64,000 nt of DNA from Chitinophagales bacterium (GTDB lineage: Bacteria > Bacteroidota > Bacteroidia > Chitinophagales > UBA8649): assembly GCA_049610685.1 (NCBI GenBank), contig JBMYZU010000010.1, positions 2,460-66,459 on the forward strand, in the 5' to 3' direction. The notes beneath the pieces were generated by a model that saw only the letters and a program-made list of their open reading frames with translations, was not told the DNA's origin and made no database searches. Below, piece after piece: positions 1-64,000 of the stretch. Position 1 is the first letter of the stretch. The number at the start of each line of letters is the position of its first letter. Made by a program: the position numbers and the translations under genes.

Positions 1-141
1 AAGGATGATAAAGGCGTAGCACCTGTTGTTAAAAATGGGGATACGGTTCTTTATGGAAAGTACGCAGGTACTGAAGTGAATCTCGATGGTGAAACCTACA
101 TGATTATGCGCGAATCTGATATTCTCGCAATTGTTAACTAA
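1..141 (+). CDS. groES: co-chaperonin GroES, C-terminal fragment (5' end lies outside the window)
   Basis: Frame 1 reads [46 protein letters not shown] and ends at TAA 139-141, 17 nt before groEL. It matches a GroES C-terminus. It is absent from the ORF track because it is truncated. Confidence 0.9.
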
Positions 142-146
142 TATAA

Positions 147-1799
<1,653 letters not shown>

Positions 1800-1827
1800 T
1801 ATCACCCTTCTCATAGGTTGTAAATTA

Positions 1828-1851
1828 GGCCTCCTCCGGGAGGCTTTTTTT
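1828..1851 (+). terminator. rho-independent terminator after groEL
   Basis: GC-rich hairpin gcctcc-tccg-ggaggc followed by a T7 run, 30 nt after the groEL stop. Confidence 0.8.
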
Positions 1852-1870
1852 ATGCGCTTATATTTACGGT

Positions 1871-2872
1871 ATGCGAATTGCCATTATTCGATTAAGTTCA
1901 ATGGGAGATATCTTGCTCTCCAGCCCTATAGTCCTAGCATTGCATAAAAGCTATCCCAAGGCGACCATTGACTTTTACACCAAAGACACCATGCACTCTA
2001 TCATAGGAGAGCACCCAGGAATATCGAAGGTATATCTATGGAATTGCAAGGCGAAAGATGGCCTCAATGATATGATAAATCAAATAGAAAATCGGCAATA
2101 TGATCATATCGTTGACCTACAAAACAACTGGCGTTCAAGACGTCTTAGACGGATGTTAAGCGGCAAACTACACCGTGTAAACAAAGAGGGATTTCGGCGT
2201 AGAATATTGGTTCATTTTGGATGGAATATATTACGAAAAAGACACGTAATAAGACGCTATTATTCGTGTATATCTGATTTTTGCCCGTCACCATTACAAG
2301 AGAGAATAGAGCTTCCTGATACACAATCAACACCGTTGACCCACCTCCTGAGCCCGAGAACATCCACAGGCAACTTTATTGTATGGGCCATCGGAGCGAA
2401 GCACTTCACGAAGCGACTACCCAATTCAATCATTGTAAAAACAATTCAATCCATTCCTCATAGCGTTATTCTTATCGGAGATTCAACAGATTGCGAAAAT
2501 GCTCAGCGCATTCTTGCCCATTTACCCAAAGGACATAATGTCATCGATCTTACCGGAAAAACCTCTTTTTTAGAATCTGTAGAATTAATCAAAAGAGCGC
2601 GACTAACCCTAGCGAATGATTCACTTATGATGCATGTTGCCGCAGGATCAGGAAAACCACTAATTAGTTTTTGGGGAAGCACTACGCCTGAGTTAGGTTT
2701 CAGACCATTAAGTAATCATGCCACACTTATTTCCGCTCCAAAAAAGCTTTCATGTCAACCATGTCATACCGCAGGACGATCATCCTGTCCAAAAAAACAC
2801 TTCAACTGTATGATGACCATAAAGCCTGAGATCATCGTTCAAGCGATCGACGATGCACTGAAGGCGCGATAG
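1871..2872 (+). CDS. glycosyltransferase family 9 protein (LPS heptosyltransferase-like)
   Basis: The N-terminus MRIAIIRLSSMGDILLSSPIV is typical of GT9. The C-terminal half has a GDS..D and MHVAAG.GKP pattern. Confidence 0.75.
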   Translation: MRIAIIRLSSMGDILLSSPIVLALHKSYPKATIDFYTKDTMHSIIGEHPGISKVYLWNCKAKDGLNDMINQIENRQYDHIVDLQNNWRSRRLRRMLSGKLHRVNKEGFRRRILVHFGWNILRKRHVIRRYYSCISDFCPSPLQERIELPDTQSTPLTHLLSPRTSTGNFIVWAIGAKHFTKRLPNSIIVKTIQSIPHSVILIGDSTDCENAQRILAHLPKGHNVIDLTGKTSFLESVELIKRARLTLANDSLMMHVAAGSGKPLISFWGSTTPELGFRPLSNHATLISAPKKLSCQPCHTAGRSSCPKKHFNCMMTIKPEIIVQAIDDALKAR

Positions 2873-3452
2873 ATTCTAAGGCAAGCTCAATGTAATAGTT
2901 GTCTTCGTGGGTGAGATCATAGATTTCTTTCAAATCATATCCGTAGCGCTTGGCCACAAGATTAAAGCCCCATACTTTGATATTAGGATTGTAGTGCTTA
3001 AGCAATTCAGCCATAGAAACACCCGTTTGCCTACTAATCAACTTAACCAGCAATTTACCCTCACTAATGCGCAATGCTTTAAGTTCCTTCTCAAAGCGTT
3101 TGTATAAGTCTTTTTTACGGTCACGCTTATACCGACGGAAATGCCGCTTATTCAGGGCCTCTTCCTTTACCTCTAAGTCGAATAACACTTCTTGTGCAAT
3201 GAGGAAGTAAGGCCAAATCTTCTCCAGCTTGCGCTTGGTCTCAAGGTATTTAAGCCGATCGTATGGATTATCAATAATCGGTATAGTGGGCAGAACTAAA
3301 TAATCAATTGAATCACCATCAAAGACGTCGTTGTATAGATCATGAAACTCCTCGCTATAATTATCATCACTTTGAGCCAAGGAATAAAAGGGTATACCAA
3401 CAAGAAAAAAAGCAATGATTTTAAGGCGCGTAATGTTGATGGAGTGCTTCAT
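2832..3452 (-). CDS. DUF4294-like secreted protein
   Basis: Signal peptide (..FYSLAQS). The segment LRISEGKLLVKLISRQTGVSMAELLKHYN...GFNLVAKRYGYDLKEIYD resembles Bacteroidota DUF4294 from memory. Its 3' end overlaps the GT9 gene by 41 nt. Confidence 0.6.
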   Translation of the reverse strand: MKHSINITRLKIIAFFLVGIPFYSLAQSDDNYSEEFHDLYNDVFDGDSIDYLVLPTIPIIDNPYDRLKYLETKRKLEKIWPYFLIAQEVLFDLEVKEEALNKRHFRRYKRDRKKDLYKRFEKELKALRISEGKLLVKLISRQTGVSMAELLKHYNPNIKVWGFNLVAKRYGYDLKEIYDLTHEDNYYIELALESIAPSVHRRSLER

Positions 3453-3561
3453 AAATGACTATATTAACGCTAAATTGCAGTCAATAGGTATTGAGTTCTT
3501 CATAATTCAATGTCGAACCAAAAAAATGAATTGTATTTTTACAAAATTGAAAAAAAATCAA

Positions 3562-4620
3562 ATGCTCAAGAAATCTCTCTTCCTATTTGTTTTAGCGAGT
3601 TGTCTTTTTTCTCTGAAGACTCTGCTCGCCCAGGACATTCATTACTCTCAATATTATGCATCTCCCCTGACGCTCAACCCAGCGCTTACTGGAAAATTTA
3701 ACGGCTACTATCGGGCGACAGCCATTTATCGAGACCAATGGCGCAACGTCAATGGTGGTGAAGCCGTGTTTATGACACCATCCGCTTCAGTAGACTTTTC
3801 CTTGCTCAAGGATAAACTCTCTACCGATGCCCTCGGTGTAGGAGCTCACGTCGTATATGACAAAGATGGAATCTTTGAACGATATCAAGCTGGAGTTAAC
3901 TTGGCCTACCATAAAGGGTTGGACCGAGGCAATAAATACCACCTAGCCTTCGGTTTACAAGGGGTGTATAATAGCAGCAGTCTAGATGTCAACTCAGTCT
4001 TCGCCGATCAAATAGGATTAGACGGAACCATTGCCGACATGAGTATGGAGCAAACTAATGGTCTTGCATCAAGTACGAATAGCTTTTTTGATGTTAATGC
4101 AGGATTGCTTTTTGATGCTCAAATCAATTCAAACATTACGATGTACCTCGGTGGGTCTTTCTTGCACATCGGACGTCCCCTAAATGACTTTATCGCCACA
4201 GGTAATGATGAAGACAATGCAATACCTAGAAGATATGTTACTCATGGTGGAATGGATATGCAGTTCAATCGTTTCTACGTTCTTCCAGGTTTCTTATATC
4301 AGGTTAATGATATCGGAAACCAAGAAGTAAACTTTGGTTCAACCTTTGGTTACGACTTTGCGAAGGATCCATCGAAAGACTGGATCGGATTCCTTGGTGC
4401 GTGGTATCGTCTTGGTGATGCCGCAATTATCAAAGGCGGACTGGAGTACAACCGTATTCGTTTGTCAGCAGCATACGATTTGACCTTATCTCAGTTAAGA
4501 GATGATACAAATATTGCCTTGGGTAAAATACCTACAGCTTTTGAAATTTCTATGAGTTACTTCGGATTCAACAACCCTAAAGTTCCTCAAGATCGATATC
4601 TATTTAACCCAAGATTCTAA
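3562..4620 (+). CDS. PorP/SprF family type IX secretion system membrane protein (copy 1)
   Basis: Internal ATG at 3562 gives MLKKSLFLFVLASCLFSLKTLLAQDIHYSQYYASPLTLNPALTG, a signal peptide plus the PorP/SprF signature. The C-terminus ends in F. The ORF-track start at 3415 would overlap the divergent gene. Confidence 0.85.
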   Translation: MLKKSLFLFVLASCLFSLKTLLAQDIHYSQYYASPLTLNPALTGKFNGYYRATAIYRDQWRNVNGGEAVFMTPSASVDFSLLKDKLSTDALGVGAHVVYDKDGIFERYQAGVNLAYHKGLDRGNKYHLAFGLQGVYNSSSLDVNSVFADQIGLDGTIADMSMEQTNGLASSTNSFFDVNAGLLFDAQINSNITMYLGGSFLHIGRPLNDFIATGNDEDNAIPRRYVTHGGMDMQFNRFYVLPGFLYQVNDIGNQEVNFGSTFGYDFAKDPSKDWIGFLGAWYRLGDAAIIKGGLEYNRIRLSAAYDLTLSQLRDDTNIALGKIPTAFEISMSYFGFNNPKVPQDRYLFNPRF

Positions 4621-4646
4621 TTAACAGACCCTCATAATTTCCTTTT

Positions 4647-6695
4647 ATGTTTAGTGCAAAACGTATATTCTTTCTTACAGTGAGCATAGCGCTTGTCGTG
4701 TCGAGTTGTAAGACCCGAAAAATGATCAAAACCGCTGACCGTCTTTTCGAGGAAGGCAGTTACTACAATGCAACGGAATACTACATTCCTGCAACGGAAA
4801 AGAAGCCAAACAATACAAGGCTCACTTACCAAATAGGTGCAGCGAATATGGCCATGAGAGACTATGCTTCTATGGCAGAGTATTTTGGCCAAACAACCAC
4901 AGCGAATGAAAAAGCATGGCCTGATGCTCGATACTATTATGCTGAGGCCCTTCAAATGCAAGGTGAGTATGATTCAGCAGCCTATCACTTTAACCAATTC
5001 CTGATCAATACGAAAGAGACCACAGATGACGGAATACGTGTATTGCGTGAGAGAGCTCAGTTAAACCTTGACGGAATTACATTAATGGATAGCTTATCTT
5101 CTATGGAATTAGCATCTGTCTCTTCACTTGGTGAAGGGGTAAATTCCAACTTCCAGGATTTAGCACCAAAAGTTATTGATGATAACACCATGCTTGTAGG
5201 TTCAATGGTCAATGATAGCGTAATCAATTACGATTATGAGATCTCCGAAAGCAATGACTACTATGCGGAACTTTTCATAGCACGCAAATCCGGTGATTCT
5301 TGGACTAAGGAAAGACTTGATGACGATATCAACGAGATGGGAGCGCACGTTGGAAACGGGGTGATTTCCGAAGATGGACAAACGCTCTTTTATACCCGAT
5401 GTACTGAAACAAACGGAGTAAGCGCTATGCAATGCCGTCTGTACAAAGCAAGTAAAGTTGGAAACGATTGGGGCGATGCACAAGAAATCGTTGAGCTCAA
5501 TGGTGAAGACTTTACTACTACGCAGCCAAGTCTAGGTTATGATAGTGACAACAACGAAGTATTGTATTTCATATCCAATAGAGAAGGAGGCCAAGGTGGA
5601 CTTGACGTTTGGTATACCTCTATGCAGGAAGATGGAACATTTTCAAACCCTACAAACCTTAAAGAGGTTAACACTAAGTTTGATGAATTTAGTCCATACT
5701 ATGACAGTCAAAATCAAAGACTCTACTTCAGTTCTCTAGGTTATCCTGGAATGGGAGGCTTCGATGTCTTCTATGTTGATGGCAACTTAGACAACTGGAC
5801 AAGTGAGGTAACGAACGCTGGAGCTCCTATTAATAGCCCTACTGATGACATCTACTTCGCATTAGACGATCGAGGAAGAAAAGGGTATATGGTTTCTAAC
5901 CGTGTAGGTACAACTTCTTCTAGAGGAGAGACTTGTTGCGATGATGTATTTGAGGTTGAAATGAACTCTGGACTCTTCTTGAGTGGATACTTTGCCTCAC
6001 GTAACGACGCTAGTCAAGCACCTATCAATGGGGTCTCAGCAAGCACCTACATGGACATCAATGGAAGCATGGAGATGATTGGTGAAGATGTAACAGAAGG
6101 AGGCAATTCCCTTGTCTATGAAGTTGGTGCAAGCAACATTAAAGTTGTCGGAGATGCAGAAGGGTATTACCAAAGTGTTACCGAAATTGATGCTACTGCA
6201 TTCGAACAAGTGGAAGATACCTTGTTCATGGTCTATCTAATGGATCCAATTATTCGAGAAACGATAACAGTTAAGCCTGTATACTTCGCCTTCGATCAAT
6301 CAAATATCACAGAGCTTTACCAAGTAGAGCTTGATTCTTTATACAGTGTACTTGTTAAGCACCCGGATTGGATTTTACAGATCGCAGGACATACGGATAG
6401 CCGCGGTACAGACGACTATAATGATGCCCTTGGTAAGCGTCGAGCAAACTCAGCAAAAGACTACTTAATGGCATTAGGGATGGCAGATAGTGTTGATCTT
6501 ACCGATCGCATTATGACAATAAGTAAAGGGGAATCTGATCCAATTGCTGAAAACGAAAGCGCAGCCGGGGAAGATAATCCTTTAGGTCGTGCGAAAAACC
6601 GTCGTATAACCTTCAAACTACTCAATGATGTAAACTCAGAAGAGGATGGCATTGAGATTAAATATGAAGATGCCGATCCACAGGGAACTTTCTAA
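4647..6695 (+). CDS. OmpA family lipoprotein with TPR-like, TolB/PD40-like and OmpA_C domains (PorE/PG1058-like, copy 1)
   Basis: Lipobox VVSSC. PD40-like segments LYFISNREGGQGGLDVWY and LYFSSLGYPGMGGFDVFY. OmpA_C motif GHTDSRGTDDYNDALGKRRA...NRRITF. Confidence 0.8.
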   Translation: MFSAKRIFFLTVSIALVVSSCKTRKMIKTADRLFEEGSYYNATEYYIPATEKKPNNTRLTYQIGAANMAMRDYASMAEYFGQTTTANEKAWPDARYYYAEALQMQGEYDSAAYHFNQFLINTKETTDDGIRVLRERAQLNLDGITLMDSLSSMELASVSSLGEGVNSNFQDLAPKVIDDNTMLVGSMVNDSVINYDYEISESNDYYAELFIARKSGDSWTKERLDDDINEMGAHVGNGVISEDGQTLFYTRCTETNGVSAMQCRLYKASKVGNDWGDAQEIVELNGEDFTTTQPSLGYDSDNNEVLYFISNREGGQGGLDVWYTSMQEDGTFSNPTNLKEVNTKFDEFSPYYDSQNQRLYFSSLGYPGMGGFDVFYVDGNLDNWTSEVTNAGAPINSPTDDIYFALDDRGRKGYMVSNRVGTTSSRGETCCDDVFEVEMNSGLFLSGYFASRNDASQAPINGVSASTYMDINGSMEMIGEDVTEGGNSLVYEVGASNIKVVGDAEGYYQSVTEIDATAFEQVEDTLFMVYLMDPIIRETITVKPVYFAFDQSNITELYQVELDSLYSVLVKHPDWILQIAGHTDSRGTDDYNDALGKRRANSAKDYLMALGMADSVDLTDRIMTISKGESDPIAENESAAGEDNPLGRAKNRRITFKLLNDVNSEEDGIEIKYEDADPQGTF

Positions 6696-6723
6696 ATAAG
6701 AAAATCAAAAAAACGATTTAAAA

Positions 6724-6746
6724 GGCGGACTTTGGTCCGCCTTTTG
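6724..6746 (+). terminator. rho-independent terminator after the OmpA gene
   Basis: Hairpin ggcggac-tttg-gtccgcc followed by tttt. Confidence 0.8.
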
Positions 6747-6759
6747 TTTATCCTAGACT

Positions 6760-7845
6760 ATGGCTCTACGTAAAACGCTTTATGTTGCTCTTTTTTGCTC
6801 TACCCTTTTCATCCAAGGTTACAGCCAATTCATTTATCCGTTTAATGACAATTTCAACCGATTTTATGTTTTTGATGAAGGAGTGTTTGAACAGTTAGAG
6901 TTTCAACCTGTGGATGAATATTTTGTAGGGAATAGCTACCTCGCTTACTTTGATCCGAGAGGTAGATTTCAATTATACTTTGGAGGTGAAAAACACGAGC
7001 TATCCCTAAACAAACCCAGTGTATATTCTACCGATCATTTCTTAGCCTATCAATTTGGAAGTCAAATCTTCCTCCTAGAAGGAAACAAACTACACCAAAT
7101 TGAAAGCTGGGCTCTTCAAGAAGATTTACTCGTATCAGATTCCATTATAGCCTATAATGATGTCTATAATCGTTTCAATGTATACCAGGAGGATAGTGCG
7201 CAAACCTTAGAGAGTTGGAATATCTATACCGCCAGCATAAGCAATAATAGCTTGGCCTATCTCGATATTAATAAACAGCTAAAGCTCTTTAGCAAGGGCC
7301 AACAACACATCATTTGGCCCACTCAACCTACAGCCTTTATCGCTGGCCAAAATCTTGTGGCCTTTCAAACAATAATTGGCGATCTCCAAGTCTGGTATGA
7401 AAATGAACTCTATACCCTGACCTATAACACCAATGGTGGCTTTGATGTAAGTGATGAATTGGTAACTTTTTATGATGATTTAGGAGGCTTTAATGTGTTT
7501 TACCAAGGAGAGACTTACCCCCTTCTACCCTACAGGCCATTATCCTCTGAACTCAAGGAAAACCAGCTAGTTTGGTCTGATCGTAATGGCTTCTTTTTTA
7601 CCTTTTACAAAGGAGAAATCGTTCGATTAGAATCCTACACCCCCGATAAAGTAACTATTGATAATGACCTATTGGTGTATCAGGATGTTAATGGCCGATT
7701 AAAAGGCTTTTCCAATGGAGAGAAATACTCCATTTCTAGCCGGATTGCCGTAGATTTTGACCAAATCAATCAAGCTGTTTTATACCGTGAAAATCGATTT
7801 CGATGGCACATTAATATACAGGGAGAAGATTATACCTTTGAATAA
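6760..7845 (+). CDS. secreted hypothetical protein built of about ten 35-aa repeats
   Basis: Signal peptide (..FIQGYSQ). Recurring motif [LIV][AV][YFW]xDxxxxFxh[YF]: LAYFDPRGRFQLYF, IAYNDVYNRFNVY, LAYLDINKQLKLF, VTFYDDLGGFNVFY, LVWSDRNGFFFTFY, LVYQDVNGRLKGF and others. Its stop overlaps the next start (TAATG). Confidence 0.7.
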   Translation: MALRKTLYVALFCSTLFIQGYSQFIYPFNDNFNRFYVFDEGVFEQLEFQPVDEYFVGNSYLAYFDPRGRFQLYFGGEKHELSLNKPSVYSTDHFLAYQFGSQIFLLEGNKLHQIESWALQEDLLVSDSIIAYNDVYNRFNVYQEDSAQTLESWNIYTASISNNSLAYLDINKQLKLFSKGQQHIIWPTQPTAFIAGQNLVAFQTIIGDLQVWYENELYTLTYNTNGGFDVSDELVTFYDDLGGFNVFYQGETYPLLPYRPLSSELKENQLVWSDRNGFFFTFYKGEIVRLESYTPDKVTIDNDLLVYQDVNGRLKGFSNGEKYSISSRIAVDFDQINQAVLYRENRFRWHINIQGEDYTFE

Positions 7846-8933
7846 TGATTACGAAGGAGCAGTTACTGGATGCATTGCGTAAGGTGGAAGACCCTGATTT
7901 AAAGAAAAGTCTTGTCGAACTCGACATGATTAAAAATATTCAGATTGAAGGCTCCAACGTACATTTCGAAGTGGAGCTCACCACTCCAGCTTGTCCGCTT
8001 AAAGAAAAAATTAGACAAGACTGCCTTCTCGCCATCAAAGAATTCGATAGCAGCCTCAATGTAGAGATCAAAATGACGGCTAACGTTCAATCAGGAAGGA
8101 TTGGTGTGGATACCTTGCCTAATGTAAAGAATGTCATTGCGGTAGCCTCAGGTAAAGGTGGTGTAGGAAAGTCGACAGTTAGTACAGAGTTAGCGAGAGC
8201 ACTCGCGCGGTCCGGAGCCAAGGTAGGTTTGCTCGACGCTGATATCCACGGTCCTTCCCTACCCACTATGTTGGGGTTAGACAATGCCTTCCCCGAATCA
8301 AGAGAGATTAAAGGAAAGAACTACATCATACCTGTGGAAATAGACAATCTCAAAGTGTTGTCAATCGGCATGCTAGTCGATGAACGTCAAGCCATCGTTT
8401 GGAGGGGCCCAATGGTATCATCCGCCCTTCGACAATTTATACAAGATGTTTTATGGGGTAAACTTGATTACCTCATCATAGATCTGCCGCCGGGCACAGG
8501 AGATGTCCAACTCAGCCTTCTTCAGCATACAAAGATCAACGGTGTAGTCCTTGTAACCACGCCTCAACGTGTAGCATTAGCAGATGCTAGGAAAGCCATA
8601 GGTATGTTCCAAATGGAAAAAATCAATGTGCCTATTTTAGGCGTTGTAGAAAATATGGCATGGTTTAGTCCACCAGATAAACCAGAGGAGCGGTATTTTC
8701 TTTTCGGAGAACACGGAGGAATGCATCTAGCCAAAGAATATGATCTACCTTTTTTAGGGCATCTGCCCTTCTCGATGCCTATACGTGAGCGAGGAGATGG
8801 CCTAGCTTCTTCCCTCACAGAAGAACAATTAAGCTACATCGATCAAATTGCTGGGGCTAGTGCGCAAATGCTTGCCTTGAGAAATGCACAAGCCAAGAAC
8901 AAACCATCAAATTCACTACCCCCTATAGGATGA
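7845..8933 (+). CDS. apbC: Mrp/NBP35 family iron-sulfur cluster carrier ATPase (ApbC)
   Basis: N-terminal DUF59-like region followed by AVASGKGGVGKSTVS (deviant Walker A) and LIIDLPPGTGD. Confidence 0.9.
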   Translation: MITKEQLLDALRKVEDPDLKKSLVELDMIKNIQIEGSNVHFEVELTTPACPLKEKIRQDCLLAIKEFDSSLNVEIKMTANVQSGRIGVDTLPNVKNVIAVASGKGGVGKSTVSTELARALARSGAKVGLLDADIHGPSLPTMLGLDNAFPESREIKGKNYIIPVEIDNLKVLSIGMLVDERQAIVWRGPMVSSALRQFIQDVLWGKLDYLIIDLPPGTGDVQLSLLQHTKINGVVLVTTPQRVALADARKAIGMFQMEKINVPILGVVENMAWFSPPDKPEERYFLFGEHGGMHLAKEYDLPFLGHLPFSMPIRERGDGLASSLTEEQLSYIDQIAGASAQMLALRNAQAKNKPSNSLPPIG

Positions 8934-9169
8934 GTAAACTGCCAACAATAGAAATGATCAATTCCGCCTTAGATAAACTCAGGCCTTATCTTGAGCGCGA
9001 TGGAGGTGATGTCGAAGTAGTTAGAATAACTGAAGAAGGGAAGGTTGAGGTCAAAATGCTCGGAGCATGCATGACCTGCCCACAAAGTACAATGACAATG
9101 AAGGTAGGAATCGAAAAAACATTGAAAGATGCGTTTCCATCAATACAATCTGTGATTGCAATACAATGA
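8930..9169 (+). CDS. NifU-like Fe-S cluster domain protein
   Basis: 79 aa. LRPYLERDGGDVEVV...GACMTCPQSTMT is the NifU C-terminal CxxC motif. ATGA overlap with apbC. Confidence 0.85.
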   Translation: MSKLPTIEMINSALDKLRPYLERDGGDVEVVRITEEGKVEVKMLGACMTCPQSTMTMKVGIEKTLKDAFPSIQSVIAIQ

Positions 9170-9987
9170 ATAGAAAAGCTTTAGAACAACAGATACAAAG
9201 TAAGAGATCTCTACTCTGTGTTGGTATTGATCCTGTCCAGGAACGCATGCCAGCGCGCTACCAAGATTGTTCTACAGAATCCCTAATCGCCTTTAGTCAA
9301 AGCATTATTGAAACAGTTTCTCCTTATGCCGTAGCCATCAAACCGAATATCGCCTATTTTGAAGCCTTTGGAAGTTCAGGGTGGGATGCATTGCCAAGAA
9401 TAGCTGAGATGATCAAAGACCACAATTTACTCAGTATCGCGGATGCTAAACGCGGAGATATTGGCAACTCAAGCAAGCAATATGCGAAGGCATTTTTTGA
9501 AACCATGGCCTTTGATGCCATCACCTTAAGTCCACTAATGGGTTATGACTCTATCGCGCCTTTTCTCGAATACAAAGACAAATGGTCGATACTCTTGACC
9601 ATGACAAGTAACCCTGGAAGTCAGGACTTTTTAGAGCAAGAATTGGCACAAGGCCAATCACTAGGACACCATATTCTTACTTCTTCCCAACAATGGCCCA
9701 ATGCAGAGCAGTTAATGTATGTCGTGGGAGCTACCAAACCTGACGAGCTAAAAGCGCTGCGAGAAAAAGCCCCTGAGGCTATATTTCTCGTCCCAGGTGT
9801 TGGGGCACAAGGAGGAAGCATCTCTGAGGTTGTACAATCCGCAGCCACCGCGAAAGGAGGGTTATTAATAAATGCAACTCGAAGTATCATCTATAGTGAT
9901 TTACATACTGATTTTCAGACAAGTGTGCGACTTTCCGCCGAAAAAATGCAAAAGGAATGTGCACTAAATATTACCTTAACAAACTGA
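9166..9987 (+). CDS. pyrF: orotidine-5'-phosphate decarboxylase (type 2)
   Basis: An internal ATG overlapping the nifU stop (ATGA) gives MNRKALEQQIQSKRSLLCVGIDP...ADAKRGDIGNS. The ORF-track start at 9067 lies inside nifU. Confidence 0.9.
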   Translation: MNRKALEQQIQSKRSLLCVGIDPVQERMPARYQDCSTESLIAFSQSIIETVSPYAVAIKPNIAYFEAFGSSGWDALPRIAEMIKDHNLLSIADAKRGDIGNSSKQYAKAFFETMAFDAITLSPLMGYDSIAPFLEYKDKWSILLTMTSNPGSQDFLEQELAQGQSLGHHILTSSQQWPNAEQLMYVVGATKPDELKALREKAPEAIFLVPGVGAQGGSISEVVQSAATAKGGLLINATRSIIYSDLHTDFQTSVRLSAEKMQKECALNITLTN

Positions 9988-9997
9988 ACAAATACAA

Positions 9998-10738
9998 ATG
10001 AAAAGATTTATCCTTTTTTTGATGATTGTAAGTACAGCTAATGTGACATTAGGTCAACGCAATAAACGCGGAGGCCAAAGCGAAGAACGCCCATCACGTT
10101 CTGCTATGCACATTGCTGCCTATGAACACGCCTTACAGCTTAATGACTTCGTTACAGCAATTTCATGCCTGAACTATGTCGTAAGTATTGATGGTAAGGA
10201 AAGTCCGTACCGTGATACGCTATTAATGCTTTACAGTACCAATGGCAACCTCCTGCAGTCGTATAATCTAGCTATGCAGTTAAGAGAGGATGGGCGAGAT
10301 ACAAGAATGGTCAAAGAGGTACTTGCCGAAGTATATAACCAAAGTAACCAACCCAAAGAAGCTATTGAAGAGTTGGAAATGCTTAATGCGGAGTTCCCTA
10401 ATCTTGGCTACCTGTGGCAGATTGCTAATCTACAATACCAACTACAGCGGAATTCTGAATGCTTGGAGTCCCTAACGGCCATCATTAACGATACTGCCTC
10501 TAGCGGGATTGCTGTACCACAAGTCGTCGGAGAAAATCAGAAACAGCGCACATCTCTTCTTGCGGCAAGCCTTAATATGGTTGGGCTGATGTTAGCCAAG
10601 CAAGAAGACTACGCCAATGCCCTCAAACTTTTTGAGTCATCGAGCCAGGCAGATCCTGAGTTTATCCTTCCAAAACAAAATTTTGCAGCAGTCACTGAGC
10701 TTATGCAAGGAGAAGCGGCAGAAGAAGTTGAAGAATAA
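9998..10738 (+). CDS. TPR-like helical repeat protein with signal peptide and acidic tail
   Basis: Signal peptide, helical repeat-like composition and an EAAEEVEE tail. No specific family recognised. Confidence 0.6.
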   Translation: MKRFILFLMIVSTANVTLGQRNKRGGQSEERPSRSAMHIAAYEHALQLNDFVTAISCLNYVVSIDGKESPYRDTLLMLYSTNGNLLQSYNLAMQLREDGRDTRMVKEVLAEVYNQSNQPKEAIEELEMLNAEFPNLGYLWQIANLQYQLQRNSECLESLTAIINDTASSGIAVPQVVGENQKQRTSLLAASLNMVGLMLAKQEDYANALKLFESSSQADPEFILPKQNFAAVTELMQGEAAEEVEE

Positions 10739-10761
10739 TATTAAAGAAAAAGAGTTACTCT

Positions 10762-10980
10762 ATGCAGCCATTTCGAGAATGGGTTGATCAAGCAACTTTC
10801 GGTGTGTGTAGTGCCCTAGCGAGACCGTTAGGCATTCCTAGCCGTACCGTAAGGCTGTATTTTGTCTATGTATCTTTTTTTACGCTCGGAAGCCCCATAA
10901 TACTCTACTTTATCCTTGGTTTTTGGTTTGAAATCCGAAGCTACTTTCGAAAAAAGAGACCCTCTGTATGGGATTTGTAA
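10762..10980 (+). CDS. PspC domain-containing membrane protein
   Basis: GVCSALARPLGIPSRTVRLYFV followed by a transmembrane helix, typical of a PspC domain. Confidence 0.7.
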   Translation: MQPFREWVDQATFGVCSALARPLGIPSRTVRLYFVYVSFFTLGSPIILYFILGFWFEIRSYFRKKRPSVWDL

Positions 10981-11744
10981 AATATATTACTACAATACTC
11001 TGCCTTAGCTTTTGGTCAATTCAAGCCCAGGAAATCCCCTATCCTCAAGACTCTACTGCATTAGTTTATGTTATTCCAGGAGTTGCTCGAGCGAGCGAAG
11101 CTTACTTTACCTCAGGATTACAAGGCAAGGCTCAGCAAATTGAAGCGGAACGAGCCGTAGAATGCCAACATGCAGTATACACTTTGGCTTCAGATTTCTT
11201 TGACGTATTGCCCGTCTATTTCATCCATCAAGAAGATCTTCAACTCCTTCAAGATGGCACTCGTCGAGGTATCTTCTTAGATACTTTCTTAAATCCACAA
11301 CGGGATTTAGTCTGCATTGAAAAATATATTGTCTTAGCTGAAATTGGGCCGGTTTATGGAAGTCAACTGGCCGATCCCTACCATGACGGTAAAACCAGTA
11401 CGACTACGCAGACACCTCAAATCCAAGAGGCCTTTGTCCTTAAGGATATCCAGGGGAAACAACTTCATGGGCTTATGCCAAGTTATGCGGCTATCCGAAG
11501 CATCAGTAAAAAAAGACTTCAAGACTGGTCCTTAGTTTATGAGAAAGGTGGCTATAAAGTAGACACCCTGATATTTCAATATCCATCAAATCATCTCCTT
11601 TTTGCTAGGCCGGATAAAATTGAACAAGTTGATATAGCTATCGAACGTATGCGCCAAGGAAAGCTCAATGAGGGTCACCCAATTGCCAAAGCCATCATAC
11701 GTCTAAATGCAAGCCTTGCTAGCTACTACAAGCCAAAAGATTAA
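10968..11744 (+). CDS. hypothetical secreted protein
   Basis: 258-aa ORF with a signal peptide (..WSIQAQE). It overlaps the PspC gene by 13 nt and its stop overlaps the lipB start (TAATG). Confidence 0.6.
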   Translation: MGFVKYITTILCLSFWSIQAQEIPYPQDSTALVYVIPGVARASEAYFTSGLQGKAQQIEAERAVECQHAVYTLASDFFDVLPVYFIHQEDLQLLQDGTRRGIFLDTFLNPQRDLVCIEKYIVLAEIGPVYGSQLADPYHDGKTSTTTQTPQIQEAFVLKDIQGKQLHGLMPSYAAIRSISKKRLQDWSLVYEKGGYKVDTLIFQYPSNHLLFARPDKIEQVDIAIERMRQGKLNEGHPIAKAIIRLNASLASYYKPKD

Positions 11745-12391
11745 TGCGGTCCTATCTAGTCAACGATATGCCCCAAAATTATGAAGTTGTACTGCGGCAA
11801 CAGGAAGAACTTTTTAATGCCCTGATAAAGGCTAAGCAAGTTGATGAAACATCAGGAAAATCAAAGGATGAATATTGCATCCTCTGCGTACATGATCCAA
11901 TCTATACCATTGGGAAACGTACAGTAGAAGACAATTTTCTACTCAATACCCAATCCCTTCCCGCCCCGGTATATAAAACCAATCGAGGAGGCGAGGTTAC
12001 CTTTCATGGACATGGCCAATGGGTTGGTTATCCAATTTTTGATTTAGAACAACATAGCATAGGCTTAAAACATCATATTGAGCGTCTTGAAGAGGCTATC
12101 ATATTTGTGCTATCACACTATGGCATCAATAGCCATCGAAGCGATAAAGGAGCTGGAATTTGGGTTGGTGACGCAAAGATTTGTGCCATTGGTGTTCGAG
12201 CAAGTCGCTATGTTACCATGCATGGCTTTGCACTCAACGTGAATACCGATTTATCCTATTACAATACCATTGTCCCATGCGGAATTCGCAATGCCTCCGT
12301 CACCTCAATGCAAGACCAACTAGGCCAAGACATCGACATGCTCGAGGTAAGCCAGTGGATCATTCACGCGATGGATAAGTTCTATCCTTAA
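11744..12391 (+). CDS. lipB: lipoyl(octanoyl) transferase
   Basis: RGGEVTFHGHGQWVGYP and KICAIGVRASRYVTMHGFALNV motifs. Confidence 0.92.
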   Translation: MRSYLVNDMPQNYEVVLRQQEELFNALIKAKQVDETSGKSKDEYCILCVHDPIYTIGKRTVEDNFLLNTQSLPAPVYKTNRGGEVTFHGHGQWVGYPIFDLEQHSIGLKHHIERLEEAIIFVLSHYGINSHRSDKGAGIWVGDAKICAIGVRASRYVTMHGFALNVNTDLSYYNTIVPCGIRNASVTSMQDQLGQDIDMLEVSQWIIHAMDKFYP

Positions 12392-12449
12392 CCAAGTGAG
12401 TGCATGACGCCTTTAAATACGCGGAAAGAGATGTATCTTTACTCACGGT

Positions 12450-13505
12450 ATGGCAAAGGCACTGCATAACACCAAAAATCGAAAAGAGTTAATCGAAGAA
12501 CGTCTGCGTGAAGGGAAACCCATGTATACGCTCTCGTTTTACGCTTATGCCCATATTGGCAATCCTCAGGTTTTCCGAGACCACCTCTACAGTGCTTGGG
12601 AGCCCCTTGGAGTACTTGGCCGAGTACATGTTGCCAAAGAGGGAATCAATGCACAAATTGCCTATCCTATTGAGTCGAAAGAGGCTTGGGAAGCTACCAT
12701 GAAGAAGATCTCTTTTTTAAAAGACATTCGACACAATTATGCCGTAGAAGAAAAAAACCTCTCCTTCTACAAGCTCACGATCAAGGTCAGAAACAAAATT
12801 TTAGCTGATGGTTTAGAGGACGAAACCTTTGATGTGACCAATAAAGGAAGACATCTAGACGCTCAAGAATTCAACGAAAAGCTTCAGGATAAGAATACCA
12901 TTGTTATCGACATGCGTAATCATTACGAGCACGAAGTTGGTCGGTTTGAAAACGCCATAACACCTGACGTAGATAATTTTAGGGATTCACTTCCTTTCAT
13001 CGAAGAGACCATCCTACAATCCAACGAGGACAAAGAGGTCCTACTGTATTGCACAGGAGGTATTCGTTGTGAGAAGGCTAGCGCTTGGTTTAAGCATAAA
13101 GGATACAACAATGTTTACCAATTAGAAGGAGGAATCATCCACTATACCCATGAAGCGAAGGCCCAAGGACTTGATAATAAGTTTAAAGGGAAGAATTTCG
13201 TTTTCGATCACCGATTGGGCGAACGCATCAGTGAAGATATTCTGAGCACTTGTCATCAGTGTGGATCACCTTGCGATGACCATACCAATTGTGCCAATGT
13301 TGGATGTAATTTACTCTTTATCCAATGTCCATCTTGTGCACAGGATTATAACGCTTGTTGCTCCAATACGTGTAAAGAAGTCATTACCTGGCCAGAGGAA
13401 AAACAATCTATTTGGCGTAAACAGAGGAAGGCGGCCGAAGCAGAATCAGGCCAACGAAATGTGTTCCGTAAAGGCAGGTTCCCAAACAATGTAAAGCAAG
13501 CTTAG
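12450..13505 (+). CDS. trhO: rhodanese-domain tRNA uridine(34) hydroxylase (UPF0176/TrhO family)
   Basis: Rhodanese active-site loop YCTGGIRCEKA and a Cys-rich C-terminal region. Confidence 0.85.
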   Translation: MAKALHNTKNRKELIEERLREGKPMYTLSFYAYAHIGNPQVFRDHLYSAWEPLGVLGRVHVAKEGINAQIAYPIESKEAWEATMKKISFLKDIRHNYAVEEKNLSFYKLTIKVRNKILADGLEDETFDVTNKGRHLDAQEFNEKLQDKNTIVIDMRNHYEHEVGRFENAITPDVDNFRDSLPFIEETILQSNEDKEVLLYCTGGIRCEKASAWFKHKGYNNVYQLEGGIIHYTHEAKAQGLDNKFKGKNFVFDHRLGERISEDILSTCHQCGSPCDDHTNCANVGCNLLFIQCPSCAQDYNACCSNTCKEVITWPEEKQSIWRKQRKAAEAESGQRNVFRKGRFPNNVKQA

Positions 13506-13678
13506 GATTGCTGTTGACTGCGCAAGGCTTCTACCTTTCGCCATACTTCTTCTGCTTCTGCTTGTTTCGCATCAGAAGCTTTCCGATCAGAGTGACTCAA
13601 TCTATGGGCTTCTTTGACTAGTTTATCATACTGTTCAATCAATTTTTCTTCTTCCGTTTTTTTCCTAAACCATCCCAT
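13502..13678 (-). CDS. small helical protein, Lacal_2735-family-like (58 aa, below the ORF-track cutoff)
   Basis: Manual translation: MGWFRKKTEEEKLIEQYDKLVKEAHRLSHSDRKASDAKQAEAEEVWRKVEALRSQQQS. The pattern (FxKK..EKL...Y.KL..EA..LS..DR..SD....EA) recalls the flavobacterial Lacal_2735 miniprotein family. Confidence 0.6.
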   Translation of the reverse strand: MGWFRKKTEEEKLIEQYDKLVKEAHRLSHSDRKASDAKQAEAEEVWRKVEALRSQQQS

Positions 13679-13806
13679 AAATGCATTTGAGAAAGTAACC
13701 TTCTTGAGTCGAAAATTGTTTTTTACCGATGTTTGTTATTTGTGACTAAGCCAAGAGCTTCTCTCACAAAATGAGTTATCTTTAGAAGGAACCAAAGTAA
13801 AAATCC

Positions 13807-14856
13807 ATGGTACGATACCTCCTATTGTCCATTATGGCCTTGCTAATGCATGCAAACCTGTTAGCACAAGACGCCCATTTTTCCCAATACTATACCTTTG
13901 CTCAAAACCTAAATCCCGCCCTCACGGCAAACTATGAAGGTTCTTATAGAGTTGCGCTGATGCATAGAAATCAGTGGGCATCCTTTCTTGACAATAGTGG
14001 CTTTATGACCACAGGCGCTGCATTAGACCTCAGTATTCTCGATGGACAATTGGGATCCGACAAATTAGGACTAGGATTAGTTATGCAGCATGACCGATTT
14101 GGCCAAGGAAGCCTAACCTCTATCCAAGGAGGCCTATCCCTGGCATACCACAAAGCCATCGGACGGTTTAGCAAACATCGCATCTCTATAGGAGCTCAAA
14201 CGGCCTTTCAACAACGTAGACTGGATGAGTCAAGTCTTTTATTTTATGATCAATTTGACAACTACAGCCACGGAGCCTTCGGTCCTACCGATGAGGCGAT
14301 CGTTCAAGGGAACTCAATGTTTTTTGACTTTGGTGCTGGAATCTATTGGAAAGCTCGGTTGAGCGATAAACTTTTGATGCAAGCGGGATTTAGCGCTTGG
14401 CATATTCATAAACCAACCGAGTTTTTTATCGCGGAAAGCCAAGATGCCTTTCTGCCTGCGCGCTACCAAGCAGACCTTGGAGCGGAAATATTCCTCAACG
14501 ATAAAATGAATCTCAGCATCCAGCCAGATGTTTTAGTAAACTTTCAAGGCGAGGCACAAGAAACGCTAATCGGGGCCTTTGTCGGCCATTATTTCAGTAC
14601 AGGATTTCGCAATCGCTCAGGAATTCATGGTGGATTTAGGGCACGGCTCAACAGATTTGATCAAGTCGATGCATTAATCGCCATGCTCGCAGTAGAGTTT
14701 AGAAACTTTCGAATTGGTGGAGCCTACGACATCAATCTTTCAGGTCTCAGCACAGTATCGCAAGGGAATGGAGGATTTGAGATATCTCTGGTATACATTG
14801 GTGAGGGAATTAGCAAATTCAAAGCTGATCGCAGTTTGCCAGCACGTCGATTTTAA
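13807..14856 (+). CDS. PorP/SprF family type IX secretion system membrane protein (copy 2)
   Basis: Signal peptide followed by AQDAHFSQYYTFAQNLNPALTA. The C-terminal ..GGFEISLVYIG...RRF parallels copy 1. Confidence 0.85.
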   Translation: MVRYLLLSIMALLMHANLLAQDAHFSQYYTFAQNLNPALTANYEGSYRVALMHRNQWASFLDNSGFMTTGAALDLSILDGQLGSDKLGLGLVMQHDRFGQGSLTSIQGGLSLAYHKAIGRFSKHRISIGAQTAFQQRRLDESSLLFYDQFDNYSHGAFGPTDEAIVQGNSMFFDFGAGIYWKARLSDKLLMQAGFSAWHIHKPTEFFIAESQDAFLPARYQADLGAEIFLNDKMNLSIQPDVLVNFQGEAQETLIGAFVGHYFSTGFRNRSGIHGGFRARLNRFDQVDALIAMLAVEFRNFRIGGAYDINLSGLSTVSQGNGGFEISLVYIGEGISKFKADRSLPARRF

Positions 14857-14867
14857 AATCCAGCTTC

Positions 14868-17162
14868 ATGAAATCATTCCAATTCAATAAGATTGCGTGG
14901 ATCATATTGTTGATCACATCTAGTCTTTCCGTAGAGGCTCAAAGCGATATCGATGTATCGAGCACATCTAATCCAAAGCGTGATTTACGCTTAGGCAACA
15001 CCCTCCTTAACCAAGGATATTTTTACGATGCTGCAGATTATTTCCTCTTTGCACTTAGCAACCTTGAAAAGGGGTCTATGAACTACCGGAAGGCTTGCTA
15101 TGGGATGGGCATGGCCTCCTTAGCGTCAAGAAACTACTCTCAGGCATACACTTATCTGAAGGAGGTAGCCCTCTATGCACCGGTAACACCAAGAGAGAAG
15201 AAGCAGTGGGAAAGACTTCAATCCAATCTATTTCCTTTGATACATTACCACTATGGGGTCGCCGCTAAACAAGCGATGCAATACGATGAGGCAACCAATG
15301 CCCTCAATCTTTTCATCGAATCTTATGATGGGAAGGATGCAGAAACCATGAAATCAGCCGCTCAAGTTCAACTCGAGGGAATAGGCCTAGCCCTTCTAAA
15401 GATTGCCCCGGCGAGTCTTAGTATTAAACCTGTTCAAGGAGTAAATGGAATCTATAATGAAATGGGGCTTGCTGCATGGGAAGATGAATTGTACTTCACC
15501 TCCATAGCAACTCAACGTCCTCTTGAAATTGATGAAGGACAATACTCCCTCTATATGCAGAATGAAGGGCAAAATGTTATGGTGGATGGCTTAATCACAG
15601 ACCCCAGTCGATCAATAGGCAGTGTAGCCATAAGCGACGATGGATCCGTAATGGTTTTTTCCGAGTGCTTGAGTGAAGTCCGAGATAATACCTCTCAATG
15701 CCATCTTCGTCTAGCAACAAGAGATGACTCCACTTGGGTCACCAAGCCAGCCTTTAGCGAAGCGGTAAATCATGAAAACTTTACTTCCACCCATCCAACC
15801 ATCCGGCAAGAAGACAATTACTATGTAGTATACTTTGCCTCAAACAAGGACCTAGGTAAAGGAGGATTGGATTTGTATGAGTGTATTCTTACCGATAACG
15901 GCGGCGTAAAAGGTCCGAATGCCTTACACTCAGTGAATACTGCAATGGATGACATCTCTCCCTTTTATGATCAGTTTACCAAGAGACTCTACTTTTCCTC
16001 GAATGGATATTCTGGCTTTGGAGGCTTTGACATCTTTTACACATCTCAAGATTCGTTATCGCAGTGGAGGACGCCACAAAATATGATGAGGCCATTAAAC
16101 AGCTATGCAGATGATGTTTTTTACAGAAAAGTGCAAGGCAAGAGCTTATCGGATGAATCAGAACGTGGATATTTAATCAGCAACAGAGAAGGGACAACAT
16201 ATTTCAAACACAGCACATCCAATGATGATATATTCGTTTTCGATGTATTCACTTTTGATTTTGAAGGCTTCGTTTCGGAGAATCGAAAAGATGGAAGCTT
16301 TCCACTGGAGCAGAGCACGGTTGTTATTGCGACCCTAGATTCATTAGATGAGATAATCAACTTTGACACACTCATCATGGAAGAAAACATTGAGTTTAAC
16401 ACCGCCTTGCGAGCGGGTCGTAAGTATAAAATTACTGTCGAGCAAGAAGGATTTAGCAAGGATGAAGTTGAGATAAATACTGCCGGTCTAACCGAAAATG
16501 CTGTAGTTCAGCACAACTTTGCGCTCAATCGTGTAAATGCCAAAATTATTGGGACTGCCCGCGATGCCAGCACAAAAGAACCCTTGTCTAAAACCGTGGT
16601 TAAGCTTATTGATGTGCATAGTGGAGCGACATTGTCTTTGCGTCAAACGAGCGACAATGGCTCATTCAGCTTTGATGTAAATACAGCAAAAGAATATCGA
16701 TTAGAGTTAGCCCGTGCATCGTATTTCATGCATAAAATCTCCACCTACGTCGATAGCGACAGCCTTGTTGAAGGGAAGCTCTTGATCAATGCGGATATGA
16801 ATGCCATTCAAAAAGATCAGGCCTATGCCATCGATGATGTTCTTTTTGCAACAGGAAAAGCTGAGTTAAATGCCCAATCAAAAGAAATTCTTGATGAATT
16901 GATTGTAACGATGAAAGAGAACCCTACCCTCATCATTGAAATGGGTTCACATACCGATGATGTGGGAGGCGATGCAATGAATCTCACGTTATCCCAAAAA
17001 AGAGCTGAATCCTGTGTTAACTATATGGTCGAAGGTGGAATTCGAGCTGATCGCCTTATTGCTCGGGGTTATGGCGAGGCAGTGCCAGTGGCTGATAACT
17101 CCTCAGAAGAAGGTCGTTCTAAAAACCGTAGAACTGAGTTTAAAGTGATTGGAGGTTTGTAA
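14868..17162 (+). CDS. OmpA family protein with TPR-like, PD40-like, carboxypeptidase-regulatory-like and OmpA_C domains (PorE/PG1058-like, copy 2)
   Basis: PD40-like segments VVYFASNKDLGKGGLDLYEC and LYFSSNGYSGFGGFDIFY. CRD-like IIGTARDASTKEPLSKTVVKLID..SDNGSFSF. OmpA_C GSHTDDVGGDAMNLTLSQKRA..NRRTEF. Confidence 0.8.
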   Translation: MKSFQFNKIAWIILLITSSLSVEAQSDIDVSSTSNPKRDLRLGNTLLNQGYFYDAADYFLFALSNLEKGSMNYRKACYGMGMASLASRNYSQAYTYLKEVALYAPVTPREKKQWERLQSNLFPLIHYHYGVAAKQAMQYDEATNALNLFIESYDGKDAETMKSAAQVQLEGIGLALLKIAPASLSIKPVQGVNGIYNEMGLAAWEDELYFTSIATQRPLEIDEGQYSLYMQNEGQNVMVDGLITDPSRSIGSVAISDDGSVMVFSECLSEVRDNTSQCHLRLATRDDSTWVTKPAFSEAVNHENFTSTHPTIRQEDNYYVVYFASNKDLGKGGLDLYECILTDNGGVKGPNALHSVNTAMDDISPFYDQFTKRLYFSSNGYSGFGGFDIFYTSQDSLSQWRTPQNMMRPLNSYADDVFYRKVQGKSLSDESERGYLISNREGTTYFKHSTSNDDIFVFDVFTFDFEGFVSENRKDGSFPLEQSTVVIATLDSLDEIINFDTLIMEENIEFNTALRAGRKYKITVEQEGFSKDEVEINTAGLTENAVVQHNFALNRVNAKIIGTARDASTKEPLSKTVVKLIDVHSGATLSLRQTSDNGSFSFDVNTAKEYRLELARASYFMHKISTYVDSDSLVEGKLLINADMNAIQKDQAYAIDDVLFATGKAELNAQSKEILDELIVTMKENPTLIIEMGSHTDDVGGDAMNLTLSQKRAESCVNYMVEGGIRADRLIARGYGEAVPVADNSSEEGRSKNRRTEFKVIGGL

Positions 17163-17190
17163 TTGATCTTTTTGAATTTACTGGGTATTG

Positions 17191-17550
17191 ATGCAGAAAC
17201 TATTCCATCTATTTAGGACAACATTTATCCTCTTACCCTTAATCTATATTGGCTTTTCATTTCTCGGTGAGGACAATCATTCTTTACCCTTAGAAATACT
17301 ATATGGTTTGCCGTTTATCCTATTCGGAGTCTATTTTATCAAAAAACAGAAATCCTCTGTCGTCTTACTTGCTTCGCTGTATCTCCTTCATATAGTCTAT
17401 GATTGCTTCAGTGAAGATTTAACAAACAACATTGGAGTGTTTTATCCTTACCGACAGTTATGCTCTGTTTACGACTTCTTAGTAGGATGCTTTTTATTCT
17501 ACTATGCATTTCATGTGAAGAAAAACGCAAAATCCTCAGTACGTCTTTAG
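17191..17550 (+). CDS. hypothetical small membrane protein
   Basis: About four hydrophobic helices. ATG at 17191 (the ORF track uses TTG at 17188). No family recognised. Confidence 0.5.
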   Translation: MQKLFHLFRTTFILLPLIYIGFSFLGEDNHSLPLEILYGLPFILFGVYFIKKQKSSVVLLASLYLLHIVYDCFSEDLTNNIGVFYPYRQLCSVYDFLVGCFLFYYAFHVKKNAKSSVRL

Positions 17551-17681
17551 ACGCTAACTCTATTGTCCCTCTAAACCAGCCACTGCACCATTCCGGTATA
17601 GACTAAGTGGCTTAGGAGAACATTAACCCTCCTGCTGTGGTTCTTAGTATGGAATAGTACATTTGCCTCAAAATCAACGAA

Positions 17682-20162
17682 ATGAAACGCCTCTTACTTC
17701 TCTTTCATATACTTTCGTTCAGCGTGTTAACCGCACAGCCACCATCAGGAATGTACGGTGGTGGTGGAGATCGGCCGGCATGGGTTATCATAGGAGAGAT
17801 TGCTGATGAGGCCAATGAAGCGCTACCCTATGTTAATGTCGAGCTAATCAAGCTTAGCGATACTTCCATTTTAGCAAGTACCACGACCGATGGCGAGGGC
17901 AAGTTCTTTCTACCTGCTGAAGAGGTCGCTCCTTCGTTTATCAAGGCAACCTATCTGAGCTTTTCACCCCTTATTATCGAGGAGTTAAATATGAACAGTC
18001 CTTTTGTTAATCTTGGACGACTCACCATGAACGCCAACAATGACTTACTCGATGAAGTTGTCGTAGAGGGAGAGCGCTCGACCTTTGAGCTGCGGGCCGA
18101 TATGAGGGTCTTTAACGTAGGTAACGATCTAGCCAATACGGGAATGGATGCCTTACAAGTCCTAGAAAACGTTCCATCCCTCACGATTGATCAAGATGGT
18201 AATGTTGAGCTACGTGGAAGTGCCAATGTGCGCATTCTTATCGATGGAAAACCTTCGAGCTTACTTGCCAGCGGAACCGATGGCCTACGTCAGATTCCAG
18301 CAAACCTTCTAGAAAAGGTTGAGATCATAACCAATCCATCTGCCCGTTACGATGCAGAAGGCGAAGCAGGCATCATCAATATCGTACTCAAAGAAGAAAA
18401 GGATCTTGGGCTCAATGGCTCAGTAAAACTTCAGACTGGCTATCCTAACAATCATGGCTTTACGGGAGTACTCAATTGGAACCCTGGCAAATTCAATTTC
18501 TTTTCCAGTTATGGTTTCATGTATAGAAAAATGCCAGGAGAAAGGGAATTCCGACAAACCTACTCAGCAAGTGATGCATTCGACACGAGCTACAGTTACC
18601 TCACGCAGGGAGAGCACTTTCGCGGAGGCCTTAGACATACTGCTCGTCTTGGTGTTGAGTTTAAGCCTACTGACAAGACGACCTTTGAAATCAGCGGAGT
18701 CTTAGGTCTTCGAGACAACAGCAATGGAAATACCATTACCTACACGGACTTCAACGACGCAAATGCAATCAATACGATTGCTCAAAGTACTCGAACAGAA
18801 GATGAAAGTGAAGAGGCACTCAACTGGGACCTCAATGCAAGTTTCGACCAACAGTTTGGTGACAATAAGGATCACAGATTAAGCATCGAAGGACGTTACT
18901 CCGATTCAAAAGATGAAGAAGCAGGAGTTTTTACTCAACTCTACGATACATCTATATCGACTTCATTTGCTAATCTCTACCAAATCAATACCAATACTGA
19001 AAATCAGGTGGACTGGTTAGCCCAGGCAGACTATACCCTGCCGACGGGATCAACAGGTAAGATTGAGCTCGGAGGGAAAGCGACAGTGCGCATATTAGAG
19101 AACAGCTATGACGTCCAAGACAGCCCATCAGAAGATGGGATCTACACTTCAATTCCTGGTTTAAAAAATACCTTCGGATATGACGAGGGAGTTTATGCTG
19201 CCTACATTCAAACGAATCAGACCTATGGTAAGTTTAGTTTCAACGTAGGGCTTCGAGGAGAGGAAACCGTCATTAAAGCCAATCTCCTCAATACGGACAC
19301 CTTTAGTTCAACCACCAATTTCGATCGACGATATTTTCAACTTTTCCCTAGTGCAAGTCTCTCCTATGCGTTGTCCGATAAGCACAACTTACAGTTGAGC
19401 TATAGCCGTCGTCTTCGTCGACCATGGTTCCGCTACCTCCTCCCCTTCTCATCCTATGCAGATGCGCGAAACTTTTGGAGAGGTAATCCTGACTTAAACC
19501 CGGCCTATACCAACTCAACAGAGTTAACCTATCTCTACCGAACGATGAAGACGACCCTCATGGTGAGCACCTACTATCGCTACCGAACAGGAGTTATCCA
19601 GCGTATTCTTGTTGGAGGAGATGATGGAATCACCGAAAGTATACCTGTAAATCTCGCTACTGAAAATGACTGGGGACTTGAGTCTAATGTAAACCTTAAC
19701 TTCTCAAGAGCTTTTCGAGTAAATATGGGGGGAACCTTCTTCTACTCAAACCGAAAAGGAAATTATGAAGACCAAGATTTATCTGCCGAAACATTCGGAT
19801 TCAGAGGACGTGTCTCTCTGAACCTTACGCTCTGGAAAAAACTTAAAATTCAATCAGGTGTGAATTATAGTTCGCCAACGCAAACTCCGCAAGGACGAAG
19901 CCTAGCCTTTTCCATGTGGCAAGCAGGCGTGTCAATCGATGTGTTTAAGAAAAATGCAACGTTTGCATTAAATGTCAATGACATTTTGAACACGGGACGA
20001 TGGCGTTGGCAAGTGGAGACGCCTACGCTTGCAACTAATGGCATGTTCCAATGGCGTCAACGCAATGCCACCATGACTTTTACCTACCGCTTTAACCAAC
20101 AAGGTGATCGGAGATATTCTGGACGCCCTGGAGGTGGTATGGATATGGACATGGAGTTTTAA
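17682..20162 (+). CDS. TonB-dependent-receptor-like outer membrane beta-barrel protein with N-terminal carboxypeptidase-regulatory-like domain
   Basis: Signal peptide, CRD-like region (VNVELIKLSDTSILASTTTDGEGKFFL), plug-like region (ALQVLENVPSLTIDQDGNVELRGS) and a long beta-barrel ending in F. Confidence 0.8.
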   Translation: MKRLLLLFHILSFSVLTAQPPSGMYGGGGDRPAWVIIGEIADEANEALPYVNVELIKLSDTSILASTTTDGEGKFFLPAEEVAPSFIKATYLSFSPLIIEELNMNSPFVNLGRLTMNANNDLLDEVVVEGERSTFELRADMRVFNVGNDLANTGMDALQVLENVPSLTIDQDGNVELRGSANVRILIDGKPSSLLASGTDGLRQIPANLLEKVEIITNPSARYDAEGEAGIINIVLKEEKDLGLNGSVKLQTGYPNNHGFTGVLNWNPGKFNFFSSYGFMYRKMPGEREFRQTYSASDAFDTSYSYLTQGEHFRGGLRHTARLGVEFKPTDKTTFEISGVLGLRDNSNGNTITYTDFNDANAINTIAQSTRTEDESEEALNWDLNASFDQQFGDNKDHRLSIEGRYSDSKDEEAGVFTQLYDTSISTSFANLYQINTNTENQVDWLAQADYTLPTGSTGKIELGGKATVRILENSYDVQDSPSEDGIYTSIPGLKNTFGYDEGVYAAYIQTNQTYGKFSFNVGLRGEETVIKANLLNTDTFSSTTNFDRRYFQLFPSASLSYALSDKHNLQLSYSRRLRRPWFRYLLPFSSYADARNFWRGNPDLNPAYTNSTELTYLYRTMKTTLMVSTYYRYRTGVIQRILVGGDDGITESIPVNLATENDWGLESNVNLNFSRAFRVNMGGTFFYSNRKGNYEDQDLSAETFGFRGRVSLNLTLWKKLKIQSGVNYSSPTQTPQGRSLAFSMWQAGVSIDVFKKNATFALNVNDILNTGRWRWQVETPTLATNGMFQWRQRNATMTFTYRFNQQGDRRYSGRPGGGMDMDMEF

Positions 20163-20172
20163 CTGCTAATGA

Positions 20173-20802
20173 TTAAGCAGTAACTAGACCTTCTTCAGTG
20201 ATTTTAAGGGTTGTATTGATATGAGCGACCTCTCGTTCTTCATTGCTTGCAATTAAGAGCAACCGGTCGTTAAACAAGGACTCTTGGCCATACAAAACCG
20301 ATTCTATCCATTGTTTACCCTCTTCATCTAGATTCGACATGGGCTCATCCAAAGCCACGAGCTTTGAGCTACTGTAACAAGCCTGTGCTAACTTGACCCG
20401 TTGAAGCATTCCCGTGCTAAACTTTGAAAGGCGAATATCAGAAGGAAGGGAAAGCACATTCAGTATTTCATCCAGCGACACAAGAAAAGGTTTGAAGGCT
20501 TGATGAAGATGCATAAACTCTTTAAGTGTTAAATGCATAGGAAGTTGCATAGAAGGACCAGCATAGGTTATATGTTGATTGACATCCATTCGATCAATCT
20601 CTTGATCATCAATCAACCATTGTATAGTGCCCAGAGTAGGTTCAATATAACCAATGAGCAATTGAAGTAAGGTAGATTTTCCGGACCCATTACTTCCCTT
20701 TACAGCCCACATGGAGGCACCTTCTAAGGAGAAACTGGCTTGCTTATATAACCAGCGTTGTTGACGTTGAATATCAATTCCCTGCGCCCTAACCTCAATC
20801 AT
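20173..20802 (-). CDS. ABC transporter ATP-binding protein (short, single domain)
   Basis: Walker A GSNGSGKST, degenerate signature FSTGMLQR and Walker B LVALDEP. ATGA-type overlap with lpxA. Confidence 0.85.
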   Translation of the reverse strand: MIEVRAQGIDIQRQQRWLYKQASFSLEGASMWAVKGSNGSGKSTLLQLLIGYIEPTLGTIQWLIDDQEIDRMDVNQHITYAGPSMQLPMHLTLKEFMHLHQAFKPFLVSLDEILNVLSLPSDIRLSKFSTGMLQRVKLAQACYSSSKLVALDEPMSNLDEEGKQWIESVLYGQESLFNDRLLLIASNEEREVAHINTTLKITEEGLVTA

Positions 20803-21593
20803 CGATTGCGTTCTAAGGGGCTAAAACCTTTGACAACTCCTCGCACAGAATCACGAACAAAGGTTGTTATAGTATCTTTTGCTTCACTATCAGGTATCTC
20901 CGCCTCGATAATTTTAAGCGCATTCGTTGTATTGTACCCTCGAACAAAGAGTATACGATATATATCGAGTACATGGTTAATCGAATCCGATGACCAGCCA
21001 CTGCGACGAAGCCCCACAGAATTCACCCCAATGTAACTTAATGGTGTTCGGCCACAACGGATATATGGAGGAATATCTTTATTGACCAGACTGCCTCCTG
21101 AGATAAAGCTGTGGTCCCCAACTTGAGTAAACTGTTGGATGTTGACTGCTCCTCCTAGCCGGACGAATTGCCCCAATTCCACATGGCCTGCCAAATTCAC
21201 GCTATTGGCGAGGATGCTATTGTCTCCAACTTGGCAATCATGAGCAACATGGACATAGGCCATAAGCAAGCAGTTGTTACCAACTACCGTCTTATTGGCA
21301 TACTCGGTGCCGCGATTTATCGTAACACATTCTCGAATAATACAGTTATCGCCTATTTCGACTCGAGTCTTTTCTCCTTTAAATTTCAAATCTTGTGGCA
21401 CGGCGGAGATAACTGCTCCCGGGAAAATTTTACAGTTTTTCCCAATATGCGCCCCCTCCATAATTGTGACATGAGGTCCGATCCAAGTACCCTCTTCAAT
21501 GACCACATTTTTATCTATAGTCACGAACGGCTCGACCACTACATTATCCGCAATCTGTGCTTCAGGGTGTATATAAGCTAAAGGCTGTCGCAT
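20799..21593 (-). CDS. lpxA: acyl-ACP--UDP-N-acetylglucosamine O-acyltransferase
   Basis: Hexapeptide repeats and an LpxA C-terminal helical domain. Sits in the lpxD-lpxC/fabZ-lpxA order. Confidence 0.95.
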   Translation of the reverse strand: MRQPLAYIHPEAQIADNVVVEPFVTIDKNVVIEEGTWIGPHVTIMEGAHIGKNCKIFPGAVISAVPQDLKFKGEKTRVEIGDNCIIRECVTINRGTEYANKTVVGNNCLLMAYVHVAHDCQVGDNSILANSVNLAGHVELGQFVRLGGAVNIQQFTQVGDHSFISGGSLVNKDIPPYIRCGRTPLSYIGVNSVGLRRSGWSSDSINHVLDIYRILFVRGYNTTNALKIIEAEIPDSEAKDTITTFVRDSVRGVVKGFSPLERNR

Positions 21594-22984
21594 TATGCTC
21601 GCTTTTGAATTTTGGCCATGAGTTCTGCCTCAACAACAACCTTTGATCCGACAAATCCCAAAGCACGCATCTCGACAAGGCCTCTGCGAATTGGCGACAT
21701 CAGCTTACATTGTATAATGAGCGTATCTCCTGGAACAACCATTGCCTTAAAACGCGCCTTCTGAATCTTTAAAAAGTAGGTATCGTAATCTCCATCATCC
21801 TCTACTTGAGACAATGCAAAGATTCCACCAACTTGTGCCATTGCCTCAATTTGAAGCACTCCTGGCATAACAGGGTTATTGGGGAAATGCCCTCGGAAGA
21901 AATACTCATTAAACGTCACACTCTTAACCCCAACGACCTCATTCTTATCTAAATGAACAATCTTATCGACCAGTAAGAAGGGATATCGGTGTGGAAGAAG
22001 TTTTTGAATCGCCACTAAATCATAGAGCGGTGGACTATCTTGATCATATTTGGGCGCTTGAGGAGCCGCTTTCCAAGCTTTGATTTTAGCCTTAATCGAT
22101 TTCGCAAAGGCCACGTTGGTGCTGTGCCCAGGACGACTTGCAATAAAATTCCCTTTGATCGGCATCCCTGCAAGTGCCAAATCGCCTACAAAGTCAAGAA
22201 GCTTGTGCCTTGCACATTCGTTGGGATAGCGAAGCTCTACGTTGTTAAGAATTCCCTGCTCCACCTCGACATCAGGTTTATCAAACAAGGTGCGCAACCG
22301 GTTGAGTTCATTCTCTTCTAACTTGTGGTCGACCACGACAATCGCATTATCAAGATCACCTCCCTTAATCAGACCTCGATCTAACAAGGATTCTAACTCA
22401 TGAAGAAAACAAAAGGTTCGAGCCTCTGAAAATGATTCATTAAACTCTGATATATCCTCTAAAGAAGCATGTTGATGTCCTAAAATATTGCTTTGATAAT
22501 CGATCAAAACCGTCGACTTAAATGTTGAATTCGGTAACACTAAAATCTCTGCATCTTTCTCCTCGTCGTAAAACCGAATAGTTTCCCGCACTTCGTAGTA
22601 TTCCCTTTCTTCACCTTGCTCTTTAAGCCCTGCTTCAAGAATGGCGTCTACAAAAGGCTTTGAACTTCCATCAAGAATAGGAATCTCCTCACCATTGATT
22701 TCAATCACTGCATTATCTACTTGACAGCCAGCCAAAGCAGCCAGTATATGTTCGACCGTAGCCACCTTGACTCCCTGACGTTCTAATGTCGTGCCACGCT
22801 CAACCGATGAAACATAGTCAACATCTGCTTTGATTCGGACATCGCCTTCCAAATCGACGCGGTGAAAGACAATTCCTGTATTTGCATTACTAGGACAGAT
22901 CCTAACCTTTACGGATTGTCCCGTGTGTAAACCAATACCTTTCAGTTCAGCGGGTTGTTTGAGCGTATGTTGAAACTCATTCAT
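21593..22984 (-). CDS. lpxC/fabZ: bifunctional UDP-3-O-acyl-GlcNAc deacetylase / 3-hydroxyacyl-ACP dehydratase
   Basis: 463 aa. The N-terminal LpxC part (TLK..AELKGIGLHTG, HILAALAG) is fused to FabZ (LPHRYPFLLVDK...FFRGHFP..PVMPGVL). Confidence 0.95.
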   Translation of the reverse strand: MNEFQHTLKQPAELKGIGLHTGQSVKVRICPSNANTGIVFHRVDLEGDVRIKADVDYVSSVERGTTLERQGVKVATVEHILAALAGCQVDNAVIEINGEEIPILDGSSKPFVDAILEAGLKEQGEEREYYEVRETIRFYDEEKDAEILVLPNSTFKSTVLIDYQSNILGHQHASLEDISEFNESFSEARTFCFLHELESLLDRGLIKGGDLDNAIVVVDHKLEENELNRLRTLFDKPDVEVEQGILNNVELRYPNECARHKLLDFVGDLALAGMPIKGNFIASRPGHSTNVAFAKSIKAKIKAWKAAPQAPKYDQDSPPLYDLVAIQKLLPHRYPFLLVDKIVHLDKNEVVGVKSVTFNEYFFRGHFPNNPVMPGVLQIEAMAQVGGIFALSQVEDDGDYDTYFLKIQKARFKAMVVPGDTLIIQCKLMSPIRRGLVEMRALGFVGSKVVVEAELMAKIQKRA

Positions 22985-22991
22985 AATGATT

Positions 22992-23987
22992 TTATTTGTT
23001 CGTTGTTTGGGTTAGTTTTCGCAAGGTAGCCATCATCTTATAATGCTCCCTAAATGGCCGAGCCGGGGATCCAGTGAGTCGCTGACCTTTTACTTCAATT
23101 GATTTTGAAACACCACTTTGAGCATTGATATGCACCCCATCAGCAATAGTAATATGGCCCACAATTCCGGCTTGTCCTCCTATGAGCACGGATTTTCCAA
23201 TGGACGTGCTTCCGGATATTCCTACCTGTGCGGCAATTGCTGAATGCTTATTGATCTCAACATTATGGGCAATATGTACAAGGTTATCTACCTTTACACC
23301 ATCTTTTAAGATTGAATCGCCTATACTTCCCCGATCAATCGTCGTATTTGCCCCAATTTCTACATCGTTTCCAAGCACTACATTACCAATGTGAGGCATT
23401 TTCTGAAAAGAGCCGTCTTTTTGAGGTACGAAACCGAATCCATCACTTCCGATCACTGCTCCTGCATGAAGGCAACAGCGATTACCAATACGACTATTTC
23501 GATAGATTTTTACACCACTATGAAGTATTGTACCATCACCTATAATACTACCTGCTCCTATAAAACAATGAGGGTACACTTGAACATCTGGACCAATCAC
23601 AGCGCCAGCATCTACATAAGCAAACGCTGCAATGTATGCAGTAGAATCGACCTGAGCTGTTTCATGTACAAAGGAGGAGGGCTCAATCCCCTGACGTAGT
23701 TGTAACCCATCAGATAGATTACTAAGGATTGATTGCAAAGCTTGATAAGGGTCGGCAACTTTGATGTAGGTTATATCCGTTCGATCAGGAAGGGGTAAAT
23801 CACTTTGAACAAGAACCACAGAAGCTTGGGTATTCTCTAAGTATTGTTCATATTTTGGATTCGCGACAAAGCTTAATGCTCCCTTTGAGCTCTCTTGGAT
23901 TCTGGAAAATTCTCGTACTTCACGACGGTCATCTCCAACAATTTCACCACCTACCATGGTAGCAATATCTGCTGCCGTATTTAACAT
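22992..23987 (-). CDS. lpxD: UDP-3-O-(3-hydroxyacyl)glucosamine N-acyltransferase
   Basis: 331 aa with hexapeptide repeats and an LpxD N-terminal domain. Cluster context supports the call. Confidence 0.93.
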   Translation of the reverse strand: MLNTAADIATMVGGEIVGDDRREVREFSRIQESSKGALSFVANPKYEQYLENTQASVVLVQSDLPLPDRTDITYIKVADPYQALQSILSNLSDGLQLRQGIEPSSFVHETAQVDSTAYIAAFAYVDAGAVIGPDVQVYPHCFIGAGSIIGDGTILHSGVKIYRNSRIGNRCCLHAGAVIGSDGFGFVPQKDGSFQKMPHIGNVVLGNDVEIGANTTIDRGSIGDSILKDGVKVDNLVHIAHNVEINKHSAIAAQVGISGSTSIGKSVLIGGQAGIVGHITIADGVHINAQSGVSKSIEVKGQRLTGSPARPFREHYKMMATLRKLTQTTNK

Positions 23988-24004
23988 ACTTGAAAAATAG
24001 GGAA

Positions 24005-25225
24005 TTATCCCAATTTAGGCGTACATAAATAGTACTTAGTGGTATTCTTTAACCATGACTTCTCGTCCCACTGCTCACTGGCCTCTGATATCTCACGAAC
24101 TTTGCCATTTTTATAGAGAATTTTAATGCGCGTCTGGTTTTTGTCATACAGTGAATGACTCATGGCAAAGGTATATACGGCATGTTTGACCGCATCCTTA
24201 TGGGTATGGAGTGCTTCCGCTACTTCTTGACGTTTTAAATCAAGATCAAAGCCCACTGCCTCGTCAAAAACTTCTATCTTAAACAACTTGCGATCAATCA
24301 AGCATCGGCAGAGATAAGAAAGAACGGCGTCCTCGTGGTTCATCCACTCCTTTACCGCAGAGAAGATGTCGTAGTCATCGAGCTTAGCAAAAGTATCTAA
24401 GACTTTATCATCGCGGAGAAAGCGATTAACATCTACGCGATTATCAAGGAAAAATTGCAAAACAGGACTCGCTGTCAGATTACCAGATTCTTCATGAAGT
24501 TCTAACGCACGTTCCATGATTTTTACGAGCATACTTTCTGCACAAACCACTGTCTTGTGCAGGTAGACTTGCCAATACATAAACCGTCGACTCTGAAGGA
24601 ATTTTTCAATGGAGTGAATGCCTTTAGCTTCAACCACAATATGATCATCCAACACATCGATCATATCAATGATGCGTGCATGATTAACATTTCCCTCATT
24701 AACACCAGTGAAGAAGCTGTCTCGCGAGAGATAATCCAGGCGATCCATGTCTAACTGAGAGCTTACTAAGTCATGAAAGAATCTTCTTGGATAACGGTCA
24801 TGAAAGATATCCAAGGCTAAGTCGAGTTCGCCATTAAATTGCGCATTAAGGCGTTCCATGAACAATATGGTAATGCGCTCATGATTGACCTCGGGAATCA
24901 AGCATTTTTCAAGTGTATGCGAAAAAGGACCGTGCCCCATGTCATGAAGCAAAATGGCAATGAGTGCTGCCTCTTCCTCCTGTTTAGAAATCTCATGCCC
25001 CTTTCGGCGCAATGTCCAAAGGGCCTGACGCATGATATGATAAGCCCCAATTGCATGATGAAAACGTGTATGAATCGCTCCTGGATAAACATAATCGGTA
25101 AGTCCAAGCTGTTTTATTCTCCTAAGCCTTTGAAACCAGGGATGCTCAATCAATTTAAAAATCAAGGCACTCTCAATACTTATAAAGCCATGGATAGGGT
25201 CGTTAAATACCTTGAATCGATTCAA
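24005..25225 (-). CDS. HD domain-containing phosphohydrolase (dNTPase-like)
   Basis: FNDPIHGFI..., RFHHAIGAYH and LLHDMGHGPFSH motifs. Confidence 0.85.
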   Translation of the reverse strand: MNRFKVFNDPIHGFISIESALIFKLIEHPWFQRLRRIKQLGLTDYVYPGAIHTRFHHAIGAYHIMRQALWTLRRKGHEISKQEEEAALIAILLHDMGHGPFSHTLEKCLIPEVNHERITILFMERLNAQFNGELDLALDIFHDRYPRRFFHDLVSSQLDMDRLDYLSRDSFFTGVNEGNVNHARIIDMIDVLDDHIVVEAKGIHSIEKFLQSRRFMYWQVYLHKTVVCAESMLVKIMERALELHEESGNLTASPVLQFFLDNRVDVNRFLRDDKVLDTFAKLDDYDIFSAVKEWMNHEDAVLSYLCRCLIDRKLFKIEVFDEAVGFDLDLKRQEVAEALHTHKDAVKHAVYTFAMSHSLYDKNQTRIKILYKNGKVREISEASEQWDEKSWLKNTTKYYLCTPKLG

Positions 25226-25288
25226 ATCATTCAGTTTTCTAACAACAAAGGTATCGCCTTTTCCATGTATATTTAAACAAAAGCCATT

Positions 25289-26683
25289 ATGAGAAGAATT
25301 TCTGCTCTATTTGTATTGATTAGTGTGTTTCAGTTGGCTTTAGGACAACACATGGCGAAGTGTTATGAAGACCATGTCCTAAACAACTATTTCGAACAGA
25401 GTTATCCAGGTTTTCAAGAGGCTCGCGAGGCACTTTTTCTCAAAGCACTTGATTATGCCTCTCATCATGCCCTAGACCATCATACAAAGCAGCAAAGTCC
25501 CGATACAATTTATCGTTTTCCCGTAGTTGTCCATGTCGTGTACAATGAAGCCGACGAAAACTTAGATGAACAATTGATTCAGGACCAAATCGATGTACTT
25601 ACGCGAGATTTTCGAAGACAGAATGCAGACACCTCAGACTTACGAAGTATTTTTCTCCCGGTGGCAGCTGATGCGGGAATCGAATTCTTTTTGGCAGACA
25701 TTGATCCGGATGGGAACCCTACCAATGGAATCACAAGAACCAATACCTCAACCACAAGTTTTGGAAGCATTACTTCGTTAGACTTAGTCAAGGATAGTGC
25801 ATCAGGTGGAAAGAATGCATGGCCTACCGACGAATACCTAAACATCTGGGTATGTGATTTATCCATTCCCCTTCTGGGTGACGCGGCCCTAGGATTCGCC
25901 TATCCACCTATTGAAGCTCCTAATTGGCCATCCGAATTACAAAATACTCAGGAACAATATGAGGGCATCGTTATCCATTACAAAGTCTTCGGACCAAATA
26001 ATCCTTTGGCAACAGGATTGCTCTCCATCGCTGATCAAGGACGAACACCAGTTCATGAGATGGGACACTATTTAGGTCTTCGCCATATTTGGGGTGATGC
26101 AGGGAACCCGCTCTTTGGAGGCGTAGACTGCGACCCAAGCCTTGATGACGGCTTTGACGATACCCCTAATGCAGGGAACAACTCGCAGGCAACGGGATGT
26201 GATAAGACCAAAAATTCTTGTGGCGGTGGAGACCCCAATGACCTGCCCGATATGATTGAGAATTACATGGACTATTCTACCGAAACGTGTCAAGTTACTT
26301 TCACGGCACAGCAAGCTGGTCTAATGCGCGCAATGGTCGTTCTGGGAAGAACGGGCATGGCGGATGTTTACGTCAATGACGTCCGAATTATAGACGGTAA
26401 GTTTCGAGAAAACGGCCCAAGTACGAATCTTCACACACTAGAGGCAGGGAAGTCTATGATTTATCCTAATCCAAGTGCTGATGAAATCACCATTACATGG
26501 CCCTCAAATATCGAAGGAAAAGATATATCCATATACTCGGTCGCTGGAATTCATGTTGCATCAAGCGTTCCACAGACAGAAGTCACTACAATGGATATCT
26601 CTTCGCTCTTGCCCGGCCACTACATGGTTCAAATTGAATTTACAAATGGCCGAAAGGAGTTTATCCCGTTGATTAAGCAGTAA
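25289..26683 (+). CDS. M43 (pappalysin/cytophagalysin-like) zinc metalloprotease with T9SS C-terminal sorting domain
   Basis: Metzincin motif HEMGHYLGLRH. C-terminal domain of about 80 aa with IYPNPSADEITITW...LLPGHYMVQI. Confidence 0.85.
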   Translation: MRRISALFVLISVFQLALGQHMAKCYEDHVLNNYFEQSYPGFQEAREALFLKALDYASHHALDHHTKQQSPDTIYRFPVVVHVVYNEADENLDEQLIQDQIDVLTRDFRRQNADTSDLRSIFLPVAADAGIEFFLADIDPDGNPTNGITRTNTSTTSFGSITSLDLVKDSASGGKNAWPTDEYLNIWVCDLSIPLLGDAALGFAYPPIEAPNWPSELQNTQEQYEGIVIHYKVFGPNNPLATGLLSIADQGRTPVHEMGHYLGLRHIWGDAGNPLFGGVDCDPSLDDGFDDTPNAGNNSQATGCDKTKNSCGGGDPNDLPDMIENYMDYSTETCQVTFTAQQAGLMRAMVVLGRTGMADVYVNDVRIIDGKFRENGPSTNLHTLEAGKSMIYPNPSADEITITWPSNIEGKDISIYSVAGIHVASSVPQTEVTTMDISSLLPGHYMVQIEFTNGRKEFIPLIKQ

Positions 26684-28245
26684 TGAATAGCACCAAAAAG
26701 ACCATCATGTGGGTCGATGATGAAATCGACCTCCTAAAACCCCAGTTACTTTTCTTAGAATCGAAAGGCTATGAGGTTATTGGTCTTACTAATGGAAGAG
26801 ATGCCATTGATTATTTAGAAACCAATAAAGCCATCGACATTGTCCTATTGGATGAGAGTATGGCTGGACTGAGTGGATTAGAAACCTTAGATATCCTCAA
26901 AACAAAGCGACCCCAACTGCCCATGGTTATGGTAACCAAAAATGAGGAGGAAGATCTAATGGAAGATGCTATCGGAGCCCAGATTTCTGACTACCTCATC
27001 AAACCGGTTAAGTCACAGCAATTGCTATCAAGCATTAAAAAGCTTACCGAAGACAAGACATTGATTCGAGAGCGAACGACCACCAACTACCAGCAGGCCT
27101 TTCAAAAGATGTTCACCAAAATCCAAGAATTGGAGGACTGTAAAGGTTGGATAGAATTCTATAAAGAACTTGTTTGGTGGGAATTGGAACTCGATAAATC
27201 TGCATCGGTCGATGTTCACGAGATATTCCAAATGCAAAAAAGAGAGGCCAACCGCGCTTTCACAAAATTTATTGAACGGAATTATGTTCGGTTAATTGAG
27301 GAAGAGGAAGAAATTGTCTTTTCGCATCAGGTCTTGGAAAAGTGGTTTCTTCCAACCTGTCACAAAGCGAAACATACTCTCTTGCTTGTCATTGACAATC
27401 TACGCTATGACCAATGGAAGGTGCTCCAGAAGTTCTTAACGGACCAGTATACCATAGAAAATGAATCCCTCTATTTCAGTATTCTTCCAACGGCAACCCA
27501 GTATGCTCGTAATGCCTTGTTTTCGGGTTTGCTGCCTAATGATATCATCAAGCACTACCCTTCCTTATGGATTGATGAACATGCTGAAGGAAGCAAGAAC
27601 AAGTATGAAGAGCAACACTTTAAATCATTTATACAACGAAAGTCTAATCTTATCGACAAGGTAGATTTCTTTAAGGTGGCTAATTACGAGATGGGTAAAT
27701 CGCTAGAAGCAAGAGCCCTAAACGTACTTAACCATGATGTGACTGCCATAGTTTACAATTTTGTAGATATGCTGTCGCATGCCAAAACCGATATGGAAGT
27801 GATTAAAGAACTCGCCAGTGATGACCGAAGCTATCGATCACTGACAGAAAGCTGGTTTAAAAATAGTCCACTGCGCCAAGCACTAATCTCACTTGCTCAA
27901 AAGGATGTAGAGGTTATCTTAACGACAGACCATGGTACTAAGCGGGTAAAAACAGCCAGTAAGTGCACGGGAGAACAATCAATCACCTCCAACACAAGGT
28001 ATAAGGCTGGAAGAAAACTCACCTACCAAAACAAAGATGTATTTCGCATCAAAGACCCAAGCTCTGTCGGACTACCAAGCCCAAGTTTAGGAGCAGAATA
28101 CATCTTTGCCAAGGACGAAAACTTCTTTGTCTACCCTAACAACTTTGCGCACTTTGCCAACCATTTTAGTGATAGCTTTCAGCATGGAGGGGTGTCTTTG
28201 GAGGAAATGATTGTGCCATGGGTACACTTAAAGCCCAAAGGATAA
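26683..28245 (+). CDS. porX: response regulator with PglZ/alkaline-phosphatase-like output domain (PorX-type T9SS regulator)
   Basis: CheY-like receiver (IMWVDDE...VLLDESMAGLSGLE...TKNEE) followed by a PglZ-like domain (LLLVIDNLRYDQW, TTDHGT). The length of 520 aa matches PorX architecture. Confidence 0.8.
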   Translation: MNSTKKTIMWVDDEIDLLKPQLLFLESKGYEVIGLTNGRDAIDYLETNKAIDIVLLDESMAGLSGLETLDILKTKRPQLPMVMVTKNEEEDLMEDAIGAQISDYLIKPVKSQQLLSSIKKLTEDKTLIRERTTTNYQQAFQKMFTKIQELEDCKGWIEFYKELVWWELELDKSASVDVHEIFQMQKREANRAFTKFIERNYVRLIEEEEEIVFSHQVLEKWFLPTCHKAKHTLLLVIDNLRYDQWKVLQKFLTDQYTIENESLYFSILPTATQYARNALFSGLLPNDIIKHYPSLWIDEHAEGSKNKYEEQHFKSFIQRKSNLIDKVDFFKVANYEMGKSLEARALNVLNHDVTAIVYNFVDMLSHAKTDMEVIKELASDDRSYRSLTESWFKNSPLRQALISLAQKDVEVILTTDHGTKRVKTASKCTGEQSITSNTRYKAGRKLTYQNKDVFRIKDPSSVGLPSPSLGAEYIFAKDENFFVYPNNFAHFANHFSDSFQHGGVSLEEMIVPWVHLKPKG

Positions 28246-28691
28246 TGAGCGATATCCTTTATCGACACATCAGCAAATCTCCTGATGACTTGCATTTTCT
28301 TTGTTCTTGGATCGCAGAACAGCCCGCAGGACAGATCTGGTGCTGTGTAGGACCTGTAGGAGCAGGAAAAACAAGCATGGTAAAGCAGTTTATTCGTCAA
28401 TTTGGAGCGAATCCAGAAGTCAATAGTCCTACTTATAGCCTTTGGCATCAATACCCGATGAAAAATGGGCATGTATGCCATCATTTAGATCTTTACCGAC
28501 TACAATCACTCGAAGAATTTATAGAACTCGACATTTTCGAATCCTTAGAAAAAGAAGATGTATGTTTTATAGAATGGCCAGAACTTATCGAGAACTACCT
28601 CGAGCAAGAGATGATTCCTTTTTCAATTATCCAAATTGAAGAAGGTCCGTCTCAAAGAGAATTTCGTATTTTAAAAGGAATAACCGTCTGA
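28245..28691 (+). CDS. tsaE: tRNA t6A37 biosynthesis ATPase TsaE
   Basis: GPVGAGKTS P-loop, NSPTYSL and HLDLYR motifs. The ATG at 28245 overlaps the porX stop (TAATG). Confidence 0.85.
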   Translation: MSDILYRHISKSPDDLHFLCSWIAEQPAGQIWCCVGPVGAGKTSMVKQFIRQFGANPEVNSPTYSLWHQYPMKNGHVCHHLDLYRLQSLEEFIELDIFESLEKEDVCFIEWPELIENYLEQEMIPFSIIQIEEGPSQREFRILKGITV

Positions 28692-28692
28692 C

Positions 28693-29895
28693 ATGGGTCT
28701 TACTTCAAAATTAGGATTACAACCCCTTGAGTCGCCTTCATTAGTTGCCGAGCGAAAAGGATCGCTCGATATAGGTATTCTTAAGTCCACTTCATCCGAG
28801 GAGAAACGGGTAGTCCTTACTCCGCGTAATGTTGAAATGCTAACGGCCGATGGCTATCGAGTACTCGTGGAAATCGGTGCAGGAAAACGTGCGGGATTCC
28901 CAGATAACCTCTATGCCGAAGCTGGCGCAGTGATTACTTCAGATATCAAAGAAATTTACAAGGCTCATATCTTGTTAAAGATTTGCCCGTTGGATGAAAG
29001 AGATGCGGATAATGCCTCTCAGGAGCAGATCATCATATCCCCATTACAGCTATCATCATTTGATACGAGTTTGCTGGATAAACTCGCCAAGAAAAAAGTA
29101 ACCGCTTTAGCTTTTGAGTTTTTCAGAAGTAGAGAAGGACGTTCCTTCCCCTTTGTAAAAGCCATGAGTGAAATTGCGGGTTATGCTTCCATTTTCTTAG
29201 CTTCTGAAGCATTAGGTCAGCGCAACGAGGAGGGTGGCAAACTCTTCGGTGGCCTTAATGGTGTTGAGCCCATAAGCGTTCTAGTTCTTGGGGCAGGAAT
29301 CGTGGGACGTTATGCTGCTCGAGCAGCCCGAGGCTTTGGAGCAACTGTTATGGTTATGGATAACGATATTAACAAGTTATCGAAACTCCAAGATCATGTA
29401 GGAGAACAACTCTACACCAATATCCTAGACACTCAACTCATAGCAAAAATCCTAGAGAACACAGATGTTGTAATCGGCGCCCTTCATTCTAAAACAGGTC
29501 GATCACCCATCGTGATCAGCGAGCATATGGTCGCGAATATGAAATCGGGATCTGTGATTATCGATGTAAGTATAGATCAAGGTGGGTGTATTGAGACCTC
29601 CGAGATCACAAGTCATGAACAACCCTTTCAAGCCATTCACGATGTTTGGCATTGTGGACTCACCAATATTCCCTCGAGGTTTTCAAAAACAGCTTCCATT
29701 GCCCTAAGCCATCTACTAGGTCCTATGCTATCCCGTTCTATGGATCATGGAGGAATTCATCATTTGATGCAAGAGGACAATGGCATTGCGAGAGGTGTAT
29801 ATATGTATCGTGGACAGATTACACAAAGTGCCTTGGCGCGGAGATTTAATCTAAAAGCAACAGACCTATCTATATTGTTTACAACCTCAAGATAG
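28693..29895 (+). CDS. alanine dehydrogenase / PNT-family NAD-binding protein
   Basis: E.RV.LTP N-terminal pattern and Rossmann motif VLVLGAGIVGRYAARAA. Confidence 0.7.
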   Translation: MGLTSKLGLQPLESPSLVAERKGSLDIGILKSTSSEEKRVVLTPRNVEMLTADGYRVLVEIGAGKRAGFPDNLYAEAGAVITSDIKEIYKAHILLKICPLDERDADNASQEQIIISPLQLSSFDTSLLDKLAKKKVTALAFEFFRSREGRSFPFVKAMSEIAGYASIFLASEALGQRNEEGGKLFGGLNGVEPISVLVLGAGIVGRYAARAARGFGATVMVMDNDINKLSKLQDHVGEQLYTNILDTQLIAKILENTDVVIGALHSKTGRSPIVISEHMVANMKSGSVIIDVSIDQGGCIETSEITSHEQPFQAIHDVWHCGLTNIPSRFSKTASIALSHLLGPMLSRSMDHGGIHHLMQEDNGIARGVYMYRGQITQSALARRFNLKATDLSILFTTSR

Positions 29896-29897
29896 AC

Positions 29898-30620
29898 ATG
29901 CGCTTATTCCTTTGGGTTTTCCTACTCAGTAGTTTGATCTCTGATGTAAAGGGACAACATACATCACCGTATACCTTTCGTTACTCTACTGAAATTGCCA
30001 TTCCCATAGTAGGACTCGGTACGGCAGGCCTTTCCTATTATTTTCATCGCAACAAGCCCATTCTGACTGAGGAAAACATAACCAATCTATCGATATCAGA
30101 CATTAACGCCTTCGATCGAAGGGCAGTCTATCAATGGCGACCTAAATCCGCCCACCTCTCTGACGCCCTTATGGTAACAGCCATCGCAAGCCCTTTACTC
30201 CTTATGTCAAGTCAAAAGATTCGAAAGGATTGGGAAAAACCAGCCGCCCTAGGACTAGAAGTCTTTTTTTTGAATTTGGGATTAACTGGATTAACCAAAG
30301 AACTCGTGCGCAGACCACGACCCTATGTCTATAATCCTGATGTTCCCATGTCGATGAAGACCTCACGAGATGCAAATACTTCAATGTATTCGGGTCACAC
30401 CTCAACTGCCGCTTCTATGTCCATGTTTACTGCAATAACGCTGCAACACCATCACAAAGGGGCTAAATGGATGCCTCTTGTGTGGACTTCAGCTGCCATT
30501 CTTCCCTTGGGAACGGGAATTCTGAGGTACCGAGCAGGTAAACACTTTTGGAGTGATATAATCACGGGTTATTTGGCAGGAAGTCTAACTGGACTACTTG
30601 TCCCCGTCCTTCATCGATGA
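29898..30620 (+). CDS. PAP2 family phosphatase (membrane)
   Basis: PAP2 motifs KELVRRPRP, SGHTS and RYRAGKHFWSD. Confidence 0.75.
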   Translation: MRLFLWVFLLSSLISDVKGQHTSPYTFRYSTEIAIPIVGLGTAGLSYYFHRNKPILTEENITNLSISDINAFDRRAVYQWRPKSAHLSDALMVTAIASPLLLMSSQKIRKDWEKPAALGLEVFFLNLGLTGLTKELVRRPRPYVYNPDVPMSMKTSRDANTSMYSGHTSTAASMSMFTAITLQHHHKGAKWMPLVWTSAAILPLGTGILRYRAGKHFWSDIITGYLAGSLTGLLVPVLHR

Positions 30621-31829
30621 GGTATAACTAAGTACCTTCGATTTGTACTTGTAAAGAATTAATCCAACTCCCCCTAGAATCATACCTATGGATATGATCT
30701 GTGCCTGAGACAAACCCAATGCACTTGCCGTTGAGGTAACTCGTATACCCTCAATCAAAAAACGCTCTACACCCGCGAAAATTAGAAAGCCTCCGAAAAG
30801 AAGACCTGGTTTATGGGTAAGCTTTTTTCTGAGAAAAAACAACAGAAGAAATCCTCCTAAAAAAAGGAAAAACTCATAAATGCTTGTGGGATAAACACCC
30901 GCTGAAAGCTCATAGCAATATTGACCCGTGCACCCAGGAATGGGCTCTCCCGCATTGATTACGTTATGGGCATAGGTATTCGACCACCAAGACTCAGGAA
31001 TCCAATTCGGCTTAGAATTGCTATTGACTATTCCCCAGTCGCCATCACCAGAAAAGTGACAACCTAAACGACCGATTCCTTGGGCAAGCAAGAAACTCAA
31101 CCCCAATGAATCAAACAAATGACCTACATGAATTTTTCGACGATACGCAAAAACCAAAATAGCAAGGCCGCCAAAAATCAATCCTCCGTATATAGTGAGC
31201 CCACTCACAAACAAGGCCGGATTCCTCAATAAATCCCCCACATTTTGAAAAAAGTCTTGGATACGATCAGGCTGTAAAAAATCAAAAATCTTTGCACCAA
31301 GAATACCGAAAATTGCAGCAATTACTACCATCTCACCTATTTGCTCATGAGGCATATAATCCACCCATCGGCGTTCTGGTTTTGGCAATTCTTCCTTCTT
31401 TGCTTTGCGGTACGCTGGAAGAATGGATAATGCCATAGCTATAAAGCCACCCCATAAACTTCCAGCACCACTTTGCAAATAAGCCATTTGATCAAGAGCT
31501 GCTTGGTCCATATTCGTAAAGGCACCTATAATCTTGTACCCAAAGAAAAAAGAGATTGCTCCATTAACTAACAGTTGAGTCCAATTGGGACCTGTACCCA
31601 CCATAATTTCACGTGGATGACCAATGAGAAGATTTAATCCCTCACGGCGCATCAACTCATTCCGGAGAACAAGTGCTGCTGATAAAAAAGCCATCGCAAC
31701 AAAAAATCCATAGGTATTTGGGAACATGCTTGGAAAGGGCTCACCACCTCGAAAGATTTCCGATAGGAAGGGTAGTTTATCATTGATAAAGTCAAATACT
31801 GTTGGGTAAGCACGTAAAATCAAGTCCAT
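30594..31829 (-). CDS. lgt: prolipoprotein diacylglyceryl transferase (long Bacteroidota form)
   Basis: Polytopic membrane protein with GRLGCHFSGDGDWG (a variant of the Lgt GRxGNFxNGE region) and a YGFFVAMAF N-terminal helix. Confidence 0.7.
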   Translation of the reverse strand: MDLILRAYPTVFDFINDKLPFLSEIFRGGEPFPSMFPNTYGFFVAMAFLSAALVLRNELMRREGLNLLIGHPREIMVGTGPNWTQLLVNGAISFFFGYKIIGAFTNMDQAALDQMAYLQSGAGSLWGGFIAMALSILPAYRKAKKEELPKPERRWVDYMPHEQIGEMVVIAAIFGILGAKIFDFLQPDRIQDFFQNVGDLLRNPALFVSGLTIYGGLIFGGLAILVFAYRRKIHVGHLFDSLGLSFLLAQGIGRLGCHFSGDGDWGIVNSNSKPNWIPESWWSNTYAHNVINAGEPIPGCTGQYCYELSAGVYPTSIYEFFLFLGGFLLLFFLRKKLTHKPGLLFGGFLIFAGVERFLIEGIRVTSTASALGLSQAQIISIGMILGGVGLILYKYKSKVLSYTSSMKDGDK

Positions 31830-31839
31830 TATTCCAAGA

Positions 31840-33159
31840 TTAAAGAGGGCTCTCTACCGAATATACGCCTTCTTCCTCGAGATATTGACTTAGGATAACA
31901 GACGTTATCCCATAGGTGGATGCTCTTTCACGTCTAGCGCGAACTCGAATATAGTTTGATGTGTATCCATAAATCCAATCATCCTTGACATCCCCCTCTT
32001 CCCAAAGAACAGGAAAACGTAAGTTGAGCTGTTCACGATAAAACTGCTTGGTCAAACGCTCCGATATATTTCGCAAAATATAGTTGCGCTCACGCCTTTT
32101 CTGGACAGGAACAACATCATCAAGCTGCGGCGCTCTTGTATTTTGTCGCTCACTGTAAGTAAAAACATGGAGATAACTGACACCTAAGTCCTGTAAAAAT
32201 GAAGCAGTCTGTTGAATATCATCCTCCGTCTCACCCGGAAAACCGACAATAACATCGGCCCCAATGCAAGCATTCGGAATAACCGCCTTTATGTGCTCTA
32301 CCCGACTGCGATACAACGCAGTATCATATTTTCTGCGCATGGCATGTAAAAGTCGGTCAACGCCTGTCTGTAAGGGAATATGGAAATGAGGCATGAATTT
32401 CTTTGACGAAGCAACAAAATCAATGATATCATTCGACAAAAGATTGGGCTCAATACTTGAAATTCGAATTCTATCAACACCGTCTATATCATCCAGCGCC
32501 ATGATTAAGTCATAAAAGGTTTCAGGACCTCTTGTCCGACCATCTTCCGAACGCCCAAAATCTCCAATATTTACCCCAGTTAAGACAATCTCCCTAGCTC
32601 CTGAGTCCACAGCTTCCTTCGCTGTGCGCAACACTTTAGCTATCGTAGTACTTCTCGAACGCCCCCTAGCAAGAGGAATAGTACAAAATGTACAGTGATA
32701 ATCACAACCATCTTGGACTTTTAAAAAGGTACGTGTACGATCATTTCGGGAGAAGGCAGGGTCAAATCGATTAACTTCCCTAATTGATCCTACCTTAACC
32801 GTGTTGCTCTCAGAATTACTTGCCATAATGGCATTCATATCAAACTTAGCATTAGCACCCAGCACAAGATTCACACCTGGAATAGCAGCTATTGAATCAG
32901 GCTTCAACTGGGCATAACAGCCAACGACAATCACCTTAGCCTCCGCATTGTTTCGCTTAGCCTGTCGAACTAGATTTCGACACTTTTTATCGGCTTGCGC
33001 AGTGACAGAGCAGGTGTTGATTATATAGCAATCTGAGGGCTGCGCAAAGTCAACCCGCAACCATCCTTGGTCAATCAACTGTTGACTAATTGCCGATCCT
33101 TCGGCATAGTTTAGTTTACAGCCCAGTGTATGCAGAGCAAAGGTTTGCGAGCGTCCCAT
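31840..33159 (-). CDS. mtaB: tRNA methylthiotransferase MtaB (radical SAM)
   Basis: The internal ATG gives MGRSQTFALHTLGCKLNYAEG. Radical SAM motif CDYHCTFC. TRAM-like C-terminus. Confidence 0.85.
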   Translation of the reverse strand: MGRSQTFALHTLGCKLNYAEGSAISQQLIDQGWLRVDFAQPSDCYIINTCSVTAQADKKCRNLVRQAKRNNAEAKVIVVGCYAQLKPDSIAAIPGVNLVLGANAKFDMNAIMASNSESNTVKVGSIREVNRFDPAFSRNDRTRTFLKVQDGCDYHCTFCTIPLARGRSRSTTIAKVLRTAKEAVDSGAREIVLTGVNIGDFGRSEDGRTRGPETFYDLIMALDDIDGVDRIRISSIEPNLLSNDIIDFVASSKKFMPHFHIPLQTGVDRLLHAMRRKYDTALYRSRVEHIKAVIPNACIGADVIVGFPGETEDDIQQTASFLQDLGVSYLHVFTYSERQNTRAPQLDDVVPVQKRRERNYILRNISERLTKQFYREQLNLRFPVLWEEGDVKDDWIYGYTSNYIRVRARRERASTYGITSVILSQYLEEEGVYSVESPL

Positions 33160-33306
33160 GGACACAAAAATACATGATGTGTAAGAACCCTTAGCAACCG
33201 AAGACACAACAAAATCAGCAATCTTAATAAAATGTTGGCGACTTCCCTTTGATTTGCCCCAACACCCGTTTATATTTAGTTCATTCTTAAACAATAAAAA
33301 TTTATC

Positions 33307-33456
33307 ATGAAAAAGTTTTTACCAATTCTATTAGCAGGTTTTGTAGCAATCACTGTTGTTGCATGTGGCGGCGAAGAAGAAGCTGCTGACGAAGATGCAA
33401 CTACGGAAGAAGCTCCAGCTGATACTACTGGAGGCGAAGATTCTACGGGGTCTTAA
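33307..33456 (+). CDS. 49-aa acidic mini-lipoprotein (below the ORF-track cutoff)
   Basis: Manual translation: MKKFLPILLAGFVAITVVACGGEEEAADEDATTEEAPADTTGGEDSTGS. Signal peptide with a VVAC lipobox. A strong terminator follows 26 nt downstream. Confidence 0.5.
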   Translation: MKKFLPILLAGFVAITVVACGGEEEAADEDATTEEAPADTTGGEDSTGS

Positions 33457-33482
33457 TTAGTAATTTTCCATCTAAGCTAAAC

Positions 33483-33510
33483 AGCCGAGGGTAATCCTCG
33501 GCTTTTTTTT
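33483..33510 (+). terminator. rho-independent terminator
   Basis: Hairpin agccgagg-gtaat-cctcggct followed by T7. Confidence 0.85.
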
Positions 33511-33604
33511 GCCCCTATCTGATGCAAAGATGTTTCTTGGCATAAATATTGAAACCAAAATACCTGTTGGCGTGTTCTTTTAATTCAATTCAGTAAAAAT
33601 TATC

Positions 33605-34171
33605 ATGAAAAAATATCTCGTATTATTCCTTGCTACTACCCTACTTACCAATGCTCTTCGCGCTCAAAATAACTTTACCGTTGATCTAGAAAAAAGCAAA
33701 GTGCAATGGTTGGCCAAAAAAGTAGGAGGGCAGCATGATGGATTAGTGGATATAAAGAAGGCCTACATTATGCTCAATGGTCAAGGTGCAGTAAGTCAAG
33801 CTGATATTGTTATGGACATGACGAGTATAACCGTTGAAGATTTAACAGGTGGGGCGAAAAACTCACTAACCAATCACCTAAAAGATCCTGACTTTTTTAA
33901 CACACAAGACTATCCAGAAGCTTCCTTTACAGTAAAAGAAGGGCAGGGCAAATCTGGAAAGGTTGATGGCCTCTTAACTATAAAGGATATATCTAAAGAG
34001 TACACCCTTCAATACAAAGTGCAGGATGGCACAATCAAAGGAACATTGATTATCGACCGGACAGACTTCGATATCATGTATAAATCCAAGTCGATACTGG
34101 ATGCCAAGGCTGTGGCTGACGGTTTTATCTATGATGAGTTTACAATAACATTTACCCTCATCGAAAAATAA
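33605..34171 (+). CDS. YceI family periplasmic protein
   Basis: Signal peptide, then VDLEKSKVQWLAKKVGGQHDG... and the L.I.D....Y pattern typical of YceI. Confidence 0.85.
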   Translation: MKKYLVLFLATTLLTNALRAQNNFTVDLEKSKVQWLAKKVGGQHDGLVDIKKAYIMLNGQGAVSQADIVMDMTSITVEDLTGGAKNSLTNHLKDPDFFNTQDYPEASFTVKEGQGKSGKVDGLLTIKDISKEYTLQYKVQDGTIKGTLIIDRTDFDIMYKSKSILDAKAVADGFIYDEFTITFTLIEK

Positions 34172-34186
34172 TCGTCTATTGACCAA

Positions 34187-34480
34187 TCAACCTTCTAGAC
34201 GATATCCAAGGGAACGAATAGAATGAAGTTTAATCGAGTCGTCGAGTTTCAGGTGTTTCCTTAATCTATTGATATATACATCCATACTGCGACCAGCGAA
34301 ATAATCCGTTTTTGACCAGATCTTTTGCAATACTACTTCTCGCGAAACGATCTCATTTTTATGCTCTAATAAAAACTCAAATAAAGCAGCTTCTCTTGGA
34401 GTGAGTTTTATCTCCTGATCATTAATAAGCAAGGTTCGTTGCTCTCTAAAGTAGGTTGATTTTCCTATTGGGAGAGACAC
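34187..34480 (-). CDS. winged-helix (OmpR/PhoB-type trans_reg_C) DNA-binding domain protein with no receiver domain; possibly the 3' part of a disrupted gene
   Basis: LTPREAALFEFLLEHKNEIVSREVVLQKIW...GRSMDVYINRLRKHL...IHSIRSLGYRLEG. The only available start is GTG at 34480. Confidence 0.65.
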   Translation of the reverse strand: MSLPIGKSTYFREQRTLLINDQEIKLTPREAALFEFLLEHKNEIVSREVVLQKIWSKTDYFAGRSMDVYINRLRKHLKLDDSIKLHSIRSLGYRLEG

Positions 34481-34641
34481 AATAAAGCGATTTGAGGTAA
34501 GGGCTTAGAATGGCTTGAATATGAATTAGAGCTAGTCGAAACTTCAAGAGCCGAGTCATCGGATCCTCTTAAGACAAAAAGCATTATGATTATAGCTAAA
34601 ACCCATAGAAAGATGAGAATAATCGCCGCTCCCTGTTGCAT
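34465..34641 (-). CDS. 58-aa ORF encoding one transmembrane helix plus a Ser-rich linker, overlapping the winged-helix ORF start in another frame
   Basis: Manual translation: MQQGAAIILIFLWVLAIIIMLFVLRGSDDSALEVSTSSNSYSSHSKPLPQIALLCLSQ. It ends 16 nt inside the winged-helix ORF. Confidence 0.35.
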   Translation of the reverse strand: MQQGAAIILIFLWVLAIIIMLFVLRGSDDSALEVSTSSNSYSSHSKPLPQIALLCLSQ

Positions 34642-34673
34642 ATTCGTTCCGTTTGACCGAAATTAGGTGTGAT

Positions 34674-35345
34674 ATGAAAATGCAAGCCTACCAAATACTA
34701 AATATTCATGACAGTGCACTAAATGAATGTTTAGCTGAAATTCGGGACAAAGACATCCAAATAAATCGTCCGCGATTCAGAGAAAACCTGCGACAAAGCG
34801 GAATCTATTGTGGATATGAATTGAGTAAATCTCTAGCATACCAAAATCAAAAGGTTCACACTGTACTTGGAGATGCTCACATTAACCTAATGTCAGAACA
34901 ACCCATATTAATTCCCATTTTGCGTGCGGCACTTCCCTTTTATGAGGGAATACAGTCAGTCTTTCCTCATGCAGAAAGTGGATTTATTGGCGCGATGAGA
35001 AAAACTACCAGCAAAACCTCTTTTGAAATTGCCTTGGATTATCATGCCCTACCCAATCTTAATGATCGAGAAGTTGTCTTGATCGACCCGATGCTTGCTA
35101 CAGGGAAATCTATCGTTAAAACAGCCCAGGTGTTAACTAAGATGTACCCAAAAATCAAACGATTTTATATAGTGGCCTTGATTGCTTCCAAGCAAGGTCT
35201 TAAGTATGTCGAACATCATTTAACACACGATCACCATATTCTATCAGCGGCATTGGACGACGAGTTAAATGCCAAGAGTTACATCGTACCAGGACTTGGT
35301 GATGCAGGGGATTTAGCCTTTGGAGAAAAGCAAGACATGGCTTAA
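34674..35345 (+). CDS. upp: uracil phosphoribosyltransferase
   Basis: IDPMLATGKS PRPP loop and YIVPGLGDAGDLAFG C-terminal motif. The ATG at 34674 is preferred over TTG at 34653. Confidence 0.9.
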   Translation: MKMQAYQILNIHDSALNECLAEIRDKDIQINRPRFRENLRQSGIYCGYELSKSLAYQNQKVHTVLGDAHINLMSEQPILIPILRAALPFYEGIQSVFPHAESGFIGAMRKTTSKTSFEIALDYHALPNLNDREVVLIDPMLATGKSIVKTAQVLTKMYPKIKRFYIVALIASKQGLKYVEHHLTHDHHILSAALDDELNAKSYIVPGLGDAGDLAFGEKQDMA

Positions 35346-35373
35346 CTTAAGAGGAATACTAATTCAATTCCTA

Positions 35374-36735
35374 ATGAAGCCCCATCTATTGCTCATACTT
35401 CTTCTTCCTGCACTCCTTACATCATGTATAGAGGATAAAAAAAATAGCACTCTGAAAGCACAGGATCCAGCGTCAGATGCTCAATCATCAGAGGATAAAG
35501 AGATACGATATCATCAAGATGTATCCTATCCAATGCGAGCGATTGAGGATAAAAGCGGTCTTCGCCACCGACGAGACCTACCAACAGAGGAGTTAGGCGC
35601 ATTAGACTCTCTTGATGTAAAGCAACTACAAATGGCCCTGTACAATGCCAAGGAGGGCGACACCATCTTCTTAGAGAAAGGGGTATACCATCTTTCCAAC
35701 GAGTTAATCATAAGCGAAGTAAACGGCATAACGCTTCAAGGGAAGGGAATGGGAAGAACCATTATCAACTTTGCCGATCAACAGGCTGGAGGGCAAGGCA
35801 TCAATATAAACAAAGCAAACAATATCACTCTGTGCGATTTCTCCGTATATGATGCCCATGGTGATGGCATTAAAACCAAAGGATGTAATGATATGGTCAT
35901 GCGAAACCTTGAAGTCCTATGGACTAAGGGGCCTCATCCTAAAAATGGTGGCTATGGTCTATATCCTGTCGAAAGTCAAGGAATTCTTGTAGAGCAATGT
36001 ATGGTTGCCGGCGCATCCGATGCAGGCATTTATGTTGGGCAATCGTTAGACGTGGTCGTAAAAAATTGCTACGTATACCATAACGTTGCGGGTATAGAAA
36101 TTGAAAATTGCACACGATCCCTAGTGTATGATAATGTAGCAGAAGATAATACAGGAGGTATCCTGGTATTCAACCTACCCGATCTTCCTGTGAATCCTGA
36201 CGGGGAGTTCTGTCAAGTCTACGACAATATTGTAGTACATAACAACCACCTCAATTTTGCTCCGGAAGGCAATATGGTAGCCATCGTGGCTCCTGGTTCT
36301 GGCATTGTTCTCTTAGCCGCCAAGTCCTGCGAAGTATTCAACAATGAAATCCGAGATAACAAAACCATGGGTATCGCTGTAGCGAGTTACTTCGTGCACA
36401 ATCCAAATGAAGAAACAACTGCTCAATTCAGTCCTTATTCATCAAATATTAGCATACATGATAATCAGTATTCCTGTAATCCTTCCTTTTATGCAGATAA
36501 CTCAACTCCCTTTGGATTACTTGTATTGACCAGCGGCAATGGTGGACGAGGTTTCGACTTGCTATCCGACGGCGTCTTTGCTGAGGAGGGCATGTTTTGT
36601 GTTCAAGAAGATTCAAGTGATTTCTCCTTTATGATGTTGAATAATGGTGACTTTGAAAGTCCATTAATCCGAGATGCTGGATCGCTTGGGAATTGTCAAA
36701 AAATGAGTTTCCCCGAAGTCTACCAAGTCCATTGA
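35374..36735 (+). CDS. parallel beta-helix repeat lipoprotein (NosD/CASH-like fold)
   Basis: Internal ATG gives MKPHLLLILLLPALLTSC (lipobox). Repeated beta-helix turns: ITLCDFSVYDAHGDGIKT, GASDAGIYVGQS, HNVAGIEIENC, DNTGGILVFN. Confidence 0.8.
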   Translation: MKPHLLLILLLPALLTSCIEDKKNSTLKAQDPASDAQSSEDKEIRYHQDVSYPMRAIEDKSGLRHRRDLPTEELGALDSLDVKQLQMALYNAKEGDTIFLEKGVYHLSNELIISEVNGITLQGKGMGRTIINFADQQAGGQGININKANNITLCDFSVYDAHGDGIKTKGCNDMVMRNLEVLWTKGPHPKNGGYGLYPVESQGILVEQCMVAGASDAGIYVGQSLDVVVKNCYVYHNVAGIEIENCTRSLVYDNVAEDNTGGILVFNLPDLPVNPDGEFCQVYDNIVVHNNHLNFAPEGNMVAIVAPGSGIVLLAAKSCEVFNNEIRDNKTMGIAVASYFVHNPNEETTAQFSPYSSNISIHDNQYSCNPSFYADNSTPFGLLVLTSGNGGRGFDLLSDGVFAEEGMFCVQEDSSDFSFMMLNNGDFESPLIRDAGSLGNCQKMSFPEVYQVH

Positions 36736-36771
36736 TAATAAGGTATTCCATCCCAACGTATAACACTGCAG

Positions 36772-37965
36772 ATGTTTTCTTCAAATAAATGTTTGATATA
36801 TAGTCTGATAGCTATTACGCTGGGGCTTATGACGTGCAATAAAGGAGGAGTTAATGAGAAGAATAATTCGCATAAGCATCAAGAAGCTCAACCATCTTCT
36901 GATATATTCAAAAGCCATATTGAATTTTTAGGGATTAATCCTGCCGATTTTGGAAGCAATACCATTGTTCTACCACAAGATGACTCTCCTTTTCCCAAAC
37001 TCAGTAATTATGGATTCTTCAAGGGTCCTGTGCACTACTTGATTCCAAGCGATGGCGTCCTACCCTATTCATTAAACTCCGAACTATTCTCTGACTATGC
37101 CTATAAAGCACGGTTTGTTTGGATGCCTCAAGGAAGTGCTGCAAAATATCGAAAGGATGAAGTCCTAGATTTCCCCTTAGGCACCGTCTTAATCAAGAAC
37201 TTTTACTATCCTATCGATATGCGAAATCCCCATGGCGAACGACGCTTGATTGAGACGAGACTCCTGGTGAATACCCAGTCAGGGTGGAAAAACTATCCTT
37301 ATCTATGGAATGAAGATCAAACCGAGGCAGACTACCATCCGTTCGGCGAGTTTACCAAGGTTTCTTGGATTGATATCCAAGGAGAAGAACAGCATGTAAA
37401 CTATATGCAACCGCAACAAGGTCAGTGCATGTCATGTCATATTGTAGACGACAAAGTAATGCCTATCGGCCCCAAGGTTCGCAACCTCAATGGAGTGTTT
37501 GACTACGGAGAAGAAGGCAAGCAAAATCAACTTGTCTATTGGCAGCAAATGGGGTATCTCGAAGGATTTAACCCTAATGAGCCTCAACCCCGTAATGCGG
37601 TTTGGAGTAATCCATCAGAAGACCTAGACGATCGAGCTAGAGCCTACCTCGATATAAACTGTGGCCACTGCCATAACCCTAAGGGGCCTGGCAACACTAC
37701 CGGATTCTATCTTGACGCATTAACCGCTGATCCCAAAGAATTGGGTGTATGCAAAGTTCCTGTTGCAGCAGGAAGAGGTAGCGGTAATCTGAGGTATGAC
37801 ATTGTCCCAGGAAATCCCTCAGCATCGATTGTACATTATCGTATGGCTTCAGAGGAAATTGATGTGATGATGCCTGAAATTGGACGATCAAAAGTCCACT
37901 ATGAAGGATTGGAGTTGATCGCCTCTTGGATAGCCTCTATGGAGGAGGGATCTTGTAATGAGTAG
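36772..37965 (+). CDS. diheme c-type cytochrome lipoprotein (SO_2930-family-like)
   Basis: Lipobox LGLMTC. Two CxxCH heme motifs: CMSCH (nt 37426-37440) and CGHCH (nt 37660-37674). Confidence 0.8.
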   Translation: MFSSNKCLIYSLIAITLGLMTCNKGGVNEKNNSHKHQEAQPSSDIFKSHIEFLGINPADFGSNTIVLPQDDSPFPKLSNYGFFKGPVHYLIPSDGVLPYSLNSELFSDYAYKARFVWMPQGSAAKYRKDEVLDFPLGTVLIKNFYYPIDMRNPHGERRLIETRLLVNTQSGWKNYPYLWNEDQTEADYHPFGEFTKVSWIDIQGEEQHVNYMQPQQGQCMSCHIVDDKVMPIGPKVRNLNGVFDYGEEGKQNQLVYWQQMGYLEGFNPNEPQPRNAVWSNPSEDLDDRARAYLDINCGHCHNPKGPGNTTGFYLDALTADPKELGVCKVPVAAGRGSGNLRYDIVPGNPSASIVHYRMASEEIDVMMPEIGRSKVHYEGLELIASWIASMEEGSCNE

Positions 37966-40262
37966 TCTGTGGACGATTTGGGAAACGCGCAGTGAATGGT
38001 CATGCCTTCTTCGTAGACCGAGGTATACCATATTCGGCCTTGATGACGATCCATAATCCGCTTGCAGATAGAAAGCCCAATCCCTTGCCCTTGGTAACTT
38101 TTATCGCTGTGTAGTCGCTGAAATACGCCAAAGATATCTTTGTTTGAGTCCTCTGGAATACCAATACCATTATCCTTCACATGGATAATAACCTCATCAG
38201 CCGTTACCTCGCCATAGACATGAACCTCTGAATCATCCTTTTTGCCCGAGAATTTAATCGCATTACCGATAATATTTTGCAAAAGCTGACGGATCATGGT
38301 GTTATCTCCGGTCACATTAGGAAGGGTGTCAACGATGAGATTGGTTTCATTGCGCTCAATCGACATGGTCAGATCCGATTGGACAGCACGCACAACGTCA
38401 TTTAGATTAATCTCGGTCAAGACAAGCTCATTTTTACTTGTATTGGAATATTGCAATAAACTATCAATCAAATCATACATACGCTTATTGCCTTCCTTAA
38501 TCATCTTCACATAGCGCTTACCAGGATGAGAGTCCTCTAAACTCGCTTCAAGAACCTGAGATAGGCCGGCAACAGTTCGCACAGGCTCCTTTAAGTCATG
38601 AGAAATGATGTAAGCGTATTGCTCAAGCTCTTGGTTACGCTCCACAAAATCTTGTAATGTATCTCTTTGCTTGGACAAGGCTACAACCTTTTCATCCAAT
38701 GCAAGTTTCAATTGCTGGCGTTCAGTAACATTTTGAACCACTGCGAGGAAGGTATCCTCATTGATGTAGGAAATCCTGCAGAATAAATAGAATGTTTCTC
38801 CATCAATATCTCTCGACATGGTCCATTCGGTAACATTCTTTGATTCTTTGCATCGCGCAATACCGTCAAGAATTAAAGCTACATTCTCTTCAGTATGAAT
38901 CTCACGTATATTTTTACCCAAAATGTCCATGTTGGGAACATATCCATCTTCATATTTTCTTTCCCGAATATCTAAGTAGTCTCCATTCGCATTAACCATA
39001 AGAACAACATCCGGAATTGCACTTATTATTGCGCGGTTGTATGACTCGGCTTTGTTTAAATTTTCTATATACTCTTTATCGCTGGTGATAATAGTAGATA
39101 CCGTGAAGATGTTTTCTACCTCTCCATGCATATCTCGAGAGAATACTCGAAATCGAGAACGCACCCATTGAGATTGACCTTGCTTATCAATATGTCGTAA
39201 TTCAAGCTCGAGGTAAGCATCATCTTCCAAAGCCGCTAGTGAGTGTAGACCTTCCTTGATGAGATCTCTATTTTCATCATCAAAATACAAGGACATATCC
39301 CCAACATTCCATTCACCTTCGGAATACCCCATAAAGGTTCTACCGGAAAAGTTCGAGTAAATGTTCTCACGTGATTGGAGGTTCCAGACAAAAATGTAAT
39401 CGGGAATTGTATGAGAAATCTTTTCAATAAACTGCCCATGTACTTGGTTTTCAAAATGAGCATATCGTTGATTAGTTATATCACGCATCGTACAAATACA
39501 GGTTACCAAACCTTCTTTATCACGATTCATAATACTCGTTCGCTCATGAAACCAGCGATAGCTTCCGTCTTTACATTGAATTTGGTATTCCGCATCAATG
39601 AATTCGCCTTTCTTACCATATTGTAGGAAGTCCGTGTCATTTTCCCAGTCTCCTTGAATAGAATCCACTTGAATTCGATTGGATAGAAACTGCATTTCTG
39701 ACACATCATCAATATCTTCTCTATCGTATCCAAGATGATTCAGAAAAGAGCGGTTTTCATAGACTATACGCTGCTGACGCATATCAAAAACATAGAGAAA
39801 ATCCGTCATGGTAGACAGGAGGTTTCCAATCACTTCCTGCTCGACGGTAGACTTTGCAATCGAATCAATATCTTCCTTTATGGCAACCATAACCATGATT
39901 CCCTCGGCTTGACCAAACTCATCTTTGTATAAAGAAAGACTCAATGTAGAATCTATGACGACCTGTTGTTCAGATCTTATGTGCCGAGTGAAATGAAAAC
40001 GCTTCTTACTTCCTTGACGCAGCTCTCCTATGGCTTCCTTGAGTGCATACAGATCATCCCGAAGCACAAAATGCCTGAGCGGACGCCCTTCAATACCTTC
40101 TTTAGATGTGCCTATAATATCGCAGAAAGCCTCGTTTACATCGTAGATTATAAAGTCAAATCCAAGAATAAAAGCAGGGAAGTCATGAATGCTCAATGCG
40201 ACATCACGACGAGGATCTTTCAATGGCCGGAAGGCCCTTAATATGGAGCTTTTTTGCTGCAT
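37899..40262 (-). CDS. cytoplasmic multi-PAS sensor histidine kinase
   Basis: Several PAS-like segments, H-box ISHDLKEPVRT and HATPase_c (NAIKF..., DNGIGI, GQGIGLSICK). No transmembrane segment. ATG at 40262 (the ORF track uses GTG at 40280). Confidence 0.85.
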   Translation of the reverse strand: MQQKSSILRAFRPLKDPRRDVALSIHDFPAFILGFDFIIYDVNEAFCDIIGTSKEGIEGRPLRHFVLRDDLYALKEAIGELRQGSKKRFHFTRHIRSEQQVVIDSTLSLSLYKDEFGQAEGIMVMVAIKEDIDSIAKSTVEQEVIGNLLSTMTDFLYVFDMRQQRIVYENRSFLNHLGYDREDIDDVSEMQFLSNRIQVDSIQGDWENDTDFLQYGKKGEFIDAEYQIQCKDGSYRWFHERTSIMNRDKEGLVTCICTMRDITNQRYAHFENQVHGQFIEKISHTIPDYIFVWNLQSRENIYSNFSGRTFMGYSEGEWNVGDMSLYFDDENRDLIKEGLHSLAALEDDAYLELELRHIDKQGQSQWVRSRFRVFSRDMHGEVENIFTVSTIITSDKEYIENLNKAESYNRAIISAIPDVVLMVNANGDYLDIRERKYEDGYVPNMDILGKNIREIHTEENVALILDGIARCKESKNVTEWTMSRDIDGETFYLFCRISYINEDTFLAVVQNVTERQQLKLALDEKVVALSKQRDTLQDFVERNQELEQYAYIISHDLKEPVRTVAGLSQVLEASLEDSHPGKRYVKMIKEGNKRMYDLIDSLLQYSNTSKNELVLTEINLNDVVRAVQSDLTMSIERNETNLIVDTLPNVTGDNTMIRQLLQNIIGNAIKFSGKKDDSEVHVYGEVTADEVIIHVKDNGIGIPEDSNKDIFGVFQRLHSDKSYQGQGIGLSICKRIMDRHQGRIWYTSVYEEGMTIHCAFPKSSTDYSLQDPSSIEAIQEAINSNPS

Positions 40263-40356
40263 TTTATGGTATCTAAGCACCTAACGTGCTGAAAATCTTC
40301 GAACTATATATACGAAGACCTTAGGAAGATGTTACGTGGATAACTTCTTAAATTCC

Positions 40357-42135
40357 TTATGCGGAGTATATGGAGGCGATAAGATCGGCACTCTGTTCCA
40401 TGACAACCTTGCGCTTAACCTTTTTGGTAGGCGTTAAGCAACCGCTTTCCTCGGTCCACTCTTCGGCTAACAAACGAAAAGCCTTGACCTGTTCTATTTT
40501 AGAAAAATAGGTATTTAACTCTTTAATATCTGCTTGAATCAAGGCGTCGACCGCAGGATGACTAACAAGTCCTTGCGGTGAAGTATCTGAGATACCTTCC
40601 TCATTTTCCGCCCAATCTTGGAGTGCCGCGAATGCAGGAACGATCAATGCGGCAACAAATTTTTCATTTTCACCAATTACCATGATTTGTTCAATGAACC
40701 GACTCTCTTTCATCTTTTCTTCAACGACCTGTGGCGCAACGTACTTACCTCCTGACGTTTTAAAAAGATCTTTGATGCGATCGGTGATTTTCAAGAACTT
40801 TCCATCGATAATGGTTCCAACATCTCCTGTATGCAGCCACCCATCAACAATAGTCTTCGCGGTCTCTTCCGGCTTTTTGTAATACCCAAGCATGATATTT
40901 GGCCCTTTGGCTAAAATCTCCCCAGTGCCCTCAGGATGACCTTCGGTGGGTGCAATTTTAAACTCTACCCCAGGTATAGTAACCCCCACGGTACCAAACT
41001 TAAACATCCCTTCGTCGAAACGATTTACCGTTATAACAGGGCTTGATTCCGTCTGACCATAGCCTTCACGAATAGGAATTCCCGCCGCAGAAAATACACG
41101 CGCCAATCGTTCTTGGCAAGCACTCGCGCCAGTAACAATACCGAGGACATTCCCTCCTAGGGCTTCTCTCCACTTGGAGTAGATCAGCTTATCGGCAATT
41201 TTGGTTTTTAGTGTCGGCTTCTGACCTTCCTCATAACTCTGAGCTAAATCTACCGCCCAGAAGAATAAGCGCTTTTTCAAGCCCGTCAAATCCATTCCTT
41301 TGCCCATAATCTTGTCATAGACTTTTTCCAATAGACGAGGAACGGAAGAAAAGAAGTGGGGTTTCACCTCTTTCAAATTGTCCGCAATAGTCTCCATGCT
41401 TTCCGCATAATAGACACCTACCCCGACACCCACGTAGGTATAGGTTACCGTGCGCTCAAAAATGTGGCATAGAGGAAGAAAACTCAATGAGCGATACTCC
41501 TTGTAGAGTGGCAAAACATCCATAACCGCCTTAACTTGACTTACAATATTATTGTGGGACAGCATCACACCCTTGGGCAATCCTGTAGTACCTGATGTGT
41601 AAATAATCGTGGCTAAGTCATTGGGCTGGATTTTATCTGCTATGGCCTTGGCATCTTCTTGACTGCCTGAAGCTTCCCGTGCTAAAAAAGCCGTCCAATG
41701 TTCGCATCCATTGACATTTTCCTCAAAGGCAAACACTTCTTGAAGACTAGGACAGCGATCTTTAATCGCTAAAATCTTGTCGCATAATCCTTGATCGGCC
41801 ACAAAGGCCATTTTGATTTCTGCTTCGTTGAATATATGCTCATACTCACGTTCTGAAATCGTAGGATATATAGGCACATTGATTATACCTACTTGCAACA
41901 TCCCATAGTCCATAAAATTCCATTCAGGACGATTAGGGGAAATCAAGGCAACCTTGTCATCGGGCTTGAGTCCTGAGGCTAATAAAGCACGACTGACCTT
42001 ATCCCGAAAATCAACACAATCCTGCGAACTATAATTCTTCCAAACCCCTCCATACTTATAATTTAATGCATCTTCTCTAGGATGAGATACATTTTGATAA
42101 TCAAACAAATCAAACAGTCGTGTAAAGTCAGCCAT
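40357..42135 (-). CDS. long-chain fatty acid--CoA ligase (AMP-dependent synthetase)
   Basis: AMP-binding motif YTSGTTGLPKGVMLSH, and GYGQTE and GWLHTGD motifs. Confidence 0.88.
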   Translation of the reverse strand: MADFTRLFDLFDYQNVSHPREDALNYKYGGVWKNYSSQDCVDFRDKVSRALLASGLKPDDKVALISPNRPEWNFMDYGMLQVGIINVPIYPTISEREYEHIFNEAEIKMAFVADQGLCDKILAIKDRCPSLQEVFAFEENVNGCEHWTAFLAREASGSQEDAKAIADKIQPNDLATIIYTSGTTGLPKGVMLSHNNIVSQVKAVMDVLPLYKEYRSLSFLPLCHIFERTVTYTYVGVGVGVYYAESMETIADNLKEVKPHFFSSVPRLLEKVYDKIMGKGMDLTGLKKRLFFWAVDLAQSYEEGQKPTLKTKIADKLIYSKWREALGGNVLGIVTGASACQERLARVFSAAGIPIREGYGQTESSPVITVNRFDEGMFKFGTVGVTIPGVEFKIAPTEGHPEGTGEILAKGPNIMLGYYKKPEETAKTIVDGWLHTGDVGTIIDGKFLKITDRIKDLFKTSGGKYVAPQVVEEKMKESRFIEQIMVIGENEKFVAALIVPAFAALQDWAENEEGISDTSPQGLVSHPAVDALIQADIKELNTYFSKIEQVKAFRLLAEEWTEESGCLTPTKKVKRKVVMEQSADLIASIYSA

Positions 42136-42196
42136 AATTTAAACCTTTGTGATGGCTTAAAATAAGCATTGCATTGCTAATCATCAACTGAAACTC

Positions 42197-42379
42197 ATGA
42201 ATAATTATCGTAAAGAGCTCTGGCTCCTTCTTTCGGCCTTTGGAATCATGTTCGCCATTCTATCGTGGATGCAGGAAAGCACCCTATTACCTGGTGCAGA
42301 AACAATGAAGTATTGGAAAGGAGTCTTGGCCATCATCACGGGCCTTCCACTTTACTTTTTTTGCAGAAAGTCACTGTAA
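42197..42379 (+). CDS. hypothetical 60-aa two-helix membrane protein
   Basis: ORF with two hydrophobic helices, followed by a terminator hairpin. No family recognised. Confidence 0.4.
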   Translation: MNNYRKELWLLLSAFGIMFAILSWMQESTLLPGAETMKYWKGVLAIITGLPLYFFCRKSL

Positions 42380-42395
42380 GATGAAGCAAAAAAAA

Positions 42396-42420
42396 GCCAT
42401 CGCACTTGCGATGGCTTTTC
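42396..42420. terminator. bidirectional hairpin terminator between the small ORF and tRNA-Pro
   Basis: Hairpin agccatcgc-actt-gcgatggct flanked by A8 upstream and TTTT downstream. Confidence 0.7.
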
Positions 42421-42428
42421 CTATCGTG

Positions 42429-42503
42429 TCGGGGTGGCAGGATTCGAACCTGCGACCCCCTGGTCCCAAACCAGGTGCGCTAACCGGACTGCGCCACACC
42501 CCG
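42429..42503 (-). tRNA. tRNA-Pro (anticodon UGG)
   Basis: The reverse complement CGGGGTGTGGCGCAGTCCGGTTAGCGCACCTGGTTTGGGACCAGGGGGTCGCAGGTTCGAATCCTGCCACCCCGA folds as a cloverleaf. Stems are acceptor 7 bp, D 4 bp, anticodon CCTGG/CCAGG and T GCAGG/CCTGC. The anticodon loop is TTTGGGA. CCA is not encoded. Confidence 0.97.
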
Positions 42504-42638
42504 AATTGATAAATTGGGACGGCAAAGATATACATTAAATCAATTAATCCATCGCAATATTGAAAGAGGGTAAGAAAAGCACCTTTTCTTGACTTGCTTG
42601 TTTTACCTTTATTGATGTATAAGCGTTATATAGCAACT

Positions 42639-44378
42639 ATGGCTCCATTAAGCGAACAGGAAATTCAACGAAGACAAAATCTTGAATCACTCATTACCTA
42701 TGGTATAAACCCCTACCCTGCTGAAAAGTATGAGGTCTCAGCAAGTGCTCAACATATTCTGGATCACTTTCCAACCATTGAGGCAGATGATACGCCATGG
42801 AACCTATGCATTGCAGGAAGGCTTATGATCAAGCGAATCAGCGGGAAAGCAGCCTTTGCCGAGTTGCAAGATCACTCAGGAAGAATCCAGCTTTACTTTA
42901 ATCGTGATGAAATATGCCCAGGAGAGGATAAATCGAAGTACAATGATGTCTTTAAAAAGTGGCTTGACTTAGGCGATTTTATTGGCATAGAAGGCTATGT
43001 TTTTCGGACGCAGCTCGGAGAAATCACCATTCACGTCAAGGACTTTACTCTGCTCTCTAAATCCATTAAGCCCCTGCCGGTCGTAAAAAAAGATAGCGAA
43101 GGAAATGTGTATGATGCGTTAACCGATCCTGAACTGCGCTACCGCCAACGCTACGTTGATCTTGTGGTCAATCAAGGCGTAAAATCTATATTCAAACAAC
43201 GCAGTGATATCATTCGTTCTATGCGTAATTTCTTTGAAAAGGATGGATATGTTGAGGTAGATACCCCTGTACTACAGGCCATACCTGGTGGCGCCAATGC
43301 AAGACCCTTTATTACGCACCACAATACCCTGGACATCCCAATGTACCTGCGTATTGCCAACGAGTTGTATTTAAAGCGCCTTATCGTTGGGGGTTTTGAT
43401 GGGGTTTTTGAGTTTAGTAGGAACTTCCGCAATGAGGGCATGGATCGCACACACAATCCAGAGTTTACCGTACTTGAGATTTACGTCGCCTACAAGGACT
43501 ACAACTGGATGATGGATTATACTGAAGCCCTTGTCAAGCACTGCGTACAACAAACTTCGTCGTCTATGCAAATGGAGGTCTGGGGAAATACCATAGATTT
43601 TGGGAAACCCTTCCAGCGCATCAGCATACTTGATGCCATTGAACAACATACCGGCTACAATCTCGATGGCAAGAGCGAGGAGGAGATTCGAAGCATTGCA
43701 AACGAACTTGGCATAGAAACCGACAAGTCAATGGGTAAGGCCAAACTCATCGATGAGATTTTTGGTGAAAAAGCGGAAGGCCAGTTTGTTCAACCCACCT
43801 TTATTACGGATTATCCCGTTGAAATGTCACCGCTTTGCAAAAGACATCGCGATAACCCGAACCTAACCGAACGCTTTGAACTCTTTATCTGTGGGAAGGA
43901 AGTAGCCAATGCGTACAGCGAGCTCAACGACCCTATTGACCAACTGAAGCGATTTGAAGAACAAGTTGCGTTGCAAGCAAGAGGTGATGATGAGGCCATG
44001 TTTATCGACCACGATTATGTCCGTGCCCTTGAATATGGTATGCCGCCAACGGCAGGTATGGGTATTGGGGTAGATCGATTGGTTATGATGCTAACCAACC
44101 AAACATCGATTCAAGAAGTTCTGCTGTTTCCCCAGATGAGGCCTGAAAAAACTTCAGAGGCTGCACCTGCGCAAGAGGCAGTTACTCCAGACTTGAATGA
44201 TAATGAGAAGCTTCTAATCGGCGCCCTAGAAAAAGAAAGCCCACGGGATCTGGCTTCTCTCAAAGAAGAGTTGGGCTTATCCAATAAGCAATGGGATAAA
44301 ACCACAAAAAGCCTTGCAAAGAAGGGGCTCACTAAAGTGGTCAAAACGGATTCTTCCCTAACTATTGAGTTGATCTAA
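42639..44378 (+). CDS. lysS: lysine--tRNA ligase (class II) with a C-terminal extension of about 80 aa
   Basis: Start MAPLSEQEIQRRQNLE. Class II motifs (FRNEG, GMGIGVDRL). The ORF-track start at 42594 adds 15 unlikely residues. Confidence 0.95.
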   Translation: MAPLSEQEIQRRQNLESLITYGINPYPAEKYEVSASAQHILDHFPTIEADDTPWNLCIAGRLMIKRISGKAAFAELQDHSGRIQLYFNRDEICPGEDKSKYNDVFKKWLDLGDFIGIEGYVFRTQLGEITIHVKDFTLLSKSIKPLPVVKKDSEGNVYDALTDPELRYRQRYVDLVVNQGVKSIFKQRSDIIRSMRNFFEKDGYVEVDTPVLQAIPGGANARPFITHHNTLDIPMYLRIANELYLKRLIVGGFDGVFEFSRNFRNEGMDRTHNPEFTVLEIYVAYKDYNWMMDYTEALVKHCVQQTSSSMQMEVWGNTIDFGKPFQRISILDAIEQHTGYNLDGKSEEEIRSIANELGIETDKSMGKAKLIDEIFGEKAEGQFVQPTFITDYPVEMSPLCKRHRDNPNLTERFELFICGKEVANAYSELNDPIDQLKRFEEQVALQARGDDEAMFIDHDYVRALEYGMPPTAGMGIGVDRLVMMLTNQTSIQEVLLFPQMRPEKTSEAAPAQEAVTPDLNDNEKLLIGALEKESPRDLASLKEELGLSNKQWDKTTKSLAKKGLTKVVKTDSSLTIELI

Positions 44379-44383
44379 AGAAA

Positions 44384-47300
44384 CTACTCTACCGATATCA
44401 TCCTTCGATAGATGGTATTCTCTGACCGAAGGACAACAAGGTAATAACCTGTTTCTAAAGAGGATGTATGGAGGAATCCTTGACCTTCCTGACAAGAACT
44501 CTTTAGGACCACAGCACCCTTCATATCCAACACATCAACCGAATAGGATTCAAGTGAAGGGGTTGCCAATGAAATGTTATCTCCTTGACGCACTGGGTTG
44601 GGATAAACATGGAGAACATCTTGCCCTAAATCAACGAGATTCGTAGGCGGTGGTGTTGTCGTATCCCTTGCATCAAAGTTGATGTTATCGATATAAATAT
44701 TATTTCCATAACCCGTTTTTCCCCGGAAGATGAGCATGACTTCTTCATTCCCGTGATAGGCGGAAAGATCAACACTTTCTCTGCGCCATTCATCCGATAG
44801 AGGGATAAATGCCTCTGTGGTATCTGCTCTCGTAGCCAAGTCGCTACCCCCCTTCCAATACAAGGTGTCATAACTCACTCCACAATCCAAGGAGACAAGC
44901 ACACCCAACGTATCGGAGTAATTCACAGCATACCGAGCATAGGCCACATCAAATGATAAGGGCTGCAATTGAGTTGATGAAAGGTCCACAAAGGTGACTA
45001 AGTCATCCATCTCCCCTGCCTGATAATAACCAAAGCCATCGAAAAACATTGAACGGCTGCTCATTCCAAACCCACCAGCATCATCAGTTAAGGCCCAACT
45101 TATGCGATTATCAGGGTTGTCGATTCGAAACTCTCTAGGTAGAGTTGTCGATTCAAAAGTCTCTTCAACGAGCGGCTCTGGAGGCACTGAGGTGATCACA
45201 GTATACAGGGTATCTCGAGCGACAATACCACCTGCATCGGTAACCGTAAGATATATGGGATGACGACCATCCTGACTATATACGACGTCCTGCTCAATGG
45301 ACGTAGACGTCGCCGGACTCCCACCAGGAAATTCCCATAATCGACTTGCCCCAGCATGGCGTAACGCCGACAAGTCAACCACATGGGCTACACGTGAAGT
45401 GCTATCGCAGGTTAACGCAATAAAGCTGTCGGTCTCAAGACCGATTCGTGCAATGGGTTGAAAGTTTGTTTCATAAAGCGGACTTTCCCAAATCCCTTTA
45501 CCATATGATGCAATGCGAATCTTTCCATCTCGATAAAAAGGAATCGCCTTATTGACATTACACTGCACAGGTAGACCGTCGCCACAATCCTCCCAGTCAG
45601 CCATGGAGTTATTGCGATAGAAAATAGTTTTATTAGAGGCGTAGTATATCCCCCCATCCGTTCCATAGGCTAAATTGATCCAACGTGCCCTTTCGTTTTG
45701 AATGGTTGGCGTGGTTAAATTTGACCATGTATTTCCCCCATCCAAGGATTTGTACACCCGGTTATTGGAAGATTCAAAAGCGATATACAATATGTCGCTA
45801 TCTATCGGGTCAACTTGAAGAAGCATTTTTCTATGTCCAGTTGCATCACCGGGAAGTGCAGTTTGCAACCAAGTGAGTCCGCCATCTTCTGTTTTCCAGA
45901 GCTTGCTTGAACTTGGACTTGATGACTGTTGGCAGGCGTAGATCACCTCCGGATTAGACCATGACCATTCAATGTACGTTATCAAATCATCCTCATTGCT
46001 TCCAAAAGTTTGCAAACGTTGAAAGGATTGACCAAAGTCTTCTGTTAGCCATAGACTATTATCGAGACCCGTAATGGCATGAGAATAGAAGTTCGGGTGA
46101 AAGGCTAGTTCAGAAGACTCTACTGTCCAATAACTCTCATTAGGATTAATGCCGAAGGTAAACGACCCCACTGGGTCGCCTATAGTAGCAGGAATAAAAC
46201 GACCTAAACCCGGTGTACTGTAAACCCTGCGATTTTCGCCTGGATTTATATATCCAGAAGCGGGTTCACCACCCACAAGCACTAAGTGATTACCCTGGCC
46301 CCAACGATCAAAACTGGCGTGCACACCACAGTGATACAATCCACCAACTGTGACATCTTCATTCCAACCCTGGCCAAAGCCCCAATAATCGCTGCTGTGC
46401 ATTCCATTGGTACGTACCTCAAAATGGGATGTCGTAGAATAGAAATCATCGGACCAATACACGCACCCATCCGTAGTTACCCAGGCATCATTTCCATTCA
46501 CTCGAAAGTCCTGCATATCTACTTTTATATCACCAAGTGATCCGGCTCCATATCCACCAAGAAACTCAAAGGTCAATCCAGCATCATAGGATTTGTAGAG
46601 ACTTGTGCCTCCAATGAGTACTTCGTCAGGATTGCTTTGTGAGGCTAAAACTGCACAGTTATAAAACCCTTGATGGTGTCCATTATTGGACGATCCATTG
46701 GCTAAATTCGGATGCGTATCCGAGTAAGGACCTCCCGCAGGTCCATTCGGCAAGGTCCACGTTAGCCCTCCATCATCGGAACGATATAATCCTATATGTC
46801 CTTCATCTCCTGCCTTAGATTCTCCAATGAGGTAAGCATAAATACGGTCAGGATTTGCACTTGTAAGTGCCAGCCTTGCTCCGCGATCATTAACATCAGG
46901 ATCGGTCGAAGCATGCCAACCATTGTTTAACAAAGAATACGTTAGTCCCCCATCTAATGAACGATAAAACTCGGCAATATTCAGCCCCGGATTATGCTTG
47001 GTTAGGTAAACAATATCATCGTTGACGGTATGGAGTTTGACATCATAGGTTCTTTCGTTAAAGACATTGGTCCATTGTATTCCCCCATCTGTACTTCGAT
47101 AAAACCCATTTTGGCAGGCTAAAAAGACAATTGACGGATCGGACGGTTTAAATTGAATTTCATGACATTCGCCTGTATTTAATCCTTGAGTATACCAATT
47201 AACCCCACCATCAAGGCTGTAGAATATGGAGTTTCCTGAGCCAATAAGTACGGTGTCAGGACGGCTGGGATGAATGGCTATTGCGGTCACCGCGCCATTC

Positions 47301-47854
47301 AAAGGATCCAATAAACTTCGATTTACCCAAGTTAAGCCACGATCAGTCGACTTGTAGACTTCGCCTGGCTCCGTGCCAGCATACAGGATATCAGGATGTG
47401 AAGTCGATTGAGCAAATCCCCTGACATTGTTTTGACGAGGCGAGCGAGTAGAATCCGCAATAAAGGTCTCAATAGGACCTAGTAAACTCCAATTTCCCGA
47501 ACGACTACCCTGCTCAATCAATTCATTTCGTTGGGCTAATCGTGCATTGAGGCTTGGATATACTATCGAACCATCTACTTGGACAAAATCTTGAATTCGC
47601 TTTCTCCAATGCTTATAAAACTGCGTATGCGTAGTCTTTTCAAAATCATTGGAGCGATAGTATGCCTTGTATGCTGCATCAACTTCCCACACATTAGGAT
47701 CTTCAGCATACATCATTTGAGCCCAAAGAGGAAGTCGACCAACCTCCGCATCGGATGGCATAGAGAAGAAGGTCTGACCATGAAGAGAAACAGTTAGGAA
47801 ACTCAGCACAAACGCGCCCAAAAAATTTATACGTATCGCTTTACTCAAGAACAT
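44384..47854 (-). CDS. large T9SS-secreted protein: Asp-box (BNR) beta-propeller region + PKD-like + jelly-roll-like domain + type A sorting domain
   Basis: Signal peptide from the internal ATG (MFLSKAIRINFLGAFVLSFLTVSLHGQ). Nine SxDxGxTW-type boxes, for example STDRGLTW, SLDGGVNW, STDGGIQW, SDDGGLTW, TEDGGLTW and SLDGGNTW. C-terminal VYPNPVRQGDNISL...GYYLVVL. Confidence 0.8.
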   Translation of the reverse strand: MFLSKAIRINFLGAFVLSFLTVSLHGQTFFSMPSDAEVGRLPLWAQMMYAEDPNVWEVDAAYKAYYRSNDFEKTTHTQFYKHWRKRIQDFVQVDGSIVYPSLNARLAQRNELIEQGSRSGNWSLLGPIETFIADSTRSPRQNNVRGFAQSTSHPDILYAGTEPGEVYKSTDRGLTWVNRSLLDPLNGAVTAIAIHPSRPDTVLIGSGNSIFYSLDGGVNWYTQGLNTGECHEIQFKPSDPSIVFLACQNGFYRSTDGGIQWTNVFNERTYDVKLHTVNDDIVYLTKHNPGLNIAEFYRSLDGGLTYSLLNNGWHASTDPDVNDRGARLALTSANPDRIYAYLIGESKAGDEGHIGLYRSDDGGLTWTLPNGPAGGPYSDTHPNLANGSSNNGHHQGFYNCAVLASQSNPDEVLIGGTSLYKSYDAGLTFEFLGGYGAGSLGDIKVDMQDFRVNGNDAWVTTDGCVYWSDDFYSTTSHFEVRTNGMHSSDYWGFGQGWNEDVTVGGLYHCGVHASFDRWGQGNHLVLVGGEPASGYINPGENRRVYSTPGLGRFIPATIGDPVGSFTFGINPNESYWTVESSELAFHPNFYSHAITGLDNSLWLTEDFGQSFQRLQTFGSNEDDLITYIEWSWSNPEVIYACQQSSSPSSSKLWKTEDGGLTWLQTALPGDATGHRKMLLQVDPIDSDILYIAFESSNNRVYKSLDGGNTWSNLTTPTIQNERARWINLAYGTDGGIYYASNKTIFYRNNSMADWEDCGDGLPVQCNVNKAIPFYRDGKIRIASYGKGIWESPLYETNFQPIARIGLETDSFIALTCDSTSRVAHVVDLSALRHAGASRLWEFPGGSPATSTSIEQDVVYSQDGRHPIYLTVTDAGGIVARDTLYTVITSVPPEPLVEETFESTTLPREFRIDNPDNRISWALTDDAGGFGMSSRSMFFDGFGYYQAGEMDDLVTFVDLSSTQLQPLSFDVAYARYAVNYSDTLGVLVSLDCGVSYDTLYWKGGSDLATRADTTEAFIPLSDEWRRESVDLSAYHGNEEVMLIFRGKTGYGNNIYIDNINFDARDTTTPPPTNLVDLGQDVLHVYPNPVRQGDNISLATPSLESYSVDVLDMKGAVVLKSSCQEGQGFLHTSSLETGYYLVVLRSENTIYRRMISVE

Positions 47855-47948
47855 AGTTCTAATGTAAAAGAAAATGAAAATATCTATCGGATAACTCATA
47901 TAATCTAACCCAGTTAATTACATTGCAAGAACTTCAAAATCTATACAT

Positions 47949-48734
47949 ATGCGGATTATCTCATGGAATGTAAACGGAATTCGTGCCTCGGTCAAAAAAG
48001 GGCTTATCGACCAAATCAATAGTCATCAGGCAGATATCTGGTGTTTCCAAGAAACCAAAGCTCAAGATGACCAAGTCATGGAAGCCCTAAGTGATTTATC
48101 CTCCGAATACCATATTCAAAGTACATCTGCTGTCAAAAAGGGCTATTCAGGAGTCGCCATACTTGCCAAAAAATCAACCTTTGGTGAGGCGACACCCTCT
48201 TGGTCAAGCGGTCTTTCCATCGAAGAGCATGATCAAGAAGGACGAGTATTGCGTGTTGATACTGGGGACTTTCATCTAGTGAATGTTTATGTTCCCAACA
48301 GCAGTAGCGGAATGAAGCGCCTCCCCTATCGGAAAACATGGGACATAGCTTTTGCCAACTACTTAAAAATGCTCCGAGATGAAAAACCTGTGATTGTAAC
48401 AGGAGATTTTAATGTTGCCCATCAACCCATTGACTTAGCGCGACCTAAAGAGAATTACAATAAGACCTCTGGCTACACACAAGATGAGATCGATGGCATG
48501 GATCTTCTTCTTGATCAAGGGTTTTTTGATGCCTTCCGGACGATGAATCCCGATAAAGCAAAGTATACATTTTGGAACATGCGCTTTAAAGCTAGAGAGC
48601 GCAATGTGGGTTGGCGATTGGACTACTTTCTTGTCGACAAAGCCTTACAAGAATCCACTACTTCAAGTGCTGTTTTGGACGACATTCATGGTTCGGACCA
48701 CTGCCCTATCGATCTTCAGTTCAATTTGGGCTAA
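47949..48734 (+). CDS. xth: exodeoxyribonuclease III
   Basis: MRIISWNVNGIRA, QETK and GSDHCPI motifs. Confidence 0.93.
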   Translation: MRIISWNVNGIRASVKKGLIDQINSHQADIWCFQETKAQDDQVMEALSDLSSEYHIQSTSAVKKGYSGVAILAKKSTFGEATPSWSSGLSIEEHDQEGRVLRVDTGDFHLVNVYVPNSSSGMKRLPYRKTWDIAFANYLKMLRDEKPVIVTGDFNVAHQPIDLARPKENYNKTSGYTQDEIDGMDLLLDQGFFDAFRTMNPDKAKYTFWNMRFKARERNVGWRLDYFLVDKALQESTTSSAVLDDIHGSDHCPIDLQFNLG

Positions 48735-48775
48735 TTTTTTATCCGTAAAACCAAGAAGAATCATACCTTTCATTT

Positions 48776-49780
48776 ATGAATGCAGTGTTTCAACAAGCAG
48801 AAGCTCTTCATGAGAAGATAAAAACTGAAGTCATCCAAGATGCTGAGGCTTTCCGAATCCAATACTTAGGAAGTAAAGGGGAAATCAAGGCCATGTTTTC
48901 AGCGATGAAAGATATAGAGCCTCAAGAGCGAAAAGCGTTTGGTCAGCTTATGAATGCGCTAAAAGTTACTGCAGAAGCTCGGCTAAAAGAGGCACAAGGT
49001 GAGCAACAATCCAGCGGGAACGGAGTTCAAAAAAGAGATTACACCACGCCAGGAATTGCCCACAAATTTGGTACACGTCACCCTATCGAACAAACCAAAG
49101 ATCGCATGATCGAAATCTTTGCTAAGCTGGGTTTTTCAATTGCTGAAGGACCCGAAATCGAAGATGACTGGCACAACTTCACGGCGTTAAACCTACCGCA
49201 AGATCATCCGGCAAGAGATATGCAGGATACCTTCTATGTGGATAGTAAGGCAAACATCTTATTGCGCACACATACATCGGCTGCACAAATTCGAGTCATG
49301 GAGAATGAAAAACCTCCAATACGTGTGATCACTCCTGGACGTGTATTTCGCAACGAAACCATATCCGCACGAGCCCATTGTGCTTTTCATCAAGTAGAAG
49401 GCCTATACATTGCGGAGAAAGTTTCCTTTGCTGACTTAAAGCAAACGCTCTACTACTTTGCCAAAGAAATGTTTGGAAGTGATAATATCCGACTCCGGCC
49501 TTCCTACTTCCCTTTCACCGAGCCTTCCGCTGAATTGGATGTGTCATGCTTCATTTGTGATGCAAAAGGTTGCCCGGTCTGCAAAGGCAGTGGATGGGTA
49601 GAGATTGGAGGGTGCGGCATGGTCGACCCTGAGGTGCTAAAATCTGTAAACATCGAGCACCCTAAGTATACAGGATTCGCCTTTGGTATGGGTATAGAAC
49701 GCATTGCCATGTTAGTCCATGGAATCGATGACCTTCGACTGTTTTTTGAGAACGACCAACGCTTTTTACAACAGTTTTAA
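48776..49780 (+). CDS. pheS: phenylalanine--tRNA ligase alpha subunit
   Basis: HPARDMQDTFY, FRNE and GFAFGMGIERIAML motifs. Confidence 0.95.
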   Translation: MNAVFQQAEALHEKIKTEVIQDAEAFRIQYLGSKGEIKAMFSAMKDIEPQERKAFGQLMNALKVTAEARLKEAQGEQQSSGNGVQKRDYTTPGIAHKFGTRHPIEQTKDRMIEIFAKLGFSIAEGPEIEDDWHNFTALNLPQDHPARDMQDTFYVDSKANILLRTHTSAAQIRVMENEKPPIRVITPGRVFRNETISARAHCAFHQVEGLYIAEKVSFADLKQTLYYFAKEMFGSDNIRLRPSYFPFTEPSAELDVSCFICDAKGCPVCKGSGWVEIGGCGMVDPEVLKSVNIEHPKYTGFAFGMGIERIAMLVHGIDDLRLFFENDQRFLQQF

Positions 49781-49864
49781 CGTTCTGTAACGCATTCAGC
49801 ACATTTTCGCCAAGGATTGTGCGTTATAAAAACATTATCTTTGACGCTATTAAAAATTTATATA

Positions 49865-50734
49865 ATGCAATACGCTAAAAATATACTCTTACTGATTGGG
49901 ATCGCTACCCTAGCAACGTCATGTGTATCTAAGAAAAAATATGATATGGCTATAGAAGAGCTCGACGGTCTTCGTATCGAACGCGCTCGATTGGTAACTG
50001 ACCTATCGAATTGTGAAACATCACTCGATTCTTCAAAAGCATCGAACAGCGTTCTTACAGAAGAAAATGTTACGCTAACAGAAGACTTAAACTATTGTGA
50101 GTCTAGCAATGAGATTTTAATCGACCGAATGGCTGATCTATCGGTCATCACTTCCGAAGGTTCACAGCGAATTAGCGAAGCGATAGAAAAACTCTACATG
50201 ATGAATGATAGCATCGGTGAACTCGTAGAGAACATCAATATGAAGGATAGCATGATTGCTACTCTTGAAGGAAACATCCGCAGATCACTTGATGATTTAG
50301 GAGATGAGGATATCAATATTGAAGTGCGAGGAGGCGCAGTATTTATTTCTATATCGGATAAACTTCTGTATACTTCAGGTAGTGCAAACCTCTTACCACA
50401 GGGTGAGAAAGTGATGGAAAAAATTGCAATGATCATCAATGACCATAAAGATTTTGAGGTGATGATTGAAGGCCACACTGATAATCGACCTATCGCAGGG
50501 TATTGTATGAAGGATAACTGGGACTTAAGCGCTCAACGTGCAATCGCAGTAGTTCGAACCTTGCAAGACAATTATCAGGTAGATCCCGCAAGAATGATTG
50601 CAGGTGCACGAGCAGAATATCAACCTAAGGGTGATAACGAAACAGCAGAGGGAAGAAGTGCTAACCGTCGTACTGAAGTGGTTATCCTTCCAAAATTGGA
50701 TCAGTTTTATGATTTAATGATTCCTAACGAATAA
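49865..50734 (+). CDS. OmpA/MotB-family lipoprotein with coiled-coil N-terminal region
   Basis: Internal ATG gives MQYAKNILLLIGIATLATSC (lipobox). OmpA_C motif EGHTDNRPI...NWDLSAQRA...NRRTEV. Confidence 0.8.
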   Translation: MQYAKNILLLIGIATLATSCVSKKKYDMAIEELDGLRIERARLVTDLSNCETSLDSSKASNSVLTEENVTLTEDLNYCESSNEILIDRMADLSVITSEGSQRISEAIEKLYMMNDSIGELVENINMKDSMIATLEGNIRRSLDDLGDEDINIEVRGGAVFISISDKLLYTSGSANLLPQGEKVMEKIAMIINDHKDFEVMIEGHTDNRPIAGYCMKDNWDLSAQRAIAVVRTLQDNYQVDPARMIAGARAEYQPKGDNETAEGRSANRRTEVVILPKLDQFYDLMIPNE

Positions 50735-50760
50735 TCGAAAAACTGCTTACAAAAATTTAG

Positions 50761-50792
50761 AATATGGCGCTGTTTATCAGCGCCATATTTTT
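50761..50792. terminator. bidirectional hairpin terminator between convergent genes
   Basis: Perfect 12-bp stem aatatggcgctg-tttat-cagcgccatatt followed by ttt. It overlaps the last codons of the radical SAM ORF. Confidence 0.75.
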
Positions 50793-51793
50793 ACCCCCTC
50801 GGAGCAATTGTTACACATCGGTATACTTTGTCGAGACCGCTGTACTTGTTCCATAAATGAAGAAGAAAGATCATTGGTCCAAATCGACTGAACCGAATCT
50901 TTAGAATAATCGCCTAAGGCAAATTCAGCGTCCTTATCAAAACAGCAAGGGACCACCTTTCCATCCCACGTCATCACAGCACTATGCCATGCTTTCCAGC
51001 AATGGCGATAACCGCGTTGTTTGAGCTCATACTTTCCCTTCTTATTTTTCCTATACCTAGAATAGGTCGATGAAGACGGCATAAGATCATGGCCATTTTC
51101 AAAATCATAAAGCTGAGCCGTTTTTAAAGAGAAGGCATCAACACCATAGGATTTCGCCATGGATCGAAGCGTATCAATTTCATCTTCATTGGACGAAAAA
51201 ACCACAGTCTGCCAGATTACATGCGGATTCTTATATCCTCCTTTTTCCCGTGCATTAAGTAAGGTTTCTATACCGCGCAATACTTTGTCCAATTCCCCAC
51301 CCTTTCGATAACGACCATAACTCGTTTGAGTACTTCCATCGATTGAAATGATTAATCGATCAAGACCACTGTCTAAAGTTTCCTGCGCTCTACGGGCCGT
51401 AAGGAAGTGCCCGTTCGATGAGGTAACGGTATATAATCCTGCTTGAGCAGCAAGGCCTACCATTTCAGTAAACTGCGGGTGCACATAGGGCTCGCCTTGA
51501 AAATAAAAGTAGAGATAGATCAAATGATCCTTTACCTCATCAACTAGTCGTTTAACATGGTCTACATCAATGGTGCCCGTTGGCCTTGAAAAGGATTGCA
51601 AACCACTTGGGCATTCAGGACAACCGAGATTACAGGATGTTGTTGGCTCAACGGACAGCGTCATCGGCAAGCCCCACCTCGAACCATGACCTTGCCAAGT
51701 TGCTAGCTTATAGGATAGAAGTAGCTTGGACATGTTCGCAAGCTTTTTATAACTCAACTTACCTAGAAACCGCTGTGTATCCTGCCAAGACAT
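50777..51793 (-). CDS. radical SAM/SPASM domain protein (substrate unknown)
   Basis: CX3CX2C motif (EPTTSCNLGCPEC). The C-terminal Cys-rich SPASM-like region reads CWKAW...VVPCCFD...IPMCNNC. Confidence 0.8.
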   Translation of the reverse strand: MSWQDTQRFLGKLSYKKLANMSKLLLSYKLATWQGHGSRWGLPMTLSVEPTTSCNLGCPECPSGLQSFSRPTGTIDVDHVKRLVDEVKDHLIYLYFYFQGEPYVHPQFTEMVGLAAQAGLYTVTSSNGHFLTARRAQETLDSGLDRLIISIDGSTQTSYGRYRKGGELDKVLRGIETLLNAREKGGYKNPHVIWQTVVFSSNEDEIDTLRSMAKSYGVDAFSLKTAQLYDFENGHDLMPSSSTYSRYRKNKKGKYELKQRGYRHCWKAWHSAVMTWDGKVVPCCFDKDAEFALGDYSKDSVQSIWTNDLSSSFMEQVQRSRQSIPMCNNCSEGVKIWR

Positions 51794-51860
51794 ATCGTCA
51801 AATTAAAGGATTCCTACAAGGAAATCCCAATTTAGAGTCTATGGATTGTACATTTATTCT

Positions 51861-52703
51861 ATGAATGTATCATGGAATTCAATCGAAGGGTATAGCGATA
51901 TAACCTATGCCAAAAAAGATGGTGTCGCGCGTATTGCATTTAATCGCCCAGAAGTGCGGAATGCATTCCGCCCAAAAACGGTTGCTGAACTACTAAAGGC
52001 ATTTTATGATGCCCAAGAGGATAATAGCATCGGGGTAGTTTTACTCTCTGGGGAAGGTCCGTCTCCAAAAGATGGTGTGTATTCGTTTTGCAGTGGAGGA
52101 GATCAGAGAGCCCGAGGTAAACAAGGGTACGTTGATGGATCGGGGACGCCTAGACTTAACATTTTGGAGGTTCAGCGATTGATTCGCTTCATGCCCAAGG
52201 TTGTCATTGCCGTCGTGCCGGGTTGGGCAGTTGGCGGTGGGCATAGCCTTCATGTCGTATGCGATATGACCCTGGCTAGTCAAGAGCACGCTATTTTCAA
52301 ACAGACTGATGCCGATGTATCCAGTTTTGATGGAGGATATGGATCAGCCTATCTCGCAAAAATGGTAGGGCAAAAAAAGGCACGAGAGATCTTTTTCTTA
52401 GGAAAAGATTACACAGCACAGGAGGCCCTTGACATGGGTATGGTTAATGCCATCTATCCCCACGAAGAGCTAGAAGATAAAGCCTTTGAGTGGGCACAAA
52501 CGATTCTTCAAAAGTCACCTACGGCAATAAAAATGCTGAAGTTTGCCATGAACCTAACGGACGATGGAATGGTAGGTCAACAAGTTTTCGCTGGAGAAGC
52601 TACTCGTTTGGCCTATATGACCGACGAGGCACAAGAGGGACGAGATGCCTTTTTAGAAAAGAGAAAGCCAAATTTTAAAGATGTGAAGCGCTTATCGCTC
52701 TAG
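51861..52703 (+). CDS. menB: 1,4-dihydroxy-2-naphthoyl-CoA synthase
   Basis: Crotonase fold with IAFNRPEVRNAFRP and FCSGGDQ. Start taken as MNVSW; an alternative ATG lies at 51846. Confidence 0.92.
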   Translation: MNVSWNSIEGYSDITYAKKDGVARIAFNRPEVRNAFRPKTVAELLKAFYDAQEDNSIGVVLLSGEGPSPKDGVYSFCSGGDQRARGKQGYVDGSGTPRLNILEVQRLIRFMPKVVIAVVPGWAVGGGHSLHVVCDMTLASQEHAIFKQTDADVSSFDGGYGSAYLAKMVGQKKAREIFFLGKDYTAQEALDMGMVNAIYPHEELEDKAFEWAQTILQKSPTAIKMLKFAMNLTDDGMVGQQVFAGEATRLAYMTDEAQEGRDAFLEKRKPNFKDVKRLSL

Positions 52704-52722
52704 TCAGTCCGAAAATCTAGGA

Positions 52723-54198
52723 CTATTTCTTTGGGATTTTGAGGTTAACACCCTGTTCAACTAAAAGAACATTTGTGATGGTGTTCTCTCTGAGAATATC
52801 TTCGACGCGCACGCCGTACTCATAGGCAATGTCAAAGATGGATTCACCGAAGCGGACACGGTGATAAACACAATCGCAGTTCTCATCATATTCATCAGAC
52901 TGCACGCCAACCTCATCGGGCCGTTCCCCATCCGATACGTATGGATTTAGTCCTTTGTTTTCTCCTACTACTAATCCCTGTCCCAATTCTAACATCATTG
53001 ACTCCAAATCATTCCACTCCATTAACTCCTCTACGCTTACTGAGAAATTCATAGCAATCTTTTCAAGATAATCTCCTTGCTGAACGTAATAGATGTTTTT
53101 ACGTTCATCATAACCGCCATTCACACGATCACCGCGTAAAACAAAAAATAAGGTGTCGCTTGTCAAATAGATATCTTGCTCCAATGCATAAAATCTCGCT
53201 GATTTATCAGAAGGAACATTCAAAGAAAACCCATTTTGATAGTAGGGAATCCAATCTGTTTTTAGCGAAGGATTCAACCGAGCTAAGTCAGCAGAATCCA
53301 TGTCCAGTGCAGCAGCAATATGGCTAATCTTTAGAGGAGAAAAGATTTCTACAGGGATACTTGGAGTTATGCTGTAACTGGGATAGATTATCGGAATTTT
53401 GTAGTAATCTGCATAGTGCATTGCATAGACCATAGCGGTATACTTTGGGACATACTTTTGCGTCTCACGTGGTAATTGAGGTTGAATATCCCAATAGGTC
53501 CTTCCACTTGCTGTTCTTGAAATGGCCCGATTCACCGTTCCAGGGCCAGCATTATATGACGCCAGACTCACCAACCAATCATCGTATGTCCTGTTTGCAG
53601 CCTTGAGATAAGCAAGGGCAGCTTGTGTTGACTTTATTGGATCACACCGTTCGTCTACCCATGAATCAAGGGTTAAACCCAGTCCTCGTGCAGTAGCTGG
53701 CATGATTTGCCACAATCCTCGCGCTCCAGCATAACTTGTTATTTGAGGATTCAACCCAGATTCGATAAGGGTGAGATATTTTAACTCAATAGGCATTTCT
53801 TCCTGAGCAAGCATTCCCTCAAAAATTGGGAAATAGTATTCCGCTCTTCCTCTTAGCTTGGCCATGTAGTTCCTGGCGGAGTATACCATGGTTCGAATCT
53901 CGGCGATGACCTGATCATTACATTGAAAATTAACCAAGGCAGGTATGGCTTCAAGCTGCGCTGCGATCTCTTCGTCACTTGGCTGCGGCAATTCACTTTG
54001 AGGCAAGCGAATCATTGCTTTGATCTCATCATCGGTCAACACAGCGGTATCCTGCATAATAGATGACTGAATGGAAGAGTCAACATGTGAATAGTCCCAG
54101 TCTGGAATATGAGAATAAAAGAAGCCCCGTTGAGCCTTTACAGAAAAAGATGTAAGGATTATGAGAAATCCAGGAAGAAAAAACCGAAACAACTTCAC
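52723..54198 (-). CDS. lytic transglycosylase (SLT domain) with two C-terminal LysM domains (MltD-like)
   Basis: SLT motif ESGLNP...GARGLWQIMPATA. LysM-like segments YYVQQGDYLEKIA and HRVRFGESIFDIA. Confidence 0.85.
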   Translation of the reverse strand: MKLFRFFLPGFLIILTSFSVKAQRGFFYSHIPDWDYSHVDSSIQSSIMQDTAVLTDDEIKAMIRLPQSELPQPSDEEIAAQLEAIPALVNFQCNDQVIAEIRTMVYSARNYMAKLRGRAEYYFPIFEGMLAQEEMPIELKYLTLIESGLNPQITSYAGARGLWQIMPATARGLGLTLDSWVDERCDPIKSTQAALAYLKAANRTYDDWLVSLASYNAGPGTVNRAISRTASGRTYWDIQPQLPRETQKYVPKYTAMVYAMHYADYYKIPIIYPSYSITPSIPVEIFSPLKISHIAAALDMDSADLARLNPSLKTDWIPYYQNGFSLNVPSDKSARFYALEQDIYLTSDTLFFVLRGDRVNGGYDERKNIYYVQQGDYLEKIAMNFSVSVEELMEWNDLESMMLELGQGLVVGENKGLNPYVSDGERPDEVGVQSDEYDENCDCVYHRVRFGESIFDIAYEYGVRVEDILRENTITNVLLVEQGVNLKIPKK

Positions 54199-54200
54199 AT

Positions 54201-55247
54201 CTAGAGAATTAACATCGCATCCCCATAGCTGTAGAAGCGATACTTTTCTTTAATGGCCTCTTCATAGGCCTTCATGATCAAATCATATCCACCAAAGGCA
54301 CAAACCATGATAATCAAGCTTGATTTAGGCAGATGAAAGTTTGTCAGCATTGAATTAGCAATTGAAAATTCAAAAGGAGGATATACAAAAAGATTCGTCC
54401 AACCTTGTCCTTCTTTTAATCGACCATAGGCTGAGACAGAAGACTCAATGGCCCTCATCGATGTCGTACCAATAGAACAGATTCGTTTTCCTGCATCAAG
54501 CGCAGTATTGATGGTTTCAACCGCCTGATTATTCACCATGTAGAACTCAGCATCCATTCTATGTTTAGATAAATCCTCTACTTCGATCGAACGAAAAGTA
54601 CCAAGTCCAGTATGCAAAGTAACCTCGGCCATGTCCACTCCGTTGAGCTCCAGACGCTTCATTACCTCTCGACTGAAATGCAGACCAGCTGTTGGAGCAG
54701 CAACAGCACCATCAACCTTTGCATAGATTGTCTGATATCGACTTTCGTCCATCTCCTCAGAATCCCTCTTGATATATTTTGGAAGAGGCGTAGAACCCAA
54801 TCCAAACAAGACCCTTCTGAAATCCTCTTGAGAACCATCAAAAAAGAATCGAACGGTTCGTCCACGAGAAGTGGTGTTATCTACTACTTCTGCAACGAGC
54901 TCATCATCGCCAAAATAAAGCTTGTTACCCACGCGAATTTTTCGTGCTGGGTCAACCAAAACATCCCACAACATTTGTTCTTTGTTGAGCTCACGAAGCA
55001 GAAAAACCTCAATTTTCGCCCCAGTCTTTTCCTTTTGGCCGTATAATCTGGCGGGAAAGACCTTAGTATTATTCATGGCAAGGGTATCTCCTTCCCCGAA
55101 GTAATCAATAAAGTTTTTAAAGGTTTTGTGTTCGATGGTTTGTTTTGCACGGTCAATGACCATTAATCTGCTCTCATCGCGCTGCTCAGTTGGAAACTCC
55201 GCAATAAGTTCTTTTGGCAATTCATAATTAAAGTGAGAAAGCTTCAT
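54201..55247 (-). CDS. queA: S-adenosylmethionine:tRNA ribosyltransferase-isomerase
   Basis: [19 protein letters not shown] and other QueA motifs. The ORF-track start at 55256 adds 3 aa. Confidence 0.95.
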
Positions 55248-55307
55248 TCGTTCCATCCTCCAAAATTACTACTAACTTGCATTCTTTAGCGAATCTAAAT
55301 TCATTCA

Positions 55308-56564
55308 ATGTTGCGCATTCTATTTCGAAGTTTGTTCACCGGGTTTCTTGAGATCTGGTCTCATAAACTTCGATCTACATTGTCTTTTTTTGGAGTCTTT
55401 ATCGGCGTACTCTGTATTATGACCGTTTTCGCATCGGTCGATTCCTTAGAACGCAACATTTCAGGCAGCATAAACTCCCTTGGAAATGATGTTGTCTATG
55501 TACAAAAATGGCCTTGGGATTTTGGAGAAGGTTATCCCTGGTGGGAGTATATGAACCGGCCAGAAGTCAATGAAGAAGAATACCTTTCCATCCGCCAACG
55601 CATCCGATCTTCCCAAGCTATTTGCTATTTAGAAGTCATTGAAAATCAGCAAGCCATCTCAACATGGAGCACCATGGACGGCGTTAATCTTGTTAGTGTG
55701 TCTGAGGGATATGACAACATCCGCAGCCTGCAGTTAACTAGTGGACGATTCTTTAGTCAACGAGAATTTCACAACGGAGAACCAGTAGCCATCCTAGGTG
55801 GGAGTATTGCCTTAGAGTTGTTTCCTAAGGTCATCAATGCAATTGGCCAAAAAATAAAAATGAATAAAGCAGAAGTTCGTGTCATCGGCGTATTGCAAGA
55901 GGAAGGTCAAGATATCCTTAATCTAAGTTTGGATAATGACATTATTGTATCCAATGCCTTTATCAATAAAACCATGGGAAGGGAAACCTTTGGAAGTCCG
56001 CTCATCATGGCCAAAGTGAAAGAAGGACAATCCATGGATGAGGCCAAGGCTGAACTCGCCTTTCTTATGCGCTCTGTGCGTTATCAAAATATCCAATCCA
56101 AAGACGACTTTGCGATCAATGAAACGAGTTTGTTGGCCAATGCCTTCACTAAAGTGTTTGAAGTAGTTAATCAAGCAGGACTCTTTATTGGGATCTTTTC
56201 CATTCTTGTTGGTGGCATTGGCATTCTCAACATCATGCTGGTTTCTGTTCGTGAGCGTAGAATCTACATAGGAATTAAAAAGGCGTTGGGTGCCAAGCGA
56301 TATGTCATTATGCTCGAGTTTTTGGTCGAGGCTGTTATGCTTTGTTTGATTGGAGGAGGATTAGGAATGATTGCTAGTTATGGCTTCCTTAACGTTGCCA
56401 ACCTCGTTATTGCACAAAGCGGTGCATCGATAGTACTGAGCCTTTCCCAACAGAATATTGTGCTTGGTCTTGGCTTATCTACAGCCATTGGTCTGCTAGC
56501 AGGAGCTATACCTGCTTACCTAGGAGCTTCACTTGATCCTGTAAAAGCGATTCGAAAAATCTAA
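55308..56564 (+). CDS. ABC transporter permease (MacB/FtsX-like)
   Basis: N-terminal transmembrane helix, a periplasmic domain and a C-terminal FtsX-type helical bundle. Confidence 0.85.
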   Translation: MLRILFRSLFTGFLEIWSHKLRSTLSFFGVFIGVLCIMTVFASVDSLERNISGSINSLGNDVVYVQKWPWDFGEGYPWWEYMNRPEVNEEEYLSIRQRIRSSQAICYLEVIENQQAISTWSTMDGVNLVSVSEGYDNIRSLQLTSGRFFSQREFHNGEPVAILGGSIALELFPKVINAIGQKIKMNKAEVRVIGVLQEEGQDILNLSLDNDIIVSNAFINKTMGRETFGSPLIMAKVKEGQSMDEAKAELAFLMRSVRYQNIQSKDDFAINETSLLANAFTKVFEVVNQAGLFIGIFSILVGGIGILNIMLVSVRERRIYIGIKKALGAKRYVIMLEFLVEAVMLCLIGGGLGMIASYGFLNVANLVIAQSGASIVLSLSQQNIVLGLGLSTAIGLLAGAIPAYLGASLDPVKAIRKI

Positions 56565-57496
56565 GGATTTGGCTTAAGGTCCTCTGGACGCAAGACATAG
56601 GTTCCCTGTACAGCACAAGCTGATTTACCTGCTAGAAGACAACGTTCTAAAACTTCTTCGACGCCCAAGGTATTTTTCATGGCGTCAATCGCTGCGGCAA
56701 AGACAGAATCACCAGCCCCACAGACATCGGTTATCGAATGAGAGAGGGCCGATTGATGATGAAAGGTGTCGTTTCGATCCAAAGCAGCAATACCAGCTTC
56801 AGAAAGCGTCACAATAAGTTGATCACATTGCAGTTTGTTCCTAGTATTGCGCATGACTTCTTCTAGATAGTCCAAGTTTGACAAAGCAGCAACATCAATT
56901 TGATTTGCCTCCGCTAGCTCTTTACGATTAGGTTTAAAATAAGAGACCTCTTTGTAAAGCCAAAAGTTATCTTTTTTGGGATCTACCATAACCTCTACTC
57001 CAGCTGCCATGGCCATAGATAATATGCCATTAATCAAATCAGGAGTCAAAAGCCCTTTGTTATAATCTTGGATTACGACAACATCCAACTCTTTTTTTAT
57101 CTCCTCCTCGACCTTGCGAAGTACATCTTCAACTATATCCATCTCAATAGCTAGTGTGCTTTCTACGTCAACGCGCATCTGATAGACTCCATCGACTAGA
57201 ATACGCTGTTTGTGCGTAGTAGGTCTCCCATCCGAAAAGGAAATCACTTCGAGGTTTTTGTGAGTGGCCAACAAGTTTGACAAACACTCGCCTTGCACGT
57301 CTCTGCCAACTAGCCCCATTAGAGAAACGTCCCAGCCTAAGCTGTGCAAGTTAAGGGCTACATTGGCCGCTCCACCAGCAACATAATTTGTTGAATCATG
57401 AAGAAGTATTGGAGCATCAGCTTCCGGAGATTGCCTTGTCTTTGTTCCTTTAAGAAAACTATCCAAGATTATATCACCAAGAACTAATGCGCGCAT
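56561..57496 (-). CDS. PfkB-family sugar kinase, RfaE domain I-like (D-glycero-beta-D-manno-heptose-7-phosphate kinase)
   Basis: MRALVLGDIILDSF, GGAANVA and GAGDSVFAA motifs. ATG at 57496 is preferred over 57526. Confidence 0.7.
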   Translation of the reverse strand: MRALVLGDIILDSFLKGTKTRQSPEADAPILLHDSTNYVAGGAANVALNLHSLGWDVSLMGLVGRDVQGECLSNLLATHKNLEVISFSDGRPTTHKQRILVDGVYQMRVDVESTLAIEMDIVEDVLRKVEEEIKKELDVVVIQDYNKGLLTPDLINGILSMAMAAGVEVMVDPKKDNFWLYKEVSYFKPNRKELAEANQIDVAALSNLDYLEEVMRNTRNKLQCDQLIVTLSEAGIAALDRNDTFHHQSALSHSITDVCGAGDSVFAAAIDAMKNTLGVEEVLERCLLAGKSACAVQGTYVLRPEDLKPNP

Positions 57497-57497
57497 A

Positions 57498-58700
57498 TCA
57501 GCTAAAATACGGAGCCAATCGGCCAACCATTTTTTCTAAGTCCTCAATAGATGCTGCATAGGAAATACGCATGGCATTTGGCTCACCAAATCCTGACCCA
57601 CCCACTAACGCGACATCCAATTGATCGAGTAACAACTCAGCAAGCCGATCACCTGACGTAATCTCATTACCATTGATGGACATACCGATTGCCTCTTGAA
57701 TATTGATAAATAAGTAAAAGGCTCCATCTGGTTTTATGTAGGACCATCCTTTAAAATCTTTAAGTGCATCAAGGAGATAATCCCTACGTTCAACAAAGGC
57801 ATCACGCATGGCCAAGGTTTCATCCAAAGGCCCAAGCAATGCAGACTCAGCCCCCTTTTGAGCCGCGGCAGATGTGCCCGAGGTAAATTGCCCCTGAAGC
57901 TTACTACAAGCTTTTACGACATCTTTTGGACCCGCTAAGTATCCGATACGCCAGCCCGTCATACAATACCCTTTTGACATGCCATTCACCAACAGGACTT
58001 GGTCGCGAATAGGCTGATTTTTTGCAATACTTGCATGGGGCTTTCCTGTAAAATTGATATGCTCATAAATCTCATCAGTCAAGACCCATAATGACGGGTG
58101 TTTTTCAATAACCTTGGCCAGAGCATCCAATTCCTCTTGAGAATAGCACATTCCCGAAGGATTACTAGGACTGCTGAAGATCAGCATTTTCGCAACCTTA
58201 CCCGAGGAAGAAAGACTCGCCAACGTTGACTCAAGTTGTGCTGGAGTAATCTTAAACTGTTGATCAATACCTGTAGGCATGGGGAAAACCTCCGCCCCCG
58301 CCATCTTTGCTATGCCCGCATAACTCACCCAATACGGGACAGGAAGCAAAACAACCTCTCCAGGATTAACGAGAGTCAATACTGCATTGGCAATCGATTG
58401 CTTAGCTCCAGTCGACACGATGATCTCATCTGGAGCGTACGACAGATTATTTTGCGTTGAAAGCTTGCTGGAAATAGCCTCTCTCAGACTGAGCAATCCT
58501 GGGACCGGTGTATACTTCGTAAAACCATCTCGTAATGCCTTGGCACCTGCTTCTACTATAAAATCAGGGGTTGGGAAATCTGGTTCGCCCAAGGTCAGGT
58601 TGATTACCTCTTTTCCTGCTTGGCGTTTTTCACGCGCCATTTGAGCCATCTTAATGGTAGATGAAGTAGGAACGCGTTGGATGAGTTTGGAGAAAGTCAT
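57498..58700 (-). CDS. PLP-dependent aminotransferase class I (aspartate aminotransferase-like)
   Basis: LTLGEPDFPTP, PSNPSG and a SKGYCMTGWRIGY lysine motif. Confidence 0.88.
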   Translation of the reverse strand: MTFSKLIQRVPTSSTIKMAQMAREKRQAGKEVINLTLGEPDFPTPDFIVEAGAKALRDGFTKYTPVPGLLSLREAISSKLSTQNNLSYAPDEIIVSTGAKQSIANAVLTLVNPGEVVLLPVPYWVSYAGIAKMAGAEVFPMPTGIDQQFKITPAQLESTLASLSSSGKVAKMLIFSSPSNPSGMCYSQEELDALAKVIEKHPSLWVLTDEIYEHINFTGKPHASIAKNQPIRDQVLLVNGMSKGYCMTGWRIGYLAGPKDVVKACSKLQGQFTSGTSAAAQKGAESALLGPLDETLAMRDAFVERRDYLLDALKDFKGWSYIKPDGAFYLFINIQEAIGMSINGNEITSGDRLAELLLDQLDVALVGGSGFGEPNAMRISYAASIEDLEKMVGRLAPYFS

Positions 58701-58720
58701 GGTCAGTGTTGAGGATGGAT

Positions 58721-59086
58721 CTAAAGCGCTTCTTGTACAGATGCCGTATAGGCGCCATCGTGTAAGGCACCAATAACTTGAATCATTGAGTCTGGAGTTA
58801 TAGAAGAGTTATCAAAGCGTACAAATGCCGTTTGATTCTCAAAATCCACAACACAGGCACTTACCCCTGCGCAAGAAGCAAGTTTTGCTTCAATAGGCTT
58901 AGCACATCCAGTAGGACACATCATACCCTCAATAGAGAGAAGTGCAGAGTCGTTTGCAGTGACTTCTTGATTTGATGTTTCAGATTCATTAGGGTCTGAC
59001 GTATTACCTGACTCGCTGGTGCAACTCAGAAGAAAAAATGATGCTGAAATCAGGAAGAAACAACAGAAACTAGTAATTTTTCTCAT
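58721..59086 (-). CDS. heavy-metal-associated (HMA) domain lipoprotein
   Basis: Lipobox FLLSC. HMA-like IEGMMCPTGCAKPIE with CxxxC spacing. Confidence 0.7.
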   Translation of the reverse strand: MRKITSFCCFFLISASFFLLSCTSESGNTSDPNESETSNQEVTANDSALLSIEGMMCPTGCAKPIEAKLASCAGVSACVVDFENQTAFVRFDNSSITPDSMIQVIGALHDGAYTASVQEAL

Positions 59087-59126
59087 AGCGGTTTAATCGA
59101 TAGGTGCTTGCTTCAAAAGTAGGCCT

Positions 59127-59825
59127 TTACCCTAAACCTTTTGAAAAACTATCGAAACCTTTTTCACATCCTGCAACCCATGTGCATAAGTCTTGACCAA
59201 AGTCATGTTTAGCGCGATGTTCCACCGCACTGGCCCAACCCAAATCAACGTCTAAAAAACGAGCACAAAACAATCGCTCCGGTAGGATTTTGTCCAAAAT
59301 AAACATCTGCTCCTTTACCTGGTTTGGTCGGGATAAATGATGGCTCTCTTTACACCATGAGAGGCGCTTGAGATAGACATCAAGTGAATCCACATCATAC
59401 ACATGACTGTTTAATCGATCGGCCAAGGTGTTGTAAGACTCAGATAGCATATCGCCCCAATGGGAAGACGCATCCTGTTGATTTAAGAGCCATCCATCAA
59501 GCATTAACTCAAGCCATACGTGGGCAATAGTATGGCAGCGCTTCCAACCTAAAGGCTCAGCATATTGCTGTACATCTTCTGTGATGGCTATACAAGCCTT
59601 TTGGAAAACATCGAGATGATGGAAGTGCTGATCCAAGTGAATATGCCACTGAATACCGACCATCCAATCTTGCAATATGGAATCGCGTACAATATCGTCT
59701 GCACTAAGTCGTGAAGAATTATATACCCGAGTAAATCTTGGCCAAAGATCGGGCGCAATAACCCCATGAGCCGTGTAGGATGAGCAAGATTCAGGAAGAG
59801 TAACTAAGTGGCTGTAGATATTCAT
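59127..59825 (-). CDS. hypothetical His-rich protein (weak AcpH/ACP-phosphodiesterase-like pattern)
   Basis: MNIYSHL..., GIQWHIHLDQHFHH and HTIAHVWLELMLDGWL loosely parallel AcpH motifs. The assignment is unverified. Confidence 0.45.
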   Translation of the reverse strand: MNIYSHLVTLPESCSSYTAHGVIAPDLWPRFTRVYNSSRLSADDIVRDSILQDWMVGIQWHIHLDQHFHHLDVFQKACIAITEDVQQYAEPLGWKRCHTIAHVWLELMLDGWLLNQQDASSHWGDMLSESYNTLADRLNSHVYDVDSLDVYLKRLSWCKESHHLSRPNQVKEQMFILDKILPERLFCARFLDVDLGWASAVEHRAKHDFGQDLCTWVAGCEKGFDSFSKGLG

Positions 59826-59877
59826 GTTCTATTCCGGTGCGAAAATATCTACCTTGCAGGAAAAAGGTGCAATAATT

Positions 59878-61170
59878 ATGCATAAAGATGTTTTTCAAGA
59901 GTTGGAATGGCGAGGGATGATTCACAATCACATACCCGGAACAGCTGAACGATTAGCAGAGAAATCTACTAAGGTGTATATCGGGTTTGACCCAACCTCT
60001 GACTCCCTCCATGTCGGAAGTTTAGTGCCTATTATGATCTTAGCTCACCTGCAACAGGCCGGGCATACTCCTGTTGCCCTAATTGGCGGCGCAACGGCCA
60101 TGGTAGGCGATCCATCTGGAAAGAGTAAGGAAAGAAACTTGCTAACTGCTAAGGAGATTCAGTACAATATGTTTGGTATTCGCAAACAACTCCAGCGATT
60201 TCTGGACTTTGAATCAGAAGAAAATGCTGCCGTTATTGTGAACAATGCAGAGTGGCTCGGAAAATTCAATGTTTTAGACTTCATTCGGGATGTTGGGAAA
60301 ATGGTCACAGTAAATACAATGATGGCCAAAGAATCGGTTAAAAAGCGAATTGAAACTGGAATATCCTTCACGGAGTTCACCTATCAGTTACTGCAGGGTT
60401 ATGATTTCCTTCATTTGTTTAAAACAATGGATTGTGAGATCCAAGCTGGTGGGTCAGATCAATGGGGTAATATCACAACTGGAACGGAAATGATTCGCAA
60501 GGAATTGGGTAAATCCGCCTATGCCTTTACCTGTCCCTTGGTTACAAAATCTGATGGAGGAAAATTCGGAAAAACTGAGCAAGGAAACGTTTGGCTTGAT
60601 CCCAAGCGAACCTCACCTTACGCCTTTTATCAATTCTGGCTAAATACAAGTGATGAAGATGCTACGAAGTATATCAAGCTTTTCACCATGCTTGATCGAT
60701 CAACTATCGAAGATTTGATTGCCAGTCATCAAGAAGAACCCCACCTTCGTGCCCTCCAAAAAGAACTTGCGGAAAACATAACAACTATCGTCCACGGAGA
60801 AGAGGGACTCCAAAAAGCCCAACGGGCTACCAAACTGCTCTTTGGAAAATCTGAACGTAGCGATTTGGATGCGTTTACTGCAGAAGAATTGAAACAGATA
60901 TTCGATGGAATGCCACAGTTTGAGCTATCGCAAGACATACTCGACAATGGAGTATCTATGGATGAGATGCTCAGTGGTGCAACGGCAATTTGCGAATCGA
61001 AATCCGATGCGCGACGAGCACTGAAGGAGAATTCAATCCAAGTCAATAAAAACCGAATCAGTTCAGACTATGTCTGTACTAAGGAAGACGTGATGTCGAA
61101 TGGAATCATTCTCATTCAACGTGGCAAAAAGAAATATTTCTTGGTAACCGTGGTTAGCAAACAAGAGTAA
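59878..61170 (+). CDS. tyrS: tyrosine--tRNA ligase
   Basis: Start MHKDVFQELEWRG. HIGH-like SLHVGS, KFGKT (KMSKS) and an S4-like C-terminus. Confidence 0.95.
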   Translation: MHKDVFQELEWRGMIHNHIPGTAERLAEKSTKVYIGFDPTSDSLHVGSLVPIMILAHLQQAGHTPVALIGGATAMVGDPSGKSKERNLLTAKEIQYNMFGIRKQLQRFLDFESEENAAVIVNNAEWLGKFNVLDFIRDVGKMVTVNTMMAKESVKKRIETGISFTEFTYQLLQGYDFLHLFKTMDCEIQAGGSDQWGNITTGTEMIRKELGKSAYAFTCPLVTKSDGGKFGKTEQGNVWLDPKRTSPYAFYQFWLNTSDEDATKYIKLFTMLDRSTIEDLIASHQEEPHLRALQKELAENITTIVHGEEGLQKAQRATKLLFGKSERSDLDAFTAEELKQIFDGMPQFELSQDILDNGVSMDEMLSGATAICESKSDARRALKENSIQVNKNRISSDYVCTKEDVMSNGIILIQRGKKKYFLVTVVSKQE

Positions 61171-61203
61171 ATTGGCCTTTAAGAGGCTAAGAGCTGCGCG
61201 TAA

Positions 61204-61425
61204 CTAGTACTCTTCTTCATCAAAGAAGAAATCATCCTTTGTGGGATAATCAGGCCAGATGTCTTCAATGCTCTCATAAACTTCATCGTCATCTTCCAAT
61301 TCTTGAAGATTTTCTACTACCTCGACAGGTGCTCCTGTACGAATAGCAAAATCAATGAGATCATCCTTTGACGCAGGCCAAGGTGCTTCTTCTAAATGCG
61401 TCGCTAGTTCCAATGTCCAAAACAT
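61204..61425 (-). CDS. DUF2795-like small acidic protein
   Basis: HLEEAPWPASKDDLIDFAIRTGAPVEVVENL resembles DUF2795. Confidence 0.65.
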   Translation of the reverse strand: MFWTLELATHLEEAPWPASKDDLIDFAIRTGAPVEVVENLQELEDDDEVYESIEDIWPDYPTKDDFFFDEEEY

Positions 61426-61514
61426 ACGATGTGCTTTCAGCCAAAAATAGGATTTCCAATGAATCCAACAAGTTTAGAATCCACACGAATGTGCATATCT
61501 TCCATAAATAGAGG

Positions 61515-62060
61515 CTAAGCCTCCCATTTACGCTCCTCTACACCTTGTTCTTTAGCCAGTTGACGACTGAGTATAAATAGATAATCCGATAGTCTGTTTA
61601 AGTATTGTATGATGAAGGCGACTGAATCAAGGTCGGAATCAAGGCCAACTACACGGCGTTCTGCTCTTCGGCAGATGCTACGCGCAACATGACAATAGGC
61701 ATTACCCAAACAGCCGCCAGGAAGAATGAAATTTTTTAAGGGCGGCAACTCATTTGTTAGCGCATCCATTTCCTCTTCCAATGCAACAATCTCCCGAGGA
61801 TTTAGCTCAGGTAAAAATTCTGATTTAGGGTTATCCAAGGAAGCAAGATGACTACCAATACGAAACAACATATCTTGAACGTTAAGCAGTTTATCCGCAG
61901 GTAGTTTCGTTTGTCGCACATGTTCTATAACAACAGCTAGGACGCTATTTAACTCATCGACTGTACCATAGGCCTCAACGCGCCGATCAGCCTTGGAAAC
62001 TCGACTTCCTCCGAATAAACCGGTTTCTCCTTTATCCCCTGTTTTTGTGTAGATTTTCAT
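61515..62060 (-). CDS. ATP:cob(I)alamin adenosyltransferase (PduO type)
   Basis: MKIYTKTGDKGETGLFGG N-terminus and a helical bundle, typical of the PduO-type family. Confidence 0.9.
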   Translation of the reverse strand: MKIYTKTGDKGETGLFGGSRVSKADRRVEAYGTVDELNSVLAVVIEHVRQTKLPADKLLNVQDMLFRIGSHLASLDNPKSEFLPELNPREIVALEEEMDALTNELPPLKNFILPGGCLGNAYCHVARSICRRAERRVVGLDSDLDSVAFIIQYLNRLSDYLFILSRQLAKEQGVEERKWEA

Positions 62061-62067
62061 GACAAAC

Positions 62068-62763
62068 TCAATGTTTTTTAGTCAAGACTTCGTGGCGTTC
62101 AATTCGTCCGTCTTTCAGATGAATAATGCGTTGGGCATACTCCGCAATTTCTCGTTCATGTGTAACAACAACAATCGTATTGCCTTGGGCGTTCACTTTC
62201 GTCAACATTTCCATGATTTCTTGAGCTGTTGTGCTATCAAGATTTCCTGTGGGTTCATCCGCTAAAACTAACGATGGCTTATTGGCTAAGGCTCTAGCAA
62301 TTGCCACGCGCTGACGTTGTCCACCAGATAACTGATTGGGTTTATTTTTCAGACGGTCACCTAACCCCACTAACTCAAGCATCTCCTGAGCACGTACTCG
62401 ACGCTGTTTAGTCGAAACGCCAGCATACACCAATGGTAAGGCTACGTTATCCAAACTTGACATTCGGGGTAGTAGATTAAAGCTTTGAAAAACAAATCCT
62501 ATCTCCGTATTACGAATTTCAGAAAGCTGCCGGTCCCCCATAGACCCTACATCTTTACCGTTTAACGCATACTTTCCAGAAGTTGGACTATCCAAACAGC
62601 CGAGGACGTTCATCAATGTGGATTTACCAGAGCCTGAGGGACCCATAAGCGCAACAAATTCATTTTGATGGATCGATAAGTCCACGCCATCTAGGGCATG
62701 AATATCTACTCCTCCGAGTCGGTACGATTTACGAATATTCTCAAGAACGATTAGAGCACTCAT
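62068..62763 (-). CDS. ABC transporter ATP-binding protein (MacB/LolD type)
   Basis: Walker A GPSGSGKST, signature LSGGQRQR and Walker B LVLADEPTGNLD. Confidence 0.9.
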   Translation of the reverse strand: MSALIVLENIRKSYRLGGVDIHALDGVDLSIHQNEFVALMGPSGSGKSTLMNVLGCLDSPTSGKYALNGKDVGSMGDRQLSEIRNTEIGFVFQSFNLLPRMSSLDNVALPLVYAGVSTKQRRVRAQEMLELVGLGDRLKNKPNQLSGGQRQRVAIARALANKPSLVLADEPTGNLDSTTAQEIMEMLTKVNAQGNTIVVVTHEREIAEYAQRIIHLKDGRIERHEVLTKKH

Positions 62764-63056
62764 TGCCCTTTAATCACTTTAGGCACTTTAAAATAAGTTC
62801 CATCATGACTCGGTGCACTGCGAAAGACATCCTCCTTTGCAAGAGTTGGCATTGTATCATCCGATCGGAGACGGCCTTTTACCTCATGAACTTGCGTCAT
62901 TGGCTTCTCATTGGAAAGATCAAGTTGATCGAGGGTATCCACAAAACCAATCATACGCTCTAAGTCATTGACTAAGCGTTCCTTCTCCTCCGTATTAAAA
63001 CTGAGTTTTGCCAATGATGCCAAACGTTCAACAAGTTTTAAATCAACCTTCATCAT
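62760..63056 (-). CDS. gatC: Asp/Glu-tRNA amidotransferase subunit C
   Basis: 98 aa. VERLASLAKLSF..EE and LR.D patterns of GatC. Confidence 0.88.
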   Translation of the reverse strand: MMKVDLKLVERLASLAKLSFNTEEKERLVNDLERMIGFVDTLDQLDLSNEKPMTQVHEVKGRLRSDDTMPTLAKEDVFRSAPSHDGTYFKVPKVIKGQ

Positions 63057-63129
63057 GCTAAAATAAGAGGGATTTATGGAAGATTGATTTTATTCCCTCT
63101 ATATCGAATGAAATATTAACTTCGAAAGT

Positions 63130-64000
63130 ATGAAAACGGTGCTCAGTGGAATGCGTGCAACAAGTCGTTTGCACTTGGGAAATTATTTTGGAGCAGCAGC
63201 CAATTGGTTGCGCATGCAAGAAGAATACAATTGCTATTTTTTTGTGGCGGATTTACACGCCCTAACAACCGATCATGATCCGAAAGCATTAAATCATCAT
63301 ACGAAAACCATTTTAGCACACTACCTCGGTCTAGGCCTAGACCCCGAAAAATGTACTCTATATATCCAGAGCGATGTGCCAGAGATTATTGAACTCTATC
63401 TTGTGCTCAACATGTTCGCCAACAAAGGGGAATTGGAAAAAACTGCGTCTTTTAAGGAGAAAGCAAGAAAAAAAGGGCAATCATTAAACGCTGGACTACT
63501 CACCTACCCCGTGCTTATGGCAGCGGATATTCTTATTCATAGGGCTGATTTTGTACCCGTAGGAAAAGATCAAGAACAACATCTTGAAATGACCCGAACC
63601 TTTGGTAACCGGTTTAATCATGTATACAAAACGGACTTATTCCCAGAGCCTCAAGCTTTTGCCTACAGCGAAAGTCTGGTGAAAATATTTGCATTGGATG
63701 GCAGTGGTCAAAAAATGAGCAAATCTGATCATAATACAAACAACACCATCTTTCTCACGGATTCGGACGACGAGATTCGGAAAAAACTAAAAAAAGCGAA
63801 GACTGATAGCGGCCCCCAAGAAAAAAACAGTCCTTTCACACAGGAAATTAAAGGGCTTTTCGAGTTAATGGCTGGGGTTAGTAGTCAGGAAACATTGCAA
63901 GCATTCACAGCAGATTATGCGAATTGCGCAATACGTTATGGAGATTTCAAAGCCCAGTTAGCCACAGATGTTATTGAATTTATTGCGCCAAAACGAGAAG
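63130..64000 (+). CDS. trpS: tryptophan--tRNA ligase (3' end outside the window)
   Basis: Manual translation MKTVLSGMRATSRLHLGNYFGAAANW... with HLGN (HIGH) and KMSKS. The frame stays open to the window edge, so it is absent from the ORF track. Confidence 0.93.
   Translation, partial: MKTVLSGMRATSRLHLGNYFGAAANWLRMQEEYNCYFFVADLHALTTDHDPKALNHHTKTILAHYLGLGLDPEKCTLYIQSDVPEIIELYLVLNMFANKGELEKTASFKEKARKKGQSLNAGLLTYPVLMAADILIHRADFVPVGKDQEQHLEMTRTFGNRFNHVYKTDLFPEPQAFAYSESLVKIFALDGSGQKMSKSDHNTNNTIFLTDSDDEIRKKLKKAKTDSGPQEKNSPFTQEIKGLFELMAGVSSQETLQAFTADYANCAIRYGDFKAQLATDVIEFIAPKRE

Follow-up and report, generated by a model that had tools for sequence, protein, structure and literature searches.

The window, that is, the whole stretch of 64,000 nucleotides that was analyzed, contains two adjacent genes of the same strand, here designated A and B, which encode a parallel beta-helix lipoprotein and a diheme c-type cytochrome lipoprotein, respectively. 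The genes around the pair are upp, YceI, a PAS histidine kinase, fadD, and lysS; the GC content of the locus is typical for the window, and both A and B occur in the window in single copy. The features of the locus, with the evidence for each in brackets, are as follows.

35374..36735, + strand: gene A, TIGR03805 parallel beta-helix lipoprotein, 453 aa (HMM, Pfam)
35374..35427, + strand: signal peptide and lipobox of A, MKPHLLLILLLPALLTS-C18 (direct sequence reading)
35863..36255, + strand: invariant constellation of A, residues 164–294, on successive helix turns (alignment of 194 A modules)
36736..36771, + strand: spacer between A and B, 36 nt (sequence)
36772..37965, + strand: gene B, TIGR03806 / SO2930-family diheme c-type cytochrome lipoprotein, 397 aa (HMM)
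36772..36837, + strand: signal peptide and lipobox of B, …ITLGLMT-C22 (sequence reading)
36994..37416, + strand: conserved beta-rich N-terminal domain of B, residues ~75–215 (model and alignment)
37426..37440, + strand: heme 1 attachment motif C219-M-S-C222-H223 (CMSCH; invariant)
37660..37674, + strand: heme 2 attachment motif C297-G-H299-C300-H301 (CGHCH; invariant)
37870..37872, + strand: Met367 (MMPE motif), probable sixth ligand of heme 2 (invariant in 325 sequences)

The open reading frame enclosing A extends over 35320–36735 (+). We preferred the ATG at 35374, from which the protein begins MKPHLLLILLLPALLTSC, since, with TTG 35320 as the start, A would overlap the end of upp and have 18 additional residues before the signal peptide. 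The signal peptide of A ends in the lipobox Cys18 and that of B, whose product begins MFSSNKCLIYSLIAITLGLMTC, in the lipobox Cys22; among Bacteroidota homologues of B, signal peptides commonly end in a cysteine. The preliminary description of this DNA had read the locus as two same-strand genes 36 nt apart, both with lipoprotein signals and the second with exactly two CxxCH motifs, and our analysis reproduced each of these observations. A second CxxCH-containing open reading frame of the window (1871–2872) encodes a GT9 glycosyltransferase and thus carries the motif by chance. A scan of the locus for promoters and terminators gave results at the chance level.

Against TIGR03805 (beta_helix_1), protein A scores 337.1 bits over residues 85–371, with a curated cutoff of 141.5, and both the Beta_helix and the NosD models of Pfam match it. 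Protein B scores 379.7 bits over residues 75–390 against TIGR03806 ("SO2930 family diheme c-type cytochrome"; cutoff 313.3). The pairing of these two families had been named in the preliminary description, and this identification was correct. The window pair is an ordinary member of a known and already catalogued family pair without assigned chemistry; as had been supposed, no biochemical function for either protein was found in the literature searched, nor any experimental phenotype for a member of the families.

The preliminary description had taken the pair to be widespread rather than peculiar to this genome and the two families to occur in conserved two-gene pairs; both points held. In 69 of the 80 loci compared (69 of the 77 assessable), gene A immediately precedes B on the same strand, while 8 of the 77 assessable B genes have no adjacent A. 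The loci span at least six phyla, with representatives in Bacteroidota, Acidobacteriota, Planctomycetota, Alpha-, Beta-, and Gammaproteobacteria, Marinimicrobia, and Binatia, and the distance from the stop of A to the start of B is mostly between −4 and +50 nt. No third gene is conserved with the pair, every other cluster being present in at most 9 of the 80 loci, and a k-mer search upstream of 67 A genes revealed no common regulatory motif above background. The B family as a whole comprises ~3,100 clusters at 50% identity with E ≤ 1e-30 and ~9,000 with E ≤ 1e-3.

In Planctomycetota and Binatia, A and B are fused into one polypeptide, ~770 aa long in the former; apart from the two fusion loci of our set (L079 and L080), we found more than 110 clusters of full-length fusions. 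The AlphaFold2 model of a fusion of 774 residues (pLDDT 90.2, pTM 0.89) suggests a single confident body, as judged by pTM alone, in which the two modules would be held in a fixed arrangement. B also has other partners. Fifteen clusters, diverging down to 49% identity, represent fusions of the type GSDH–linker–B, where GSDH is a PQQ-type sugar dehydrogenase propeller, and one locus of this type has no A gene; at two loci with orphan B (L004 and L005), a GSDH gene follows it directly, and there are B variants with an additional class I cytochrome c domain. Pfam detects no GSDH propeller (PF07995) in A or B of the window. The fusions to GSDH propellers and cytochrome c domains make B look like a portable electron-transfer module for periplasmic partners of the dehydrogenase type. 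The gene upstream of one extended-B variant (L082) was considered as a divergent A and rejected, as its product is a CAAX-protease-like membrane protein.

The distribution of the pair also bears on the role assumed for it in papers on Shewanella, namely extracellular electron transfer through a conduit at the outer surface. These papers list SO2931 and SO2930 among outer-membrane or extracellular lipoprotein cytochromes, SO2931 itself being called a diheme lipoprotein, and SO2931 was deleted in the omc-all strain. However, they only classify the proteins and report no specific phenotype; the main carriers of the pair are heterotrophic obligate aerobes that lack Mtr systems, the 80 loci reveal no conserved porin partner, and a membrane is too thick to be spanned by only two hemes. 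We give this role very little credence.

For the fold of A, a fusion homologue was used as the Foldseek query. The search supports a right-handed beta-helix of the pectate-lyase type, with the AlgE4 epimerase (2e-9), PL6 and PL31 alginate lyases (PL31 6kfn, TM 0.68), RbmB, GH28, and tailspikes as fold neighbors. In addition, the profile of A matches phi29 gp12 at 2e-5, and D216, E242, and E244 of A are aligned, in the profile alignment only, to the acidic residues D197, E228, and D230 of gp12. These comparisons liken A to alginate epimerases and lyases and to tailspikes rather than to NosD.

This resemblance is relevant to the proposal, made in the preliminary description by analogy with NosD, that the pair is an accessory system that assembles or repairs the metallocentre of another enzyme. 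The Pfam NosD model does give 51 bits on A, and TIGR04247 matches with E 3e-10, but the score of the latter is 39.1 bits against a cutoff of 300, and NosD is missing among the 50 best fold matches. Moreover, nosZ, nosF, nosY, and nosL are absent nearby, no third gene is conserved across the 80 loci, and Cys, His, and Met are conserved nowhere in A. Maturation of the NosD type is not supported by the new data and appears very improbable.

The conserved residues of A form a constellation on successive turns of the helix: D164, K167, W183, N191, Y194, Y197, D216, Y220, and Q223 in its first part and N237, E242, E244, N245, N259, N285, N290, and N294 in its second. In the 194 A modules aligned, their conservation is at least 95–99%, with D164 slightly below 95%, and in the tandem arrangements A-A-B and A-B-A all the invariant residues are kept in each A module. 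The 194 modules share no conserved Cys, His, or Met position, and no invariant His or Arg occurs anywhere in the A alignment. We could name no redox cofactor site in A, which has neither a flavin nor a PQQ motif, and 0 of the 67 unfused A homologues examined contain CxxCH.

The active-site residues of AlgE are Tyr149/Asp152/His154 (PMC7385640). The segment Y194-G-L-Y197-P-V199 of A has the same spacing; if this register is right, the epimerase Asp and His would correspond to Tyr and Val in every A. As far as can be read from the alignment, neither the AlgE set Tyr149/Asp152/His154/Asp178 nor the Lys/Arg pair of PL6 is present in A, save for the Tyr at the AlgE-like spacing. Since A lacks an invariant His or Arg, the canonical chemistry of the epimerases and PL6 lyases is not conserved in it.

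The same constellation admits a reading in terms of metals, which we consider improbable: the cluster D216, E242, E244, Y194, Y197, and Y220 would bind Fe or Mn, either as free metal or as a polyuronate chelate, and B would oxidize or reduce this metal for uptake or detoxification, in the role of ferroxidase, of ferric reductase, or of Mn oxidase. The invariant residues of A are indeed of hard-ligand types, without soft ligands. An E-x-E motif lies on a turn of its beta-helix, and PL6 enzymes are among its fold matches; in PL6 lyases, E-x-E on a beta-helix turn occurs in Ca2+ sites. Carriers of the pair include aquatic heterotrophs limited by iron, among them SAR86, Marinimicrobia, and Flavobacteriia-type bacteria, and B gave Foldseek matches to the P19/FetP iron-transport proteins, which are non-significant (E 0.6 or worse). 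Against metals stand the absence of a conserved transporter, TonB-dependent receptor, or Fur-type context in the 80 loci, the lack of a common motif in the upstream search, and the GSDH fusions of B, which point toward sugars.

Protein B contains exactly two CxxCH motifs, both invariant in 325 homologues, and each of the 80 genomic B homologues (80/80) likewise has exactly two. Also invariant in the 325 sequences are, by residue, H223, H299, H301, and M367, where H299 lies inside the heme 2 motif. According to the AlphaFold2 model (pLDDT 86, pTM 0.82), the predicted architecture is a beta-rich domain of eight strands, followed by heme 1, whose motif comes directly after the last strand, and a helical class-I-like domain (residues 285–389) with heme 2 and Met367. 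Heme 2 is probably His/Met-ligated by His301/Met367, and H299 is possibly the distal ligand of heme 1. PDB sequence and profile searches and Foldseek (best E 0.18) revealed no solved structural relative of B: the profile search gave only marginal matches to c551/c552 at heme 1 (E 0.27–1.4), and the Foldseek matches to cytochrome P460 and P19/FetP, being non-significant, were set aside as noise. Class I cytochrome c (PF00034) scores 18.8 bits on B against a gathering threshold of 21.3, and precomputed matches to PF00034 or PF07635 exist for some B homologues.

The beta domain of B carries its own set of residues invariant in the 325 sequences (Y99, D108, K112, R114, K142, E161-T162-R163, W172, Y177, and W179), which are kept whatever the partner. 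This is far more conservation than a simple electron carrier needs, so that B itself may be the catalyst. We regard it as unlikely, however, that B is the enzyme and A or the GSDH propeller an interchangeable partner. In that case heme 1 would be the catalytic center and, as in TsdA, cytochrome P460, or peroxidases, would act on a small substrate, either inorganic or organic; heme 2 would relay electrons, and A would do no more than bind, position, or tether. D108, E161-T162-R163, W172, W179, and H299 are retained in orphan B proteins, the very existence of which fits an enzyme, as well as in GSDH fusions and extended variants. Because M367 and H299 are the only invariant Met and His of B beyond the CxxCH motifs, heme 1 could be five-coordinate. 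The Foldseek likeness to cytochrome P460 covers 105 columns with an rmsd of 5.8 but is weak and non-significant (E 1.1, probability 0.13), and B has no verifiable signature of a Cys, Lys, or Tyr ligand. In addition, the 20-odd invariant polar residues of A, kept even in tandem copies, are hard to explain for a passive tether.

With two c hemes in B and an invariant Trp and three invariant Tyr in A, which has no recognizable cofactor site, a maturase can also be envisaged: B, like MauG or MbnH, would oxidize Tyr/Trp of A into a protein-derived cofactor, after which A would act alone. Diheme proteins that have a partner in the periplasm or at the cell surface are known from MauG/MADH, MbnH/MbnP, and CorB/CorA. 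However, B has no match to CCP_MauG (PF03150) in Pfam at E ≤ 0.01 or in the PDB sequence search, and none in Foldseek to a peroxidase or MauG structure. A 1:1 covalent fusion persisting across a phylum is unusual for a catalytic maturase, and B is also fused to PQQ-type propellers and extra electron-transfer domains. We consider this scheme very improbable.

Taken together, these data make it plausible, if just short of probable, that A and B form one membrane-tethered periplasmic redox complex linked to cytochrome c, with A on the substrate side and B as the electron wire. Most likely, A–B is a two-subunit cytochrome-c-linked oxidoreductase for an anionic glycan or a hard-metal ligand. The preliminary description had put forward a redox module tethered to a membrane in the periplasm, and this is the natural reading of the pair; of its two more specific ideas, the one in which a substrate held by the beta-helix would be oxidized via the cytochrome fits the new evidence best.

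In the proposed mechanism, A would be the substrate-binding or catalytic subunit, with its ladder of Asp, Glu, Lys, Tyr, and Gln on successive turns, where epimerases, lyases, and tailspike enzymes of the same fold hold their active sites. As its ligand we propose an anionic glycan or a sugar acid; a second option is a hard metal ion, which carboxylate and tyrosinate groups would hold. B would be a portable two-heme electron wire, in which heme 1 (His223, possibly with His299) sits on the conserved beta-sandwich and heme 2 (His301/Met367) in the class-I-like domain passes electrons to soluble cytochrome c and the oxidase pool. Electrons would travel from the substrate, perhaps via invariant Tyr/Trp, to heme 1, heme 2, and the respiratory chain, and the complex would be a cytochrome-c-linked dehydrogenase without a flavin, PQQ, Mo, or Cu motif. 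We know of no beta-helix dehydrogenase, and to our knowledge the proposed chemistry is without precedent.

A bolder form of this mechanism, to which we assign a low probability, is a new kind of oxidoreductase: a c-type heme docked against the carbohydrate-type groove of the beta-helix would oxidize a bound sugar acid or polyanionic glycan, with Tyr/Trp radicals perhaps serving as the relay and with no need for flavin, PQQ, Mo, or Cu. If true, it would represent a cytochrome-c-linked "polysaccharide dehydrogenase or oxidative lyase" that delivers electrons of extracellular polymers straight into aerobic respiration.

It should be noted that the B family is present in major aquatic and soil heterotrophs (Bacteroidota, Planctomycetota, Acidobacteriota, SAR86, and Marinimicrobia) and that for neither protein has a structure been solved or a reaction assigned. 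A self-contained module of two proteins with a confidently predicted complex is an unusually tractable "known unknown": identification of the substrate would annotate thousands of genes and could reveal a periplasmic oxidation of glycans or metals that feeds the respiratory chain. The value of the window copy is that of a family representative, to which it adds nothing unusual.

Comparison with known systems places the pair as follows. The NosD protein of the NosDFY system for N2O-reductase maturation is, like A, a periplasmic right-handed beta-helix with CASH-type repeats, but A has no ABC partner, NosL, or NosZ and is partnered by a diheme cytochrome instead. The alginate-active beta-helix enzymes and gp12 share with A acidic residues and Tyr on consecutive turns; unlike A, none of AlgE, PL6, PL31, RbmB, and gp12 has a cytochrome partner. 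The diheme CCP/MauG/MbnH proteins are similar to B in having two c hemes, a periplasmic location, and a gene adjoining that of the partner, but show no similarity to it in sequence (Pfam) or fold (Foldseek), and their architecture differs from that of B, a beta-sandwich followed by a class-I-like domain. Quinohemoprotein-type dehydrogenases, in which a PQQ/GSDH propeller is combined with cytochrome c, exhibit the same 1:1 coupling of a catalytic module to a cytochrome, separate or fused, whereas the partner in the window is a beta-helix without a PQQ-type site, and B has a conserved beta-sandwich and two hemes in place of a simple class I domain. From the TIGR03805/TIGR03806 pair itself (Shewanella oneidensis SO_2931/SO_2930; Hyphomonas HNE_0200 type), in which fusion is occasional, there is no essential difference: the window pair passes both curated cutoffs, has the same gene order, secretion signals, and two CxxCH motifs, and represents the Bacteroidota lipoprotein version of this family pair.

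The preliminary description had placed two same-strand lipoprotein genes 36 nt apart at this locus, and the ORF reading bears out all of its details, including the lipoprotein signals and the coordinates of both CxxCH motifs.

35320–36735, plus strand: ORF A, the beta-helix lipoprotein; ATG start at 35374
36772–37965, plus strand: ORF B, the diheme cytochrome, 36 nt beyond the A stop; N-terminus MFSSNKCLIYSLIAITLGLMT-C

Read from the ATG at 35374, A begins with a classical lipoprotein signal, MKPHLLLILLLPALLTS-C, and the alternative upstream TTG start would overlap the 3' end of upp. B contains exactly two CxxCH motifs (37426–37440 and 37660–37674). The window holds one copy of each gene, the GC content of the pair locus is typical for the window, and housekeeping genes surround the pair (upp, YceI, a PAS histidine kinase, fadD, lysS, lgt and mtaB).

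The 3' end of B overlaps the convergent PAS histidine-kinase ORF (37899–40280, minus strand) by 67 nt (37899–37965), which is unusually long for convergent genes; the true stop of the kinase, or about the last 20 codons of its tail, could represent non-functional read-through. On the opposite strand to the pair and ~0.9 kb upstream, a GTG-initiated ORF of 97 aa (34187–34480, minus strand) encodes solely an OmpR-type winged-helix domain (Trans_reg_C, E 1.7e-19) without a receiver domain, and is either a stand-alone regulator or a response-regulator remnant. Also upstream of the pair, at a distance of 1.2 kb, lies the gene for a secreted YceI-like protein (33605–34171, plus strand); in some polysaccharide-oxidising systems YceI domains occur together with extracellular cytochrome domains, and in the 80 homologous loci described below the YceI-like gene is not a conserved neighbour. 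The sole other window ORF with a CxxCH (1871–2872, plus strand) was rejected as a cytochrome, since it encodes a GT9 heptosyltransferase-family protein with a chance motif. The window is recognisable as part of a Bacteroidota chromosome from PorP/SprF at 3415–4620 together with a large T9SS-sorted protein of 1171 aa (44384–47899, minus strand), which has BNR/Sortilin-type repeats and weakly matches a glycosylhydrolase family.

In the HMM search, A scored 337.1 bits against NCBIfam TIGR03805 'beta_helix_1' (cutoff 141.5) and B 379.7 bits against TIGR03806 'SO2930 family diheme c-type cytochrome' (cutoff 313.3), so the preliminary description was right to name a pairing of a beta-helix protein with an SO_2930-type cytochrome. 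Pfam matches of A were Beta_helix, NosD and a pectate-lyase-like family, and B matched Cytochrom_C alone, below threshold; no PDB sequence relatives of either protein were found. Shewanella SO2930 and SO2931 have been classed as diheme, outer-membrane or lipoprotein cytochromes, and SO2931 is among the genes deleted in a multi-deletion strain and has been given no specific function; its 'outer-membrane conduit' label is a classification, not a finding. The searchable literature names the family in passing only, and we found nothing there on the combination of beta-helix and cytochrome. The pair is a known, widespread, uncharacterised two-protein family, of which the window carries an ordinary member.

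It had also been proposed that, by analogy with NosD, the pair could mature or repair a metallocentre. This reading conflicts with the evidence and was not borne out: A reaches just 39.1 bits against the NosD model TIGR04247 (cutoff 300), no nos genes were found among the window neighbours of the pair, and A has no conserved Cys, His or Met in 194 modules.

Relatives of B were sampled by a pattern scan with one genome per species, giving 80 loci that span Bacteroidota, Bryobacterales, Planctomycetota, Alpha-, Beta- and Gammaproteobacteria (including SAR86), Marinimicrobia and Binatia. In 69 of them B is closely preceded by a co-oriented A homologue; this is 69 of the 77 assessable loci, as the upstream sequence is too short to judge in 3 of the 11 others. 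The gap between the A stop and the B start is mostly −4 to +50 nt; a single unrelated gene separates the two in 3 loci, and A flanks B on both sides in 1. The expectation that the genes are co-conserved, and widespread rather than unique to this genome, is thus confirmed. Clustering of neighbouring ORFs revealed no third conserved gene, every other family being confined to 9 or fewer of the 80 loci, and the module is therefore limited to these two genes. A single Lewinellaceae locus has, between A and B, a gene for a xylose-isomerase-like TIM-barrel protein with a Tat signal (PF01261; L011:6984–7913); the PF01261 family includes keto-sugar lyases and isomerases, and this single insertion may be a coincidence.

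A and B form one ORF in the homologous loci L079 (Pirellulales) and L080 (Binatia), and with the L079 protein as query more than 110 full-length fusion clusters of ~770 aa were recovered, mostly from Planctomycetota. The AlphaFold2 model of the fusion (64 aligned fusions, 774 residues, pLDDT 90.2, pTM 0.89) has a well-ordered linker and indicates that the two modules would hold a defined relative arrangement. A long-lived 1:1 fusion favours a stoichiometric complex over an enzyme with a transient client, and argues for such a complex of A and B.

The model of the window B is confident (pLDDT 86, pTM 0.82) and runs from the lipid anchor through a disordered tether, the beta domain and the first CxxCH to the helical domain.

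Residues ~96–212: beta domain, eight strands
Directly after the last strand of the beta domain: first CxxCH
Residues 285–389: helical class-I-like domain bearing the second CxxCH

Across 325 B sequences both CxxCH motifs, H299 (within the second motif, C-x-H-C-H) and M367 (in MMPE) are invariant, and H376 varies. The likely ligands are His301/Met367 for heme 2 and, for heme 1, His223 with H299 or no sixth ligand. A Foldseek search of B against the PDB gave nothing better than E 0.18, and profile searches gave marginal c551/c552 matches at heme 1 and nothing else, which leaves B without a solved relative. Neither search showed any CCP/MauG similarity at all, and we rejected B as a CCP/MauG-type diheme protein; the reading of the pair as a MauG-like maturase conflicts with the evidence on this point, and the A–B fusions also speak against it. 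B itself may be the catalyst, as its beta domain is unusually conserved, with many invariant polar residues including Y99, D108, K112, R114, K142, E161-T162-R163, W172, Y177 and W179.

An exhaustive B profile search returned 8,994 cluster representatives at E ≤ 1e-3, 6,624 at 1e-10 and 3,108 at 1e-30, and B occurs in three further settings.

L082:5001–7112 (P0309), also P0259, P0356, P0377, P0301 and P0329: extended B, with one more class I cytochrome c domain, then a ~200-aa C-terminal region
L081:3576–6617, and proteins P0378 and P0391–P0404: fusions of ~1,000 aa, with an N-terminal PQQ-type glucose/sorbosone dehydrogenase (GSDH) propeller, a ~290-aa Cys-rich helical linker and a complete SO2930-type diheme module
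L004:7872–10880 and L005:7794–10888: orphan B; the two genes directly downstream encode a T9SS-sorted GSDH-family protein and another T9SS-sorted protein

The extended B of L082 has no adjoining A gene, the upstream gene being a CAAX-protease-like membrane protein, and a beta-helix gene is absent from the L081 locus. A targeted search for GSDH–B fusions yielded 15 clusters, diverging down to 49% identity, and a GSDH gene directly follows 2 of the 8 A-less B genes, those of L004 and L005. The core invariants of B are retained in all three settings; K328 is lost in the GSDH fusions only, and K112 and K142 are replaced in the extended subfamily only. B behaves as a portable module, repeatedly joined to periplasmic dehydrogenase-type catalytic domains and further electron-transfer domains. 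These partners support an electron-transfer role for B, probably an electron-accepting one, and no other functional clue from the analysis is as strong as this portability.

A two-subunit, lipid-anchored periplasmic oxidoreductase best fits the data: A would hold the substrate in a carbohydrate-enzyme-like groove, and the two hemes of B would wire A to the respiratory cytochrome c pool. In this scheme we infer both the ligand of A and the route by which electrons leave it. What is new is the accumulated evidence for a fixed A–B complex, the exclusion of both analogies (NosD and MauG), a description of the two proteins down to single residues and the recognition that B is portable and occurs fused to PQQ-type sugar dehydrogenases as well; the pair is a good experimental target and no surprise by itself.

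In the 194 modules of A, the residues K167, W183, N191, Y194, Y197, D216, Y220, Q223, N237, E242, E244, N245, N259, N285, N290, N294, N324, N364 and D399 are invariant, and D164 nearly so. The motifs GDGIK, GYGLYPV, DAGIYVGQS, NVAGIEIEN and NTGGILVF fall one per helix turn, so that the invariants are partly a structural Asn ladder and otherwise an Asp/Glu/Lys/Tyr/Gln strip on one face. All 22 A-family invariants are kept in every copy of the tandem A-A-B and A-A proteins P0147 (1318 aa) and P0237 (889 aa) and of an A-B-A locus (L051:1533–5243); the constellation therefore belongs to A itself, as a putative site for ligand, metal or catalysis, and is more than a docking surface for B. Binding of an Fe or Mn ion by A through carboxylate and tyrosinate is a serious alternative to the glycan or sugar acid considered next.

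As for the substrate of the proposed oxidoreductase, the fold neighbours of A and the GSDH analogy favour an anionic glycan or sugar acid. The best Foldseek matches of the fusion model are the A-module of the mannuronan C5-epimerase AlgE4 (2e-9), PL6 and PL31 alginate lyases (6kfn, TM 0.68), the lyase RbmB, phage tailspikes and GH28 enzymes; the best 50 do not include NosD. The A profile also matches the phi29 gp12 tailspike (2e-5), with D216, E242 and E244 aligned to gp12 D197, E228 and D230. We rejected A as a canonical epimerase or PL6 lyase because it has no invariant His or Arg. The catalytic residues of AlgE are Tyr149, Asp152, His154 and Asp178 (PMC7385640), and Y194-x-x-Y197-x-V199 of A is spaced like the catalytic Tyr/Asp/His; if the register is the same, the catalytic Asp and His of AlgE are replaced across the whole A family.
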